From contig OZ242260.1 in NCBI GenBank assembly GCA_965207065.1, positions 3,872,001 to 3,936,000 of the forward strand: DNA of 64,000 nt, in the 5' to 3' direction. This stretch comes from a bacterium (GTDB taxonomy: Bacteria > UBA8248). Below the pieces are notes generated by a model that was given only the letters and a program-made list of their open reading frames with translations, ran no database searches and had not been told where the DNA came from. Below are positions 1 through 64,000 of this stretch, piece by piece. Numbering within the stretch: position 1 is the stretch's first letter; each line of letters starts with the position of its first letter. Made by a program: the position numbers and the translations under genes.

Positions 1-489
1 CTCCTCGAACTAAACACCCATCTCCACCCCAGAAGACTTCGAGTGGGCGCCAAAATTCTTATGCCGAAAGCGCCAAAAAATCTGGCGTCGGCTGAATTAA
101 ATGCAACATCATTAAATGCAAAATCGGCAAACGGGACCGCACCAGTTCCGAAGCTGCACGTTGTACAAGAAGGCGAAAATTTTTGGCTCGTCGCTGAGAA
201 ATACAATATCTCCACTAAAGAATTGGTGCAGATCAATGCCGGAATCGACCCGAAGCGCTTGCGCATCGGCATGCAAATTCATCTCCCTTCCCCAAAACAC
301 CTTATAAAGGTCGAAAAGAAAGAGAAAAAAGCTCCAGCGAAACCATTGCACCATCTTGTAAACCCAGGAGAGAATATTTCGCTCATCGCTGAACGATATG
401 GAGTTTCCACAGAATCTCTCCTCGCCTGGAATCGCCTGAGCGCCTCGGCCAAAATTTACCCTGGGGAAAAACTGATCGTTCGCCGCTAG
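1..489 (+). CDS. LysM-repeat protein, 5'-truncated by window edge (possibly C-terminus of a lytic transglycosylase)
   Basis: Frame open from base 1 (LLELNTHLHPRRLRVGAKILMP is the tail of a LysM); two more LysM repeats HVVQEGENFWLVAEKY..LRIGMQIHLP and HLVNPGENISLIAERY..IYPGEKLIV. Confidence 0.85.
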   Translation, partial: LLELNTHLHPRRLRVGAKILMPKAPKNLASAELNATSLNAKSANGTAPVPKLHVVQEGENFWLVAEKYNISTKELVQINAGIDPKRLRIGMQIHLPSPKHLIKVEKKEKKAPAKPLHHLVNPGENISLIAERYGVSTESLLAWNRLSASAKIYPGEKLIVRR

Positions 490-585
490 AATCGAAGGTT
501 TCTTGACACCTGCTTGACTGCTCTCCTAAGATTCAAAGTGAGTTGGAGTTGCCCGGCGATATTTCTCTTTTCAATAGAGAATACT

Positions 586-1359
586 ATGTTCAAGCGAGCT
601 ACACTCGACCTCATGACAATTGTTTTCTCCTTAGTCTGTGTGCTCCTCATTCTGAGTGGATGCGTCTCCCGTCCCAACCAGCAGGCATCGCCCGGAGAAT
701 TACTCGTCATCGGCGAAGAGGATATGCGCTCTGAGCGCTTCGAGGCGGCGCGCCTTGCGTTCAAACGCTTGCTGGAAGAATATCCCGACAGCAAACACCG
801 CCGAAGCGCACTGTTGAGATTGGGAGATTCATACTACCACGCGGAAGAATACATCGAATCGAAGCTACAATACGCTGAATACGTGCGTCTCTATCCAGTT
901 AGCGCTGGAACGCCGAAAGCATACTATTTTCTCGCGATGAGTGATTATCAAAGGAATCTCGACATTGACCAGGATGCAACTGTCGCTAGAGATGCGCTTG
1001 AAAACTTTCAGACTCTCGTGCGTCGCTTCCCCGGCTCGGAACACACGGCCGATGCAAAGCAGAAGATATTGGAGTTAAGAGAACATCTCGCCCAAAATGC
1101 ACTGTTCATCGCAAATTTTTACTTCAGGACAAATCTACAAGTCTCCGCGATTCCGCGCTACAGAGAAATTATTCGAGACTTTGATGATATTCCCCACGTG
1201 CGCGCTGAAGCCATGTTTAAGCTGGGGGAAAGCTACAGAATAGAAGAAAGCTTCAAGAAAGCAGGAGAAGCCTATGGCTTACTTTTAGAGTCGTATCCCG
1301 ATGACCAGTACGCTTCTCCTGCATATAACAGGCTTCTCGCGCTCACGAGCAAAAAATGA
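586..1359 (+). CDS. bamD: Outer membrane protein assembly factor BamD (TPR lipoprotein)
   Basis: Lipobox LILSGC; TPR helices; DQDAT..ALENFQTLVRRFPGSEH and LAQNALFIANFY motifs; start codon uncertain (514/586/613). Confidence 0.85.
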   Translation: MFKRATLDLMTIVFSLVCVLLILSGCVSRPNQQASPGELLVIGEEDMRSERFEAARLAFKRLLEEYPDSKHRRSALLRLGDSYYHAEEYIESKLQYAEYVRLYPVSAGTPKAYYFLAMSDYQRNLDIDQDATVARDALENFQTLVRRFPGSEHTADAKQKILELREHLAQNALFIANFYFRTNLQVSAIPRYREIIRDFDDIPHVRAEAMFKLGESYRIEESFKKAGEAYGLLLESYPDDQYASPAYNRLLALTSKK

Positions 1360-1410
1360 CTATCCGACCTGTTTTGTCCAAACAACCCGGCTACACTCGA
1401 GTAATTCTCG

Positions 1411-2385
1411 ATGACTGAGCCAAACGAAGGCGAGTCCGAAGACAGAACTTTGCCTGCCGGACCCGACGAGGCCCCGGATACAAAAGAAACGGATTCCTAC
1501 ACGAATGCACCCACGTATTCCGACTCCCCCGGTGATTCGGACGAAGACGCGCCCGCTTCTCCCGCCGTGGATACACTGTCCCTCTATCTCAGAAACATCG
1601 GCGCCCACCCCATCCTCAAGCGCGATGAAGAACACACGCTCGCCATTGCGGCTAGTGAAGGGGATGAAGAAGCTTTTAACATACTGGTTCGTTCGAATCT
1701 CAGATATGTCGTCACCGTGGCGAATCGCTACAAAGGCTTCGGGCTTTCACTCGAGGATTTGATAAATGAGGGGAACATCGGGTTGATCAATGCGATCAAA
1801 CGCTTCGACCCGGAACGCGGAGTAAAACTCATTACCTACGCCGTATGGTGGATTCGTCAAAGCATCATGCACGCTCTGGCGAATCAGAGGAGCACTGTAC
1901 GGCTGCCCGTTAAGCAGGCCGGTCTTCTGCATAAAATCTCCATCATGTTCGAGAAGCTCCGGCAGGAATTCAAGCGTGAACCAACAACATTTGAATTGTC
2001 CGAACGGTTGAACATAAAAGTGGCGGACATCGAGAAACTCATTCGCGCGAATCGGCAATATCTTTCCCTCGACGCCACTGTTTCTCCCGACGACGACACC
2101 AGCTACCTTGATTTACTCGAAGAGAAAAGCACCGCATCCGTGGAGGAAAATGTGGTGCAGCACTCTCTGGAAGAGGAGGTGGAGGACTTGCTTGCAGAAC
2201 TCGACCCCAGAGAGCGTGACATCATTCGTATGCGCTACGGCTTCGACGGAGAGGCGATGACGCTCGAAGAAATCGGAGGCAAACTCGGACTATCGCGCGA
2301 AAGAATCAGACAGATAGAAAAAAAAGTGATAAATCGCTTTCGCGCGGAAAGCAGCCACCAGACACTGCATGATTTTCTGAGTTGA
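1411..2385 (+). CDS. Sigma-70 family RNA polymerase sigma factor (RpoD/RpoS-like, no region 1.1)
   Basis: Region 2 DLINEGNIGLINAIKRFDPERGVKLITYAVWWIRQ; region 4 TLEEIGGKLGLSRERIRQIE. Confidence 0.92.
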   Translation: MTEPNEGESEDRTLPAGPDEAPDTKETDSYTNAPTYSDSPGDSDEDAPASPAVDTLSLYLRNIGAHPILKRDEEHTLAIAASEGDEEAFNILVRSNLRYVVTVANRYKGFGLSLEDLINEGNIGLINAIKRFDPERGVKLITYAVWWIRQSIMHALANQRSTVRLPVKQAGLLHKISIMFEKLRQEFKREPTTFELSERLNIKVADIEKLIRANRQYLSLDATVSPDDDTSYLDLLEEKSTASVEENVVQHSLEEEVEDLLAELDPRERDIIRMRYGFDGEAMTLEEIGGKLGLSRERIRQIEKKVINRFRAESSHQTLHDFLS

Positions 2386-2996
2386 CGATGTCCGAGGCGA
2401 AGCCACAAAAATCTGACGCTTCTCCCGCAGGCTGGCGAGAAGCGGCCTCGCGCCTCATCGCGAGTGGAACCGGAGAAAAATTCACGCTCGCGAACAGCCT
2501 CACTCTCGCTCGCATCCTGATGGTTCCAGTGCTCGTCATGTTCTTACTCCAAGGCTCGCCCCCCGCGCAATACTTCGCAGCCGGCCTATTCGTCATGGCG
2601 GCCTTCACGGACTGGCTCGATGGCCACTTGGCCAGAACGCGAGACCAGATTACCCCTCTGGGTGAAATTCTTGACCCCGTGGCCGACAAGCTGCTTATCG
2701 TCGCCGCTTTGATCCCCCTGGTATCGCTGGGCAAAGTGGACGCCTGGGTCGTGGGCATCCTGTTGGGTCGGGAGCTTCTGGTGACGGCTTTTCGAGCTGT
2801 GGCCTTGCGTCGTGGTCTGGTGATACCGGCGGGCTTTCTCGGCAAAATCAAGATGGGCCTGGAGGTGACAGCGATTTTTTTCCTGATTCTGAGTATATTC
2901 CCGCCCCTGGGCACAATTTTGATTTGGGCCGCCATGATAGCGGCAGTGGTTTCTGCGGTTGATTATTTTCGGCAAATCATTCGAGCCATCTCCTGA
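2382..2996 (+). CDS. pgsA: CDP-diacylglycerol--glycerol-3-phosphate 3-phosphatidyltransferase
   Basis: CDP-alcohol phosphotransferase motif DWLDGHLAR..TPLGEILDPVADK; multiple TM segments. Confidence 0.92.
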   Translation: MTMSEAKPQKSDASPAGWREAASRLIASGTGEKFTLANSLTLARILMVPVLVMFLLQGSPPAQYFAAGLFVMAAFTDWLDGHLARTRDQITPLGEILDPVADKLLIVAALIPLVSLGKVDAWVVGILLGRELLVTAFRAVALRRGLVIPAGFLGKIKMGLEVTAIFFLILSIFPPLGTILIWAAMIAAVVSAVDYFRQIIRAIS

Positions 2997-3601
2997 TGGG
3001 CGCGTTTTCCCTCGTGCTCCTTGTCGGTGGATTCCTGGGTGCCATACCCTTCGGGGTGGTGGTCACCCGATTGTTCGGCGCCGAGGACCCGCGTAAATCC
3101 GGAAGCGGCAACATCGGCGCGACAAACGTCTTGAGAACAAGTGGCTGGAAAAGCGGTGTTCTCACCCTTCTGCTCGATGTGCTGAAAGGCGTTGCAGCCA
3201 TCCTTTTCGCCCGTTATGTGGCCTCGCGCGTCTCCGCCCCCGCTCTGGAGCCCACTGCCGCTCTTGCGGCGGTGCTCGGACACATGTATTCGCCGTTCAC
3301 GGGGTTTCGCGGGGGCAAGGGCGTGGCCACAGGGCTGGGCGTGTTCGCCCTCCTGACCCCGGGGCCAACGGCCCTCGCCGCGCTGGTATTCATACTCGTG
3401 GTGACCGTGACGCGCTACGTCTCTCTCGGCTCCATGTTCGCCGCGGCGACGGTGCCGCTCGCGAGCTTTTGGATGACCTACCCCACAGTGGTATGCGCCT
3501 CATCCGCCCTGATCTCCCTGTCGGTGATTTGGAAACATCAAGACAACATCGGACGATTGATGCGAGGCGAGGAAAATCGCATCGGGCAGAAAAAGGGGTA
3601 A
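2996..3601 (+). CDS. plsY: Glycerol-3-phosphate acyltransferase PlsY
   Basis: GSGNIGATNVLR, GH..SPF..FRGGKGVAT, YVSLGS, HQDNIGRL..GEE motifs. Confidence 0.95.
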   Translation: MGAFSLVLLVGGFLGAIPFGVVVTRLFGAEDPRKSGSGNIGATNVLRTSGWKSGVLTLLLDVLKGVAAILFARYVASRVSAPALEPTAALAAVLGHMYSPFTGFRGGKGVATGLGVFALLTPGPTALAALVFILVVTVTRYVSLGSMFAAATVPLASFWMTYPTVVCASSALISLSVIWKHQDNIGRLMRGEENRIGQKKG

Positions 3602-3659
3602 TGCTGAACTTAGATTTCGGATAGCCGAAAATTATATTTATCAAGCAATTGGAGGAAAC

Positions 3660-4025
3660 ATGCTCACCGGTTGCTCCCCGGTTTTTCTTCTCGTCATTCT
3701 AGGCGTGGGAATCGGGAGTTGGATGTTTGGAAATCACACTGCCGCCCGAATCACTGGGATATTGGCGATAACCGTCTTTCTCGCCTATTTCGCTCTTTTG
3801 AACTGGACGGCGCAAAACCGCCAGAAACAAGAATCAGGCACTCAGCGGGAAAAGGATTTATATCAGGAAATCACGGGCCCGCACGATGATGGGACGCGCA
3901 GGGAACCATTCACCGAAGAAGACAGGGCGGAGTGGCGGAACTACCTCAAAACAGAAGGGAAGATCCTCTGGTTCGGGGTGGCGGGACTTCTCCTGGCCCT
4001 TCTCTATCTGACACTGAAAAACTGA
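3660..4025 (+). CDS. Hypothetical membrane protein
   Basis: GGAGG SD before ATG; three hydrophobic segments; no recognised family. Confidence 0.6.
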   Translation: MLTGCSPVFLLVILGVGIGSWMFGNHTAARITGILAITVFLAYFALLNWTAQNRQKQESGTQREKDLYQEITGPHDDGTRREPFTEEDRAEWRNYLKTEGKILWFGVAGLLLALLYLTLKN

Positions 4026-5116
4026 ATCACCGTATCCGCCACATAATCGAGGTCCTCACCCGTCAATTCCGGATAGACGGGAAGCGACAAGACCTGGGCC
4101 GCTGCGGCTTCGCTCTCAGGAAAATCCCCTTGTCGATAGCTATCGAAGCAAGGATGGAGATGCAAGGGAGAAGGATAATACACGGCGCAACCCACTTCGT
4201 TTCGCAACAGGTATTCCTGCAGCGCGTCGCGCTCGGGTGTGCGAACCGCGTATTGGTGAAACACATGGCCCTCATCCGGGAACGAGGGCGGAGCGAACCG
4301 CTCCCCGATAATCCCGCCCGCCTCGAACCTTTCATGATATTTTCGGGCGTTTTCCCGCCTCTTTGCGCTCCACTCCTCCAGGCGATTTAGTTTGACGGAC
4401 AAAAACGCCGCCTGCATCGTATCCATTCTGAAATTCCCGCCTACTTCCAGATACTCGGAATTATCAGGCGAACCGTGAATCCTGAGCTTGCGCATGCGCT
4501 CGGCCAGCGCGTCGCTTTTGGTTAATACCATACCGGCGTCGCCAAGCGCGCTCAGGTTTTTCGTGGGATAAAACGACAGACAGCCCGCATCCCCGATGGC
4601 GCCGGCCACGCCCTGACTCATCCGCGCGCCGACGGCCTGGGCGGCGTCCTCAACTACATAAAGCTGGTGACGCTCGGCGATTTCGAGAATCTCCGCCATC
4701 GGAGCGCAGCGACCGTACATGTGAACTGGTATGATCCCTTTCGTATTCGGCGTGATGGCCTCTTCAAGCCGCCCCGATGCGAGATTGAACGTGTCGGGGT
4801 CGATATCCACGAACACCGGCTTCGCGCCCAGGCGATGGATGACGCCAGCGGTGGCAAAAAACGTGAACGCCGATGTGATGATTTCATCGCCCGGGCGTAC
4901 ATCGTTCGCCATCAGCGCCAACAGCAGAGCGTCCGTGCCCGAGGAGACGGCGATGGCGTGCTCCGCCCCGCAATAGGACGCCATTTCGGACTCGAAAGCG
5001 CTGATCTCCTCGCCCATGACGAACCTCTGGTGGGTCATCACGTTTTCGACAGCCGCCAAAAACTGCGCTTTCAGCGGCCCATTTTGAGCTTTCAAGTCAT
5101 AAAGGGGTACGCGCAT
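4004..5116 (-). CDS. DegT/DnrJ/EryC1/StrS family PLP sugar aminotransferase
   Basis: SSGTDAL, EDAAQAVGA, SFYPTKNLSALGDAG (PLP lysine). Confidence 0.93.
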   Translation of the reverse strand: MRVPLYDLKAQNGPLKAQFLAAVENVMTHQRFVMGEEISAFESEMASYCGAEHAIAVSSGTDALLLALMANDVRPGDEIITSAFTFFATAGVIHRLGAKPVFVDIDPDTFNLASGRLEEAITPNTKGIIPVHMYGRCAPMAEILEIAERHQLYVVEDAAQAVGARMSQGVAGAIGDAGCLSFYPTKNLSALGDAGMVLTKSDALAERMRKLRIHGSPDNSEYLEVGGNFRMDTMQAAFLSVKLNRLEEWSAKRRENARKYHERFEAGGIIGERFAPPSFPDEGHVFHQYAVRTPERDALQEYLLRNEVGCAVYYPSPLHLHPCFDSYRQGDFPESEAAAAQVLSLPVYPELTGEDLDYVADTVIQFFSVR

Positions 5117-5163
5117 GGAGACTTTCTTGTCCTATCGAAAATCCTCTTGGACGAAACACAAGT

Positions 5164-5186
5164 TGGTGCCGGAGGCCGGTTTCGAA
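5164..5186 (-). repeat. Distal att site: displaced 3' end of tRNA-Leu including CCA
   Basis: 5167-5179 tgccggaggccgg is identical to 15660-15672; after 2 mismatches tcgaa matches again; minus strand reads ..CCGGCCTCCGGCACCA. Confidence 0.9.
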
Positions 5187-5294
5187 TATGCCAGCTAAGG
5201 CATTGTATTTATTAATCTTGCAATTTCAAAACTTTCACTTAACCCACGATTTACACCACAAGATTATCATATTTCTCGCTTCTGTTGTGAAATC

Positions 5295-5765
5295 TTATAC
5301 CAAATTCCAAATACCCAAAATAGCACCAACAATGAAAGATAAAAGTCCTAAACCACCTGATACATTTTCCCAACATATCCAATTATTATGGCGTTCATTT
5401 AAATTTCCACACTCTTCATCAAATTTAACTCTACTGATTCTGTCCGCAGAATAATCTTGGGTAAGTTTATTGTGTTTTCTACTTAAGTCCATAAATCGCA
5501 AATACACACTACCATTGATCATAACAGCAAGAACAAGACCTAGGCAAAAACAGGCCATTGGTGGCCAAAGCCAAGCGTCATTATGAGGCTTCGCGGCAGT
5601 TAATACTGCCACTAGGGCACCGCCGTTCATAAAAACAAGATGGCGAATATACATGTATCCTGAAGATATTTCAGCATCAACAATCTTGGATGAGATACTT
5701 TCCGCAACCTCTACAAACTTTCTTTGGTATTCTTCTGGACTTTCAGAAAACCTGTGCTCATCCAT
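5295..5765 (-). CDS. AT-rich membrane cargo protein of unknown function
   Basis: 156 aa, about three TM segments (MNGGALVAVLT.., PPMACFCLGLVLAV.., GGLGLLSFIVGAILG); visibly more AT-rich than the rest of the element. Confidence 0.7.
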   Translation of the reverse strand: MDEHRFSESPEEYQRKFVEVAESISSKIVDAEISSGYMYIRHLVFMNGGALVAVLTAAKPHNDAWLWPPMACFCLGLVLAVMINGSVYLRFMDLSRKHNKLTQDYSADRISRVKFDEECGNLNERHNNWICWENVSGGLGLLSFIVGAILGIWNLV

Positions 5766-5895
5766 AGTCCAAACGCTCCCCTATTTTCAGTCGCCTACCC
5801 TCTCCTTTTAGGCCCTTTTTTTCCGGGGGGGAGTATACACCTTTCGGGAAAGGTTTTCTCGCGTCTTACGCCGTCTCTGCGAGCGTGGCGGCGGC

Positions 5896-6444
5896 CTAGC
5901 TTTCGGCGTCGACTTGGAATGAATCCCCGGCAAGGTCGACGGGAACGCGCTCCATTCGACCCACGGCCTGAACGTCTGGCTGTAGATATGCAATATCGAG
6001 GTCGATTGCGACCCGCTCCTCATATTCATCGTCCGGGATGATCGCGGAAACGTCTCGAACGACTAGCGGATTTCGCACCCGGAAGCGAGCGCCGCCGAAC
6101 GTCCCTTGAATCTCCGCGTCGTTCCTGTCGGCTTCGAGTCGGCCAAGGGGAGACTGCGACCACTTCACGAAGCGCTCCGCCGCCGACTGCGCTCCCGACC
6201 GGTAGAACTGGACGCTGTAGGTCGCAAAGTGAGTCGCCTGCACCGATACCCCTACCTGCCCGTCATCCGCGTCGAAGTAATGCTCTGACGCCTGTCCTGC
6301 TGTTGAATCGGTTATCAGAGTTACGGACGCGAACAACCCAGAGGGGAGCGGCGCGGATTCGTTTCCCGGAATGACGAGGGTCGTGTCGATGCCCGACCCC
6401 TTGGCGACGTAAGTGCGGAGCCTGCGTTCAAGGTTGATGTTCAT
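5896..6444 (-). CDS. Putative phage neck/tail-terminator (tail completion) protein
   Basis: Pattern VIPGNESAPLP..YSVQFY..A..AA..YEERVAIDLDIAY resembles neck terminator proteins; last gene of the overlapping structural operon. Confidence 0.6.
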   Translation of the reverse strand: MNINLERRLRTYVAKGSGIDTTLVIPGNESAPLPSGLFASVTLITDSTAGQASEHYFDADDGQVGVSVQATHFATYSVQFYRSGAQSAAERFVKWSQSPLGRLEADRNDAEIQGTFGGARFRVRNPLVVRDVSAIIPDDEYEERVAIDLDIAYLQPDVQAVGRMERVPVDLAGDSFQVDAES

Positions 6445-6947
6445 GCTCGACTTTCCTCAAGCATTTTCTTGCGCAAGTAACAGACCCGCGTCCGCGTTGC
6501 ATTGAACGTCCTACGACCGGAGAAGTGCTTTTGCCACACGTCCGGCCAGGTGCCCGGCGGAACTTTCGGAAACTCGATATGCGCAGCAAGGATTTCATCT
6601 TCCCATTCCTGCCAGTGTCCATCCTCCTCGGCGCTGCCCAGAAAATCGACATCCAACGTCCTAAGCCGTTCCAGTAGAGAAGCTTTGGAGCGACCCAAGG
6701 TAAACGCGAGCGCATCTAGTTCAGATAAGGCTTCATAGTGCTTATGGATAGGCACTGCCTTGCAAGCGAGGAGCGCCGCGTCTTCCTCGGCAGTCCAATC
6801 TTTTCTCGTGGTCTTTGGGTTTTCGATTCCAACCTTTGAGAAACCGTTCCGGCGATATCGGCTGTAGTGCTTATGGCAGAGGCCCCGAGCCGTTTTCACG
6901 CCCCCGCAGCCCTCGATCTCGCAAACCCGGTTGATGATGACCATCAC
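6441..6947 (-). CDS. Zn-finger (C-x4-C-x9-C-x2-H) plus two Myb/SANT-like repeats; putative DNA-binding protein
   Basis: CEIEGC..ARGLCHKHY; WTAEEDAALL..LGRSKASLLERLRTL; WQEWEDEIL..FSGRRTFNATRTR; 4-nt overlaps with both neighbours. Confidence 0.65.
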   Translation of the reverse strand: MMVIINRVCEIEGCGGVKTARGLCHKHYSRYRRNGFSKVGIENPKTTRKDWTAEEDAALLACKAVPIHKHYEALSELDALAFTLGRSKASLLERLRTLDVDFLGSAEEDGHWQEWEDEILAAHIEFPKVPPGTWPDVWQKHFSGRRTFNATRTRVCYLRKKMLEESRA

Positions 6948-8020
6948 GCCGCCTCATCGCCAATGCCTACAGCGGCCATTGCGACGCCGATATCAACACC
7001 CGCCTTGACGAGTTTGTCCACCACTTGGGCGCGGCTCACCATGTCCATGGCGTAGGTATCAAATTTCAGCCGGACTTCGGTTTCCAGCTTCAAGCTGAGT
7101 TCGTTTTCGAGCGCCTTTGCCAAAGGCATGACGACGTTCATATGCCAGCGGCGAACTGCTTCTCTTTGTCCGGTTCCGTCGGCATCGACAAAGAGGCTGG
7201 GAGGGCAACCGCATGCCGCCAGCGTGGCATCGAATGCGCCCTTCCGGATCGCTTCCATCACTTCGGGAGGCGAAGGCCCCAACCGATTAAAAGCCCAGCT
7301 TTTCGCGTCTCGCCCTTCGCCCATTGCGCTGGCGAGATTTTCTAACAAGATGGATTTTCCTCTGGCCCTGCCGATATCAGCCCGGAGAAGCACAAGTGGA
7401 TCGACGGCTTCACCCTCTTTGCCCGACGCGGCGCTCTGCGGCGGAATGACTGACACTTGAGCAAGGGGGCCGGAGACCTCATCCGCTAGGCTCCGTTCGG
7501 TTTCAGATTGCAGTCTCGCAGTCATGGCCGCCCATGACAGAGGCCCCACGCCAACATATCGCTGGCCGGGTGTGCTGCCCCATTTCACGAACACCACGCC
7601 GCTAAAAGGCAGGTGCTTGGTAACGGAAGATGACGGCCCGAACATAGTCGCCCGAACTCGCCACCGATCCGGATGAGGATCACCGTCGTCTTCAAAGTGC
7701 CAACTCGAAACCGGGAGGAGCGAAGCGCTGCCTGCGTGGTCTATGCCGATGTAGTGCATGGATGAACCGCGCCGGATGAGGTCTCTCCCGACCTGCGCGA
7801 GAAACTCCGGGGAGACGGCGTCTCTCGCCCAGCCCAGCCCCTGCACTTCGGCGGATGCGAACGCCCGAGAGAGCGCACCGCTGGCCGCCTCCACCGCCGC
7901 TGTAGACGAAGCGTCCGCCGCCGTGCCAGCCGCCTGCGCTTCGATGAGGCGAACCACGGCGGCGCTGAAATCTCCGCCTGATTCGCGCCTTTCCAGTTTT
8001 CCAAAAGGCCACCACTTCAT
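6944..8020 (-). CDS. Phage portal protein (divergent HK97-like)
   Basis: ATG at 8020 overlaps upstream TAA; N-terminal WWPFGKLERR; DLIRRGSS, GVGPL, ACGCPPSLF, VMPLAKALENELSLKL resemble portal motifs; context. Confidence 0.75.
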   Translation of the reverse strand: MKWWPFGKLERRESGGDFSAAVVRLIEAQAAGTAADASSTAAVEAASGALSRAFASAEVQGLGWARDAVSPEFLAQVGRDLIRRGSSMHYIGIDHAGSASLLPVSSWHFEDDGDPHPDRWRVRATMFGPSSSVTKHLPFSGVVFVKWGSTPGQRYVGVGPLSWAAMTARLQSETERSLADEVSGPLAQVSVIPPQSAASGKEGEAVDPLVLLRADIGRARGKSILLENLASAMGEGRDAKSWAFNRLGPSPPEVMEAIRKGAFDATLAACGCPPSLFVDADGTGQREAVRRWHMNVVMPLAKALENELSLKLETEVRLKFDTYAMDMVSRAQVVDKLVKAGVDIGVAMAAVGIGDEAA

Positions 8021-8376
8021 TAGGTGCTCCTCACAATGACGGCCTTGGTGTGAGAGCCGTTCCATGACTCGCTAGACTCTACCGAATACTCCACGTCATC
8101 GACGCGAACGCGATCCCCTCCAGCGTCGTCATGGGCCGCTTCAAGCACGTCCGCTTCCGGAATGTAGACTTTCCTTCGATGAATGAGCCGGGAGCCTTCG
8201 AGGAGATCAATATCCATGAGCTTGAGCGGCTGGACGCTGGCGAAATACTTCTTTTCCTCTACCGCTCCGGGTTGCCATTCGCCGAATTGATTTCTCTCAC
8301 CCGGCGCTTCGCGCAGCCGTGTGATGATGTCGGGGAAGCGTCTCATCCGATAGTTCCCGCGCGGTAGACGCGCCAA
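8020..8376 (-). CDS. Head-tail adaptor / head closure protein
   Basis: Small beta-rich protein (RNQFGEW..ASVQPL..GDRVRVDDVEYSV); follows the connector; true start may be the downstream ATG (MRRFPD). Confidence 0.65.
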   Translation of the reverse strand: MARLPRGNYRMRRFPDIITRLREAPGERNQFGEWQPGAVEEKKYFASVQPLKLMDIDLLEGSRLIHRRKVYIPEADVLEAAHDDAGGDRVRVDDVEYSVESSESWNGSHTKAVIVRST

Positions 8377-8690
8377 GGTGCGAGAAGGCTCATCGCGCCG
8401 CTGGCCTTGAGCGCGTTCGTGTTCGTGGTGGCGTAGGCGGTTTCAATGTCGCCGGTCTTCTCACTTCGGATGCTGGGCGAAGGTTGATCTTTGAGCCATC
8501 CCGCGCATCGTATTATTGCTTCGTTGCGAATTTCGAGCGGGGCGTCCGGGGCGTATTTCACAACAAGGCCATAGGCCACCGGGAGGAGGCGCTCGACGAG
8601 AGCCGCGTCGGTTATCTTCAAGGCCTCCGCCAGTTTCTCCGCCGTGATCCCGATGACGGCTTGGGGCGGATCGCCGAAACTCACAGCCAT
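8343..8690 (-). CDS. Head-tail connector protein (HK97 gp6 / SPP1 gp15-like)
   Basis: 115 aa helical protein with AP..IRNEAII..AGWL and C-terminal SLLAPWRV typical of gp6-like connectors. Confidence 0.7.
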   Translation of the reverse strand: MAVSFGDPPQAVIGITAEKLAEALKITDAALVERLLPVAYGLVVKYAPDAPLEIRNEAIIRCAGWLKDQPSPSIRSEKTGDIETAYATTNTNALKASGAMSLLAPWRVYRAGTIG

Positions 8691-9346
8691 CGGCGCGCCC
8701 TCCGGGGAGTGATGAGCGGGGCATCCGCTCTCAGATCGATCTCTGTGCTTCCGTATGCCGGACGGCTAACGATGCTTATCTCGTGCAGGACGGCCTGCTT
8801 CACGACTCGAATTTTGACGCCGGGGTTGCCAACTTCGTCGATGAGTTCCTCGGCATTTTGGACCACGTTGCGGGGAGGGATGCGGAAACCCGGACTCACG
8901 CCTCCTGCCCGGCCCGTGCGGATTTCCTTCACAACGTCCGCCATATAGGAGGGCATATCTTTCTCATCCGGGAGATCAACCTCGAAGCTGAGCGCGTCGT
9001 CTCCGTCCGCCACGCGAGCGGTTTTTCTGAGCATATCGCCTAGGGGCTTGTCGAATGAATGCCCGCTCAAGACGTGAACGTTCGCTCGCTCTAGCTGTTC
9101 TTCGATGATCTCTCTCTGCGCCTTCTCGATTCCCTCCTCGATGACGCGAGCAAGCTCTTTTTGCAGTTCCTGAAATCTTCTTACCTGCCAGCCGAAGGCG
9201 CGGGAGTTGATGCGCTCTTTTCGCACCCGTCCTCTGTCTCGAACTGTCGCCGTTTTTCCATACGGAAATTTTCCGCTGAGAATCCGGGAGGAGCCGCGCG
9301 CCCTGATTTCGAGTTCGCCGTCCAAAATCAAATAAGTTTCCGTCAT
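8681..9346 (-). CDS. HK97-family prohead protease
   Basis: Catalytic His (GHSFDKPLG), Ser (GGVSPGF), LHEISIVSRPAY; GAGGA SD before ATG 9346 (alternative ATG 9358). Confidence 0.88.
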   Translation of the reverse strand: MTETYLILDGELEIRARGSSRILSGKFPYGKTATVRDRGRVRKERINSRAFGWQVRRFQELQKELARVIEEGIEKAQREIIEEQLERANVHVLSGHSFDKPLGDMLRKTARVADGDDALSFEVDLPDEKDMPSYMADVVKEIRTGRAGGVSPGFRIPPRNVVQNAEELIDEVGNPGVKIRVVKQAVLHEISIVSRPAYGSTEIDLRADAPLITPRRARRWL

Positions 9347-9358
9347 GCTATTCCTCAT

Positions 9359-9437
9359 GGCGCTGGCGGTTGGAGGTAGGAAGGGTGAAGCCGCCCCTCC
9401 ACGGCGCGAGGCCGCCAGCGCCGCACCCTCGCGCCGT
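9359..9437 (-). ncRNA. Putative structured cis-RNA (H-type pseudoknot with inserted hairpin) between capsid and protease genes
   Basis: Two interleaved perfect 11-bp inverted repeats, 9427-9437/9401-9411 and 9412-9422/9359-9369, plus hairpin 9371-9401. Confidence 0.55.
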
Positions 9438-10724
9438 CTAGGTGCTCACCTGTAGCTGTACCTGAGCGTATGCGTCGGGCTGTGTGACGATGATGTCACC
9501 GAGCAGAACGTGCAAGGTGTAGTATCTTTCGGCCTTGGCGCTGCCCGTGTAGATGTCGTCTATGCTCACCTCGTTCCAGTGAGGACAGACGGCCGTCCGC
9601 ATCCCGCCTTCGCCGCCCATCATGGAGCGGCCCATCCGGTAGAGGATAGCTTGCGCGATGTTCGAGGCGGTGTCGGGCATTCTCTTGTTTGTCCAGAATC
9701 CGCCGAAGTGATCCATCGCGTAATCTGAAAACGCCTTGTCTCCCAAGTCTTGTCCGGTCGCATCGCGAAAGGCTTTCATCGCGAGGCGGTAGGTATCGGG
9801 GTTTACGACGATCCCGACCTCTTTGGCGGTCGATGCCCAGAGGCCGTCAATACCACCGGCGAACAGATCAACGAAGTCATCGAAGTCTGCGACGCCGGAC
9901 GGCGTCCCTTGAGGGTCTGTGAGGGCGGCGAACATTCCCTTGAGGTTCGGGGCCGTTCCGTTTCCGTTGATCGCCTGATCGTCCAGCGCATCGGAGAGGG
10001 CGAGGCTCAAGTTCTCTCTGAGGATGCTCTCGAAGTTCTCCTGCCCAACTGCGGCGATATCTTCAAGGGCCAGTTCCAGACGGGCGCTTACGCGCTTCGG
10101 TGTCGCCGTGGTTACGGTGAGAGCGCCAGCGGTCGCGGCGATGGCCGCGCTCTTGTCCTTCGCTTCGGCGGACTGCGAGCCGGTTATGGTCGCGGAGGCG
10201 AAGGTTCCCGACCCGACGCGCGGCATCTGGATTCCCAGCTTAGGCGCAATGCTGTGTGCGAACACGGCGGGCAAAATCGGATCTAAATTTATGCCGACGG
10301 TTCCCGGCGCTTCGGTGATGGCTCTCTTTTCAAGGTCGGGCCGGGGCACGTCGAAAATCTCAAGGGGAATTCCTGAGACGCCAGCCGCTTGGCGAAGTTC
10401 GAGTTCGGCTCCCGCCACCATGCGACCCTGCGCGGCGGCGGTGAAATACTCCGTGAGCTTTGCCCGGCTCCGCAGTTCGATGCGTTCATGCTGCTCTGCG
10501 TCGAAGCCGTTGGCATGGACGATGCTTTTCTTGTCGTCTTCTTCGAGCAGGAGGCGGACGGCGCTTCGGCGTTCGAGGAGCTTCTTTTTCTTCGCCGCCA
10601 GTTCGCGCAGTTCGGTGTCCGCTTCGTCGTTCAACGTCTCCTCACTGAGGAGTTCGGCGGAGCGCGTTTCCACCTGTTCGAGTTCGTCGGCAATTTGCCT
10701 GATTGCTTTCTGGTTTGGTGTCAT
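9438..10724 (-). CDS. HK97-fold major capsid protein with N-terminal coiled-coil (delta/scaffold) domain
   Basis: Charged helical N-terminus; TATPKRVSA..LALE, LSLALSDALDDQAINGNGT..NLKGMF, IVVNP motifs; context. Confidence 0.88.
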   Translation of the reverse strand: MTPNQKAIRQIADELEQVETRSAELLSEETLNDEADTELRELAAKKKKLLERRSAVRLLLEEDDKKSIVHANGFDAEQHERIELRSRAKLTEYFTAAAQGRMVAGAELELRQAAGVSGIPLEIFDVPRPDLEKRAITEAPGTVGINLDPILPAVFAHSIAPKLGIQMPRVGSGTFASATITGSQSAEAKDKSAAIAATAGALTVTTATPKRVSARLELALEDIAAVGQENFESILRENLSLALSDALDDQAINGNGTAPNLKGMFAALTDPQGTPSGVADFDDFVDLFAGGIDGLWASTAKEVGIVVNPDTYRLAMKAFRDATGQDLGDKAFSDYAMDHFGGFWTNKRMPDTASNIAQAILYRMGRSMMGGEGGMRTAVCPHWNEVSIDDIYTGSAKAERYYTLHVLLGDIIVTQPDAYAQVQLQVST

Positions 10725-10765
10725 GGTCTTCCCTCATTTTCGCGAAATGAATATACCTTGACGCA

Positions 10766-10804
10766 AAGATAGGTGTTTTCGACGAATCCGTCAAGTAATT
10801 GATA
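10766..10804 (-). promoter_or_regulatory. Sigma70-like promoter of the capsid operon with adjacent IHF consensus site
   Basis: Minus strand TTGACG (10789-10794), N17, TATCTT (10766-10771); TATCAATTACTTG (10792-10804) matches WATCAANNNNTTR. Confidence 0.6.
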
Positions 10805-10907
10805 TTAAATGAGTTACAGTGATATTAGGTTGGTATCACGGAAGGGAGATGAAAAACTGGAAAAACCCTGATAATCAATTCCTAAATTTCAACAACGTGG
10901 AGGAATC

Positions 10908-11147
10908 ATGCCTCGAAAAAAAGACCCACCGCCGCGCTGCGAGTTCTTAGAATTATGGGAAAATCCTATAACCGGAGAAACAGCACAAATACGTTGTGGC
11001 CGTGCAGCAGGTAACAAAGATACACCGCATATGTGTTCCCCAGGCGGAGAGCATCCGCCAGCACCTAGTGAGGTGGACGAGAACGGCTGGCCAAAATTGT
11101 TTGGCGGTTGGACGATAGAAGAAAGGAGACGCCCTATACGTCCATAA
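10908..11147 (+). CDS. Small hypothetical protein, opposite strand to the element (moron-like)
   Basis: GGAGG SD; 79 aa with 3 Cys/2 His; converges on and overlaps the HNH 3' end by 14 nt. Confidence 0.55.
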   Translation: MPRKKDPPPRCEFLELWENPITGETAQIRCGRAAGNKDTPHMCSPGGEHPPAPSEVDENGWPKLFGGWTIEERRRPIRP

Positions 11148-11424
11148 TTTCATTCAAGAACATCACCCACTGCTTCTCATCGTGAGTGAGCTTCCTGCGA
11201 TGCTCGTCAACGTGGCATGTTCGGCACAAGGTGCGGATTCCGTCCAAATTATAGGGGTCTCCGCCATCCCAGAGCGGCGGATCGTGATGCGCTTCGAGAC
11301 GTCCTGCGGCTCCGCATTTCGTGCACCGGAAGCCGTCTCTTTCGAAGCACTCACGCCTCGCCCGCGCCCACCTTGCTTGATTCATCGCGGAGTAGTTTTT
11401 CGACCCCGGATGCTTTCGGCTCAC
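11134..11424 (-). CDS. HNH endonuclease (HK97 gp74-like terminase cofactor)
   Basis: RDGFRCTKCG..EAHH..GGD..LCRTCH; GTGA/ATGA-type overlap with terminase stop. Confidence 0.88.
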   Translation of the reverse strand: MSRKHPGSKNYSAMNQARWARARRECFERDGFRCTKCGAAGRLEAHHDPPLWDGGDPYNLDGIRTLCRTCHVDEHRRKLTHDEKQWVMFLNEIMDV

Positions 11425-12851
11425 TCACAAAGTCCTCCATATCGCCAATTAGGTTTGGATGGTCTACTCAACTCCCGATAGAACGCTCCAGCCGATAGCG
11501 TTAACGCAGCTGCTACGTCGTCTCTTGCTTCGTTGTTTGCCCCTCGCTTGGAAAGGCGGGTATTACCTTGATCGTCATTCTTCACCAATGCCGCCGATAG
11601 GCTGGCCGTCAAAAGTAATCGGGAGCCATCCTCACATGATAGCGGGCCATCCTTCGCCAACTTTCGGAGCGCTCGAATATCCTCTGCCGCCTCACTCCAG
11701 CGAGCTACCCTAGGCTGTAACGGGATGCCGTTCGTGCAGTCCTGTAGTTCTGCCAGCCGAAAGCGGTCGGAGACGATGACTCCCGGCTCTCCCCACTCGC
11801 TCAAGATGGCACCCACCAACTGCGCCGGGGGTTGAACACGCAATCCTTCCGCTACGCGCAAAGCCCCGGACTGAGCGAGTCTCTGATATGTTCCTTTTGG
11901 AACCCTATCCCGCTTTTCCTGATCGGCCAGCGAGGGGATACCCGGAGCTACGGCCAGCGCCTCGACGCGCCCGGAGCGCCATATTCCCACCGCCGCAGAC
12001 CATGCCCTTCCACCGCCCAGGTCAACTCCCACGAAAGGCAAACCCTCTCGCTTCGCCACCGGACGGGAACATACTCGCTCAAAATCATCGACGGAGAGGA
12101 GCATTGTAGATTCATCCCCGCTAGGACAATTTAGACGATAGCTCAAGAATCGCGCCTTGAGACGAGTATCCCGCCGCGCTTCGTCTCTCTCTGCTAAGAG
12201 TTTCTTTCGGAATTCTGGCGATACCGCCGTAAGTGGATTGCATCGGCGAATCTCCGGCCATTGCTCCCATTTATCTGGGTCTCCTATGAGGGCTTGAACA
12301 TAGGTAGACCCGCCCGTTCCATCATTCACGAGGTCATGCCACCAGCCACCCAGGGACGGCGCGAGAGTTCCAATGAATAGAGCCTTTAGCGGACTTCCCG
12401 GCTTACCCTGAGCGGTCGTGATGCTGTCATATAGTTGCTGCCCGCCTATGACTTCGGCGCTCCCCGGCTCATCGAATATCGCCCACGGACACCCCACTAG
12501 CCCGAAGGACGTTTTCGAGTTGCTCCCGGCTACCCGTAGCCTCGTATTCGTAGGCTCGTGCGTTATCGCGCACCGCGTCGCACTATCAAGAAACCGATAC
12601 CCGCCGAGCGGCTCAAGGGTAGCTCGCGCGAACCTGAAAACGATTCTGCATTGCTCGATTGAACCTGAGAAAAGAACCGACTCCGTTCCCGGACGGAAAA
12701 GAAAATCATCCGGCGAAAGCACACGCGAGACAATATACCCGGCTAGCCATGACTTGCCGTTGCCTCTGGGGATTGATAGCGCCGCCGTATCCACCCCCGG
12801 AGCCGTAGCTTCCTTGATGAAACACTTTTGAAATGGCCGAAGTTCAATCAA
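11421..12851 (-). CDS. terL: Terminase large subunit
   Basis: Q motif LRPFQ, Walker A IPRGNGKS, Walker B WAIFDE, nuclease GVDLG and C-terminal DDVAAAL. Confidence 0.88.
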   Translation of the reverse strand: MIELRPFQKCFIKEATAPGVDTAALSIPRGNGKSWLAGYIVSRVLSPDDFLFRPGTESVLFSGSIEQCRIVFRFARATLEPLGGYRFLDSATRCAITHEPTNTRLRVAGSNSKTSFGLVGCPWAIFDEPGSAEVIGGQQLYDSITTAQGKPGSPLKALFIGTLAPSLGGWWHDLVNDGTGGSTYVQALIGDPDKWEQWPEIRRCNPLTAVSPEFRKKLLAERDEARRDTRLKARFLSYRLNCPSGDESTMLLSVDDFERVCSRPVAKREGLPFVGVDLGGGRAWSAAVGIWRSGRVEALAVAPGIPSLADQEKRDRVPKGTYQRLAQSGALRVAEGLRVQPPAQLVGAILSEWGEPGVIVSDRFRLAELQDCTNGIPLQPRVARWSEAAEDIRALRKLAKDGPLSCEDGSRLLLTASLSAALVKNDDQGNTRLSKRGANNEARDDVAAALTLSAGAFYRELSRPSKPNWRYGGLCE

Positions 12852-12920
12852 GGCGATTCCCCATTACACAAACGAGCCCAACGTCGCCCCTACCTTGTGA
12901 TCGCCGCGCCGCCGGTGCCA

Positions 12921-13070
12921 TCACGCCTTCTTGTATTCCCCGCACCACCACTCCGCCATCACAAAAGGCCAAGTTCTTTTGTCTCCCGGTCTAGGCGGGA
13001 AGCGATGACACTCTCCGTTAATGTTTGATTTTGATTCGTAGTAGGCGCATGACTCGCATTTTCCCTTCAC
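12921..13070 (-). CDS. 49-aa Cys-rich protein, below ORF-track cutoff (MKGKCESCAYYESKSNINGECHRFPPRPGDKRTWPFVMAEWWCGEYKKA)
   Basis: GTG start overlaps upstream TGA (GTGA coupling); CxxC..CxRxPP..WPxV..WCGE pattern resembles small phage proteins; manually translated. Confidence 0.7.
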   Translation of the reverse strand: MKGKCESCAYYESKSNINGECHRFPPRPGDKRTWPFVMAEWWCGEYKKA

Positions 13071-13306
13071 GGTATTTCCTCCTCGTGCTCATGGGCGGGT
13101 TGTAGGTGATTCAGCGTGTCCGCTAGCGCGGCGGCGAAGGTCTGGGCGTCCTCGCGACCAAGGCGGCGGGCATATGCCCGGAGAATACCGACGCGGACGT
13201 GATAACTTTTGAGTTCGTGGAGGTGGAGAAGTCGTCCGCACACGTCGCACGTTAGCCACTTGTCTCCAGCTTTCGGGGTGCGCCAGTGGTGAGGTCTACA
13301 CGCCAT
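13067..13306 (-). CDS. Small putative Zn-binding protein
   Basis: GGAGG SD before ATG 13306; CxxH..CxxC (CRPHHW..LTCDVCG). Confidence 0.65.
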   Translation of the reverse strand: MACRPHHWRTPKAGDKWLTCDVCGRLLHLHELKSYHVRVGILRAYARRLGREDAQTFAAALADTLNHLQPAHEHEEEIP

Positions 13307-13354
13307 GAGTTCATCCTCCCGCCGCCGATTCAAAAGTAGAACTTCAAAGCCTTT

Positions 13355-13509
13355 GACTTTCGACTTTGATCTCCGGTTCTGACTTTGAGACTTTCCCTCC
13401 TACCGACCGCTTCTTATATTTCTGAATTTGTCTCTGGTTGTTTCTCTCGCGGTGCCTCATTTTTGAGGCGTTAAATTGCGTTTAATGCCTCACTTTCGAG
13501 GCGTTAAAT
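13355..13509. repeat. Putative replication origin: two 24-bp iteron-like repeats plus four GACTTT hexamers
   Basis: tgcctcatttttgaggcgttaaat (13453-13476) vs tgcctcactttcgaggcgttaaat (13486-13509), 33-bp period; GACTTT at 13355, 13362, 13381, 13389. Confidence 0.55.
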
Positions 13510-13930
13510 CCTCGCCATCATTAGGGAATAGCAGGTCGATGTCGCCATGCTTGAGGATATCTCCCGTTCTCGCGTTCACTTTCCAAAGCGCCCCCATTTT
13601 CTTCGGGCTAGGCTGTCGAACAATAAATCCCTTGGCCTTGAGGCCAGCTTGCGCACGCTCGATTGCCGCCTTGCTCTTGCCCGTCATATCCCGAATCGCT
13701 TCGTTCGTGATCACCCTGCAATCGTTTCGCCACCCACCTAGCAAGAGCATGGCGGCGAAGACTTTGAACTCGGAATCCGTGAGCCTGAAATAGGCCTCTC
13801 GCATAGGCGCGAATTTACCATCGATGCGTTTACTCTTTTTCCCATTCTTCAAAACCGGCGAGGTTTCCGGAACAATGATTCCATCCGTCTCCGATTGACT
13901 CCGTGATACTCGGCTGGTATCTTTCACCAT
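13490..13930 (-). CDS. Winged helix-turn-helix protein, replication-initiator-like N-terminal domain
   Basis: LTDSEFKVFAAM..ITNEAIRDMTGKSKAAIERAQAGLKAKGFI wHTH pattern; sits in the usual rep position after alpA. Confidence 0.65.
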   Translation of the reverse strand: MVKDTSRVSRSQSETDGIIVPETSPVLKNGKKSKRIDGKFAPMREAYFRLTDSEFKVFAAMLLLGGWRNDCRVITNEAIRDMTGKSKAAIERAQAGLKAKGFIVRQPSPKKMGALWKVNARTGDILKHGDIDLLFPNDGEDLTPRK

Positions 13931-13944
13931 GATATTTGTTTCTC

Positions 13945-13982
13945 GAAAAGCCCCGATGACTTTGGCCGGTCTGGGGCTTTTC
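13945..13982. terminator. Hairpin between alpA and the wHTH gene (possible terminator/attenuator)
   Basis: Perfect 10-bp inverted repeat gaaaagcccc / ggggcttttc. Confidence 0.45.
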
Positions 13983-14007
13983 TATTTCTGGGCGGAGAAA
14001 GAAGTCC

Positions 14008-14199
14008 CTAGGCGACTGGGGCCGTAGAGCGCGGACGTGATTCGATCCATGCGCGGATTTCATCTTCGCGCCAGCGAACCGCGCGCGGCCCGATCTTGAG
14101 CGCCTTGGGAAATTCGCCCTCGTCCATGAGACGATAGATTGTTGACTTGACGTATCCGGTGATTTCGCAGACTTGCTTACAGGTGAGCAGCTTTGGCAT
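14008..14199 (-). CDS. alpA: AlpA-family regulator / excisionase
   Basis: LLTCKQVCEITGYVKSTIYRLMDEGEFPKALKIGPRAVRWREDEIRAWI. Confidence 0.93.
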   Translation of the reverse strand: MPKLLTCKQVCEITGYVKSTIYRLMDEGEFPKALKIGPRAVRWREDEIRAWIESRPRSTAPVA

Positions 14200-14216
14200 T
14201 TCGAGTCCACCCCATA

Positions 14217-14258
14217 AAAAAGAAAGTGAACCTCCGGCCTTCCCAGCGCCAGAGGTCT
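14217..14258 (-). terminator. Putative intrinsic terminator downstream of integrase
   Basis: Minus strand stem ACCTCTGGC..GCCGGAGGT followed by TCACTTTCTTTTT. Confidence 0.45.
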
Positions 14259-14308
14259 CCTTTCAGGTCTACAGGGGATAACTAAAATACCTTAATGGAC
14301 TTTATCAG

Positions 14309-15496
14309 TCAATTCCCTCGAATCGAGATCACCTTCCCGCGCTCGCCACCCGCCACATAGCGGCCCCACTGCTCCATCAGGCGCACTCGCTTGGCGAATA
14401 GATCGGAGCGCGCATAAGCCCTTTCCGTGGCGTCCCCGACGTGGTGCGCCAAGCATAGCTCCATGACGGCGTGTTCGGCGTTCGTTTCCTCCGCCGCCCA
14501 CACTCTGAACGATGATCTGAAACCATGCACGACTGCTTTCTCAGCGAGGCCCGTGTCTCTCAGGATTTTTGTTAGGCCCATGTTTGAAATCGGCTTGCCT
14601 TTCCGCACGGGCGACGGAAAAACCAGTCCGCTCTCATCGCCTAGCAGCTTTGCTTTTTCCAGCACGGCCAGAGCCTGATCGCTCAAGGGCTGTCTGTGCT
14701 CGCGTCCGCTCTTTGCGCGGCTGGCGGGGATACGCCACGTCCGCGCCTCGGTGTCAATTTCAGACCATTCCGCCAGCCTCGCTTCCCCAGAGCGGCAAGC
14801 GGTAAGAATCACAAATTCGAGACACGCCTTGGTGCTCATCGACGCTTTACTGCCCCTCACGATTTCAAGCGCTTCGGGAACTTCTGCATACGGGAGCGCC
14901 CGGAAATTCTCCCGGACGGCGGGCATACTCGGGAGCGCGCCGGATACCGCCTCTCCCGCCACGTTCACTTCCACCAGTCCATGCGACAGCGCCCATGATA
15001 GAGTCGCCTTGATCCCCCGTCGCAGTTTCCGGCCCATTTCCGGCTTAGAAGTCCACAGAGGAGTCAAGATGTTCAGCACGTCCTCGCGGCCTACCTTGTC
15101 CACGGGTAGATCGCCGATACGCTGGAAGGCGTGGCGCTCTAAAATCTGCCACCAGTTCTTTCTCACCTTATCGTTGCGCCAGCGCGGGGAGAGGGCCTCA
15201 TGCGTCCGCTTCGCCGCTTCCCGGAATGTAGGAGTCTTTGCTTTGCGTTTCTCCGTCAAGGGGTTATTCCCGTCTGCCACGGCGACCCGATTCTCGAATG
15301 CCTTACGCCTCGCTTTTTCGAGAGAAACGACCGGCCATCCCCCTAGCCCGATATCGCGTCTGCGTCCTTCAATCGTGACTCTTTGAATCCAATTTTTCCC
15401 ACCGGAAGGCGTTACGTTCAAAAAGAGAGTTCCGCCGTCGCTGTAGCGACCCGGTTTTTTGATGCCTCTCACCTTCGCAACTGATAGATTTCCCAT
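14309..15496 (-). CDS. int: P4-type tyrosine integrase with arm-binding domain
   Basis: N-terminal DGGTLFLNVTPSGGKNW..GLGGWPVVSL; catalytic R (TACRSGE), HGFR, LAH, Y (AYARSD) all present. Confidence 0.95.
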   Translation of the reverse strand: MGNLSVAKVRGIKKPGRYSDGGTLFLNVTPSGGKNWIQRVTIEGRRRDIGLGGWPVVSLEKARRKAFENRVAVADGNNPLTEKRKAKTPTFREAAKRTHEALSPRWRNDKVRKNWWQILERHAFQRIGDLPVDKVGREDVLNILTPLWTSKPEMGRKLRRGIKATLSWALSHGLVEVNVAGEAVSGALPSMPAVRENFRALPYAEVPEALEIVRGSKASMSTKACLEFVILTACRSGEARLAEWSEIDTEARTWRIPASRAKSGREHRQPLSDQALAVLEKAKLLGDESGLVFPSPVRKGKPISNMGLTKILRDTGLAEKAVVHGFRSSFRVWAAEETNAEHAVMELCLAHHVGDATERAYARSDLFAKRVRLMEQWGRYVAGGERGKVISIRGN

Positions 15497-15659
15497 GCCC
15501 GTTTTCTCCCATAACCCACGATTTAACCCACGTTCGATCGCGGACTTTAACGGACTCGAACGGACTTGTCAAGACCCAAAACCGCTTGTAACTAACTGAT
15601 ATATTTATATTTATTGTTTAGGAAAAGACCTTGCCGGTCTTCATCGGACTATAAGGAAA

Positions 15660-15743
15660 TGCCGGAGGCCGGACTCGAACCGGCAAGGGGTTGCCCCCGG
15701 TGGATTTTGAGTCCACTGCGTCTACCAATTCCGCCACTCCGGC
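15660..15743 (-). tRNA. tRNA-Leu(CAA), no encoded CCA
   Basis: GCCGGAG/CTCCGGC acceptor stem, GTGGA-CTCAAAA-TCCAC anticodon arm, long variable arm GGGGCAACCCC, GGTTCGAGTCC T arm. Confidence 0.96.
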
Positions 15744-15818
15744 AGAAAGAAAATGTAACTTAGCCTCTCCTCATGCCTTCTGGCAAGATGTGTCTCGATT
15801 TTTCGCAGCGTGCGAGAC

Positions 15819-16079
15819 TCATCCACCATATTCCGACCAGGTCGACGCCGAAACCTCCTGCGCATCCACTCGCCAGGAAATGGAATCCTCACACCCAGGA
15901 CACAAAACGATAAAGCGCCCCTCCGGGTCTTCTTCCATCTCGTCCCTGAACACTTTGAGGCAGTTGCGGCAATGCACCCGGCTGCAGGCGGTACACGCAT
16001 TCGGGTGCGCATGCTGAAATCGCAAACCACATGCGGGGCATTCATGAGTTTCCACATCTTCCCTTTCATCGCCGCGCAA
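15819..16079 (-). CDS. Small Cys-rich hypothetical protein (four CxxC)
   Basis: CPAC, CTAC, CRNC, CPGC in 86 aa. Confidence 0.55.
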   Translation of the reverse strand: MRGDEREDVETHECPACGLRFQHAHPNACTACSRVHCRNCLKVFRDEMEEDPEGRFIVLCPGCEDSISWRVDAQEVSASTWSEYGG

Positions 16080-16177
16080 AACACGTATTCATGGCGGCGT
16101 CTTCGAATCTTTGCTACATTTTCCTGAATCCAAAATCGTCAAATTACTCGCACTTCTACGGAAAGGATGAATATACC

Positions 16178-16951
16178 ATGATAATCGACACGGACCGCCT
16201 GGATGATTACGAGATTCTCGACTTGAGCCACCCCTGGGGGCATGGCGCCCCGCTCTGGCCCTACTTTCCCGATGTCAAGATCGAAAGGTTTCACTATCAC
16301 GCCAAAAGCCAGGTGCTGAGCCAGCAAATCACCACGTTCATGCACTGCACGACCCACACCGACGCGCCCGCACACGTCATCGAGGGCACGCCTTTCATGG
16401 ATGAGGTACCGCTGCAAAGCTATTTCGGCAACGCCGTGTGCGTCGATATTCCAAAAGAGGAATGGGAAGTCATAACGCCCGAGGACCTCGAGAACGCAAG
16501 GCCGGAGATTCGCCCGGGCGACATCGTTATCGTTCATACCGGATGGCACCGATATTACGGCGACAACACCAAATACTTCATCTACTCCCCCGGTCTGTAC
16601 AAGGAGGCGGGCGAGTGGTTCGTGGAGCGCGGCGTCAAGGGCGTGGGCGTGGACCAGCAGGCGCTCGACCATCCGCTTGGGACGAAAATCGCCTGGGGGC
16701 CCCAGCCCATCTGTCCGTTTACTATCGAGGAATACGAGCAACGCTTCGACCGCCCCACGAGTGAGGCTTTCCCCGATTGGGAGCCTTGCCACCGCGCGCT
16801 TCTGGGGAATGGAATCGTCGGCTTCGAGAACGTGGGGGGAGACATCGACAAGGTCGTGGGCAAACGATTCGCGCTCGCGGCATTTCCCTGGCGGTGGACG
16901 GGCGGTGACGGCTGTATCGTAAGGATGGTGGCGTTTTTGCCGAAAAACTAA
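16178..16951 (+). CDS. Cyclase family (kynurenine formamidase-like) metal hydrolase
   Basis: HCTTHTDAPAH metal motif, GDIVIVHTGW, GVGVD, ENVG; ATG 16178 after AAGGA. Confidence 0.9.
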   Translation: MIIDTDRLDDYEILDLSHPWGHGAPLWPYFPDVKIERFHYHAKSQVLSQQITTFMHCTTHTDAPAHVIEGTPFMDEVPLQSYFGNAVCVDIPKEEWEVITPEDLENARPEIRPGDIVIVHTGWHRYYGDNTKYFIYSPGLYKEAGEWFVERGVKGVGVDQQALDHPLGTKIAWGPQPICPFTIEEYEQRFDRPTSEAFPDWEPCHRALLGNGIVGFENVGGDIDKVVGKRFALAAFPWRWTGGDGCIVRMVAFLPKN

Positions 16952-17280
16952 CCGGCAGCTACCGGTTCTGGTTTTTTCTTGCTGGTCTGCTTCGGGGTTG
17001 AGCCGTTCGAGGCCGCCGTTTCTTTCTTCTCGGTGGATTTATTCTCTGATTTCGAATCGGAAGCGGTGCTCTGAGACTCGGTCTCCGGCTTTTTACCGTT
17101 CGAGGCGTAATCCGTCACATACCAGCCATCGCCTTTGAGGTGGAAGGCGGAGCGGGAGATTTTGCGTCTGAGTCTGAGCGCACCGCAACTCGGGCATTTC
17201 CGGAGAGCGCCGGCTCCCATTTTCTGAATGACTTCGTGATCATCTCCACATGCGCTGCATTCATATTCGTAAATCGGCAC
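16948..17280 (-). CDS. FmdB-family zinc ribbon protein
   Basis: PIYEYECSACG..CPSCG..AFHLKGDGWYVTDY. Confidence 0.9.
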   Translation of the reverse strand: MPIYEYECSACGDDHEVIQKMGAGALRKCPSCGALRLRRKISRSAFHLKGDGWYVTDYASNGKKPETESQSTASDSKSENKSTEKKETAASNGSTPKQTSKKKPEPVAAG

Positions 17281-17299
17281 TTCCCGTTTCTCCTCGTCG

Positions 17300-18214
17300 T
17301 TAAATGAAGGTAAGCCAGTCGAGCTTGCTCTCGTCTCGCCCGTTCACAATTTCGAAAAATGTGGATTGAATCCTCTTCGTCACCGGGCCGGGCTCTCCCG
17401 CGCCGATAATCCTGCCGTCCACCTCCCGGATGGGAGTCACCTCCGCCGCCGTTCCCGTGAAGAAAGCCTCATCCGCCACATAGACTTCATCGCGTGCGAA
17501 GGGAGCGACCTGCAGTTCCACGCCCTGCTCATCGGCGAGTTGAACGACTGTGTCGCGCGTAATCCCTCCCAGCACGCCATGCAGCGGCGGCGTCTTGAGG
17601 ACGCCGTCCCGAACGATGAAGATGTTCTCGCCCGAACCCTGCGTCACCAGACCTTCGGGGTCCAGCATGAGGGCTTCATCGTAGCCCGCGCCAACGGCTT
17701 CCAGCTTCGCCATCTGGCTAACGGCGTAGTTGCCCGTGGTTTTCGCCTTTGTCATATAACTGTTCGGATGATGGGACGTAAAGGATGAGACCTTGACCCG
17801 AATGCCTTTCGCCAAACCCTCCTCACCCAGATAGGCGCCCCAACTCCACACTGCCACCATCGCATGGGTGGGCGACCCCTTGGGGTTCACTCCCATGGAC
17901 CCGTAACCGAGCCAGATGAGCGGGCGTATGTAGCAAGCCTTCATATCGTTGGTGCGAATCGTCTCCAGAACCGCCTCGGTGAAATCATCCTGCGTGACGG
18001 GCGCGTCAAGACCCACAATCTGCGCGGAATCATAGAGCCTCCGCATGTGTTCCTCGAAGCGGAAAATAGCGGAGCCGCGCTCGGTCTGATAGCAGCGAAT
18101 CCCCTCAAATACCCCCAATCCGTAGTGCAGCGAATGCGTGAGGACATGAATTTTGGCTTCATCCCAAGGGACGAATTCTCCGTCCATCCAAATTTTGTCT
18201 GTTGCGCCTTCCAA
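17300..18214 (-). CDS. ilvE: Branched-chain amino acid aminotransferase
   Basis: LHYGLGVFEGIR, AKTTGNY, GSGENIF, FFTGTAAEVTP; TTG start after GGAGG. Confidence 0.95.
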   Translation of the reverse strand: MEGATDKIWMDGEFVPWDEAKIHVLTHSLHYGLGVFEGIRCYQTERGSAIFRFEEHMRRLYDSAQIVGLDAPVTQDDFTEAVLETIRTNDMKACYIRPLIWLGYGSMGVNPKGSPTHAMVAVWSWGAYLGEEGLAKGIRVKVSSFTSHHPNSYMTKAKTTGNYAVSQMAKLEAVGAGYDEALMLDPEGLVTQGSGENIFIVRDGVLKTPPLHGVLGGITRDTVVQLADEQGVELQVAPFARDEVYVADEAFFTGTAAEVTPIREVDGRIIGAGEPGPVTKRIQSTFFEIVNGRDESKLDWLTFI

Positions 18215-18342
18215 AAAAACATCCTCCAGCACTGTGGGATTGTGAGACCCGGAGTTTTGAACAACCGCGCAAGTATAGTGATTTGACACGGATCGGCGCA
18301 AGCCTCCGAGACAAATAAATCATGCGCCATTTCAGGTCATAA

Positions 18343-19332
18343 TCAGTCTTCATAGACCTCGGGATTGAGCAACGTCACGGGATTCACCCGCTCTCCTCTC
18401 ATGACAGCCAGCACGTTCTCGCCGGCCAGCCGGTTCACCCGTTCGCGCGCCTCATGGCTCGCGCCGGCGAAGTGCGGCGTCACCACGGCGTTCGCTAAAG
18501 CGAAAAGCGGATTGTCCGGGTTCGGGGGTTCTTCCTCGAAGACATCAATGCCGGCCGAGCAGATTTCCCCTTCCCTCAACGCGTGCACCAATGCCGCCTC
18601 GTCGATAATCGCGCCGCGCGCGCAGTTCACGAGCACAGCCGATTTTTTCATCAGCCGAAACCTTGGGGCATCGAACATGTGGCGCGTCTCAGGCGTCAGG
18701 CTGCAATGTATCGAAATGAAATCCGATTCGCTCGTCAACCTGTCCAGATCCACGGGTTCCACACCCGCATCACGTATCGCCTCATCGCGCACAAACGCGT
18801 CATACGCCAGAATGCGGCCCTGAAAGCCGGACAGTAGCCGGACCAGTTCCCGCCCGATGTTCCCGAAGCCGACGATGCCGAACGTCGCCCCGCTCATTTC
18901 GTTGGAGATCCAGATTCCCTCGCGCCAGCCTCCTTCACGCAGCTTTTCCATCCCCTGGGGAATCCGTCGGCTCGCGGCCAGCATCAGGCCCAGAGCCGCT
19001 TCCGCCACGGCGACGGCATTCGCGCCGGGGCAGTTCGTGACAGGAATTTTTCGCTTTGTCGCCGCAGGGATATCGATGTTCTCCACGCCCACGCCGATCT
19101 TGGCGATGAGCTTCAGGCGCGTACCCGCTTCGATCACCCGCTCCGTGATTTGCTCTCTCGACGTTACCAGCAGGGCGTCCCATTCATGAGCATCGCGCAC
19201 CAATTCGCCTTCCGTCCACTTCCGGTGGCCGCCGTCACGAAACTCGCCATGCGGCTCCAGCATGTTTCGCAGTGACTCGATGGGCGCGCGCGTCTCGGGC
19301 ACGAAAAAAACGACGTTCTGGTTCAAATGCAC
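18343..19332 (-). CDS. D-isomer specific 2-hydroxyacid dehydrogenase
   Basis: GIVGFGNIG, LVNCARG, DVFEEEP, TPHFAG. Confidence 0.9.
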   Translation of the reverse strand: MHLNQNVVFFVPETRAPIESLRNMLEPHGEFRDGGHRKWTEGELVRDAHEWDALLVTSREQITERVIEAGTRLKLIAKIGVGVENIDIPAATKRKIPVTNCPGANAVAVAEAALGLMLAASRRIPQGMEKLREGGWREGIWISNEMSGATFGIVGFGNIGRELVRLLSGFQGRILAYDAFVRDEAIRDAGVEPVDLDRLTSESDFISIHCSLTPETRHMFDAPRFRLMKKSAVLVNCARGAIIDEAALVHALREGEICSAGIDVFEEEPPNPDNPLFALANAVVTPHFAGASHEARERVNRLAGENVLAVMRGERVNPVTLLNPEVYED

Positions 19333-19362
19333 ACCTCCGTTCAGGCACCGCGCGTCAAACTG

Positions 19363-20172
19363 CTAGGTGCCGACAATCAATGTTGATGTTCGATCTCTGA
19401 GGAAGGAAAAAGTCGAGAGATACGTCAATATGCCCGTTCGATAATTTACAGACGGTACGTTTTCAATACGGATAAAAGAACGCCCGAATTCCCCCACCGC
19501 TTCGACCTCGTGGATGTTCCGATTGGCAGTGGGGTCACACACAATCCGCAGTTTCGTCCTGCGCGGCCCAATTCCCGCGAAGCTTACGGCGGCGGATACG
19601 TTCACGTTGGCCGGAAACGCCTTGCACGCTTCCAGGGGGTTCCCCTCAAAAATCACCGTCGGTTCAACGATGGCGTCGAGGTCAATCCCCTGCTCTTCAA
19701 TATAGGGAGCGCCTTTGAGGCTCTCGGGCGGTTTTCGCGTCGTCATGGTGACGGATTCCATCCTGCCGGCGGAAGCCCCCTTGAGACCGTCCAATCCGAT
19801 GATGGCGCCAGAGGGAACAAAAATACGGGAACCTCCCCGCTTCGCCTCTTCGATCAAATCATCGCGCTCGAGAAGCGCGCCCACGGAGTTAATGATTACG
19901 TCTTTCCCTCGCGTGAAACTCTCATGGCAAATCGCCTCTACGGTGTCTCCGCCCGAGGCTTCCATGACGACGTCCGCCTCTTGCGCCACGCCCGTGAGGT
20001 TCGTTATACGCGGCGGACTATTAAGACTCGCCAGAAAATCTTCCACTTTTTCGAGCGTCCGAGTTGCGGCAACAGGTATATCGACGGGTATCTTTCCTTC
20101 ATCCACCGCCTTCACCACGGCCTGGCCTATGACGCCCAGACCCACGACCCCGAGTTTCATCACGTGCTCCAT
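19363..20172 (-). CDS. nadX: L-aspartate dehydrogenase family protein
   Basis: GVVGLGVIG, SVGAL, PSGAIIGLD, TRKPP, FPANVNVSAA, NIHEV. Confidence 0.85.
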   Translation of the reverse strand: MEHVMKLGVVGLGVIGQAVVKAVDEGKIPVDIPVAATRTLEKVEDFLASLNSPPRITNLTGVAQEADVVMEASGGDTVEAICHESFTRGKDVIINSVGALLERDDLIEEAKRGGSRIFVPSGAIIGLDGLKGASAGRMESVTMTTRKPPESLKGAPYIEEQGIDLDAIVEPTVIFEGNPLEACKAFPANVNVSAAVSFAGIGPRRTKLRIVCDPTANRNIHEVEAVGEFGRSFIRIENVPSVNYRTGILTYLSTFSFLRDRTSTLIVGT

Positions 20173-20303
20173 TAGGTTACGGTAGTTATTTCAATAATTT
20201 TACTCCATATACCTCAATCAATACTACAAGGGTTATCAACTCGTTTCATGACGTTATTGTATTCAAACAAACTACAAAATTTACGATGGTTTTCCAAAGG
20301 CGT

Positions 20304-21386
20304 TCAATCAGACTCGCCGATGCGGCTCCCCAAGCCGAGACGCCAATGATCCGCCAAAACGAGCGCCATCATCGCCTCGCCGATGGGCACCGCCCGTGTC
20401 GCCACACAGGGGTCGTGCCGCCCCTCCACTTTCACGGTCGTTTTCTCACCCGACGCCGTCACCGTGTCTTGCTCAATCAATATGGAGGAAGTGGGCTTTA
20501 CCGCGAAGCGAACCACCACGGGCGCGCCCGAGGATATGCCGCCCAGAATTCCGCCCGCATTGTTCGTCCTTACACTCGTTTCACCGTTTTTCATCTCGAA
20601 TGGATCGTTGTTCTCGGAACCCCGCATCCCGGCGGCCCGGAAACCGGAGCCGATTTCCACTCCCTTCACCGCGTTGATGCTCATCATCGCCGCTGCCAGA
20701 TCGGAATCGAGGCGCCCATAGAGCGGCTCGCCCCAGCCAGGAGGAACCCCATCGGCCTGAACCGTGATGGCCCCGCCTACCGAATCGCCCGCCTTTCGGG
20801 CCTCGAGGATGGCCGCCTCCATCCGGGACGCCGTTTCCGCGTCCGGGCAACGAACGATGTTCCGCTCTATCTCGTCTGCGTCGAAATGAGCACCATCCCA
20901 GCGAACATCTCCCACCTGATCGACGTAACCCAAAATCGATACGCCGAGATGAACGAGGAGTTTCTTGGCTATTGCTCCCGCGGCGACGCGAGCTGCCGTT
21001 TCCCGCGCGCTGGAACGCCCACCGCCTCGATGGTCACGAATTCCCCATTTCTTGATGTAGGTGAAATCCGCGTGTCCCGGGCGAAACAGGTTGCGCAAGG
21101 GTTCATATTTGCTCGAATCGGCGTCTTTGTTCCGGATGAGTATCGAGATGGGATGCCCGGTCGTCCGGCCCTCGAAAACGCCGGATAATATCTCCGCCCG
21201 GTCCTCTTCTTTCCGCTGAGTCGTCACCCGGCTCTGGCCCGGCCGCCTGCGATCCAAATCTCGCTGGAGGTCGGATTCAACCAGCGGCAGGCCCGCCGGA
21301 CAGCCATCCACTACGACGCCCAAAGCGGGACCGTGGGACTCTCCCCAGGTAGTAAAACGAAACAAACGGCCAAACGTGTTCGACAC
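20304..21386 (-). CDS. aroC: Chorismate synthase
   Basis: [28 protein letters not shown]. Confidence 0.97.
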
Positions 21387-21397
21387 GATTTCCCTCT

Positions 21398-21937
21398 CTA
21401 GCTTCCAGGCTTTGTCAACTCCGCGCGTATTTCAGGCAGAACCGCCGCGACGACCTGTTCTGGCGCGCGCGTGTTCTCAACGCCTAACTTCGCGAGTTCT
21501 TCATAGCGCGGAACGCGCTTTTTGAAAAGCAGACGCAACGCTTCTTCCGGATCCGCTTCGTTTTCGAGATAGGCGGGCCAGCCATCGGCGCGCACCCTCT
21601 CGATGATTGCATTCTCCGGCACCTGGAGATAAACCACGCAATGGGGAGCAAGCAGAGAATCTACGCCCGGCGTCATCGGCGTTCCGCCGCCGAGAGCAAT
21701 AACGAGGTCTTCCCGGCCCAATTGCTCACGCAGCAAGTGATTTTCCAATGCGCGGAAGGATTCTTCGCCTCTTGATCTAAAAACCTCACGAAATCCCAGC
21801 CGTTCTCCCGTCTCCTCGAAATGTCTTTGTTCGATCAAATGGTCGAGATCGTGAAAAGAGAACCCCAATTTATCAGCCAGCAAAGGACCGATGGTCGATT
21901 TACCGCATCCCTTGAAACCGATGAGCACGATGCTCAA
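21398..21937 (-). CDS. aroK: Shikimate kinase
   Basis: [24 protein letters not shown]. Confidence 0.9.
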
Positions 21938-22923
21938 GAGGAACCCTCCATACGCGATTCCAGTCCCAGATAGCGGGATACCTTATCATGTGTCTTTTCC
22001 AATATAACCCCGGGCTCCTGTTCCCCGGGATCATACCAGTTCACGCCCTTCAGCCTGCGAAACCAGGTGCGCTGCCGTTTCGCGTAGTTGCGGTGCAGCC
22101 TGGATATTGCATGAACCGCCTCATCCTCTTCCATCTCTCTCCTTCGCAATGCGAGGGCCTCCTGGAATCCAAGACCCTCGAACACCCGGGCGTCGGTGAG
22201 ATTATTCTCGGCCAGCATCGCCACCTCCTCCAGCATTCCATCAGAGAGCATCCGCCGCACCCTAAACTCTATCCGCTCAGCGAGCACGGAAGAGGGGTAC
22301 CTGAGACCAATATACAACGGAGAGGCGAACCTGGGCGCTTTTTGTTCGGCGCGCAACCGTGAAACCGGCCGCCCCGTCGCTTGATATACCTCCAAGGCGC
22401 GAACCACCCTCCGCAGGTCGTTGGGATGAAGTTTCGCGGCCGTCTCCGGGTCGACGGCGGCGAGGCGCTCGTGCATGGCCGCACAGCCCCGCCTTGAAGC
22501 CTCCGCCTCCAATCGTTCCCTGATTTCCGGCTGCGCTTCCGGTCCGTCGAAAAATCCCTCCACCAATGCACGAATATACAAACCGCTCCCCCCTACCACG
22601 AGCGGGTATGCGCCTCTGCGGTAAATATCCTCGATGCAAACACTCGCCTCATCCGCATAGCGGGCAGCGCTAAAAGTCTCCCCAAGTTCCGCAACATCCA
22701 ACATATGATGCGGCACACCGCCGCGCTCTTCCATGCCAGGCTTGGCGGTTCCCACGCCGATTCCCCGATAAATCTGCCTGGCGTCGGCGCCGACTATCTC
22801 CAGTGACACTCCCTCCTCCCGGAAGCGCCTGGCCAGCTCTACGCCGAAAGCTGTTTTGCCCGAACACGTGGTTCCCACGACGAGGATGATGGGGCGAGGA
22901 TTTTCTGATGGATAGCGATTCAT
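21934..22923 (-). CDS. miaA: tRNA dimethylallyltransferase
   Basis: GTTCSGKT, DARQIYRG..GTAKP, VGGSGLY, YAKRQRTWF. Confidence 0.95.
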   Translation of the reverse strand: MNRYPSENPRPIILVVGTTCSGKTAFGVELARRFREEGVSLEIVGADARQIYRGIGVGTAKPGMEERGGVPHHMLDVAELGETFSAARYADEASVCIEDIYRRGAYPLVVGGSGLYIRALVEGFFDGPEAQPEIRERLEAEASRRGCAAMHERLAAVDPETAAKLHPNDLRRVVRALEVYQATGRPVSRLRAEQKAPRFASPLYIGLRYPSSVLAERIEFRVRRMLSDGMLEEVAMLAENNLTDARVFEGLGFQEALALRRREMEEDEAVHAISRLHRNYAKRQRTWFRRLKGVNWYDPGEQEPGVILEKTHDKVSRYLGLESRMEGSS

Positions 22924-23039
22924 GGGTCGGGAGCTTCAGGCGAAGATGAGTTTCTTCGCCAAGAGATTATATAGCCTTGGCAGCATCTCATATCCACATC
23001 GGGCATGAGAGCGGGCAAATGGGTCGCCTCACTTCAATT

Positions 23040-23567
23040 TCAAAGCGCTTCGAGCGCTTCCTGGAACGCGGCCAAGTCGGCATCCGAGAACAGTACGAAC
23101 TCTATCCGGGTAAGCTTACTCGCCGAAGTTTGCAAGTGCGCCATGCAGGCCTCGAGCATACGGGAGGCGACCAACTTCACATCCAGGCCCCCGACGCCCG
23201 TGCCGATGGCGGGGAATGCGATGCTGCCCAGGGAATTCTCCTCGGCCACCTCAAGGCTCGCCCAGGTGCAGGCTTCCACGATTTCGGGCGATGTTTTAAG
23301 GTCCGTCCCCATGCCCGCCGCATGAATCACGTGCCGGGCGGGAAGTTCGCCGGCATCCGTGATTACAGCATCCCCGACCCGAACCGGCCCTTTGGACACG
23401 GCTTCAGCCTCAATCGCCTGCCCGCCCTTTCTCTTGATGGCGCCCGCAACGCCCGCGCCCATTCGGAGATGGTTGTTGGCCGCGTTCACGATGGCGTCCA
23501 CATCGGATTCGGTGATGTCGCCCTGCCGAAGAACCACGCATCCACGACCGACGAACTTTTCATTCAT
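23040..23567 (-). CDS. Macro domain protein (ADP-ribose hydrolase-like)
   Basis: GDIT..DAIVNAAN..GAGVAGAI, SIAFPAIGTG. Confidence 0.92.
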   Translation of the reverse strand: MNEKFVGRGCVVLRQGDITESDVDAIVNAANNHLRMGAGVAGAIKRKGGQAIEAEAVSKGPVRVGDAVITDAGELPARHVIHAAGMGTDLKTSPEIVEACTWASLEVAEENSLGSIAFPAIGTGVGGLDVKLVASRMLEACMAHLQTSASKLTRIEFVLFSDADLAAFQEALEAL

Positions 23568-23627
23568 GAGAGAAATTCCGATTAGGCGGGATTGTCCTGT
23601 AGGACGTGCTGCCTGAAAATCGTTTGA

Positions 23628-23987
23628 TCAGAAGAGGGAATCTTCCTCCGCCGAAGCACCACTACCTGAAGACTCGGGCGCTCCCCCGTCATCCCCGAAA
23701 GAATCGGGCTCTAAGTGATCGACCATCTGTCTCAATTCTTTTCCCGCCTTGAAGAACGGCACATTCTTGGGCGGAATCGCCACCGCCTCACCCGTTCTCG
23801 GGTTCCGGCCGTCGCGGCTGTTTCTCGAACGCACGCGGAAACTACCGAATCCACGCAACTCCACCTTGTCGCCTTGCGAGAGGGCGCCCATGATGCTCCC
23901 AAAAACGATGTTCACAACGCGCTCGGTGTCTTTTTTCGTGAGATTGATTTTCTCAGCTATCTGCTCAACCAACTCGGCCTTGGTCAT
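23628..23987 (-). CDS. ihfB: Integration host factor beta / HU family
   Basis: MTKAELV..VELRGFGSF..GRNPRTG..PFFKAGKELR; downstream of rpsA. Confidence 0.88.
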   Translation of the reverse strand: MTKAELVEQIAEKINLTKKDTERVVNIVFGSIMGALSQGDKVELRGFGSFRVRSRNSRDGRNPRTGEAVAIPPKNVPFFKAGKELRQMVDHLEPDSFGDDGGAPESSGSGASAEEDSLF

Positions 23988-24202
23988 GAGAATCATCATC
24001 CTCCCTGGGAGCGCGATGAATACGTCCGCATTTCGGGGAAACCACGTTTCAGTCTTCTATTTTCGGCTTTCCACCCGTGCAAGATCGCATGACCGGTGAA
24101 TCGGCCAAATGCACTTAAACGACGAACCCCCTCAGGCGGCGAGGCGTCTCGCGATCCGATATTCCAAAATTTCATTGGATGGGATTCATGCCATCCACTC
24201 GA

Positions 24203-26089
24203 TTATTCCGTTTGCTCACCCGCCTCGGTAGCAGCCTCCGCAACGGTTTCCACTTCGGGCTCCGTCTCCGCCGCTTCGGGCTCGGCTTCCGCAACGACTT
24301 CCGCCTCGGGCTCGCCCTCTACTTCCTCGGCTACTCCATCTACAGCTTCTTCTGCTACTTCACCCGAGGGCGCACTTTCCTCTTCAGGCGGTTCCACGGG
24401 CTGTGGCGCCCGGCTGACCACCGGGTCCTCACCGGTGGACTCCACATAGGCGCGGATGCTCAAGCCCAGCCTTCTTTGCTCCCGATCGATCTTGATGACG
24501 CGCATTTTGAACACGTCGCCCACGTGCACCACGTCCTGTGGTTCTTTCACCTTATCCGAGTCGAGTTCGGAAATGTGGACCAGCCCCTCCAGGTCTTCCT
24601 CCGGAGCGGCAAATACGCCGAAGTTCGTAATTTTCGTGACTTTCGCCTCGATATCGTCATCCACCGCATAGCGGTCGTTGATGTCGTCCCAGGGGTCCGG
24701 GGTGATTTGCTTCATACCGAGGGAGAGGCGTTCTTTCTCGACGTCCACACTCAGAACAACCGCCTCGATATCCTGTCCCTTGCGCAGGATTTCAGATGGG
24801 TGTTTGAAGCGCTGGGTCCAGGAAATGTCCGAAATGTGGATGAGGCCGTCGATGCCCTCGTCCAAGGCGACGAAAGCGCCGAATTCCGTCAGATTGCGGA
24901 TGCTGCCCGTCACGCGCATCCCCACGGGGTATTTCTCCTCCACCGTGGTCCACGGGTTGGCCTCGACCTGCTTCATGCCCAGCGAGATTCTGCGGCCTTC
25001 CTTGTCGAGGTTCAAAACGACGGCTTCCACTATATCGCCCACCGCCACGAATTTCGAAGGATGGCGAACGCGCCTCGTCCAGGACATCTCCGACACATGC
25101 ACCAAGCCCTCGACGCCCTGTTCGAGTTCGACGAAAGCGCCGTAGTCGGTGATGGAGACGACGCGTCCGCGAACCTTGCCGGTCATGGGATATTTGATTT
25201 CCACGTGTTCCCAGGGGTCAGGCGTGATCTGCTTGTGACCCAGGGAGACGCGCTCGCGCTCCTTGTCGTATTTGAGCACGATGACCTTGACGCTGTCCCC
25301 GATGGAGAGGAGTTCACTCGGATGGCTCACCCGTCCCCAGGACATGTCCGTGATATGGAGCAGACCGTCGATACCGCCGAGGTCGATGAACGCCCCGTAG
25401 TCGGTAATGTTCTTGACGACGCCGACCTTTTCCATGCCCTCCGTGAGGTTTGCGAGCGTCTCGCGCTTGAGTTCCGCTCTCTCATCCTCTAGCAGCACGC
25501 GCCTGGAAAGTACGATGTTCCCACGCTTTCTGTTGAGCTTTATGATCTTCATGTCAAAGGATTTGCCAATAAACTGATCGAGGTTCCTCACCGGCCTCAG
25601 ATCGACCTGGGAACCCGGCAAAAAGGCCTTGAGGCCGATGTCGACCGTAAGCCCACCCTTGATACGGGCGACCACCTCGCCCTGGATAATCTCGTCGTTG
25701 TCATGGGCTTTGCTGATCTCGTCCCAAATCTTGATGCGGTTGGCTTTCTCCTTCGAGAGCACGATGAGGCCATCGTCATCCTCACGCTCTTCGACAAAAA
25801 CCTCTACACTGTCGCCAGGCTTGAGATCCCGCCCGCGGCTCGGAAATTCAAATCGAGGCACAAAACCCTCTGATTTATAACCCACATCAACCAGCACATA
25901 GTCGCCTTCCATCCCCACAACCGTTCCTTCGATGATTTCGCCATCCTTCACCTGCATCGTGGAGGCGTATAAATCATCCATCTGCTCAGGGGAAAGGGTG
26001 TCGGGATCTACTTCGTCGGGTAGTAATTCGGCCACCTTCGATGAGAAGGCGGGAAGAGCCTCTGTTTCGTTAGAGGGAGTTTCCGTCAT
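24203..26089 (-). CDS. rpsA: 30S ribosomal protein S1
   Basis: Six S1 repeats (AFLPGSQVD, DYGAFIDLGGIDGLLHITDMSW etc.); acidic C-terminal tail. Confidence 0.97.
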   Translation of the reverse strand: MTETPSNETEALPAFSSKVAELLPDEVDPDTLSPEQMDDLYASTMQVKDGEIIEGTVVGMEGDYVLVDVGYKSEGFVPRFEFPSRGRDLKPGDSVEVFVEEREDDDGLIVLSKEKANRIKIWDEISKAHDNDEIIQGEVVARIKGGLTVDIGLKAFLPGSQVDLRPVRNLDQFIGKSFDMKIIKLNRKRGNIVLSRRVLLEDERAELKRETLANLTEGMEKVGVVKNITDYGAFIDLGGIDGLLHITDMSWGRVSHPSELLSIGDSVKVIVLKYDKERERVSLGHKQITPDPWEHVEIKYPMTGKVRGRVVSITDYGAFVELEQGVEGLVHVSEMSWTRRVRHPSKFVAVGDIVEAVVLNLDKEGRRISLGMKQVEANPWTTVEEKYPVGMRVTGSIRNLTEFGAFVALDEGIDGLIHISDISWTQRFKHPSEILRKGQDIEAVVLSVDVEKERLSLGMKQITPDPWDDINDRYAVDDDIEAKVTKITNFGVFAAPEEDLEGLVHISELDSDKVKEPQDVVHVGDVFKMRVIKIDREQRRLGLSIRAYVESTGEDPVVSRAPQPVEPPEEESAPSGEVAEEAVDGVAEEVEGEPEAEVVAEAEPEAAETEPEVETVAEAATEAGEQTE

Positions 26090-26225
26090 CTGATTGCGTT
26101 ACCCCGTTTTGAGAAAAAGAAAATTGCCGCCACCGCTAAAGCGACCACCGCTATTGCAGACATCGGCATGAAATTGGCACAAGTAAATATATTACACCTG
26201 AGAAAGGAGAGAATCAACCAATAAC

Positions 26226-26939
26226 TCAAGCATCCTCAATGACTTCCCCGTACACCAGGCGGAGTTTCTCTAACATGGCCTCAAGCACCTGGTCAACGCC
26301 CATGTTGTTCGTTTTAATCTCCACAGCGTCCTCGGCTTTTCTCAGCGGCGCGCTGGATCTGTGGCGATCTCTCTCGTCCCTGCGCTTCAAGTCTTCGCGC
26401 AGACGATCGGTGTCAAACGATACTCCCCTCGCCTTGAGTTCGGCGAAACGCCGCTGGATCCGCACTTCGATGTCCGCGTCGAGAAAAAATTTGAGTCTGG
26501 CTTCCGGGAAGACGACCGTGCCGATGTCGCGCCCATCGATGACGGCCCCGCGCTTGCGCCCGAAATTCCTTTGAAAATCGAGCAGCGCCGCCCTCACTCC
26601 CGGTATCGCCGACACGCGCGACGCCATATCGCTTATCTCTTCGTCCCGCAGCGCGTCCGTAACGTCTTCCCCGTCCAGAATATTCCTCCAGACGCTCCCC
26701 TCTTTGCGGCACTCAAAGCGCAAATCCCGCGCTGAGTCGACCGCCCGGTTCTCGAAATCACCCTCTTGATTTTCCTTCAAAACCCGATAACCCACCGCCC
26801 GGTAAAGCGCGCCGCTTTCGAGATAGTCGAAATCCAACCTCTCAGCGATCCTTTTGGCCGCCGTGCTCTTGCCCGAACCTGCGGGACCATCGATGGGAAT
26901 GACGATGCCGGCAGATTTGCGGCTCGATTTCTCCTTCAA
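26226..26939 (-). CDS. cmk: Cytidylate kinase
   Basis: IDGPAGSGKST, SGALYRA, DGRDIGTVVFP; TTG start overlapping the tyrA stop. Confidence 0.93.
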   Translation of the reverse strand: MKEKSSRKSAGIVIPIDGPAGSGKSTAAKRIAERLDFDYLESGALYRAVGYRVLKENQEGDFENRAVDSARDLRFECRKEGSVWRNILDGEDVTDALRDEEISDMASRVSAIPGVRAALLDFQRNFGRKRGAVIDGRDIGTVVFPEARLKFFLDADIEVRIQRRFAELKARGVSFDTDRLREDLKRRDERDRHRSSAPLRKAEDAVEIKTNNMGVDQVLEAMLEKLRLVYGEVIEDA

Positions 26940-27796
26940 GCCCAACCCTTTTTCTGCGCCCATTCGTCCCGGCCATTTTTGGCTCTCGAAAACGCGCGCT
27001 CGAGCCCCTCGGATTCCGCCTCCTCCAGCAAACTGCGGAGACCCGCCAGCTCGCTCTCGAACCTGTCCAGCGCGTCCAGAAGCGCCTCCTGGTTGTCCTC
27101 GCAGATTTCGCGCCACATTTCCGCCCCGGAGGAGGCGATTCGGGAAAAATCACGAAATCCGCTCGACGCATGCCGGAGCGCCCCACCATCGAGGGCGGTG
27201 TTCATCATGGCGTAGGCCACCAGATGAGGAAGATGGCTGATGTCGGCCATCACGCGATCATGTGTCACGGGGTCGAGAATCTCGACGTTCGCGCCCACTC
27301 CCTCCCATAACGTGCGCAAACGCTCGATGGATTCGGGGTGTGTTCTCTCCGTAGGCGTCAGGATGGTCTGGTGCGCTTCAAAGAGAGTTGAGAAACTCGC
27401 TTCCACCCCGGTTTTCTCGCCTCCGGCGACGGGATGGCTCGCCAGAAATTTCACATCGCCCAATTCCATCGCCTCCACCGCACGCACGTATGGCGCCTTT
27501 ACGCTGCCCACGTCGGTGAGCAAGGCTCCGGGAGCCATCGCGGGTAAAATCGCCTCCGTCACCCGCACCGCCGCACGCACCGGGGTGCACACCACCACGA
27601 GGTCCGAATCGCGCACCGCCTCCAGGTGATCCGTTTCGAAACGATCCACGACGCCCAACTCAAGCGCGCGCTCGAGGTTGCCCAGGCTCCGGCCTGCACC
27701 GACGAACCTCGAAACGAGACCTCTCTCCCGGGCGGCCCGAGCCAGCGAGCCGCCGATGAGTCCCACGCCGATGATGGTCATCTGCTCGAAAAGCAC
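26936..27796 (-). CDS. tyrA: Prephenate/arogenate dehydrogenase
   Basis: GVGLIGGS, TDVGSVK, HPVAG, HD..SHLPH, GFRDFSRIA. Confidence 0.93.
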   Translation of the reverse strand: MLFEQMTIIGVGLIGGSLARAARERGLVSRFVGAGRSLGNLERALELGVVDRFETDHLEAVRDSDLVVVCTPVRAAVRVTEAILPAMAPGALLTDVGSVKAPYVRAVEAMELGDVKFLASHPVAGGEKTGVEASFSTLFEAHQTILTPTERTHPESIERLRTLWEGVGANVEILDPVTHDRVMADISHLPHLVAYAMMNTALDGGALRHASSGFRDFSRIASSGAEMWREICEDNQEALLDALDRFESELAGLRSLLEEAESEGLERAFSRAKNGRDEWAQKKGWA

Positions 27797-27857
27797 TTTC
27801 CTATCCTTTTCATATACCCATAAATCACATGAGATTATATTTGTATCTATTTGTTAT

Positions 27858-28946
27858 TTATATATTTAACACTTTATATAACGCTTTGATAACCTCTTCG
27901 TTCTCCTGCGGCGTTCCGATGGAAATCCGCAGGTGGCGCGGGAAACCGTACCCCGCCACGGGCCTGACGATGACGCCTTCTCTCAGCAGCGCTTCGTAAA
28001 CCTCCATCGCTTCGCCCACCTCGACCATCATGAAATTCCCCTGCGTAGGCACGAAGGGAAGGCCCATGGCCGACAGCTCGTACACGAAATACTCCCGGCC
28101 CTCGGCGTTCACCGCGACCGACCTTTCGACGTGCCCGGTGTCGCCCAATGCGGCCTGCGCGGCCACGAGCGCCAGGGAATTCACGTTGAACGGCTCACGG
28201 ACGCTCTCCATCGCCTGGGCGACTTCCTCATCCGCCACGCCGTAGCCGACGCGCAGGCCGGCCAGGCCATAGGCCTTGGAGAAGGTGCGCATAGCGACCA
28301 GGTTCGGGAATTCGCCCAGCATCCGTGCGGCGTCGGGGTAATCCTCCAGATGCGCGTAGTGGCAATAGGCCTCGTCCATGACGACGAGGATGGTTTCTGG
28401 AATTTTCCCCAGAAATTCACGGAGTTTCCCCTCCCCCACCGCCGTTCCCGTGGGGTTGTTGGGATTCGCGAGGAACACGATTTTCGTCTTTTCGCAGACC
28501 AGGTCCGCCATGGCGTCCAGGTCCTGGTGATAATCGCGCATCGGGGCGCGCCTGATCTCACACGAGCAGAGCTGCGAGACGATGTGGTAGACGATGAAGG
28601 CGCCCTCTGAGAAAACCACGGGGTCTCCAGGGTCCAGATACGCATGCGCGAGAACCTCCAGGACCTCGTTCGTTCCGTTGCCGAGGACGAAATTCCCAGG
28701 CTCCAGTCCGTGATGTCCGGCCAGCGCGTTTTTGAGATAAAAACCCCCGCCGTCGGGGTAGCGGTGCAATTCCTTGATGGCGCTGTTCACGGCTTCCACG
28801 GCCTTGGGCGACGGCCCCAGAGGGTTCTCGTTCGAGGCCACCTTGATGGAATCGGCGACCCCGAGCTCGCGCTCGAGTTCCTCCACCGGCTTTCCCGGCT
28901 GGTAGACGATGATGTCCGAAACGGGCCGCGCCCTTTGAAATCTCAT
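27858..28946 (-). CDS. hisC: Histidinol-phosphate / aromatic aminotransferase
   Basis: SNENPLG, NPNNPTG, DEAY, RTFSKAYGLAGLRVG. Confidence 0.95.
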   Translation of the reverse strand: MRFQRARPVSDIIVYQPGKPVEELERELGVADSIKVASNENPLGPSPKAVEAVNSAIKELHRYPDGGGFYLKNALAGHHGLEPGNFVLGNGTNEVLEVLAHAYLDPGDPVVFSEGAFIVYHIVSQLCSCEIRRAPMRDYHQDLDAMADLVCEKTKIVFLANPNNPTGTAVGEGKLREFLGKIPETILVVMDEAYCHYAHLEDYPDAARMLGEFPNLVAMRTFSKAYGLAGLRVGYGVADEEVAQAMESVREPFNVNSLALVAAQAALGDTGHVERSVAVNAEGREYFVYELSAMGLPFVPTQGNFMMVEVGEAMEVYEALLREGVIVRPVAGYGFPRHLRISIGTPQENEEVIKALYKVLNI

Positions 28947-29013
28947 TCCCTCTCCTCATGAGCCAGCGGCGCAAGACGCCTGCAAGTCTCAAAATCGCTC
29001 AAATCCGGCCATA

Positions 29014-29853
29014 TCAGCTTATCGTGCGCTCTTTTTCCAACACGGGATACGAACCCAACACGCGAACAAAATCCGCCTGATTTCTCAGTTCCGAAATTCC
29101 CAGCGAGATTGCATCATCTTCCGCAAAACCATCGAATTCCATATAGAAAACATATTCCCACGCTGCTTTTCTCGATGGGCGGGATTCGATTTTCGTCATG
29201 TTCAGTTTCTGCCGGGCAATCGGAGCAAGCGCCTGATGTAGAGCGCCCGATTCATTTTTCAAACCGAAGAGAATACTCGTTTTCGAATGCGACCCGGGTT
29301 CGGGCTTTTCGGTTCCGATGACGAAAAAGCGAGTCACGTTGATGAGTTCGGAGTCCAGCTTTTCCTCCAGAACCTTCAGGCCATAATGGTCGGCCGCCAG
29401 CCGGCTGCCCAAAGCCGCAAGCTTCGGGTCTTCAGCGGCCATCTTGGCGGCCAACGAGGTACTCAACACTTGTTCGATCTTGACGTCCGAGGCATATTCG
29501 CGGAGCCAGCGACGGCACTGGGCCACCGCATGGGGGTGGCTCAGGATTCGCTCCACCTCCTCGATGGATTTTGCGTTCGTGAGCAGGTGGATGTCGATGG
29601 GCAGACGAACTTCGCACTCCACCAGCAAAGGCGATTCCAGCAACCTGTCGAGGGTGATGTTGACCGTGCCCTCGATCGCATTCTCGATCGGCACCACGCC
29701 CCACCGGGAGCGGCGGCCTTCCACCTCATCGAACACGGCGTCGATGCTCTGTACGGGCGTGAGAGCAGCCTCCTCGCCGAAGCGCAGTATGGCGGCCTCG
29801 TGCGTAAAGGTGGCCTCGGGCCCCAGATAGCTCACTCTCGGCGAATCGTTCAT
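29014..29853 (-). CDS. pheA: Prephenate dehydratase (no chorismate mutase domain)
   Basis: YLGPEATFT, VPIEN..EG, NVTRF, ACT domain IESRP. Confidence 0.93.
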   Translation of the reverse strand: MNDSPRVSYLGPEATFTHEAAILRFGEEAALTPVQSIDAVFDEVEGRRSRWGVVPIENAIEGTVNITLDRLLESPLLVECEVRLPIDIHLLTNAKSIEEVERILSHPHAVAQCRRWLREYASDVKIEQVLSTSLAAKMAAEDPKLAALGSRLAADHYGLKVLEEKLDSELINVTRFFVIGTEKPEPGSHSKTSILFGLKNESGALHQALAPIARQKLNMTKIESRPSRKAAWEYVFYMEFDGFAEDDAISLGISELRNQADFVRVLGSYPVLEKERTIS

Positions 29854-30000
29854 ATCGCAACACCTCGATCAAGAATAACGCCCCGAAAACCGCGCTATCC
29901 TACCCCAAGGCCCGGCGATTGTGAACGCCCCGAAGCTCTGGCAAACTAGCGCGGTATACGGACGCCATCCGACATTTCATACGAATTCATGAGGAAAAGC

Positions 30001-31134
30001 ATGAAGATAACAGACGTGGAAGCATACATGCTCACCGGCCCGCCGGAGGAGCGCGGCCACTGGGTCAGCCATTACCCCGTCCACCAGGCGAACGAGTTGC
30101 TGATACGGCTTAAGACCGATGAAGGGCTCGAGGGTTTCGGCCTGGGCAGCAGCCGTCTCCTCATCAAGGGCGCGGCCGAGATGTTCAACGAAGGACTCAA
30201 GGAGCTCATCATCGGGGAGGACGCCCTCGCTCCCGAGAGGCTTTATGAAAAGATTTTCTCCATCACCCATCAAAAGCTCGCCTTTGTGAAGGAATGGTCC
30301 CGGAACGGGCTGCTCATCACCAGTGCTGCCCTGGACCTCGCCATGTGGGATATTCTCGGGAAAGCCTCGGGCCAGCCCCTGTTCCGCCTCTTCGGCGGAT
30401 ACCGGGAAGAAGTGCCCTGCTACGTCACCTGCGCCTATTACCGCGACGGGAAGGATTTGGGTGAACTGCGCGAGGAGATGGAAATGCTCCACGAGCAGGG
30501 ACACAAGGCGTTCAAGGCGAAAATCGGCGGCACCTCGCTGGAAGAAGACATGGCGCGCCTGCGGGTTATCCGCGAGGTCATCGGCGATGAGGCCGAACTC
30601 ATGCTCGACGTGAACAGCGCCTGGGACTTGCCCACCGCCATCGAAGGCGCGCGCCTGCTCACCGAAATCCGCCCCCGCTGGCTCGAAGAGCCCGTGCGCT
30701 GGTTCGACGACAGACGGGAACTCAAGATTCTCGCGCGAAAGACGGACATCCCCCTCTCCGCCGGGGAGAGCGAATCGACCGGACACGGCGTGCGCGCGCT
30801 GCTGGAGGAGCAGGCGATAGACATTGTGCAGTTCGACTGCACGCGCATGGGCGGGTTCACCATGGGGAGAAAACTCGCGGCCCTTGCGGAACTCAACCAC
30901 GTGGAGATCGCTCCGCACCACGACTGCTTCATCCACGCCCACATCGTGGCGGCTTCGCCGGCGGGCTGCATCGTGGAGTCGTTCACGGACCCCGAGCGCG
31001 ACCCGCTGCAGGCGGAACTCTTCGAGAACCCGCCCCGCATCGAGAACGGGACGCTCTACCTGAACGAGGAGCCGGGCCTCGGGCTCACGCTCTCGGAACG
31101 TGCGATTGAGAAGTTCGGGACGCGCATCGCGTGA
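30001..31134 (+). CDS. Mandelate racemase / muconate lactonizing enzyme family protein
   Basis: DLAMWDILGK, KAKIG, LDVN, WLEEP, AGES, PGLGL. Confidence 0.92.
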   Translation: MKITDVEAYMLTGPPEERGHWVSHYPVHQANELLIRLKTDEGLEGFGLGSSRLLIKGAAEMFNEGLKELIIGEDALAPERLYEKIFSITHQKLAFVKEWSRNGLLITSAALDLAMWDILGKASGQPLFRLFGGYREEVPCYVTCAYYRDGKDLGELREEMEMLHEQGHKAFKAKIGGTSLEEDMARLRVIREVIGDEAELMLDVNSAWDLPTAIEGARLLTEIRPRWLEEPVRWFDDRRELKILARKTDIPLSAGESESTGHGVRALLEEQAIDIVQFDCTRMGGFTMGRKLAALAELNHVEIAPHHDCFIHAHIVAASPAGCIVESFTDPERDPLQAELFENPPRIENGTLYLNEEPGLGLTLSERAIEKFGTRIA

Positions 31135-31199
31135 TGGAGCGATGGAATGATGCGCTTGTCCGAGCAGCCCTACTGTTTATTTGAGCTGCTGAATCTAGG

Positions 31200-32318
31200 T
31201 CAGGGCTTGCCTGCGAGGCTATCCGGCAAGCGATAACTCGTACTCCGCCCACCACCGGGATTCCGAATGAAAATCCCGCGGGCCCTTAAATCCTGAATAT
31301 CCCGAAGCGCCGTATCCGTAGAGCACTTCGCCAGTCTGGCGTATTTCGAAGTATGCATATGTCCTTCGAAATCATCCTCGAGCATACGATTCACGACCAG
31401 GCGCTGGCGTTCGTTGACGGGCTGCCGGTTCATTTCCCCCCAAAGCTGCGCCTTGAACAGAACTTTGCGCAGCGTATCTTCCGCATTGCCGAATGCGCGG
31501 CCCAGGCAATCGAGGAACCATTCCAACCAGTCTGTTATATCCGGTGCGCCGCGTTGTTGTTTTTCCAATTGAGCGTAATATTCCTTGCGCTCGGATTCCA
31601 TTTGTGTCGATAAACTGTAAAAACGATCCGCCATGCCGTCAGAACGGGCCAAAGCCATATCGGCGATGGCTCTCGCAATGCGGCCGTTGCCGTCTTCGAT
31701 TGGATGGATCGTGACGAACCAAAGATGGGCAACCCCGGCTCTCAAGATGGGATCCAGGTTGTTTTTGTCCTCGAACCATCCCAGAAACGACCCCATTTCG
31801 CCTTCGAGCCGACTCGCATCCGGCGCTTCGAAATGAACCTTTTCACGTCCAACGGGGCCTGAAATAATTTGCATGGGACCGGCTTCGGCAGTGCGCCAAT
31901 CGCCTGTTGTAATACGACGCATCCCGCTCCGGCCTGCCGGAAACAACGCAGCATGCCAATCGAATAAACGCTCTCTGGTCAGGGGTTTGGAATATTGCCG
32001 TGTCGCATCAAGCATCACTTCAACGATGCCCTCGACGCCACGGCTTGCCAGCGCGAGCCCGGCAGCATCGATGCCCAGGCGCCGGGCGATGGATGAGCGC
32101 ACCTCCTGGGGATTCAGGTTTTCTCCCTCGATGGCCGATGATTTGACCACATCACTCGTCAGCATACCGAGGCTCGCCTCAAGCCTGAGTTCAAAACCCA
32201 ACCCTTCCATCCTGCCGAGAAGTCGACCCTGCCGATGACGAACCTCCGCAAGCTTCGAGGCGAGCTTGCCCTCGTCCCAAGTGAAGTCCGGCCAGCTTTG
32301 ATGTTCGTGTATCCACAT
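31200..32318 (-). CDS. Fic family protein (DUF4172-type N-terminus, C-terminal HTH)
   Basis: WIHE..WPDFTW, SSAIEGE, Fic motif HPIEDGNGRIAR, KCSTDTALRDI..GGRSTSY. Confidence 0.92.
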   Translation of the reverse strand: MWIHEHQSWPDFTWDEGKLASKLAEVRHRQGRLLGRMEGLGFELRLEASLGMLTSDVVKSSAIEGENLNPQEVRSSIARRLGIDAAGLALASRGVEGIVEVMLDATRQYSKPLTRERLFDWHAALFPAGRSGMRRITTGDWRTAEAGPMQIISGPVGREKVHFEAPDASRLEGEMGSFLGWFEDKNNLDPILRAGVAHLWFVTIHPIEDGNGRIARAIADMALARSDGMADRFYSLSTQMESERKEYYAQLEKQQRGAPDITDWLEWFLDCLGRAFGNAEDTLRKVLFKAQLWGEMNRQPVNERQRLVVNRMLEDDFEGHMHTSKYARLAKCSTDTALRDIQDLRARGIFIRNPGGGRSTSYRLPDSLAGKP

Positions 32319-32323
32319 ATCAA

Positions 32324-32420
32324 TCACCGCATTATTTGCAGTGATTATGCACTTTATTCACTGCATAAGCAAGTATAATTACAGCACTAATTGCGGTGAA
32401 TAGCACTCCTGTTCACCGCA
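32324..32420. promoter_or_regulatory. Array of TCAC(C/T)GCA half-sites upstream of fic (putative operator)
   Basis: Copies at 32324, 32358, 32413 (forward) and 32337, 32392 (reverse). Confidence 0.5.
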
Positions 32421-32487
32421 TGGCATACGTACCTGGATATAAGCAAAGAAGGGTTGACGACGCCTGGTAAATTCAGCGTCTTTTCAT

Positions 32488-33810
32488 CTACCAAAACCGC
32501 CCGGCGGGCCGGTCGAGCCCATAGTGTTCCCGCAACGTCTTGCCTTCATATTCCGTCCGGAACAGCCCGCGGCGCTGAAGAACCGGAATCACCTCTTCAA
32601 CAAAAGCATCCAGCATCGTGGGAAAAATGGGCGGCATGATATTGAAACCATCGGCGGCGCCATCGCGGAACCAGTCCTCAATCAAATCAGCGACCTGCCC
32701 GGGCGTGCCGGCAAAAGTAAAGTGGCCGCGAGCACCGGCGAAACGGGCCAGAAGCTGGCGCAAAGTAAGACCTTCGTTACGCACGAGATTGACGACCAAC
32801 TCGGACCGGCTACGCATGGTTTCGACACCGGAGGGTGGAGGGAAATCGTCCGGCGTCAGCGGCCGGTCCAGCGGCAAATGCGAGAAATCATGTCCGTCGA
32901 ACCGTGAAGAGAGCGTACGGCGACCGATCTCCGGATCATTGTTCTCATTGAGATCCTGTTCCATTCGTTTTGCTTCGGCCTCGGTCGACGCAATCATCGG
33001 GCTCAGGCCAGGCAGAATCAGGACCTGGCTTGCATCACGGCCCGCCGCTGCCGCTCGCTTCTTGATATCCGTGTAAAACTGCTGCGCCGTCGCCTTTTCG
33101 AGGTGGGCCGTAAATACCGCCTCGGCGTGACGCGAAGCAAAATCACGTCCGGCATCCGACGATCCCGCCTGCACCAGCACCGGCCGCCCCTGCGGACTGC
33201 GCGGCAGGGTCAGCGGTCCCGCGACGCTATAATACTTGCCGCTAAAGTCGATTGGACGAATTCGATCACTTTTGGCGTAGGCGCCGCCTTTGCGATCGTC
33301 AACCACGGCGTCATCGGCCCAGCTGTCCCACAAATCTTTGACGACCTGGACAAATTCCTCGGCCATCAGGTAGCGGTCCGCATGACTATCCTGACCCGCA
33401 TCACCGAAATTGCGCGAGACCTTCGCCATCCAGGTGGTGACAATATTCCAGCCGGCGCGGCCATTGCTGATGTGATCGATCGAGCTGAACTGCCGCGCCA
33501 GGTTGAAGGCCTCGAAATATGTGCTCGACCCCGTCGCGATCAGCCCGATCCGCTCGGTTGCGACGGCGATCGCCGCCAATAAAGTGATTGGTTCCAGCCA
33601 GAGTCGCCCGGCGCGCGGCGCATCCGGCGTCAACATCAGGGAATCGGCGAAAAAGATCGAATCAAAATGCGCCCTCTCCGCGCGTTGGGCCAAATCCACA
33701 TAGTAGTTTACGTCGGTAAGCGAGGCCGTCGAAGAATCGGGATGGTTCCAGGCTGCCTCGTGGTGGCCCCGGGCTTGGATGAACAGATTGAGGTGAAGTT
33801 GCCTGGTCAT
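32488..33810 (-). CDS. LLM-class FMN-dependent monooxygenase (NtaA/DmoA/DszA family)
   Basis: AERAHFDSIFFAD, LEPITLL, GRAGWNIVT, PQGRPVLVQAGSS, LQRRGLFRTEYEGKTLRE. Confidence 0.93.
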   Translation of the reverse strand: MTRQLHLNLFIQARGHHEAAWNHPDSSTASLTDVNYYVDLAQRAERAHFDSIFFADSLMLTPDAPRAGRLWLEPITLLAAIAVATERIGLIATGSSTYFEAFNLARQFSSIDHISNGRAGWNIVTTWMAKVSRNFGDAGQDSHADRYLMAEEFVQVVKDLWDSWADDAVVDDRKGGAYAKSDRIRPIDFSGKYYSVAGPLTLPRSPQGRPVLVQAGSSDAGRDFASRHAEAVFTAHLEKATAQQFYTDIKKRAAAAGRDASQVLILPGLSPMIASTEAEAKRMEQDLNENNDPEIGRRTLSSRFDGHDFSHLPLDRPLTPDDFPPPSGVETMRSRSELVVNLVRNEGLTLRQLLARFAGARGHFTFAGTPGQVADLIEDWFRDGAADGFNIMPPIFPTMLDAFVEEVIPVLQRRGLFRTEYEGKTLREHYGLDRPAGRFW

Positions 33811-33917
33811 TGGAAATATCGGCTCTCATTGGGGGAAAGCAGGCTCGTTAAACATGATACTCAATTTACGAACAGGAGCACAAACTCGGCAAAAACCCCA
33901 TCAAGCCGGCTCTGAAA

Positions 33918-34090
33918 GGGGTTGTTGAAAAGCCTTTGTCCAGAGAGCACCCCCCCCTTGTCGGGGATGTTGAAAAACCCCGTTTCGAGACCGGGCGTAT
34001 ATTACTTACCGGGGAGAGAGAAGAATCACTCCCCCCTTGAGGGGGAGTGAAATTCAGCGCGCTCCTTCTGTGGACTTTTTCAACAGCCCC
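33918..34090. repeat. MITE/REP-like element with GGGG(T/A)TGTTGAAAA..TTTTCAACAGCCCC ends and an internal palindrome
   Basis: Left ends 33918-33931 and 33963-33977, right end 34076-34090, palindrome tcactccccccttgagggggagtga 34026-34050. Confidence 0.7.
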
Positions 34091-34343
34091 TGAAAAGGCC
34101 GATTGAAATTTCATGGTGTCGAACGGCGGGGCGACCCCGCAATCCACAACGGGACACCACAGATGTCAGAATGGGGAATTCTCCACCAATGAATTTCCTG
34201 ACAGCCTCCGTGAGACATCCCCTGAAGTGGCGCAGGAACTTATGACATCGCTCAGATGAGAGCCGTCGATTTCAGTCCGGCTTGATTTCTCGGCTAGAAT
34301 CAGACATATTGTTATTATATATAATTATACAAGGACAAATAGA

Positions 34344-34949
34344 ATGGCGCTGAAACTGAAAGAACAACCTGAAGAAATCTTCCGCAGACACGGCGGTCAG
34401 CTTCGAATGAGCAAGGCGCTCGCCAACGGGATTACGCGCTACACCCTGTACGCGCTCAGGGACAGAGGCGTCGTCGAACAGATCACCAGAGGCATCTACC
34501 GGCTTCGGGAACTGCCCCCGCTCGGCAACCCTGATCTGGTGACGGTGAGCCTCCGCTTTCCCAGGGCCGTCGTATGCCTCGTCTCGGCGCTTGCCCGACA
34601 CGGCATCACGACCCAGATACCACATGCAGTTTCCGTGGCTGTGCCGAAGGACTCCCGGGCGCCGTCTCTTGACTATCCTCCCATCAAGGCGCACAAATTC
34701 TCGCATGAAGCATATGAAGCCGGCATCGAAGAGCACCTGCTCGATGGAGCGCCCGTCAAAATATACAACCCTGAAAAAACCCTGGTCGACTGCTTCAAGT
34801 TCCGCAACAAGATTGGAATGGACGTCGTTCTCGAGGCGCTGAAACTCCACAAGGCGCGAAACGGATTGAACCTCGGCAAACTCCTCGAATACGCCAGGAT
34901 TTGCCGGGTCGAAAAGGTGATGCGGCCCTATCTCGAGGCGATCCTGTGA
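34344..34949 (+). CDS. Type IV toxin-antitoxin AbiEi-family antitoxin
   Basis: N-terminal wHTH (..RGIYRL), AVVCLVSALARHGITTQIP, YNPEKTLVDCFKFRNKIG. Confidence 0.88.
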   Translation: MALKLKEQPEEIFRRHGGQLRMSKALANGITRYTLYALRDRGVVEQITRGIYRLRELPPLGNPDLVTVSLRFPRAVVCLVSALARHGITTQIPHAVSVAVPKDSRAPSLDYPPIKAHKFSHEAYEAGIEEHLLDGAPVKIYNPEKTLVDCFKFRNKIGMDVVLEALKLHKARNGLNLGKLLEYARICRVEKVMRPYLEAIL

Positions 34950-34996
34950 CGTCCCCGAGGAACGTGCCCGTTTTTTGTTTTCCTCAGCCTGAGTAG
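34946..34996 (+). pseudogene. Probable truncated AbiEii toxin start (MTSPRNVP..)
   Basis: GTG overlaps the antitoxin TGA; first 8 codons resemble AbiEii N-termini (..KNVxASVRxRL); frame stops after 16 codons. Confidence 0.5.
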
Positions 34997-35027
34997 TCCC
35001 GAGAGAGTCGTATGTCACGAGCCGGAC

Positions 35028-35189
35028 GGGCCGCATATATGCGGCCCCTACACCAGGCTCACGACCAAAACAACATGCGGGGTGAGGACATAAAAGAGAC
35101 GAAAAGGCAAAGTCAAAATGGATTCCGGCTTTCGCAGGAATGACGGCGTTGTCCAATTCCGACCGTGGAGGGGATTTTCCAGCAACCCC
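35028..35189. repeat. Cluster of REP-like palindromes and a MITE-type end
   Basis: Perfect 20-bp palindrome gggccgcatatatgcggccc+ctac (35028-35051); tggattccggctttcgcaggaatgac (35119-35144); ttttccagcaacccc (35175-35189). Confidence 0.65.
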
Positions 35190-35211
35190 ATTCAGACTGC
35201 CGACACAAGCG

Positions 35212-36102
35212 TCATAAATACTTCTTGAACCAGTCGACCGCCTCGACCATGCCGATCTCGTGGTGCTCTGGGCTGCAGAAATAATAGGACTCGTAATGCT
35301 GCGCGCCGGGCAGCTTGACGATCTTCTTGGGCTCCCCGCATACCTCGTAGCAGCTGATTTGCTCCTGCACGGGCACGAGGAAATCGTTTTCCGAATAGAT
35401 GAACATGACGGGGCGCGGGGCGATTCTGTCCGCCACCCACTCGGGCTTGTAGCGCCAGCAGGCCTCTGCGCTTTGCAGGTCGTAGTCCTTCACGTAGTCG
35501 CTGTGTTTCTGGTGGTTCTCCTGGATGACTTTCAGCGTATGGGGGTCGCAGAGCATGATCTCGGGCAGCGGCATGGTGGTCGGCTCGCCGGTGGTGACGC
35601 GCTTTCGGGCGGCCTCCATGACCGTCTTCTGGAACGAATCCCACTCGTGCGGCCTCCTCACCGAGCGCATCCAGCGCTCGCCCTCGTGCACGCCCACTGA
35701 GGAGACCACCACCTTCACGCGCTCATCGAAGGCCGCCACCCAGATGGCGTTCGCCCCGCCGAAGCTCGTGCCGAAAATGCCGATGCGCTCCGGGTCCACG
35801 CCCTCGACCGTCTCCATGTAGGAGATGGCGTCGTAGGTATCCTGCGCCTGCTCCAGGGGCCGCTGGCGGCCGCGCTCGCCATCGCTCTTGCCGAAGCCGC
35901 GGTGATCGGGCGCCAGGATGAAATAGCCCTCCTCCCAGAGGCGCCTGGGAACGTCCATCCCGTAGACCTCCTTCATCCCGCTGTAGCCGTGCAGGCAGAT
36001 GATAGCGGGTCCTGGCGGGTCGCCCTTTTTCCAACCTTTCGGCGCATAGAGATGGGATGCGATTTTGAGGCCGTCGCTGTAGTAGACAATCTCTTCATAC
36101 AT
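35212..36102 (-). CDS. Alpha/beta hydrolase
   Basis: LHGYSG, DHRGFGKSDG, nucleophile elbow GTSFGG, D and H triad candidates. Confidence 0.9.
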   Translation of the reverse strand: MYEEIVYYSDGLKIASHLYAPKGWKKGDPPGPAIICLHGYSGMKEVYGMDVPRRLWEEGYFILAPDHRGFGKSDGERGRQRPLEQAQDTYDAISYMETVEGVDPERIGIFGTSFGGANAIWVAAFDERVKVVVSSVGVHEGERWMRSVRRPHEWDSFQKTVMEAARKRVTTGEPTTMPLPEIMLCDPHTLKVIQENHQKHSDYVKDYDLQSAEACWRYKPEWVADRIAPRPVMFIYSENDFLVPVQEQISCYEVCGEPKKIVKLPGAQHYESYYFCSPEHHEIGMVEAVDWFKKYL

Positions 36103-36193
36103 GCAGGTTTCCCCTCCAGGCTATGCCGCGAAACTCAGATTTATCTAAAATATTCAATACCTTACGGCGCATGAGCCGCCGGTAATGTGACCT

Positions 36194-37033
36194 TTATTCG
36201 CGGTGCAAACCCTTGAGTTCGCGAAGCAGTTCTCCTGTATCGGGCGCGCGCATGAGGGCCTCGCCGACGAGGATGGCGTCCACCCCCTCATCCACCAGGG
36301 GAGACACCTCCTCCCATCCGAAAATCCCGCTCTCGGACACCAGGACGAGCGATTTTCGCTGCTCGGGCGTGAGCCGCGAGAACACGCGGGAAGTGTGCCC
36401 CGTATCGACCTCGAAGGTCTTCAAGTTCCGGTTGTTCACGCCGAGTACGCGGGTTCCGGCCGCGAGGGCGCGCCCGAGTTCTTCTTCGGCATACACCTCC
36501 ACGAGCGCGTCCATATCCAGTTCTTCTGCGAGCGCGCGCAAATCCTCCAACTGCGCCGTCTCCAGGATAGCCGCAATCAGCAGTATGGCGTCCGCCCCGC
36601 CCGCACGGGCTTCCAGTATCTGGTATTCGGTGAAGATAAACTCTTTTCTGAGAACGGGCAGACCCACCGCTGCGCGCACCTGTTCCAGATGCGCCATCTC
36701 ACCGAGAAATCTTCTCCGCTCGGTCAGCACCGAAACGGCGGCGGCACCACCTTCCTCATAGGCTTTGGCGATTTCGCCCGGCTCGAAACTCTCGGCTATC
36801 TGCCCCTGGGAGGGTGAGGCCTGTTTCACCTCGGCGATGACGCGCATCAGTCCGCCGTCGGCATCTTCGCCCGCATCGGGCCGCCTGAGGGCGCCCGTGA
36901 AACTCACCGTGGGCGGCGCATCCTTCGCCATGGATTTGAGGTCGATTTCGGAACGCCGTCTCTTGTCCGAGGCGATGTCCTCGCGGACGCCTTCCACGAG
37001 CTTGTCCAGAACCGTATGCGTCGCAATCGTCAA
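36194..37033 (-). CDS. trpC: Indole-3-glycerol phosphate synthase
   Basis: IAEVKQASPS, SVLTE, GVNNRNL, VSESGI, LVGEALM. Confidence 0.96.
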   Translation of the reverse strand: MTIATHTVLDKLVEGVREDIASDKRRRSEIDLKSMAKDAPPTVSFTGALRRPDAGEDADGGLMRVIAEVKQASPSQGQIAESFEPGEIAKAYEEGGAAAVSVLTERRRFLGEMAHLEQVRAAVGLPVLRKEFIFTEYQILEARAGGADAILLIAAILETAQLEDLRALAEELDMDALVEVYAEEELGRALAAGTRVLGVNNRNLKTFEVDTGHTSRVFSRLTPEQRKSLVLVSESGIFGWEEVSPLVDEGVDAILVGEALMRAPDTGELLRELKGLHRE

Positions 37034-37080
37034 GACATCATGCTCCCAGCAGGAATCGACAATCTATGGGCCAGCGAAGC

Positions 37081-37429
37081 CGGGTTGTTGAAACAGTCAC
37101 AAATTGCCCGAAATTCACCCCCCACCGGCACGATTTCGAGCTTCGCCCTTGAACGGCATTGCCAACCGACGAGAGAGAAGAGATCCACTCCCCCCTTGGG
37201 GGGGAGTAGCAGAAGCCGAGCGACTTGTGCGAAGGCTGATGCGTGGGGGGTAAAACGTGTTTGATCGCCATTCCGAATTCTACCCCCCACCGGTTCGCTT
37301 GCGGGCATGCGCCCTTACCTCACCGACATTCCCTCCCTTTTCGGTCGGCAATGACCCTCAAGGGGGGAGTGAACTTCAAAAGCGTGCGAGAAACTCAAAA
37401 TTGCTTTCCAGAACTTTTCCAACAACCCC
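37081..37429. repeat. MITE/REP-like insertion inside the trp operon (between trpD and trpC)
   Basis: Ends gggttgttgaaa / ttccaacaacccc; internal inverted pair cactccccccttg..caaggggggagtg and gtggggggta/taccccccac; same family as 33918-34090. Confidence 0.75.
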
Positions 37430-37447
37430 AAGCCACACCCGCCTCGC

Positions 37448-38458
37448 TCAGGAGTTGGACACTTCCACGAGGCGCGCGAGGACGCTCGCCGCTTCGCCCG
37501 AATCTATCGCCGCGGCCGCCTGCGCGACGCCCTCTCTCAAATCCCCCGCCCTGTCCGCGGCGATGAGCGCGGCGGCGGCGTTCAGGAGCACGATGTCGCG
37601 CCTGGGGCCTTTCTCACCGCCAAGGATGGCGCGCGTGATCTCCGCGTTCTCCGCAGGCTCGCCACCCTTCACGGCGTCCGCTTCGGCGCGCTCGAGGCCC
37701 GCGTCCTCGGGCGTTACGTCATACGTCCTGATACCGCTCCCGTCCCACTCCGAGACGCGCGAGGAGCCGGTGAGCGTCATCTCGTCCATCCCGTCGGACC
37801 CGTGCACCACGAGCGCCTTCTGACAGCCCACCTGGCGCAGCACGTCCGCCACGAGCTCGGTGAGTTCTGCCGCGTATACGCCCACCAACTGGCTCTGGGC
37901 GCGCGCGGGATTCGTGAGCGGCCCCATGACGTTGAAGATGCTGCGCATGGCGATCTCGCGCCTGGGGCCGATGGCGTGCTTCATCGCGCCGTGAAGCATG
38001 GGCGCGAACAGGAAGCCCACGCCCGCCTCGTCGATGCACTCGCCCACCTTCTCGGGTGTGGCCTCGATGTTCACCCCCAGCGCCTTCAATACGTCGGCGG
38101 CGCCCGATTTGCTCGACACCGCACGGTTGCCGTGTTTCGCCACGGGCTGGCCCGCCGCCGCCACGACGAGAGCCGCGCTCGTGCTGATGTTGAAGGTGTG
38201 GGCGCCGTCGCCGCCCGTGCCCACCACGTCGACCACGAAGGGGTGTTTCGTCTTCACCCAGGTCGCCCTGGCGCGCATGGAGCGGACGCTGCCCGCGATC
38301 TCCTCGGGCGTCTCTCCCGCCATGCGGAGCGCCACCAGGTAGGCGCCGATCTGGGCCTGGGTGGCCTCGCCCGTCATGATGAGGTCCATCACCTTCTCCG
38401 CCTCATCCGCACTCAGGTGACGGCCTTCCACGAGCTTTCCGATGGCTTCCTGAATCAT
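37448..38458 (-). CDS. trpD: Anthranilate phosphoribosyltransferase
   Basis: VGTGGDG..FNIST, KHGNR..SSKSGAAD, GPLTNP. Confidence 0.97.
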   Translation of the reverse strand: MIQEAIGKLVEGRHLSADEAEKVMDLIMTGEATQAQIGAYLVALRMAGETPEEIAGSVRSMRARATWVKTKHPFVVDVVGTGGDGAHTFNISTSAALVVAAAGQPVAKHGNRAVSSKSGAADVLKALGVNIEATPEKVGECIDEAGVGFLFAPMLHGAMKHAIGPRREIAMRSIFNVMGPLTNPARAQSQLVGVYAAELTELVADVLRQVGCQKALVVHGSDGMDEMTLTGSSRVSEWDGSGIRTYDVTPEDAGLERAEADAVKGGEPAENAEITRAILGGEKGPRRDIVLLNAAAALIAADRAGDLREGVAQAAAAIDSGEAASVLARLVEVSNS

Positions 38459-38609
38459 GAACGCATATCCTCATTGAGTGGTGGAGGTTTGATTCGTCCC
38501 CGCTCCGTTGCGGCCCGCGCCACCGCACGCACACCTTTTGTGATTTGCGTCAGAGAGCGCGTGAGTTTCGCTTGTTCCGGGCTACCATACCGCGTCCGCG
38601 TTCAATCCC

Positions 38610-39194
38610 TCAAGGCCGCTCAATGGCCCCATCCAGCGCATTTTGGAGCAGCGCCTTGCCTTCGGGCGAGAGAATCGACTCGGGATGAAACTGAACGCCC
38701 GCGACCGCCACGCCCCGGACCCGGAGCCCCATGATCTCGCCCTCATCCGTCTCCGCGCACACCTCGATCTCGGGAGGAACGCTTTCGCGTGCGAGCAGGA
38801 GGCTGTGATAGCGCGTGGCCGTCATCGGGTTCGGGAGCTCGCGAAAGACGCCCCGCCCGTCGTGGCGAATTTCCGAGGTTTTTCCGTGCATGATCCGCTC
38901 GGCGCGGACGATGCCGCCGCCGTAGACCTGCGCAATGGCCTGATGGCCCAGGCACACGCCCAGAATCGGGTATTCTCCCGCAAAGCGCTCGACGAGCGGC
39001 ATGGAGAGACCGGCGGATTCGGGCCGCCCCGGACCGGGAGAGATGACGATCATCCCGGGCGCGAGCTCGGCCACGTCATCGAGTACGAACTGATCGTTAC
39101 GCCACACCGTGACCTCCGCACCCAGTTCGGCCAGGTACTGGACGAGGTTGTAGGTGAACGAATCGTAATTATCGATCATCAATACGCGCTTCAT
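38610..39194 (-). CDS. trpG: Anthranilate synthase component II
   Basis: IDNYDSFTYN, SPGPG, GVCLGHQ, RYHSL, QFHPES. Confidence 0.95.
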   Translation of the reverse strand: MKRVLMIDNYDSFTYNLVQYLAELGAEVTVWRNDQFVLDDVAELAPGMIVISPGPGRPESAGLSMPLVERFAGEYPILGVCLGHQAIAQVYGGGIVRAERIMHGKTSEIRHDGRGVFRELPNPMTATRYHSLLLARESVPPEIEVCAETDEGEIMGLRVRGVAVAGVQFHPESILSPEGKALLQNALDGAIERP

Positions 39195-39209
39195 CTCAAA
39201 TTCTCCGCC

Positions 39210-40745
39210 CTAGGGGAGGCCGCCCCGCGCCACGTCGAGCGCGCGGAGGGAGCCCCGGGCCTTGTTGATGGTTTCCTCGTATTCGAAACCGGGCTTCGAG
39301 TCCGCCACGACGCCCGCGCCCACCTGGAGGTAGAGCTTGCCGCCGCGCGCGTAGAGCGTGCGGATGGCGATGCAGGTGTCCATGCTGCCGCCGAAGCCGA
39401 AATACCCCACCGCGCCCGAATAGGGGCCCCGCCGCACCGGCTCCATCTCGTCAATGATCTCCATGGCCCGCACCTTGGGCGCGCCCGAGACGGTGCCCGC
39501 CGGGAAGGAGGCCCGCAGCACGTCGAAGGCGTCCCTGCCCTCGGCCAGCTCGCCCACCACGTTGCTCACGATGTGCATGACGTGGGAGTAGCGCTCGATG
39601 ACCATCTGCTCGGTGACCCGCACCGTGCCGCGCTCGCAGACGCGGCCGATGTCGTTGCGGCCCAGATCGACGAGCATGATGTGCTCGGCGCGTTCCTTCT
39701 CATCGGCGAGCAGTTCATCCGCCAGCGCGCGATCCTCCGCCTCGTCGCGCCCGCGCCTTCGCGTACCCGCGATGGGGCGCACCTCGACCCTCTCGCCTTC
39801 GAGCCGTACGAGCACCTCGGGAGACGCGCCGACGAGCGTGACGTCGCCGAGTTCGAGATAAAACATGTAGGGAGAGGGGTTGACCGTACGCAGCGCCCGG
39901 TAGATGGCGAAAGGATGCACGTCCAGGGCGCTTTCGAGGCGCTGTGAGAGCACGACCTGAATCGCCTCGCCCGAGTGGATGAGCTCCACCGTATCGGCGA
40001 CGACCTTCTCGAACCCCTCGCGCGTGAAAGACGAGTAGAGGCCCGGCATGTTCTCGACGGGGTGCCCGCTCCCGCCGTCCCGGGGTGGTTCCACCGGCTC
40101 ATACGGCGGGGCGACGGATGGGCCCCGCAGCTTTTCGATGAGCGCATCGACGCGCGCGCACGCATCTTCATAAGCGGCCTCGGGGCCGTCATCCGTAATG
40201 TGCGCATGGGCCAAGACGAACATCTTCTGCGCCACGTTGTCGAAGATGATCAGCGACTTCGTGATCATGAACAGCAGTTCGGGCAGTTCGAGGTCGTCAT
40301 GCGCGTTCTCGGGCAGGCGCTCGATGAAGCGTACCGCGTCATAGCCCATGCAGCCGATGGCCCCTCCCCAGAACCTCGGCAGGCCGGGAAGGTCGACGGG
40401 TATGTAGGGCTGCATCAACTGCCTGAGCGCATCGATGGGATCATCGACGGTGAACTCCTCGCTCTCCCCCTCCTGCGTGACCCGCACCCGCCTGCCCTTG
40501 CTCTCGAAGATGAGATAAGGCTCGCTGCCCAGAAAGGAGTACCTCGCCCACTTCTCCCCGCCCTCGACGCTTTCGAGCAAGAAGGAATGTGAGCCGTCGG
40601 CGATTTTCAGATAGGCGGACACCGGCGTATCGAGGTCGGCGAGTATTTCGCGATACACCGGAATGATGTTGCCCCGCTCGCAGAGAGCGAGGAAAGTCTT
40701 TTTGTCCGGCGAATGATTTTCAGGGTTCATCTTTTTTCGAGACAC
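39210..40745 (-). CDS. trpE: Anthranilate synthase component I
   Basis: LLESVEGG, NPSPYM, PIAGTR, EHIMLVDLGRND, GTVSGAPK. Confidence 0.96.
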   Translation of the reverse strand: MSRKKMNPENHSPDKKTFLALCERGNIIPVYREILADLDTPVSAYLKIADGSHSFLLESVEGGEKWARYSFLGSEPYLIFESKGRRVRVTQEGESEEFTVDDPIDALRQLMQPYIPVDLPGLPRFWGGAIGCMGYDAVRFIERLPENAHDDLELPELLFMITKSLIIFDNVAQKMFVLAHAHITDDGPEAAYEDACARVDALIEKLRGPSVAPPYEPVEPPRDGGSGHPVENMPGLYSSFTREGFEKVVADTVELIHSGEAIQVVLSQRLESALDVHPFAIYRALRTVNPSPYMFYLELGDVTLVGASPEVLVRLEGERVEVRPIAGTRRRGRDEAEDRALADELLADEKERAEHIMLVDLGRNDIGRVCERGTVRVTEQMVIERYSHVMHIVSNVVGELAEGRDAFDVLRASFPAGTVSGAPKVRAMEIIDEMEPVRRGPYSGAVGYFGFGGSMDTCIAIRTLYARGGKLYLQVGAGVVADSKPGFEYEETINKARGSLRALDVARGGLP

Positions 40746-40774
40746 CGTCTAGCGGAAGAGTCTCGCCTCCATAC

Positions 40775-40811
40775 AAAAAAAGCCACGGGACCGAACGGGC
40801 CGCCATGGCTT
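40775..40811 (-). terminator. Attenuator terminator upstream of trpE
   Basis: Minus strand AAGCCATGG..CCGTGGC followed by 7 T. Confidence 0.75.
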
Positions 40812-40846
40812 GGGGATTCGCTTCAGAAAAACTCAGACAATAACCC

Positions 40847-40918
40847 TTATGGCGCACCTCCAGATTTGGCGGAGCATCGCCAGGGCCAAGCCTCCATGAA
40901 TTTTTCTCGCGTCTTCAT
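40847..40918 (-). CDS. trpL: Putative trp leader peptide MKTREKFMEAWPWRCSAKSGGAP
   Basis: Two Trp codons (W-P-W); GGAG upstream; followed by alternative antiterminator/terminator pairings; alternative ATG 40897. Confidence 0.65.
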   Translation of the reverse strand: MKTREKFMEAWPWRCSAKSGGAP

Positions 40919-40985
40919 CAGCCGCCATCTCCATACAAGAAAATTCCGCTGCTCCGAGGAAGATACCCAAATATGGGAGAAATGG

Positions 40986-41786
40986 TCAAGCGTCCGTTTC
41001 TTCGGGCCCCGGAGCAGCCTCGGGCGGCAGCTTGTCGCCATAGTCCACCTGCACAAGCGCCAAGCCCTGGGGCGGCGCGTTGACGCCCGCCAGAGACCTG
41101 TCCTTCCCCGCGAGCACCTCTTGTACGGATTCGGCCTCGCGCTCCCCGCGGCCCACCTCCACCAGGACGCCGACCAGATTCCTCACCATGTGGCGCAGAA
41201 ATCCCCCCGCCGTCGCTTCGATGACCACCTCATCGCCCACGCGCTCCACGCTCAGGCGCTCCAGGCGGCGCACGGTGTCCTCGGGCCTGCCCTTCTCCCG
41301 GCAGAAGCTCGCGAAATCATGCTCGCCCTCCAGTATTTCCGCCGCCCGGCCCATCGCTTCCAAATCGAGGCGTTTTCGCACGTGCCAGGCGTATGGATGG
41401 CGGATGGCGCTCGGCGAGCGGCGATTGAGAATGCGGTAGCGATAGGTCTTGCGAACGGCGTCGAACTGGGCGTGAAAACCGCCCGGCGCCTCCCGGCAGT
41501 CGAAAATCGAGACGTCGCGGCACATCATGGTGTTCAGGCCGATACGCACCTTGTAGGGCTCGATACGAGAGCACGTATGAAAGTGCGCCACCTGCCCCCA
41601 TGCGTGGACGCCGGCGTCGGTGCGGCCCGAGCCGATGATGCGTACCGGCTCCCCGCACATCTTCGCGAGCGCGCCCTCTATTTCGCTCTGGACGGTTCGC
41701 TGGCCGGGCTGGGTCTGCCAGCCGTGAAAATTCGTGCCCTTGTACTCTATCCACAGAACGAGGCAGCGGGTGTTTTCGGCGTTCAT
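40986..41786 (-). CDS. truA: tRNA pseudouridine(38-40) synthase
   Basis: YKGTNFHGWQ, GRTDAGVHA, GEHDFASF, FLRHMVR. Confidence 0.96.
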   Translation of the reverse strand: MNAENTRCLVLWIEYKGTNFHGWQTQPGQRTVQSEIEGALAKMCGEPVRIIGSGRTDAGVHAWGQVAHFHTCSRIEPYKVRIGLNTMMCRDVSIFDCREAPGGFHAQFDAVRKTYRYRILNRRSPSAIRHPYAWHVRKRLDLEAMGRAAEILEGEHDFASFCREKGRPEDTVRRLERLSVERVGDEVVIEATAGGFLRHMVRNLVGVLVEVGRGEREAESVQEVLAGKDRSLAGVNAPPQGLALVQVDYGDKLPPEAAPGPEETDA

Positions 41787-41798
41787 CGGGGAAAACGG

Positions 41799-44663
41799 TC
41801 AGGCGGGCTGTGAGTTCGAAAGCGTACCGTTCAACGCATCGCGAAGGGAATTGCCCGTTGCGGAAGTCTCGATTCCGGCGATTCGCTCGGGCGGGCCCTC
41901 GGCGAGCAGGTAACCGCCCTCCTCCCCTCCCTCGGGACCCAGGTCGATGATGTGGTCGACCGCCTTGATGACGTCGACGTTGTGCTCGATGACGACCACG
42001 GTATTGCCCTGGTCGACCAGGCGGTGCAGCACGTCCAGCAGCTTTTCGATGTCCGCGAAGTGAAGCCCCGTTGTCGGCTCGTCGAGAATGTACACCGTCC
42101 TGCCGGTGGCCCGCTTGGCGAGTTCTCTCGAAAGCTTGATGCGCTGGGCCTCGCCGCCGCTCAGCGTCGTAGCCGGCTGGCCCAGACGCAGGTAGCCCAG
42201 ACCCACGTCCTGCATCGTCTTCAACTTCCAGCGCACCGCGTTGATGTTCTCGAAAAACACCAGGGCATCATCCACCGTCATCTCCAGCACCTCGGCGATG
42301 TTGCGGCCCTTGTAGCGGACGTCGAGCGTGTCTCGGTTGAAGCGCCTGCCCTGGCACTCCGAGCAGCGCACGAACAAATCGGGCAAGAAGTGCATTTCGA
42401 GCCGGATGTAGCCGTCCCCCTGACAGGTCTCGCAGCGTCCCCCCTTGACGTTGAAGCTGAAGCGTCCCGCGAGATAGCCGCGCTTTCTCGCCTCGGGCAC
42501 CTGGGAGAAAAGGTTGCGAATCGGTGAGAAAACGCCCGTGTAGGTGGCCGGGTTGCTCCTCGGCGTCCGCCCGATGGGCGATTGATCGATGGCGATGACC
42601 TTGTCGATGAGTTCGGCGCCTTCGATGGAATCGTGCGCGCCGGGCGTGGCGAGCGATCGGTAAATCTGCCGTGAAAGCGCGCGATAGAGAATCTCGTCCA
42701 CCAGGGTGCTCTTGCCGCTGCCGCTCACGCCGGTGACGCAGATGAGCAAGCCGAGCGGAAAATCGACATCCACGTTCTTGAGATTGTGCTGCCGCGCCCC
42801 CCGGATGGAGATGCAGTCCCCGCTCGGCGCGCGGCGCTGCTCCGGGCGGGGGATATCGACTTCGCCGGACAGGTATCGCCCCGTCAGTGAGGCGGCGTTC
42901 GAGCGGATATCGTCCGGCGCGCCGCAGGCCACGAGGTACCCGCCGTGCTCGCCCGCGCCGGGGCCCAAATCCACCACGTAGTCGGCCGATTCGATGGTCT
43001 CGCGATCGTGTTCGACGACGATGATCGTGTTGCCCATGTCGCGGAGGCGGCACAGCGTATCGAGAAGGCGGCGGTTGTCGCGCTGGTGCAAGCCGATGCT
43101 CGGCTCATCGAGCACGTACAAGACGCCCACCAGGCTCGAGCCGATCTGGCTCGCCAGCCGGATGCGCTGCCCTTCGCCTCCCGCAAGCGTGCCCGAGGGC
43201 CGCTCCAGCGTGAGGTAGTTAAGCCCCACCTTTTCGAGAAATTCGAGCCGCTCGATGATTTCCTTCAAAATGCGCTCCGCCACGAGGTCGGCGCCATCCG
43301 CGCGGTTTTGCTCTTCGAAAAAGGCGCGCAGATTCTTGATGCTCATGGCGGAGACCTCGGCGATACTTTTTCCGCCATAGGTCACGGCGAGGCTCTCGGG
43401 CTTCAGGCGTCCACCCGAGCAGGCCTCGCACGGCATGACGCTCATGTATTTTTCCAAATCCGCCCGCATTCCCTCGCTCGACGTATTCTCTATACGATCA
43501 GCAAGAGCGGGTATGACGCCCGGGAAAACGCGCTCACGCCTAAGCGTGCGCCTCCCCGTCTTGTGGCGGATTTTCAGCTTCCCGCCCTTGCTCCCGTAGA
43601 ACAGGATGTTCCTGTGTCTCTTGGAGAGTTTCGCAAAGGGCCTGTCCACCGGAATCTTTTCGGCCTCGATGACCGCGCGCAGGGTGGAAGCCAGAAAGCT
43701 CTTGCTCCCCGAGAGGGGGGCGATGGCCCCCTCATCGAGCGTGAGCCCGGGGTCGGGGACGATTTTCTCCTCATCCATGCGGTGCACCACGCCCAGTCCG
43801 CCGCATTCCGTACACGCGCCGTAGGGGCTGTTGAAGGAGAACATGCGCGGGGCCATTTCGGGGATGTTCACGCCGCACTCCGCGCAGGTGCACTCCTCGC
43901 TGAAGAGATACTCGGTGCCATTGTCTTCGAGGAAAATCACCAGCCCCTTCGCGAGGCCCAGGGCCGTCTCGATGGATTCGCCGAGGCGATTTTCCACGCC
44001 TGCGCGCAGGACAACGTGATCCACCACCACCTCGATGTTGTGCGTCATGTGGCGGTTGAGCGATATCTCCTCGCCCAGGCGGAAAAAGCGCCCGTCCACG
44101 CGCACTCTCAAGTATCCCTTACGCTCCAGGTCCTCGAATTCCTTGCGGTATATCCCCTTGCGGCCCCGCACGATGGGGGCGAGGATTTCGAGTTCTTTTC
44201 CTTTGCCCAAGCCCATTGCGCGGCTCACCATCTGCTCCACGTTGAGCGCGTTCATGGATTGTCCGCACGAGGGGCAGTGCGGCAGACCCAGGCGGGCGTA
44301 GAGCAGCCTCAGGTGATCGTATATCTCCGTCACGGTGCCGACGGTGGAGCGCGGGTTCTTGCTCACCGTCTTCTGTTCGATAGCGATGGTGGGCGAGAGG
44401 CCCTCGATGGAATCGACATCCGGCTTGCCTATCTGGTCGATGAACTGGCGCGCATAGGCGGAGAGGGATTCGATGTAGCGGCGCTGCCCCTCGCCGTAGA
44501 GGGTGTCGAAGGCGAGCGAACTCTTGCCCGAGCCGCTCAGACCCGTGATGACGATGAGCTTATCCCGCGGCATGTCGAGGCTCAGGTCCTTGAGGTTGTG
44601 CTCGCGCGCACCCCGGACCCGGATTTGCCTCTCCCGCCGCTTTCTTCCGTTCAGGGACGACAT
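41799..44663 (-). CDS. uvrA: Excinuclease ABC subunit A
   Basis: Two ABC ATPase domains ([18 protein letters not shown]), Zn fingers, LSGGEAQR. Confidence 0.97.
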
Positions 44664-44724
44664 GTGCTCTCCCGGCGCGCGCCGCCGCGCGGGGCCTCGC
44701 GCAGGGGCGAGGCGATGAGCGGGC

Positions 44725-45498
44725 CTAGTAAAAGATGAGCCCGCCCGTCACGTTGATGTCCTGGGCGGTCATGTGAACGGCCTCCTCGGAAGCCAGGAAA
44801 ACGCACAGGGCGGCGTGATCCTCCGCGTCGACGAGCGTCTTGAGCGCCGCCGGTGCGGTGAAGGTCTGCTTCGCCTCCTCGAAGGATGTGCCGAAACTCT
44901 CCGCCATGTTCTCGATGACGCTGTCGATGCGCGGGCCCGAGGTGGCCCCGGGGCAGATCGCGTTCACCGTGACGCCGTATTCGCCGAGTTCGAACGCGAG
45001 GGTGCGCGTCAAGCCGATGACCGCCATCTTGGACGACGTGTAGGGCGTGCGGTTCGGCAGGGGGCGCTTGCCGCTCATCGAACTGATGTTGATGATGCGC
45101 CCGTACCTGTTTTTCTTCAACGTGGGGATGACGTGCTTGGTCATCAGGAACGCGCCCGTGACGTTGACCTCGAAGCACTCCTCCCACTCCCCGCGCGTCA
45201 CGTCCTCACACGCCTTTGTTGGGCCGGCGACGCCGGAGTTGTTTACGAGAATGTCAATGGTCCCGAACCCGGCGAGCGTCTTCTCGACGAGTTTCTCAAT
45301 CGCGGCCTCGTCCGTGAGGTCGGTGGGGACGACGAGGGAGGCGCCGTCCGGCATCTCGGCGGCGGTTTCCTCCAGATTCCCGACCGAGCGCGCGGCGAGC
45401 ACGACCTTCGCCCCCTCGCGCGCAAACGTAAGCGCGATGACCTTGCCGATTCCCTGCCCCGCCCCGGTGACGATGGCGACTTTATCCTTCAAACGCAT
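44725..45498 (-). CDS. Short-chain dehydrogenase/reductase
   Basis: TGAGQGIG, NNSG, YTSSK; ATG 45498 (MRLKDK). Confidence 0.92.
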   Translation of the reverse strand: MRLKDKVAIVTGAGQGIGKVIALTFAREGAKVVLAARSVGNLEETAAEMPDGASLVVPTDLTDEAAIEKLVEKTLAGFGTIDILVNNSGVAGPTKACEDVTRGEWEECFEVNVTGAFLMTKHVIPTLKKNRYGRIINISSMSGKRPLPNRTPYTSSKMAVIGLTRTLAFELGEYGVTVNAICPGATSGPRIDSVIENMAESFGTSFEEAKQTFTAPAALKTLVDAEDHAALCVFLASEEAVHMTAQDINVTGGLIFY

Positions 45499-45544
45499 TG
45501 TATGACTTCTCCCGTTATTCCATGCACGAAAGTGTGAATTTTCT

Positions 45545-45967
45545 TTATTCGTCCGCGGGCAGCTCCACTCCCGGGAACCAGTAACCCAGCTCGAAAGCGG
45601 CGGTATCCGGCGCGTCGGAGCCGTGCGTGGAGTTTCGCTCGATGCTCTCGCCCAATTCCGCGCGAATCGTTCCCGGATCGGCGTCTGCAGGGTTCGTGGC
45701 ACCCATCACGTCGCGCCAGCGCCTGATGGCGTCCTCGCGCTCGAGCGCCAGGACCACCGTTCGGCCTGAAGACATGAACGTCGTGAGATCGCCGAAGAAG
45801 GGGCGCTCCCTGTGAACGGCGTAAAAACCCTCCGCCTGGACTTTCGACATGTGGACGAGCTTCATCCCCAGAACCTCGAAACCCTCCTCCTCGATGCGCG
45901 AGAGAATCCTGCCGCTCAGGCCGCGCGCGGTGGCGTCGGGCTTTATCATTGCGAACGTGCGTTCCAT
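45545..45967 (-). CDS. ndk: Nucleoside diphosphate kinase
   Basis: [21 protein letters not shown]. Confidence 0.96.
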
Positions 45968-45994
45968 GTGCTGTTTCCCTTTCCGTGTATGTCG

Positions 45995-46891
45995 TTATGC
46001 CTTGCCCAGCGCCCTGGCCATGGTGAGGCCCATTTCGGCCGGACTTTCGGTGACGTGAATGCCGCATTCGTCCATGACCCGCATCTTCTCGGCCGCGGTT
46101 CCCTCCCCGCCCGAGATGATCGCGCCCGCGTGGCCCATTCGCCGGCCCGGAGGAGCCGTCTGGCCCGCGATGAAGCCCACGAGCGGCTTCGTGACGTTCT
46201 CTTTGGCCCAACGCGCCGCGTCCTGCTCGGCGGAGCCGCCGATCTCGCCGATCACGATGATGGCCTCTGTCGCAGGATCCTCCTCGAACATGCGCAAGAG
46301 ATCGATATACATCGTGCCGATGACAGGGTCGCCGCCGATTCCCACGCAGGTGGTCTGGCCCAGACCCTGTTCCGTAAGCTGGGCGACGACTTCATACGTG
46401 AGCGTGCCGCTCTTCGAGATGACGCCGATGGTGCCTTCCTTGTGAATATGGCCCGGCATGATGCCCATCTTGCAGCCGCCGGGGGTGATGACGCCCGGGC
46501 AGTTGGGGCCGATGAGGACGGCGCCGCTATCTTCCATGTGGCGTTTCACATACACCATGTCGCGCACCGGAATACCCTCCGTGATGCATACCACGAGCGG
46601 CAAATCCGCATCCACGGCCTCCACGATGGCGTCCGCCGCGAAGGGGGGCGGCACGAATATGAGAGAGGCGTTCGCGCCCGTCTCGCGAACCGCATCGGCC
46701 ACCGTGTTGAACACGGGCACGCCGTCCGCCTCCTGCCCGCCCTTGCCGGGCGTAACGCCGGCCACCACTGCGCCGCCGCCGCCAGCGAACTCGCGGCTGT
46801 ACTTTTGACACTGTCCGGCGTGAAAGCCTCCTTCGCGCCCGGTGATGCCCTGCACGAGGATGCGCGTCTCTTTGTCGATCAGAATACTCAA
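45995..46891 (-). CDS. sucD: Succinyl-CoA synthetase alpha subunit
   Basis: QGITG, GPNCPG, GIGGDP, MGHAGA. Confidence 0.97.
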
Positions 46892-46902
46892 AACCAGACC
46901 CC

Positions 46903-48063
46903 CTAGCGGTTAAGGGCCGCAACCACCTTATCGGCGGAATCGGCCATGCCTTTGCCCACGGTGAAATCGAGACCCGAGCCTTCGAGTATCTCGCGACCCT
47001 TCTCCACGTTCGTCCCCTCCATGCGGATGATGATGGGCACGCCTACGTTTACGGTCTTGACGGCCTCCACGACGCCCTCCGCCAGAATGTCGCAGCGCAG
47101 GATGCCGCCGAAGATGTTGATGAAGACGGCCTTCACGTCCGGATCGTCCATGAGGATGCGGAAGGCGTTCTCGACCATCTCCTTGCTCGCGCCGCCGCCG
47201 ACGTCCAGGAAGTTCGCGGGCGCAGCGCCTGCGAGCTTGATGATGTCCATCGTCGCCATGGCGAGGCCGGCGCCGTTCACCATGCAGGCGACCGAGCCGT
47301 CGAGCTTGATGTAGTTGAGATTGAACTTCGAGGCCTCGACCTCGAGCGGGTCTTCTTCGTCCTCATCGCGCATCGCGGCCACCTCCTCGTGGCGGTAGAG
47401 CGCGTTGTCGTCGAAGTTCACCTTGGCGTCGAGCGCCAGAATGCGGCCGTCCTTCGTCTGCACCAGGGGGTTGATCTCGAGGAGCGAAGCGTCCATTTCG
47501 TCATAGAACCGGTAAAGATTCGTGACGAATTTGACCCCCTCGCGAACGAGTTCGGCGGGTAAATCCAGACCATAAACGACGCGCCGCGCGGTCGAGGGCC
47601 AGACGGAAAGCGCCGGATCGACGGGAACCTTGAGGAGCTTTTCGGGCGTTTTCGCGGCCACCTCTTCAATGTCCATACCGCCCTCGGTGCTCGCCATGAC
47701 GGTGGGGCGGCCCGTGGCGCGGTCGAGCACGACCCCGAGATAAAGCTCGCGCTCGATGTCGCTCGCCTCCTCCACCCATACCTTCTTGACCAGACGGCCC
47801 TCCGGCCCCGTCTGGTGCGTCACCAGCGTCATGCCGAGAATCTGCGAGGCAACTTCTTTCGCCTCGGCAGGCGTCGCCGCCAGCTTGACGCCGCCGCCCT
47901 TGCCGCGCCCGCCGGCGTGAATCTGCGCCTTGACGACCACCGTGCCGCCCAGATCCGTAGCGATGCGCTCGGCCTCGTCCGCCGTCTCGGCGACCCCGCC
48001 CTTCGGGACGGCCACGCCGTATTTCGCGAGCAATTCCTTGCCTTGGTACTCGTGGATGTTCAT
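46903..48063 (-). CDS. sucC: Succinyl-CoA synthetase beta subunit
   Basis: [37 protein letters not shown]. Confidence 0.97.
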
Positions 48064-48164
48064 CCAACCCCTCCAGAATCAATGCGACAATTGAATGTCA
48101 ATAATGAGACATCGTGTGTAAGTTTCGCGTCTCGAAAGTCAAGCCTGAAACGCACGAGCGAACA

Positions 48165-48710
48165 TTACCTGGCAAATTCCTTGAAACCTTCCGCGAAAAT
48201 ATCTTTCCCCCGGCAGTCCACGGCGACCACGACCGGAAATCTCTCCACTACCAGCCTGCGAATCGCCTCGGTCCCCAAATCCTCATAAGCGATCAGTTCG
48301 ACCTCCTTGATCCGCTTCGCCAGCAGGGCGGCCGTTCCACCGATGGCCGCGAAGTAGACGGCCCGGTGTCTGGCGATGGACTCCACCACCGCCGGGCTCC
48401 TGCCCCCCTTGCCTATCATTCCGGTGAGGCCGAGTTCCAGCATCCTGGGCGTATAGGCGTCCATGCGGCCGCTCGTCGTGGGTCCCGCCGAGCCGATGAC
48501 GGCGCCCGGCTTGGGCGGCGTCGGCCCCACGTAGTAGAGCACCTGCCCCGCCACGTCGATAGGCAGGGCTTCACCGCGCGCCGCGTCCTCGAGCATCCGC
48601 ATGTGGGCCGCGTCCCGCGCCGTGTAGAGAACGCCGCTCAACTCGCACATATCCCCCATCGAGAGGGATGCCACAACATCGGGGTCGAGCGGCAGGTCGA
48701 TCGATTGCAT
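48165..48710 (-). CDS. Fe-S fumarate hydratase / tartrate dehydratase beta subunit
   Basis: YTARDAAH, GPTTSGRM, IGKG, EDLGTEAI. Confidence 0.92.
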   Translation of the reverse strand: MQSIDLPLDPDVVASLSMGDMCELSGVLYTARDAAHMRMLEDAARGEALPIDVAGQVLYYVGPTPPKPGAVIGSAGPTTSGRMDAYTPRMLELGLTGMIGKGGRSPAVVESIARHRAVYFAAIGGTAALLAKRIKEVELIAYEDLGTEAIRRLVVERFPVVVAVDCRGKDIFAEGFKEFAR

Positions 48711-48711
48711 A

Positions 48712-49572
48712 TCAGAGGACCACCTCGGCGTGGCGATGCGCGTGGCACTCCACGTTCACGCAGATCGGCAACGCTCCGATGTGGCAGGCGTAGGTTTCGA
48801 CGTGCACTGCGATGCAGGTGGTATCCCCGCCCATGCCCATCGGTCCGACGCCGGTCCTGTTCACCGCCTCCAGAATATCTTTTTCGAGTTCAGCCACGAG
48901 GGGGTCGGGGTTGGGCTCGCCCAGTTCCCGAAACAATGCCCATTTCGCCTGAAGCGCCGCCTTTTCAATCGAACCGCCAAGGCCGATACCCAACAGAACC
49001 GGCGGACACGGGTTTCCCCCCGAGTTGAAAACGTGGTCGACAATCGTCCGGATTACTCCCTCGCGGCCATCCGAGGGCTTGAGCATGCGCGCCATGCTCA
49101 TGTTTTCGGCCCCCGTTCCCTTCGCGGCGAAATAGAGCTTCAGGCGATCGCCATCGACGACGCGGTAGTGGATGACGGCGGGCGTGTTGTCCCTGGTGTT
49201 CACACGGCGAAGCGGATCGTTCACCACCGAGCCGCGCAGATAGCCGTCCCGGTAGCCCCGGCGAATCCCTTCGTTGATGGCGTCCTCCAGAAGCCCGCCC
49301 TCGATGCGGACGTCCTGCCCCACTTCGGCGAAGACGATGGAAACGCCCGTGTCCTGGCAATAGGGCACGCGCTCCGCGGACGCCAGGGCCGCGTTCTCGG
49401 TGATCTGGTCGAGCACCATGAGGCCCAAGGATGAGGTTTCACCCGCTTTCGCCTCTTCGACCTTGCGCACGTACGCGGGGTCGACATGGTAGTTCGACTC
49501 GATGGACATCTCGCGAATACTGGCCGTCACATCGCCTGCGTCTATCGTTCGCATCGCACGTCCATCTCCCAC
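48712..49572 (-). CDS. Fe-S fumarate hydratase / tartrate dehydratase alpha subunit
   Basis: PYCQDTG, DNTPA, KGTGAEN, NPCPP, ECHAHRH. Confidence 0.92.
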   Translation of the reverse strand: MGDGRAMRTIDAGDVTASIREMSIESNYHVDPAYVRKVEEAKAGETSSLGLMVLDQITENAALASAERVPYCQDTGVSIVFAEVGQDVRIEGGLLEDAINEGIRRGYRDGYLRGSVVNDPLRRVNTRDNTPAVIHYRVVDGDRLKLYFAAKGTGAENMSMARMLKPSDGREGVIRTIVDHVFNSGGNPCPPVLLGIGLGGSIEKAALQAKWALFRELGEPNPDPLVAELEKDILEAVNRTGVGPMGMGGDTTCIAVHVETYACHIGALPICVNVECHAHRHAEVVL

Positions 49573-49595
49573 GACTGTCCGGCGCCGCAGCGCGC

Positions 49596-51796
<2,201 letters not shown>

Positions 51797-52251
51797 TCAA
51801 TGTTCCCCTTAAGTTTCGTCATGCGAAAAAATTCGTCGCCGAAATTACGAGTAAAACGAAAAAAACGGTTGCTCCCAAAGATAAAATCCGCCGACCAGGC
51901 CCCGAAAGAATATTCAGGGGCAAAACGCTCGTCACTCCATAAAACGAACTTTACCGCCCTCTCCTTATCACGTCCCCCGCTCCGATGCCAGCCCAGGGGG
52001 AGAAGATTTTTTCATCGCCCGGAGGCCTCGAAATCCGGTTGGAACTCGAGGATCGATTCTGATAGGGTGGAGGTGATTTTCAGGTGGCTCAATACCGGTC
52101 GGTAAAGGTGAACAATTCGATAAATATAGATAAATTCACGGTGTTTTTCGATAAATTACCGAAGCACTACTGAGGCTCGCTTCAGCAAGGATACTCTCAT
52201 ATAACTCGTTCAAAGTCAACCAGTTACCCTCCCCCCGAGGCGCGGTTCGCC

Positions 52252-53085
52252 ATGGCGCAACGCAAAAGACAAAAACTCGGCCAACACTTCCTGCACGAGA
52301 AGAGATATCTCACGCAAATCGTTGAATTGGCGGACATTACGCCGGGTGAGGACGTGCTGGAAATCGGCGTGGGCGCAGGCGCCCTCACGCGGTACCTCCT
52401 AGATGCCGGCGCCATTATTTATGGAATCGAGATTGACGAGGCCCTCATTCCCGCCCTCAGGAAGATGGAGGATGAGCACGAGAGATTTCATCTGATTCAC
52501 GGCGACGCGCTCGATATCGACTACGCAGGCCTTCCCGATAAGATAAAACTTGTGGCGAATCTGCCCTACCAGGTCGCTTCGGCCATCATCTCGCAACTCA
52601 CTGAAAAAGTTGAGATATTTCCTCTCATGGTATTGATGGTGCAGCGTGAAGTGGGCGAGAGGCTTTGCGCTGCGCCGGGCGGCAAGGACTATGGTTCGCT
52701 CACTCTCTGGGTAGGGTATCGCTATAAAACGAGGCTATGTCAGGTGGTGCCCCCGGGCGCCTTTCGGCCTCCGCCAAAGGTCGACTCCGCGATTATCCGC
52801 CTAGAAGCAAGGGAGAAGCCCCTAGTAGATGTAGGAAATGAGAACCTCTATTTCCGTATCATCCAGGCGGGATTCGCACACCGCAGAAAAACGCTACTCA
52901 ACAATCTCAAATCATTGAAACTATGCCAGTTAAAAGATATGAACAGTTTTTACTCAAACCCAGAGGTTTTGCGAAACCTCCTTGAAAGAACAGGCATCGA
53001 CCCCAGCAGACGAGCCGAAACTCTCGAAGCTCAAGAATTCGCAATAATTGCCCGAGCGATGGAACCACTCATGGAGAACAAGTAG
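52252..53085 (+). CDS. rsmA: 16S rRNA adenine dimethyltransferase
   Basis: LGQHFL, EIGVGAGALT, ANLPY, MVQREV, FRPPPKVDS. Confidence 0.95.
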   Translation: MAQRKRQKLGQHFLHEKRYLTQIVELADITPGEDVLEIGVGAGALTRYLLDAGAIIYGIEIDEALIPALRKMEDEHERFHLIHGDALDIDYAGLPDKIKLVANLPYQVASAIISQLTEKVEIFPLMVLMVQREVGERLCAAPGGKDYGSLTLWVGYRYKTRLCQVVPPGAFRPPPKVDSAIIRLEAREKPLVDVGNENLYFRIIQAGFAHRRKTLLNNLKSLKLCQLKDMNSFYSNPEVLRNLLERTGIDPSRRAETLEAQEFAIIARAMEPLMENK

Positions 53086-53088
53086 GCA

Positions 53089-53973
53089 TTGGCAACCAGA
53101 ATCTTGATTTACCGAATGGGAGCATTCGGGGACACACTGCTAATGACTTTATTATTCAAACAGTTACGCAGTCACTACGAGAAAGCTCACATCGCCCTGG
53201 CTGCAAACCCCAGAAATGCAGCACCGCTACTAGATTCGGGGTTGCTTCACGAAATTCTCGACGGGAACTCATCTCCTTTCCATCTCATGTATAACGACCA
53301 TCCACAAAAAAACGATGCTCTGTCTCGTCTAATCGAACGCTATGATAAGTGCATGTTCTACACTTCGGATATTTCAGGAGAACTCGTTAAAAGGTTGAAT
53401 GTAAATAAGTTGGAGAATTACTGTATTCACCCGCCTTTTCCACCTGCCTCGGAGGAAGTTCACATCTGCGAGTGGATGATGCGGCCATGGCCATTTGGGG
53501 ACGCTACCGAGAACGAGAAAATCACACTCATTCCTTCACACGATAATTTAATTATAGCTGATAACATATTGAATAAATATGCTATTGAGGGCGATTTTTT
53601 TATCATCCATCCGGGCGGCGGCGGAAAGAGCAAATGGGTTCCCCCTCGTATTCTCGCCAATAAGGTACGAAGGCATGCAGATGAAACAGCCCAGCGGTCT
53701 TTCGTGATAGAAGGACCAGCGGATTCAGTCGCTTGCGAGGAATTTCAGAGGCTGTCAGGAGATTCCATTCCCGTTATCAAGGGTATAACACCCAAAGTAT
53801 TAAGTGCTCTTCTTTCAAAATCTTCCGCATATTTTGGAGGGGATTCCGGCGTTTCACACCTCGCTTCTCTTTTCGCACCTTGCTCAACGATATTATATGG
53901 CCCAGATTCCGACATGCGGGTTTGGCACCCAATAGGCTCAGGCACGCTCTGCATTCCATGGGAAACTATATGA
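53089..53973 (+). CDS. Glycosyltransferase family 9 (heptosyltransferase-like)
   Basis: GAFGDTLL, IHPGGG..KW, GGDSGVSHLA, LYGP..W.P. Confidence 0.85.
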   Translation: MATRILIYRMGAFGDTLLMTLLFKQLRSHYEKAHIALAANPRNAAPLLDSGLLHEILDGNSSPFHLMYNDHPQKNDALSRLIERYDKCMFYTSDISGELVKRLNVNKLENYCIHPPFPPASEEVHICEWMMRPWPFGDATENEKITLIPSHDNLIIADNILNKYAIEGDFFIIHPGGGGKSKWVPPRILANKVRRHADETAQRSFVIEGPADSVACEEFQRLSGDSIPVIKGITPKVLSALLSKSSAYFGGDSGVSHLASLFAPCSTILYGPDSDMRVWHPIGSGTLCIPWETI

Positions 53974-54033
53974 GGTCAGATAGTTTTTTGAACTAGTTGT
54001 GGCAGAATTGATGTAACCCCAACAAAAATAAAA

Positions 54034-54762
54034 TCAACTGATAATACTCGCCAGCCTGCCCCAGCGCGGTGAACCCGAATCTCCGTTCCAAGACCAGTAA
54101 ATCATGAAAGCTGAACCACGAATCTTATCGTCCCAACACGGCGCAGACCATAACGAACATGGAAAAGGCAACCCAAAAACATAACCCGCAAAACGGATAG
54201 GTATATGATTCACGTGCTCACCCATTTTCAAAAAACCCCAAAAACGGCTGTCTTGGCTATTGTTTCGATTGTCCCCCAGCATAAACAGGTGCCCTGGCGG
54301 AACTTTTTGTGGCCCCCATTTGCTCTCAAATCCTACAGAGGGACCATTTGGCTTGAAACGCACATATTTTTCATCCAGCGGCACACATTTTTCCGGCGTA
54401 TTCGGCGAGGCACAGTTGATAAACACTTTTCCCCCTCGAACCATCACCTCCTCACCCGGCAAAGCAATAACACGCTTGATAAAATCCCGTCGTTCATCTT
54501 TAGGAAACCTGAAAACGATAATATCTCCGCGTTTGGGCTCACGGAACCAATATATGAATTTATTGACGAGTATATGGTCGCCGACTAGGAGAGTATTTTC
54601 CATCGAGCCCGAGGGTATCTTGAATGCTTGCACTACAAATGTGCGCACAAACATAGCCAACAACAAAGCAATAATTATTGCTTCAGCATATTCACGAAAA
54701 GTTGATTTGGATTTACGCTTACGCTTCTCGCTCTTGCGTGTTGCTAAACTGGCATCCGACAC
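54034..54762 (-). CDS. lepB: Signal peptidase I
   Basis: IPSGSM, FIKRVIALPG, GDNRNNSQDSR. Confidence 0.95.
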   Translation of the reverse strand: MSDASLATRKSEKRKRKSKSTFREYAEAIIIALLLAMFVRTFVVQAFKIPSGSMENTLLVGDHILVNKFIYWFREPKRGDIIVFRFPKDERRDFIKRVIALPGEEVMVRGGKVFINCASPNTPEKCVPLDEKYVRFKPNGPSVGFESKWGPQKVPPGHLFMLGDNRNNSQDSRFWGFLKMGEHVNHIPIRFAGYVFGLPFPCSLWSAPCWDDKIRGSAFMIYWSWNGDSGSPRWGRLASIIS

Positions 54763-54764
54763 AT

Positions 54765-56567
54765 TTACTCCTTGCCCACATCCAAGACAGCCATAAATGC
54801 TTCTTGAGGCACTTCTACGGTCCCTATATTCTTCATGCGCTTTTTACCTTCTCGCTGCTTTTCCAATAATTTTCGTTTTCGCGTGATATCACCACCATAG
54901 CATTTCGCAGTCACATCTTTTCTCAGTGCTCTAATTGTCTCCCGCGCAATCACCCGGTTCCCAACAGCGGCTTGGATGATAACTTCAAACATTTGTCTCG
55001 GGATGATTTCTTTCATTTTTTGCACCAGCGCCCTGCCATGATAGTAGGCTTTCTCCTTATGAATGATCGTTGAAAATGGGTCTATCGGCTGTCCGTTGAG
55101 CAGGACATCCAGCTTTACCACTTCCGCCGAACGGTAATCCAGGTGCTCATAATCAAAACTCGCGTATCCGCGAGAAACTGATTTTAATTTGTCGTAAAAA
55201 TCAAAGAGAATTTCACTGAATGGTAGTTCGTAGACGATTTGCACTGTCGTCGTATCGATATATTCCATAGAGCGCTGTATGCCACGTTTCTCCTGGGCCA
55301 ATTTAAGAACGGCGCCCACATATTCCGAGGGTGCAAGAATAGTGCCCAAGATGAAAGGTTCCTCGATCGACTCAATCCTCGATAGTTCGGGCAACTTCGC
55401 CGGGCTATCGATTTCTTCCACTGTAGCGTCACTGAGCAGAACGCGAAAAATCACTGTCGGGGCTGTGATGATGAGCGTCAGATCATATTCACGCTCCAGC
55501 CTCTCACGAATAATTTCCATATGAAGAAGACCTAAAAACCCACACCTGAAACCAAACCCCAGAGCAACCGAAGTCTCAGGCTCATAGGTAAAGGCCGAAT
55601 CGTTCAGCCTGAGTTTCTCGAGCGCTGTCCTTAAGTCTTCATACTCGGCACTGTCCGCCGCATATAAGCCGCTATATACCATCGCTTTCGGTTCCTGGAA
55701 GCCTTGAATGGCCTCACTCGCAGGCTTTTTTGCAAGCGTAATGGTGTCACCTACACGGGTATCACTCACTTCGCGTATTGAAGCAGACAAAATACCAACA
55801 TCGCCTGGCCCAAGTTCTTTCATTTTCACTTCATGAGGCGTATATGTACTTAAACTTAGAACTTGATATTCCTTGCCAGTCGACATGAACCGGACGATAT
55901 CGCCCTTGCGAATAGTTCCCTCAAACATCCGGAAGAGTGGAATGGCTCCCTGGTAGGAATCATACCAAGAATCGATCACAAGTCCTTGAGTGGAACCTTG
56001 AGGCTCTCCACTAGGAGGAGGAATTCGCTCAACAATAGCTTCAAGTAGCAAATCCACACCTTCTCCTTGTTTCGCGCTCACCAGTAAGCATTCATCCCCA
56101 TCAATTCCGATGATATCCTCCACTTGCTTCATCACACGTTCAGGGTCCGCCGCTGGCAAATCGATTTTGTTGATCACTGGGATAATGGCTAAATCCTGCT
56201 CTAAAGCAAGGTATGCATTCGCCATCGTTTGCGCCTGGATACCTTGCGTAGCATCGACAAGCAGCAAAGCGCCCTCACAAGCCTGAAGGCTTCTGGAAAC
56301 TTCATAGCTGAAATCCACATGACCGGGCGTATCAATGAGGTTAAAGACATATTCTTGGCCACGAGCCGATTTATAGAGTATCCGAACTGTCGCCGCTTTG
56401 ATTGTAATGCCTCGCTCCTGCTCCAAGTCCATGGAATCCAAGACCTGTGAAGACATCTCACGCTTCGAAAGCGCCCCGGTCATTTCCAAAATGCGATCCG
56501 CCAGGGTTGATTTCCCATGGTCTATATGAGCGATAATTGAAAAGTTTCTGATTCGATCGATTTTCAC
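54765..56567 (-). CDS. lepA: Elongation factor 4 (LepA)
   Basis: [40 protein letters not shown] start 56567. Confidence 0.97.
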
Positions 56568-56783
56568 AGCCTGAAGAAATCTCTCTGGGAAGGCGAATGG
56601 CGCGAATGCCGGAACCGCGTGAGTCTGCTTGAAAATCTTATAGCTATTCTTCGAATCCCGAGCATCTAACAAAACTGCACTAGATAAACCTGCTAATTTC
56701 AAAGGTGATCAAGCGAACATGCTATATCAAACTTGTCCAACCTAGGTCAATTGATTGCTCCTGGAAATACACGATGCTAACAT

Positions 56784-58259
56784 ATGAAAAGTGCGGTGTT
56801 TCAGCCGTTTATGCGTATTTCGGACCCATACATTAGGGTATATTTAGCTATGCGCTGCCGGAGACTACATGTTTCTAGCCACATCTCTATTCTGTTGTTC
56901 TGCTTGTTTTGCACCTCACCAGTGTCGGCGGCAACGTCTCATCCATTTGGCAGTCGCCTCATAATCAATGCGGCTAAAAAGTTACAACCTTCTGTCGTAC
57001 ATATTCGTGTAAAACCCAAAGGCATCGAAGGAAATCCGTTACTCAACCTCTTCGGTAGGGGTCGTCAAAAAGACAACCCTCCAAAATTTGATCAGGGGAA
57101 TGTGCCCTTTAGCGGCCACTACAATGTGGGCTCGGGAATCATTGTCTCAAAAGAAGGTCATATCTTAACGAACAACCACGTTATCAAGAACGCGCAAGAA
57201 ATTATGGTCAAACTCCATAAGGGGGAGGAATTCTCGGCCCGTTTGCTTGGCGTGGACGATAAAACAGATCTTGCCTTACTGAAAATTAAACCGACTCAAA
57301 AACTCCAAAAAGCATCTCTCGGAGATTCAGATAAATTAGATGTCGGGCAGTGGGTTATAGCGATTGGCAGCCCTTTCGGCTTGGCGAATTCCTTATCTGT
57401 GGGAATAATCAGCGCCAAGAGCCGGGACTTGAAAGAAGGGCCTTTTGATGAATATCTTCAAACCGACGCATCGATCAACCCCGGTAACTCCGGTGGCCCG
57501 CTCGCAAATACAGAGGGCGTCGTAATCGGCGTCAACACAGTGATATTTTCTAGTGGGTCACGCGCATGGAGTTTGGGAATCGGTTTCGCTATACCGATCA
57601 ACCAGGCCAAAGCAGTTATCGATTCTCTTCGCCATAAAGGGTATCCAGTACGGGGTCGCTTGGGTGCAGCCATATCTGCAGTCCCCAGAAAAGAAGGAAA
57701 GAGCTTGGGCTTATCACGTTTCGAGGGCGCCAAACTCACACAAGTTACTCGTGGCGGCCCTGCTGAGCGTGCCGGCTTGCGTCGAGGAGATGTTGTCGTT
57801 GAATTCAACGGCAAATCTATCAGCACATGGCAGAGCCTTCCCCGCATAGTGGCTCGCACGAAACCAAAGTCCCTTGTTTTGGTAAAATATTATCGGGAAA
57901 AGAATCTCAAGAGTGTCTATATACGTATAGGAAGCCGGCCTGAAGCGCCCCACTCGAGAGAGACGACAAACCATACGGACATGGGAATGAAGGTGGAAGT
58001 GCTAAGCCCGCATCTCGCCCAGCGTTTCGGGTTGACCTATGAGGAGAATAAATTGGTGGTCTCCTCGATTCTCAGAGGCGGCAAAGCTGAGCTTAGTGGA
58101 ATCAGGCCCGGTGATGAAATCGTGGAGGCTGATCACAAACCTGTAAAAACAATTGAGGAATTGCAGTCGATCCTTGACAAATCACGCCTCGAAGGCTCTG
58201 TACTCTTCCTTCTGAAGAGAAAAGAAACTAACCTGTTTGCTGCTCTTCAAATTAAGTAA
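56784..58259 (+). CDS. DegP/DegQ (HtrA) serine protease with two PDZ domains
   Basis: TNNHV, DLALLK, GNSGGPL; two PDZ domains; start uncertain. Confidence 0.92.
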   Translation: MKSAVFQPFMRISDPYIRVYLAMRCRRLHVSSHISILLFCLFCTSPVSAATSHPFGSRLIINAAKKLQPSVVHIRVKPKGIEGNPLLNLFGRGRQKDNPPKFDQGNVPFSGHYNVGSGIIVSKEGHILTNNHVIKNAQEIMVKLHKGEEFSARLLGVDDKTDLALLKIKPTQKLQKASLGDSDKLDVGQWVIAIGSPFGLANSLSVGIISAKSRDLKEGPFDEYLQTDASINPGNSGGPLANTEGVVIGVNTVIFSSGSRAWSLGIGFAIPINQAKAVIDSLRHKGYPVRGRLGAAISAVPRKEGKSLGLSRFEGAKLTQVTRGGPAERAGLRRGDVVVEFNGKSISTWQSLPRIVARTKPKSLVLVKYYREKNLKSVYIRIGSRPEAPHSRETTNHTDMGMKVEVLSPHLAQRFGLTYEENKLVVSSILRGGKAELSGIRPGDEIVEADHKPVKTIEELQSILDKSRLEGSVLFLLKRKETNLFAALQIK

Positions 58260-58345
58260 CACCCGCACGAAAACCAAAATGATGCAATACTCTTCATCCC
58301 GAATATTCTTCGCCTGGCTCTCGAAATTCGATAGTAACGAGAATT

Positions 58346-59488
58346 TCATGAGCCCAACCATCGATCATATTGTTGGAGCGCGTAACGGTCAGTCATCCCA
58401 GCGACATAATCACAAACCATTCGATGCCGCCCGTCCACTTTCTCGAGTTTTCGTACATGTTCCGGAATTTTATTAGGATCAACGATGTATAACTGGAACA
58501 ATCCACTCAATGTTTTTCGAGCGCTTTTTTCTAATTTCATGACGCGCTCGTTTTTATACATCCTTGTCATCAAGAAACGTTTGAGCTCAATGTTCTTCTC
58601 GTTCATATCTTCACTGAAAACAACCAAATCATGCCCATTTACTCTGACATCCGTAATATCCCGTATCTTCCGAGTCTTAATGCGCTCGCAGGTGGACGTG
58701 ATGATATCTTGAACTTGTGAGTTGATAATTCGGCGAATGGTGTCGTGCTTACTCTCTCGCCAGGAAGAGCCGGGAAAAGATTTTTTCGAGCTTTTATAGT
58801 GTTCACGCCAAAGGAGCGTATCCTGCACTTCTTCCAAATCAAATAACCGGGATGACAGTCCATCGTCTAAATCATGATTGTTATACGCAATCTCATCCGC
58901 GACATCGACCACCTGAGCTTCGAAGCTGGGAGAGACAGTATTCGTCAGACCGGGAGGCATCGGGCCTTGGTATCGATGAAGATACTTTATGATCCCCTCG
59001 CGCGTTTCCCATGTCAGGTTCAAACCCGGAAACGATGGATAGCGCTTTTCCAAAACTTCTACGATCCGCAGGGCTTGTATATTATGTTCAAACCCACCGT
59101 GATCTTTCATCAGTTCATCTAAAACCTTTTCTCCGGCATGACCAAATGGCGGGTGGCCTAAATCGTGTGCAAGGGCAACAGCCTCGGCGAGCTCTTCATT
59201 CAAGCCCAGCGCACGTGCGATGGAGCGGGCGATCTGGCTCACCTCTATGGTGTGCGTCAAACGCGTCCGATAATGATCCCCCTCATGATTCACAAAAACC
59301 TGGGTTTTGTATTCAAGTCTCCTGAACGCCTGCGTATGGATGATTCGGTCCCGATCACGCTGAAATGCTGTCCTCATGTCGTGCTCAGGTTCTTGGTACT
59401 CGCGTCCGAGACTATCGGCGCTATGTGCGGCGTAGGGGGCCAGCAGGTGTTTTTCCCGCTCCTCGATGGAAACTCGAGTGATGTTCAT
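58346..59488 (-). CDS. dgt: Deoxyguanosinetriphosphate triphosphohydrolase (dGTPase-like)
   Basis: RDRDRI, KTQVF, RTRLTH, HDLGHPPFGH, DYVAGMTD. Confidence 0.93.
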   Translation of the reverse strand: MNITRVSIEEREKHLLAPYAAHSADSLGREYQEPEHDMRTAFQRDRDRIIHTQAFRRLEYKTQVFVNHEGDHYRTRLTHTIEVSQIARSIARALGLNEELAEAVALAHDLGHPPFGHAGEKVLDELMKDHGGFEHNIQALRIVEVLEKRYPSFPGLNLTWETREGIIKYLHRYQGPMPPGLTNTVSPSFEAQVVDVADEIAYNNHDLDDGLSSRLFDLEEVQDTLLWREHYKSSKKSFPGSSWRESKHDTIRRIINSQVQDIITSTCERIKTRKIRDITDVRVNGHDLVVFSEDMNEKNIELKRFLMTRMYKNERVMKLEKSARKTLSGLFQLYIVDPNKIPEHVRKLEKVDGRHRMVCDYVAGMTDRYALQQYDRWLGS

Positions 59489-59511
59489 AACCGTACCTAG
59501 CTCTTAAATAA

Positions 59512-60447
59512 TCAGCTTGCTTCAACAGCGGGAGGGACACCCGCGCGCCATGCAGCGAATAAATAAGTCGTTGCCAGAGAAGCCCATGGATGCCACTTAT
59601 CAGCTTGCATGCGTGCCTTATTCTCGTCCACACGCTCTTCTCCGAAACAAAAATGCGCAACGACTTTCTGCACTCCCAAATCACCTCCAGGAAATACTTC
59701 TACGCGGCCAAGCGCCCGGAACAACATTTGCTCGGCTGTCCAGCGACCCACGCCCCGTATCTCGGTCAAGCGAGCTACTGCTTCGTCTATCGGGAGAATA
59801 CGCAGTTCCCTCTCATTCAAGCGACCCTCCAGGGCTGCGCGCGCCACGTCAATCACATATTCGGCTTTTCGTTCCGAGAATTGCATCGAGCGAAAAGTGG
59901 AAACACGAGCTCTGACCAAACGCTCCGGACGCGGGAATGCATAATGCGTCTTCCCATCGACTCGCAACTTTCTCCCCCATCGCTTCACCATACGTCCACG
60001 AATGGCGCCGGCGAACGTTAAATTCACCTGCTGCGCCGTAATCGCTGTTACAAGAGCCTCGAACACGCTCAGGTATCGTATTGGTTTGAGCCCCCTGAAT
60101 TTTTTCGCAATCGGAGCCAAGTACGCATCGTCTTTCGCCATTCTGTAAAACGGCCTCAAATCAAGATCAAAAGCCAAAATATGCTTGATTGCATCCATAC
60201 CTGCACTTTGGGCCGATTTCGTCATCCGCCCTTCTGTGGTCATTCGAAGTCGAATCGAGTCCGGGCCTTCGCCTTCCTTTTCGGCATCTAACAGAACCAA
60301 ATCACCATTCGCATCCTCCACAACCCTACGGTACACCCCGTCTGCGTAGGAGTTGACGAACTCCTCTTTGGAAACACGGAACCGCAACAAGCTCTCATGA
60401 TACAAAAATGGTTCCGGGGGATGTAGAATTTTGGTAACGGACCCCAT
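59512..60447 (-). CDS. alkA: DNA-3-methyladenine glycosylase II (AlkA family)
   Basis: FEAL..AI..QQV, HhH-GPD LTEIRGVGRWTA..FPGGDLG, W.PW. Confidence 0.88.
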   Translation of the reverse strand: MGSVTKILHPPEPFLYHESLLRFRVSKEEFVNSYADGVYRRVVEDANGDLVLLDAEKEGEGPDSIRLRMTTEGRMTKSAQSAGMDAIKHILAFDLDLRPFYRMAKDDAYLAPIAKKFRGLKPIRYLSVFEALVTAITAQQVNLTFAGAIRGRMVKRWGRKLRVDGKTHYAFPRPERLVRARVSTFRSMQFSERKAEYVIDVARAALEGRLNERELRILPIDEAVARLTEIRGVGRWTAEQMLFRALGRVEVFPGGDLGVQKVVAHFCFGEERVDENKARMQADKWHPWASLATTYLFAAWRAGVPPAVEAS

Positions 60448-60448
60448 G

Positions 60449-61222
60449 CTATTCCACCATCCGTCTACTCACCAAAACACAGGCGACAATCAAGAACAAT
60501 AATGTAAAACCAAGCAGGAACGAAAAATGCCAGATAAAATTCTCAACGTACCCGTAAATAAACAAACCGCGTGAGATTCTTACCGCATGCGTGAGAGGGA
60601 GGGCCTCGGATAACCGTTCCACCCAAAGGGGAAGACCCTTGATGGGGAATAAGGTGCCCGCGAAGAAAAACATGGGCATGACGATAGCGGAAAAATAAAA
60701 ATTGAAAAACGAAAAACTATGAGCCAATGACGTCGCAATGAGTCCCAAGGCTGCAAACATCACCGCCTCGATAAACAGAATCGGGAGAATCGCAATTGCC
60801 CACAATGAGCCTACGAGACCAAACAAACTCAATATTACCAGCATCAATGACGAACCAATCAAGGCGCGACTCGCGCACCAGAGAAGATCGCCCAGCACGA
60901 TATCACCCACCGTGAGAGGAGCCATCAGCATGGATTCATATATATTTTGAATTCTCATTCTCGAATAAGCCCCGTATGTGGATTCATACGTGGCGTTCCA
61001 CATCGCGACGGAAACCATCAAGCCAGGGCCAATGAATTGCGCATAGGAAATACCGTCCAAATTCGGCACCAACCGACCGAGACCATATCCAAACGCCACC
61101 AGCCACAAAATGTGTTCACCCAGATTACCCGCCCATTCCGCCAAGTAAAAAGAGCGATAATACACCAAATGGCGAACCCAGACGCGAAAGGCGCGATGGC
61201 TGGGAGCCTGGGGAAAAAGCAT
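60449..61222 (-). CDS. ABC-2 exporter permease (NodJ-like)
   Basis: About six TM segments, YAQFIGPG, PMFFFAGTLFP, PLTHAV; ATG overlaps the ATPase TAA. Confidence 0.88.
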   Translation of the reverse strand: MLFPQAPSHRAFRVWVRHLVYYRSFYLAEWAGNLGEHILWLVAFGYGLGRLVPNLDGISYAQFIGPGLMVSVAMWNATYESTYGAYSRMRIQNIYESMLMAPLTVGDIVLGDLLWCASRALIGSSLMLVILSLFGLVGSLWAIAILPILFIEAVMFAALGLIATSLAHSFSFFNFYFSAIVMPMFFFAGTLFPIKGLPLWVERLSEALPLTHAVRISRGLFIYGYVENFIWHFSFLLGFTLLFLIVACVLVSRRMVE

Positions 61223-62148
61223 TAATCCCGAAGTTCCCGGCCAGTCAGTCTTAGAAATAAATCCTCCAGGGTGGCGGGTCTTCTTAAAAAATCTTTCCGG
61301 CCGCAAGAAATCAGATGTTCCATCACGCCCATCCCATTGTGGCTATACAGGTACAATATATCGGCAACGACTTCGGTAGTTACGGATAAGCCTTGGAACG
61401 AGTCGAGCAATTCTGCAGAAGCACCACCCTTCAGTTCGTATACTTCATCGCCCACTTTTTCCTGCACCAGAGTTTGCGGTTCGCCTTCGAGAAGAAATCT
61501 TCCACCGTCCATGATGCCGATGCGATCACACATCTGGGCCGCCTCTTCCATGTAATGCGTAGTGAGGAGTATTGTCAGGCCCTGCGCCTTGAGTTCTCGG
61601 AGCCTCTGCCAGACTAGGTGCCTCGCCTGCGGGTCCAGACCAGTAGTGGGTTCATCCAGAATCAGGAATTTCGGTTCATGGATGAGCGCGCGCGCGATGT
61701 GAAGGCGCCGCTTCATCCCGCCGGACAGTGTCTTGATTTGTGAATCCCATTTTTCGCGAAGCTGCATGAAATCGAGCAGATGCTCGATGCGGGATAATGA
61801 CGCCTTTTTGGCGATGCCGAAAAATCCGGCATACACCCAAAGGTTTTCATAAACCGTTAGGTCGCGATCCAGGGTATCCTCTTGCGGCACGATGCCCATC
61901 TGCTCGCGAATGAGCCGACTCTGGGTTGCCACATCTCTACTTAAAACCCTCAAAGTACCTGCATCTGGTTCTACTGCCCCATGAAGCATTTTGATTGTCG
62001 TGGTCTTGCCGGCTCCGTTCGGGCCAAGAATTCCGAAACATTCCCCGGGTTTCACCTGAAGCGAGACACCATCGACGGCTTTGAGAGTCCCGAAGGATTT
62101 CTTGATGCCTTGGGCGTCTATTACAAGTCCATACAACGAACACTCCAC
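61222..62148 (-). CDS. ABC exporter ATP-binding protein (NodI-like)
   Basis: [47 protein letters not shown]. Confidence 0.92.
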   Translation of the reverse strand: MECSLYGLVIDAQGIKKSFGTLKAVDGVSLQVKPGECFGILGPNGAGKTTTIKMLHGAVEPDAGTLRVLSRDVATQSRLIREQMGIVPQEDTLDRDLTVYENLWVYAGFFGIAKKASLSRIEHLLDFMQLREKWDSQIKTLSGGMKRRLHIARALIHEPKFLILDEPTTGLDPQARHLVWQRLRELKAQGLTILLTTHYMEEAAQMCDRIGIMDGGRFLLEGEPQTLVQEKVGDEVYELKGGASAELLDSFQGLSVTTEVVADILYLYSHNGMGVMEHLISCGRKDFLRRPATLEDLFLRLTGRELRD

Positions 62149-62162
62149 CGATATGGCCGACT

Positions 62163-63413
62163 TTACAAACCGCGAAGGCGCTCGGCCTCCGCGATTCTTT
62201 CAATTGCAACTATGAAGGCAGCCGTGCGCAAAGACACTTGTTTTTCCTTTGCCAGTTCGTAGACTTCCGAGGTGGCGCGCGTCATGATTTTGCTCAACTC
62301 GCCGTTCACTCTTTCTTCATCCCAACCGAATTGCTGGATGTTCTGAACCCATTCAAAATATGAGACCGTCACGCCGCCGGAACTCGCTAAAACGTCTGGG
62401 ATCAGCAGCACGTTCCCACCGCCGACCAGAATGTTTTCACCCTCTTCGGTTACGGGCGCATTGGCCGCTTCGAGAATTACGCGGGCTTTTACATTCGCCG
62501 CATTGCGGGCATGGATGGCCCCGCCGAGAGCCGCTGGAATCAAAACGTCCACATCGAGCGCTAAAAGCTCTTCATTGGTGATTTCTTCGACTCCCCCAAG
62601 ACCCTCGAGCGTACCAGTTTCCTTTCGGTGCGCCCCGGCCGCTTCGATGTCGATTCCGTCGCCATTGAAATAGGCGCCCCTGCTGCCCGATATCGCCACT
62701 ACCTTCACTCCCAGATCCTTCATGAATCTGGCTGCGAAAGAGCCGACATTCCCGAATCCTTGTATCGCCGCCGTCATTGTTGCGGGGTCCCAGCCTTCTC
62801 TTTTCGCGATCTCCTCATACACCATCACGGCGCCCCGTCCCGTTGCCGCCTCCCTTCCCGGAGAACCGCCCATGGCCAAGGGCTTCCCGGTGACGCAAGC
62901 CGGCGCATACCCGTGCCGGCTGCTGTATTCATCGAAAATCCACGCCATCACCTGCGCATTCGTATTTACGTCCGGGGCGGGAACGTCGCGGTACGGCCCC
63001 AGAATATGGCCGATGCGCGCGATGAATTTTCTGGTCAGCCGCTCCAGCTCATACACGCTGAGTTCTTTCACGTTGACGGTGATGCCGCCTTTCCCACCGC
63101 CGAAGGGAATGTTGACCAAAGCCGTCTTCCAGGCCATCAGGGCGGAGAGTCCGCGCACCTCGTCCATGTCCACTTCATGGTGGTAGCGGATTCCGCCCTT
63201 GAAAGGGCCTCGAGCGCCACTGAACTGAACGCGGTAGCCCTGCCAAACGCCGAGTGTGCCGTCGTCCCTGCGGATGGGGAGTTCGACCTTCATTTCACGG
63301 AATGGAGTCTTGAGCAAAAACCGCATTTCATCGTCCAGGCCGATGATGTCCGCCGCTCGGTCGAATTGCGCGGCTGCGGTTTCGAATACGCTGACCCGCT
63401 GATCTTGGGACAT
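62163..63413 (-). CDS. gdhA: Glu/Leu/Phe/Val dehydrogenase (glutamate dehydrogenase)
   Basis: KGGIRY, GGGKGG, DVPAPD, QGFGNVG, GGVTVSYFEW. Confidence 0.93.
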   Translation of the reverse strand: MSQDQRVSVFETAAAQFDRAADIIGLDDEMRFLLKTPFREMKVELPIRRDDGTLGVWQGYRVQFSGARGPFKGGIRYHHEVDMDEVRGLSALMAWKTALVNIPFGGGKGGITVNVKELSVYELERLTRKFIARIGHILGPYRDVPAPDVNTNAQVMAWIFDEYSSRHGYAPACVTGKPLAMGGSPGREAATGRGAVMVYEEIAKREGWDPATMTAAIQGFGNVGSFAARFMKDLGVKVVAISGSRGAYFNGDGIDIEAAGAHRKETGTLEGLGGVEEITNEELLALDVDVLIPAALGGAIHARNAANVKARVILEAANAPVTEEGENILVGGGNVLLIPDVLASSGGVTVSYFEWVQNIQQFGWDEERVNGELSKIMTRATSEVYELAKEKQVSLRTAAFIVAIERIAEAERLRGL

Positions 63414-63494
63414 GATGTTCCCTCCCCTGGATATTATACTGAAAGGATAGAGCGCGAATCAGGCGGCGAGAGTGTAAAACTCAAACTGGAGGGA

Positions 63495-63731
63495 TCAGTG
63501 GCAGGAACACATGCCTCCGCAACCGCCCCCGCCTGCCGAGTATCCACTAAATGTCGAGGCCGACGCCGATGCAGCAGCGCCGGAAGTGGATTTGGCGAAC
63601 AAGGAAAGTTTCTTGTGAACCTTCTTCGAGCCGCATTCCGGGCATTCGACCCGGTCGGCGGCATCTGAGGAGGAAACGATGGTCTCGAAATCTTTTTCAC
63701 AGCTTCCGCAAAGGAATTCATACATTGGCAT
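63495..63731 (-). CDS. FmdB-family zinc ribbon protein
   Basis: MPMYEFLCGSC..CPECGS..KKLS; C-terminal CGGMCSCH. Confidence 0.88.
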   Translation of the reverse strand: MPMYEFLCGSCEKDFETIVSSSDAADRVECPECGSKKVHKKLSLFAKSTSGAAASASASTFSGYSAGGGGCGGMCSCH

Positions 63732-63754
63732 GTCTGTTCTGGCCTCCCGGAGTG

Positions 63755-64000
63755 TCAGCGCATTTCATTGGCGCGGCGCCAATCCGCCAAAAATTTCTCC
63801 AATCCGATATCCGTCAATGGATGCTTGAGCAACTGCGCGATCACCCCGAATGGGACCGTCGCGACGTCCGCCCCCATTTTCGCGGCCTCGAGCAGGTGGA
63901 TCGGCGTGCGTACGCTGGCCACCAGCACCTCGGTGGCGTAGTCGTAGTTCTCGAAAATCTGTACGATGTCGCTCACGACCTGCATGCCCGGGTTGGAGAT
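63755..64000 (-). CDS. Transaldolase / fructose-6-phosphate aldolase, 5'-truncated by window edge
   Basis: [31 protein letters not shown]. Confidence 0.92.

Follow-up and report, generated by a model that had tools for sequence, protein, structure and literature searches.

Capsid-forming phage satellites of the cf-PICI class, reportedly due to Alqurainy et al., are the closest described systems to the locus analysed here. The SatelliteFinder model for them calls for at least 9 of 11 components, of which we would expect some 7-8 to be recognisable in this locus, and forbids tail and holin genes. According to the accessible part of the preprint on these elements (bioRxiv 10.1101/2022.09.08.507074), the known cf-PICIs come from Proteobacteria and Firmicutes alone, three independent origins are inferred for them, and TerS belongs to their module. 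In the same part of that source, proteobacterial cf-PICIs run capsid-protease-portal-connectors and then hnh-terS-terL, with a module 50-90% similar to that of EcCIEDL933 and in the same order, and one Firmicutes group opens with HNH-TerS-TerL. The window, by which we mean the whole 64,000-nucleotide stretch analysed, comes from a phylum with 51 species genomes in the collection, which we infer to be neither Proteobacteria nor Firmicutes, unlike the described cf-PICI hosts.

Within the window, an insert of 10,493 bp (5167-15679) occupies the 3' end of a tRNA-Leu(CAA) gene and carries a full HK97-type head set, a neck set (connector, head-closure-like and terminator-fold proteins) and an HNH-TerL pair. 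This island is probably an integrated, capsid-forming, tail-hijacking phage satellite from a lineage separate from the described cf-PICIs. Its genes lie on the minus strand, integrase first, with one opposite-strand ORF (orf79). The features, with family matches and related loci (L numbers) in brackets, are as follows:

5167-5186: attL, a second, displaced copy of the end of tRNA-Leu (3' end; identity 18 of 20 nt, the first 13 exact); the insertion site is empty in relatives
5235-5259 and 15507-15531: a 25-nt repeat just inside each end (84% identical, 13 exact)
5295-5765, minus: cargo156, 156 aa with hydrophobic stretches (membrane cargo), in the lowest-GC part of the island
5896-6444, minus: neck182, a neck protein of tail-terminator or 'gateway' fold (PF23961 2.5e-13; NF047498 44.2 bits against a cut-off of 28)
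6441-6947, minus: orf168, a Cys-rich N-terminus and two Myb/HTH-like helical units (phrog_5351 1.5e-9, Cys motif)
6944-8065, minus: portal (PF04860 6.4e-8, below the Pfam cut-off; phrog_12); its true start may lie downstream of 8065
8020-8376, minus: adapt118, a head-closure-like neck protein (phrog_939 2.4e-7; homologues in L007 and L011)
8343-8690, minus: conn115, head-tail connector/adaptor-like (phrog_442 7e-4; tblastn matches in 14 of 14 long loci)
8681-9358, minus: prohead serine protease, S78 (PF04586 4.5e-15; TIGR01543; phrog_80)
9438-10724, minus: HK97-type major capsid protein with a charged, delta-domain-like coiled-coil N-terminus (PF05065 1.7e-8; phrog_10)
10766-10826: promoter-like hexamers, back to back, in the interval from HNH to capsid (matches to the consensus only)
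10908-11147, plus: orf79, the opposite-strand ORF, with a GGAGGA Shine-Dalgarno 5' of it
11134-11424, minus: HNH endonuclease (PF01844 1e-5; phrog_589 2.2e-13), overlapping terL by 4 nt
11421-12851, minus: large terminase TerL, TTG start (phrog_9 2.9e-31)
12921-13070, minus: orf49, a small Cys-rich protein with a strong Shine-Dalgarno (no family match in Pfam, PHROGs, PADLOC or NCBIfam)
13067-13333, minus: orf88, a small Cys/His protein, likely start 13306 (homologues 5' of terL in L009 and L010)
13453-13508: at the 3' end of orf146, a pair of 23-nt repeats that contain hairpins, at a spacing of 33 bp (2 matches against 0 expected)
13490-13930, minus: orf146, a winged-helix protein (TIGR01610 2.9e-5, below cut-off; phrog_277 8e-4)
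14008-14199, minus: AlpA-family regulator/excisionase (PF05930 9.6e-18; TIGR01764 1.6e-7)
14309-15496, minus: tyrosine integrase with arm-binding domain (PF13356, PF22022 and PF00589, each ~1e-18; phrog_1 1.2e-46)
15659-15744, minus: tRNA-Leu(CAA), the sole tRNA of the window; its 3' 20 nt (15660-15679) are attR

The limits of the island were fixed by its relatives. In eight of the nine same-genus loci fetched (L024-L031; the ninth, L032, is cut short on its left side), the left flank reaches window position 5186 and the right flank begins at 15660. These flanks overlap by exactly the 20 nt that end the tRNA gene and recur at 5167-5186, which means an empty site in these loci and an insert of precisely 10,493 bp. 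The sequence-only reading had placed the element at 5164-15672 between tRNA-Leu 3' repeats; the repeat stands, and its positions move the limits by a few bases to 5167 and 15679. Just inside them, the 25-nt repeats are candidate integrase arm-type sites. Host genes directly adjoin both att sites, which, together with the lack of tail and lysis matches in Pfam and PHROGs, speaks against an intact HK97-like temperate phage.

The integrase and the AlpA-type regulator lie together at one end, followed by orf146, whose sub-threshold TIGR01610 and phrog_277 matches are both to the N-terminal domain of lambda O. Replication initiators occupy the same position in L007, L016, L017 and L018 and AAA_25 primase-helicases do so in some relatives, whose replication genes include AAA_25, PriCT or Zn-ribbon primase genes. 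We therefore consider the earlier statement that no primase or replication gene is obvious to be overstated: orf146 is a candidate small lambda-O-like replication initiator. The adjoining 23-nt hairpin repeats are candidate iterons/ori or a packaging site. Beyond them lie orf88 and orf49, described as two small zinc proteins.

The packaging genes comprise TerL, with a Walker-A-like PRGNGKS motif near its N-terminus, and HNH. No TerS family was matched in the island (Pfam, PHROGs, NCBIfam) or in the relatives' proteins scanned, as the sequence-only reading had claimed for the island; of the cf-PICI trio of HNH, TerS and TerL, it has HNH and TerL. TerS proteins diverge fast, and a cryptic one (orf88, orf49 or orf168) is therefore possible. 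The reality of orf79 is uncertain, as it has no family match in Pfam, PHROGs or PADLOC and clusters with no related locus.

The head module holds its own capsid, protease and portal, the last below cut-off, and connector/adaptor genes that were assigned partly by position because their PHROG matches are weak. Portal, TerL and capsid scores are near or below the curated cut-offs in Pfam and NCBIfam. Portal homologues are 34-65% identical in 14 loci, and the positional analogue of adapt118 in L020 matches PF05521. After the portal, as in L008 and L011, comes orf168, a putative sequence-specific DNA binder with a sub-threshold Myb match (Pfam, E 0.0087) and a poor AF2 model (pLDDT 63.9). At the far end, cargo156 lies in the region of the island's lowest GC (0.447 over 5001-6000) and has no match in PHROGs, PADLOC or NCBIfam, and in Pfam just one to MASE4 at 0.005.

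The structure of neck182 was predicted with confidence (AF2 pLDDT 91, pTM 0.83). Its top Foldseek matches are neck entries of PhiTE, Pam3, Bas63, XM1, Sf14, Pa193 and E217 (8.4e-10 to 1.2e-6), followed by lambda gpU, T4 gp15 and T5 p142, at 10-17% sequence identity to the structural matches. With the gateway proteins of myophages as its closest relatives in fold, neck182 may serve for docking to contractile tails. In the accessible part of the E217 study (PMC10329688), gateway gp29 (183 residues) is placed on the tube and brings in six subunits of the sheath. Here, the gene for a 182-aa protein of the same gp29/gpU superfamily fold lies in a tailless element rather than a tail operon. The predicted contact score of adapt118 with neck182 was 0.66, against 0.00 for the best of three controls, with runs agreeing in at least 92% of contacts and partner pLDDT of at least 77; it passes a mark that was attained in 58 of the 80 solved complexes and in 2 of the 110 mismatched pairs, a pass that may reflect likeness only, since similar complexes are already solved. 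The terminator fold of neck182 might be scored as tail-associated in some profile sets.

Much of the sequence-only reading was borne out by these searches. Pfam, PHROGs and NCBIfam confirmed its gene list, with weak connector/adaptor and sub-threshold Myb matches. The ORFs it described as intact and overlapping are all intact and coupled, with 4-base overlaps at four junctions (orf88/orf49, terL/HNH, portal/orf168 and orf168/neck182). Tail and lysis families, which it had found no room for, gave zero matches in the island in Pfam, PHROGs, NCBIfam and PADLOC, including the holin and tail genes that the cf-PICI model forbids. Its distinct gene order, with terL-HNH first and the portal after the neck genes, indeed differs from the orders in the cf-PICI preprint and from annotated EcCIEDL933.

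Like that prototype cf-PICI, the island has an integrase and AlpA, then its own HK97-type capsid, protease, portal, joining proteins, HNH and TerL, without tail or lysis genes; in both, the capsid gene precedes the protease gene, unlike in most phages. The two differ in size (15.4 kb against 10.5 kb) and in order, EcCIEDL933 running capsid-protease-portal-closure-connector-HNH-terS-terL whereas the island has the portal after its connector genes. EcCIEDL933 has a P27-type TerS and a DUF927 primase; the island has neither, carrying instead the small O-like winged-helix protein; the terminator-fold neck protein of the island is an addition. Firmicutes cf-PICI group 2 (Lactococcus/Enterococcus), compared by its description in the accessible part of the preprint, resembles the island in opening the operon with packaging genes before the head genes, in the order HNH-TerS-TerL against TerL-HNH with no TerS found. 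Among phages, the nearest TerL proteins are those of HK97-like lambdoid phages (26-27% identity, E ~1e-7). HK75, HK446, mEp390 and mEpX2, with HNH-dependent cos packaging, share the HNH gene next to terminase and the HK97 capsid, protease and portal families, but they are 37-40 kb phages whose capsid and portal have no detectable tblastn similarity to the island's. These phages carry tails, lysis genes and a TerS and have the order portal-protease-capsid. Capsid and portal had no tblastn match among 50,697 phage records.

The island is one of a family. Independent syntenic tailless copies, looked for as a check on the proposed satellite lineage, were found: in all 14 related loci of sufficient length the order is capsid, connector, portal, and terL-HNH-capsid lie on one strand in 14 of the 15 loci with terL/HNH matches, the pair being inverted in L007. 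Eight repeat-delimited elements measure 9,494-10,594 bp and sit at different tRNA species, counted as six and named as tRNA-Leu, Glu(CTC), Glu(TTC), Asn, Lys(TTT), Lys(CTT) and Ser. More distant homologues from another class are likewise ~10 kb and tailless, and three of the six loci from that class (L053, L055 and L056) follow this layout. Tape-measure, tube, sheath, baseplate and holin families had no match in the 143, 94 and 27 relatives' proteins scanned. Capsid homologues numbered 1722 at E<=0.001 among 8000 candidates scored; a same-genus genome has 57-60% identity to the window's copy, a Spirochaetaceae MAG 64% and an Alphaproteobacteria MAG 70% (best segment). The family is widespread and abundant, and the lineage apparently undescribed. 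Relaxed selection was looked for as well, and dN/dS is ~0.15-0.3: between L016 and L017 it is 0.22 for capsid and 0.15 for portal, and the window's copy has pN of 0.26-0.33 against pS of 0.66-0.79, so that by sequence comparison both genes are under purifying selection.

Some copies are degraded: L008 is decaying, its int and its portal both being broken, each into two frames, and G029 (a 138-aa piece), L054 and L057 are fragments only. These copies, and the fact that no excision junction was seen, would fit an immobile deletion remnant of an HK97-like prophage that has lost its tail and lysis genes. We find this highly improbable, given eight independently delimited elements of one size class and one order at different tRNA targets, intact and coupled ORFs in the island and dN/dS well below 1; moreover, a full-length prophage with the same order plus tails was found neither among the 22 related loci fetched nor among the phage records. 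A very unlikely account makes the island a divergent cf-PICI of the described proteobacterial family whose genes have been rearranged, with no lineage of its own. The common inventory, the family's presence in Alphaproteobacteria and identities to EcCIEDL933 of 23.5% (int), 38% (AlpA) and 31% (protease) speak for it. Against it, capsid, portal, TerL and HNH have no tblastn match to EcCIEDL933 at E<=1, the capsid profiles align with a probability of 1.55%, TerL aligns just around Walker A and the portal not at all, and the island lacks the 50-90% similarity and shared order given for proteobacterial members in the accessible part of the preprint.

Helper-type tail genes were not found in the window's genome by the searches below, and the circular 13.6-kb contig L012, where a search for a tyrosine integrase gave nothing, is a hint of an episomal existence. 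Both would be consistent with a self-sufficient transfer element whose capsids, lacking tails, would carry the island (or, like a GTA, host DNA) into new cells without a dedicated helper. This seems unlikely, as the island has retained a connector, a head-closure and a terminator-fold protein, for which we know of no role other than joining head to tail, and no lysis or receptor-binding gene was detected with Pfam or PHROGs. It also has an integrase and att sites and its family is sporadic (6 of 51 genomes of the host phylum), unlike vertically kept GTAs. A gene transfer agent of the RcGTA type, which is passed on vertically, does not excise and has tail genes but neither integrase nor att sites, was rejected on the latter grounds and on the empty site in relatives.

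For the tail-hijacking satellite, helper dependence, induction, excision, packaging and tail theft are predicted. A helper phage would trigger AlpA-driven excision, and orf146 would start replication at the hairpin repeats adjoining its gene. The satellite would then build its own small heads; at ~10.5 kb, the island is close to the genome size of phage P4, so a T=4 or smaller capsid is likely. HNH and TerL would carry out cleavage and packaging of unit-length genomes by a cos-type mechanism like that of HK97, and the self-encoded neck would join helper-made tails. Since neck182 is similar to the tube-capping, sheath-gripping ring of phages with contractile tails, a myophage is the probable helper, and neck182 may be a tail-capping ring supplied by the satellite itself. 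Its gene had no tblastn match in any other related locus probed, which limits the tail-capping idea to the present element. Searches of the window's genome for tape-measure (PF10145), sheath (PF04984) and baseplate J (PF04865) proteins gave nothing, and the only portal match is the island's own; the helper is thus apparently not resident by these searches, whose negatives are weak, as the TerL_nuclease search missed the island's own TerL. A broader proposal is more doubtful, though possible: a fourth, independent ~10-kb capsid-forming lineage with hosts labelled as different phyla, HNH and TerL without a conventional TerS and, in this member, its own gateway ring and piracy at the tail-termination step, as opposed to simple capture of finished tails. 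The ring would cap the unfinished tube and sheath of a contractile helper, giving tails that fit the satellite's neck only.

If correct, the satellite reading would widen the range of the capsid-forming strategy by a small, little-studied phylum and by Alphaproteobacteria- and Spirochaetaceae-labelled hosts, and would add a smaller, differently ordered satellite design. Because BLAST against the phage records misses their capsid and portal, such islands could be mis-called defective prophages. The island offers a compact 10-gene head-and-neck system for the study of small HK97-fold capsids, and the missing TerS poses a clean question of how HNH-TerL recognizes DNA. Different members carry terminator, Neck1 or Dit-like proteins in a variable slot, which may mark the matching of satellites to different helper tails.

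Sequence comparison with related genomes resolved the island as a precise insertion in a tRNA gene. A repeat of the tRNA-Leu 3' end had been proposed as its boundary from the sequence-only reading, and this was borne out. ARAGORN detected tRNA-Leu(CAA) at 15659-15744 on the minus strand as the sole tRNA of the window, and its last 20 nt (15660-15679) are repeated at 5167-5186 with 18 of 20 positions identical, the first 13 exactly. We searched for the right flank in 22 other species genomes of the genus, where all matches start at the 3' end of the tRNA. In eight of nine flanked loci (L024-L031; the ninth, L032, is cut short), the left flank aligns as far as position 5186 and the right flank onward from 15660, an overlap of exactly the 20-nt repeat. 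These relatives thus have an empty site, and the window has a precise insertion of 10,493 bp. The surrounding genes are housekeeping genes (aminotransferase, PlsY, BamD, sigma factor, IlvE, aromatic amino-acid synthesis and others), and GC content drops to 0.447 at the insert's left end, compared to 0.55-0.61 elsewhere. A further 25-nt repeat lies inside both island ends (window 5235-5259 and 15507-15531; 84% identical, 13 nt exact) and may serve as an arm-type site for the integrase or as an excisionase site. The stretch occurs in three sequencing runs of one study, as contigs only, and none of the runs listed is recorded as RNA; since contigs drop rare forms, the lack of an attP or empty-attB joint among them carries no weight on excision, nor do these runs bear on expression.

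The insert encodes an integrative element with head, neck and HNH-TerL genes. As had been claimed, it has no tail or lysis genes: scans with Pfam, PHROGs, NCBIfam and PADLOC matched no tail, lysis, TerS or defence family among the island proteins. Its capsid gene is single-copy in the 4.48-Mb genome.

Genes of the island (window coordinates, strand, product and family match)
14309-15496, minus, integrase, three Pfam domains at about 1e-18
14008-14199, minus, AlpA, PF05930 at 9.6e-18
13490-13930, minus, orf146, TIGR01610 "phage O N-terminal" at 2.9e-5 (below cut-off) and phrog_277 at 8e-4
13067-13333, minus, orf88, Cys-rich, no family match
12921-13070, minus, orf49, Cys-rich, no family match
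11421-12851, minus, TerL, phrog_9 at 2.9e-31
11134-11424, minus, HNH, PF01844
10908-11147, plus, orf79, good Shine-Dalgarno, no homologue
9438-10724, minus, capsid, PF05065
8681-9358, minus, S78 protease, PF04586
8343-8690, minus, conn115, phrog_442 at 7e-4
8020-8376, minus, adapt118, phrog_939 at 2.4e-7
6944-8065, minus, portal, PF04860 at 6.4e-8 (below cut-off)
6441-6947, minus, orf168, phrog_5351 N-terminal motif, Myb sub-threshold
5896-6444, minus, neck182, PF23961 at 2.5e-13, NF047498 above cut-off
5295-5765, minus, cargo156, no family match

The small proteins gave few matches. A small-protein search returned three close homologues of orf88 besides its own entry, and the search with orf168 returned itself only. 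Atlas look-ups (scores 0.80-0.89, leads only) pointed to small zinc proteins of viruses and to Myb/HTH_23/GcrA-like proteins. No usable match came from searching solved structures by sequence with neck182, orf146 or the capsid profile, and the AF2 model of orf168 was poor (pLDDT 63.9) and therefore unsuited to structure search. The cargo156 gene falls within the GC minimum of the island (0.447) and encodes 156 aa with hydrophobic segments. Accessory or defence genes of satellites are often found at such a position; neither cargo156 nor the small proteins had a defence match in PADLOC.

The sequence-only reading had called for a search for syntenic elements of ~10 kb in related genomes, and such elements were found. 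Of 61 genomes sampled around the window, its own included, 6 have capsid homologues, as do 6 of 51 genomes of the phylum. Single-protein pattern scans yielded one locus in genome_contigs and none in viral_contigs, and an alignment query performed better. In all, we examined 16 related loci (L007-L022): four genomic, one contig of a metagenome-assembled genome (MAG) titled Alphaproteobacteria, two IMG/VR contigs and nine metagenome contigs. L014 and L019 end right after the capsid gene, and L021 and L022 look like one element on two records. With the window proteins as tblastn queries, the order capsid, connector, portal holds in all 14 adequately long loci, and terL, HNH and capsid are collinear on one strand in 14 of the 15 loci with terL/HNH matches; the terL-HNH pair is inverted in L007, and neither gene was detected in L011 with these queries. 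An integrase is present in 11 of the 14 long loci and was not found in L011, L012 or L015. Eight elements are delimited by tRNA-derived direct repeats and span 9,494-10,594 bp. The window island is thus one of a family and no one-off remnant.

Elements delimited by tRNA-derived direct repeats (element, length, tRNA)
Window element, 10,493 bp, tRNA-Leu
L007, 10,005 bp, tRNA-Glu(CTC)
L008, 10,515 bp, tRNA-Asn
L010, 9,494 bp, tRNA-Glu(CTC)
L013, 9,739 bp, tRNA-Lys(TTT)
L017, 10,487 bp, tRNA-Glu(TTC)
L018, 10,564 bp, tRNA-Lys(CTT)
L021, 10,594 bp, tRNA-Ser

The family extends to the class of the Alphaproteobacteria-titled MAG, where the capsid profile matched 5 of 301 sampled genomes at E<=1e-10. 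Three of six loci fetched from this second class (L053, L055, L056) share the plan of the window island, and two (L054, L057) are fragments. The sixth, L058, contains another tailless island adjoining tRNA-Thr (L058:4259-14393), with integrase pieces, portal, capsid, protease and terL in that order; this order differs, so compact capsid-forming islands seem to occur in several gene orders in these hosts. Capsid-profile matches, some partial, were observed at three places on two contigs in genome G066 and at five places in G072, suggesting that multiple family members or remnants may coexist in one genome.

We scanned three sets of proteins from relatives (143, 94 and 27) with Pfam and PHROG profiles, and no tape-measure, tube, sheath, baseplate or holin family was found among them. 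Tail-related matches were confined to single genes in L021, L017 and L020. These are a Dit-like gene (L021:3932-4420; PF21821, 7.9e-17), a Neck1/tail completion gene (L017:6631-7071; phrog_169, 3.1e-18) and a head completion gene (L020:12018-12401; PF05521), head-tail interface genes at variable positions in place of which the window has a terminator-fold gene. The interval between alpA and terL holds winged-helix replication initiators in L007, L015, L016, L017 and L018, and AAA_25, PriCT or Zn-ribbon primase-helicase genes in L008, L012, L013 and L020. Since orf146, with its sub-threshold phage O N-terminal match, occupies the same slot and is a small Rep candidate, the earlier statement that the island has no obvious primase-replication module was too strong. 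A TerS family was sought by all-against-all ORF clustering of 14 elements; no small family lay upstream of terL in more than three loci, and the clusters were dominated by overlapping-frame noise.

Several members differ in structure. L012 is a 13.6-kb IMG/VR contig (L012:1-13632) whose two ends overlap by 55 bp, as would those of a circle. A Tn3-family transposase gene (PF01526, 6e-106) accounts for its extra length within an otherwise typical element and, as no tyrosine integrase was found in it, L012 may be an episomal member. Metagenome contig L015 (L015:1-10399) has Rep-like and AlpA-like genes after the portal and no detected integrase, a permuted order that would fit an excised or episomal form; the 10,399-bp contig was considered as a circle, though its ends do not overlap. 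In L011, the Alphaproteobacteria-titled contig, the capsid gene (L011:5524-8711) is split by about 2 kb containing an opposite-strand group II intron-type reverse transcriptase/maturase (PF00078, 6.7e-36; PF08388). The L008 host belongs to another family of the window's class; the L008 integrase and portal (L008:15038-16209 and 6910-7988) each align as two pieces in different frames, which could be decay or assembly error.

A check for relaxed selection returned constraint instead. Nei-Gojobori dN/dS for capsid and portal was 0.15-0.3 for most pairs listed, with a highest value of 0.44; in the least saturated pair, L016 and L017, the values were 0.22 (capsid) and 0.15 (portal). In the window copy, where dS is saturated, pN (0.26-0.33) is far below pS (0.66-0.79).

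The head and packaging genes are remote from known phages and from EcCIEDL933, the prototype capsid-forming satellite (cf-PICI). Against 50,697 phage records, tblastn returned no match for the capsid at 1e-5 or the portal at 1e-3; TerL matched 41 records, every one below 60% identity, the best among the matches listed being HK97-like lambdoid phages at 26-27%. We located EcCIEDL933 in the EDL933 chromosome, where it is annotated as int, HTH regulator, DUF927 protein, capsid, protease, portal, head closure, connector, HNH, P27-family TerS and TerL. Identity to the window was 23.5% for int, 38% for AlpA and 31% for protease, whereas capsid, portal, TerL and HNH had no tblastn hit at E<=1. Profile comparison of the capsids gave 1.55% probability. 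The TerL alignment was confined to the surroundings of Walker A, and the portals did not align. According to the cf-PICI preprint, the proteobacterial members are 50-90% similar to one another and have in common the order capsid-protease-portal-connectors then hnh-terS-terL, one Firmicutes group opens with HNH-TerS-TerL, and cf-PICIs had at least three origins (bioRxiv 10.1101/2022.09.08.507074). The SatelliteFinder paper names 11 core components, does not allow tail or holin genes and reports a median size of 14 kb. The window's family fits the functional definition of cf-PICIs but not their sequence family, order or size, and the island is outside the described proteobacterial cf-PICI sequence family.

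Of the neck proteins, neck182 was compared with 1.84 billion representatives, of which 344 are relatives at E<=0.001. Its AF2 model, from a 53-row alignment, reached pLDDT 91 and pTM 0.83, and its top Foldseek matches in the PDB were contractile-tailed phage necks (PhiTE, Pam3, Bas63, XM1, Sf14, Pa193 and E217; 8.4e-10 to 1.2e-6), followed by the classical tail terminators lambda gpU, T4 gp15 and T5 p142. The 183-residue E217 "gateway" gp29 sits on the tail tube beneath the collar and head-to-tail adaptor and uses its C-terminal strand to recruit six sheath subunits (PMC10329688). The conn115, adapt118 and neck182 trio mirrors this adaptor-collar-gateway stack. The predicted adapt118-neck182 complex passed with a score of 0.66 (best of three controls, 0.00; 58 of 80 solved complexes reach this mark, as do 2 of 110 mismatched pairs), with contacts agreeing at 92% or more between runs and partner pLDDT of at least 77. 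As stopper-terminator complexes are already solved, this pass may reflect likeness rather than binding. No tblastn counterpart of neck182 was found in the other related loci probed, and elsewhere in the 51 phylum genomes the only matches to its profile were a 74-aa ORF fragment in G003 and a marginal one in G022. The G003 locus was considered as a helper prophage and rejected, its neighbourhood being no prophage.

Together, the plan shared with relatives and the head and packaging genes unlike those of EcCIEDL933 support the proposal of a distinct lineage, with the island as a probable capsid-forming satellite. Upon a helper signal, AlpA would drive excision, and replication would start at the orf146 end, where two hairpin repeats of 23 nt lie 33 bp apart (two matches versus zero expected). 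The terL-HNH unit and the capsid operon would be transcribed separately; there is a terminator-like hairpin after HNH, and promoter-like hexamers, consensus matches only, stand back to back at 10766-10826. Small heads would then assemble, followed by HK97-like cos cleavage by HNH and TerL, for which orf88, orf49 and orf168 are candidate DNA-recognition factors, and the heads would be joined to helper tails. No resident helper was found in the window's genome by family searches, whose sensitivity was limited, as one missed the island's own TerL.

We found no description of this family in the open-access literature and bioRxiv, though the element lists of the cf-PICI and SatelliteFinder papers may contain members. 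The capsid-forming satellite strategy is already known; what appears to be new within the open-access literature is the lineage, its small size and host range, the missing TerS and a satellite-borne terminator.
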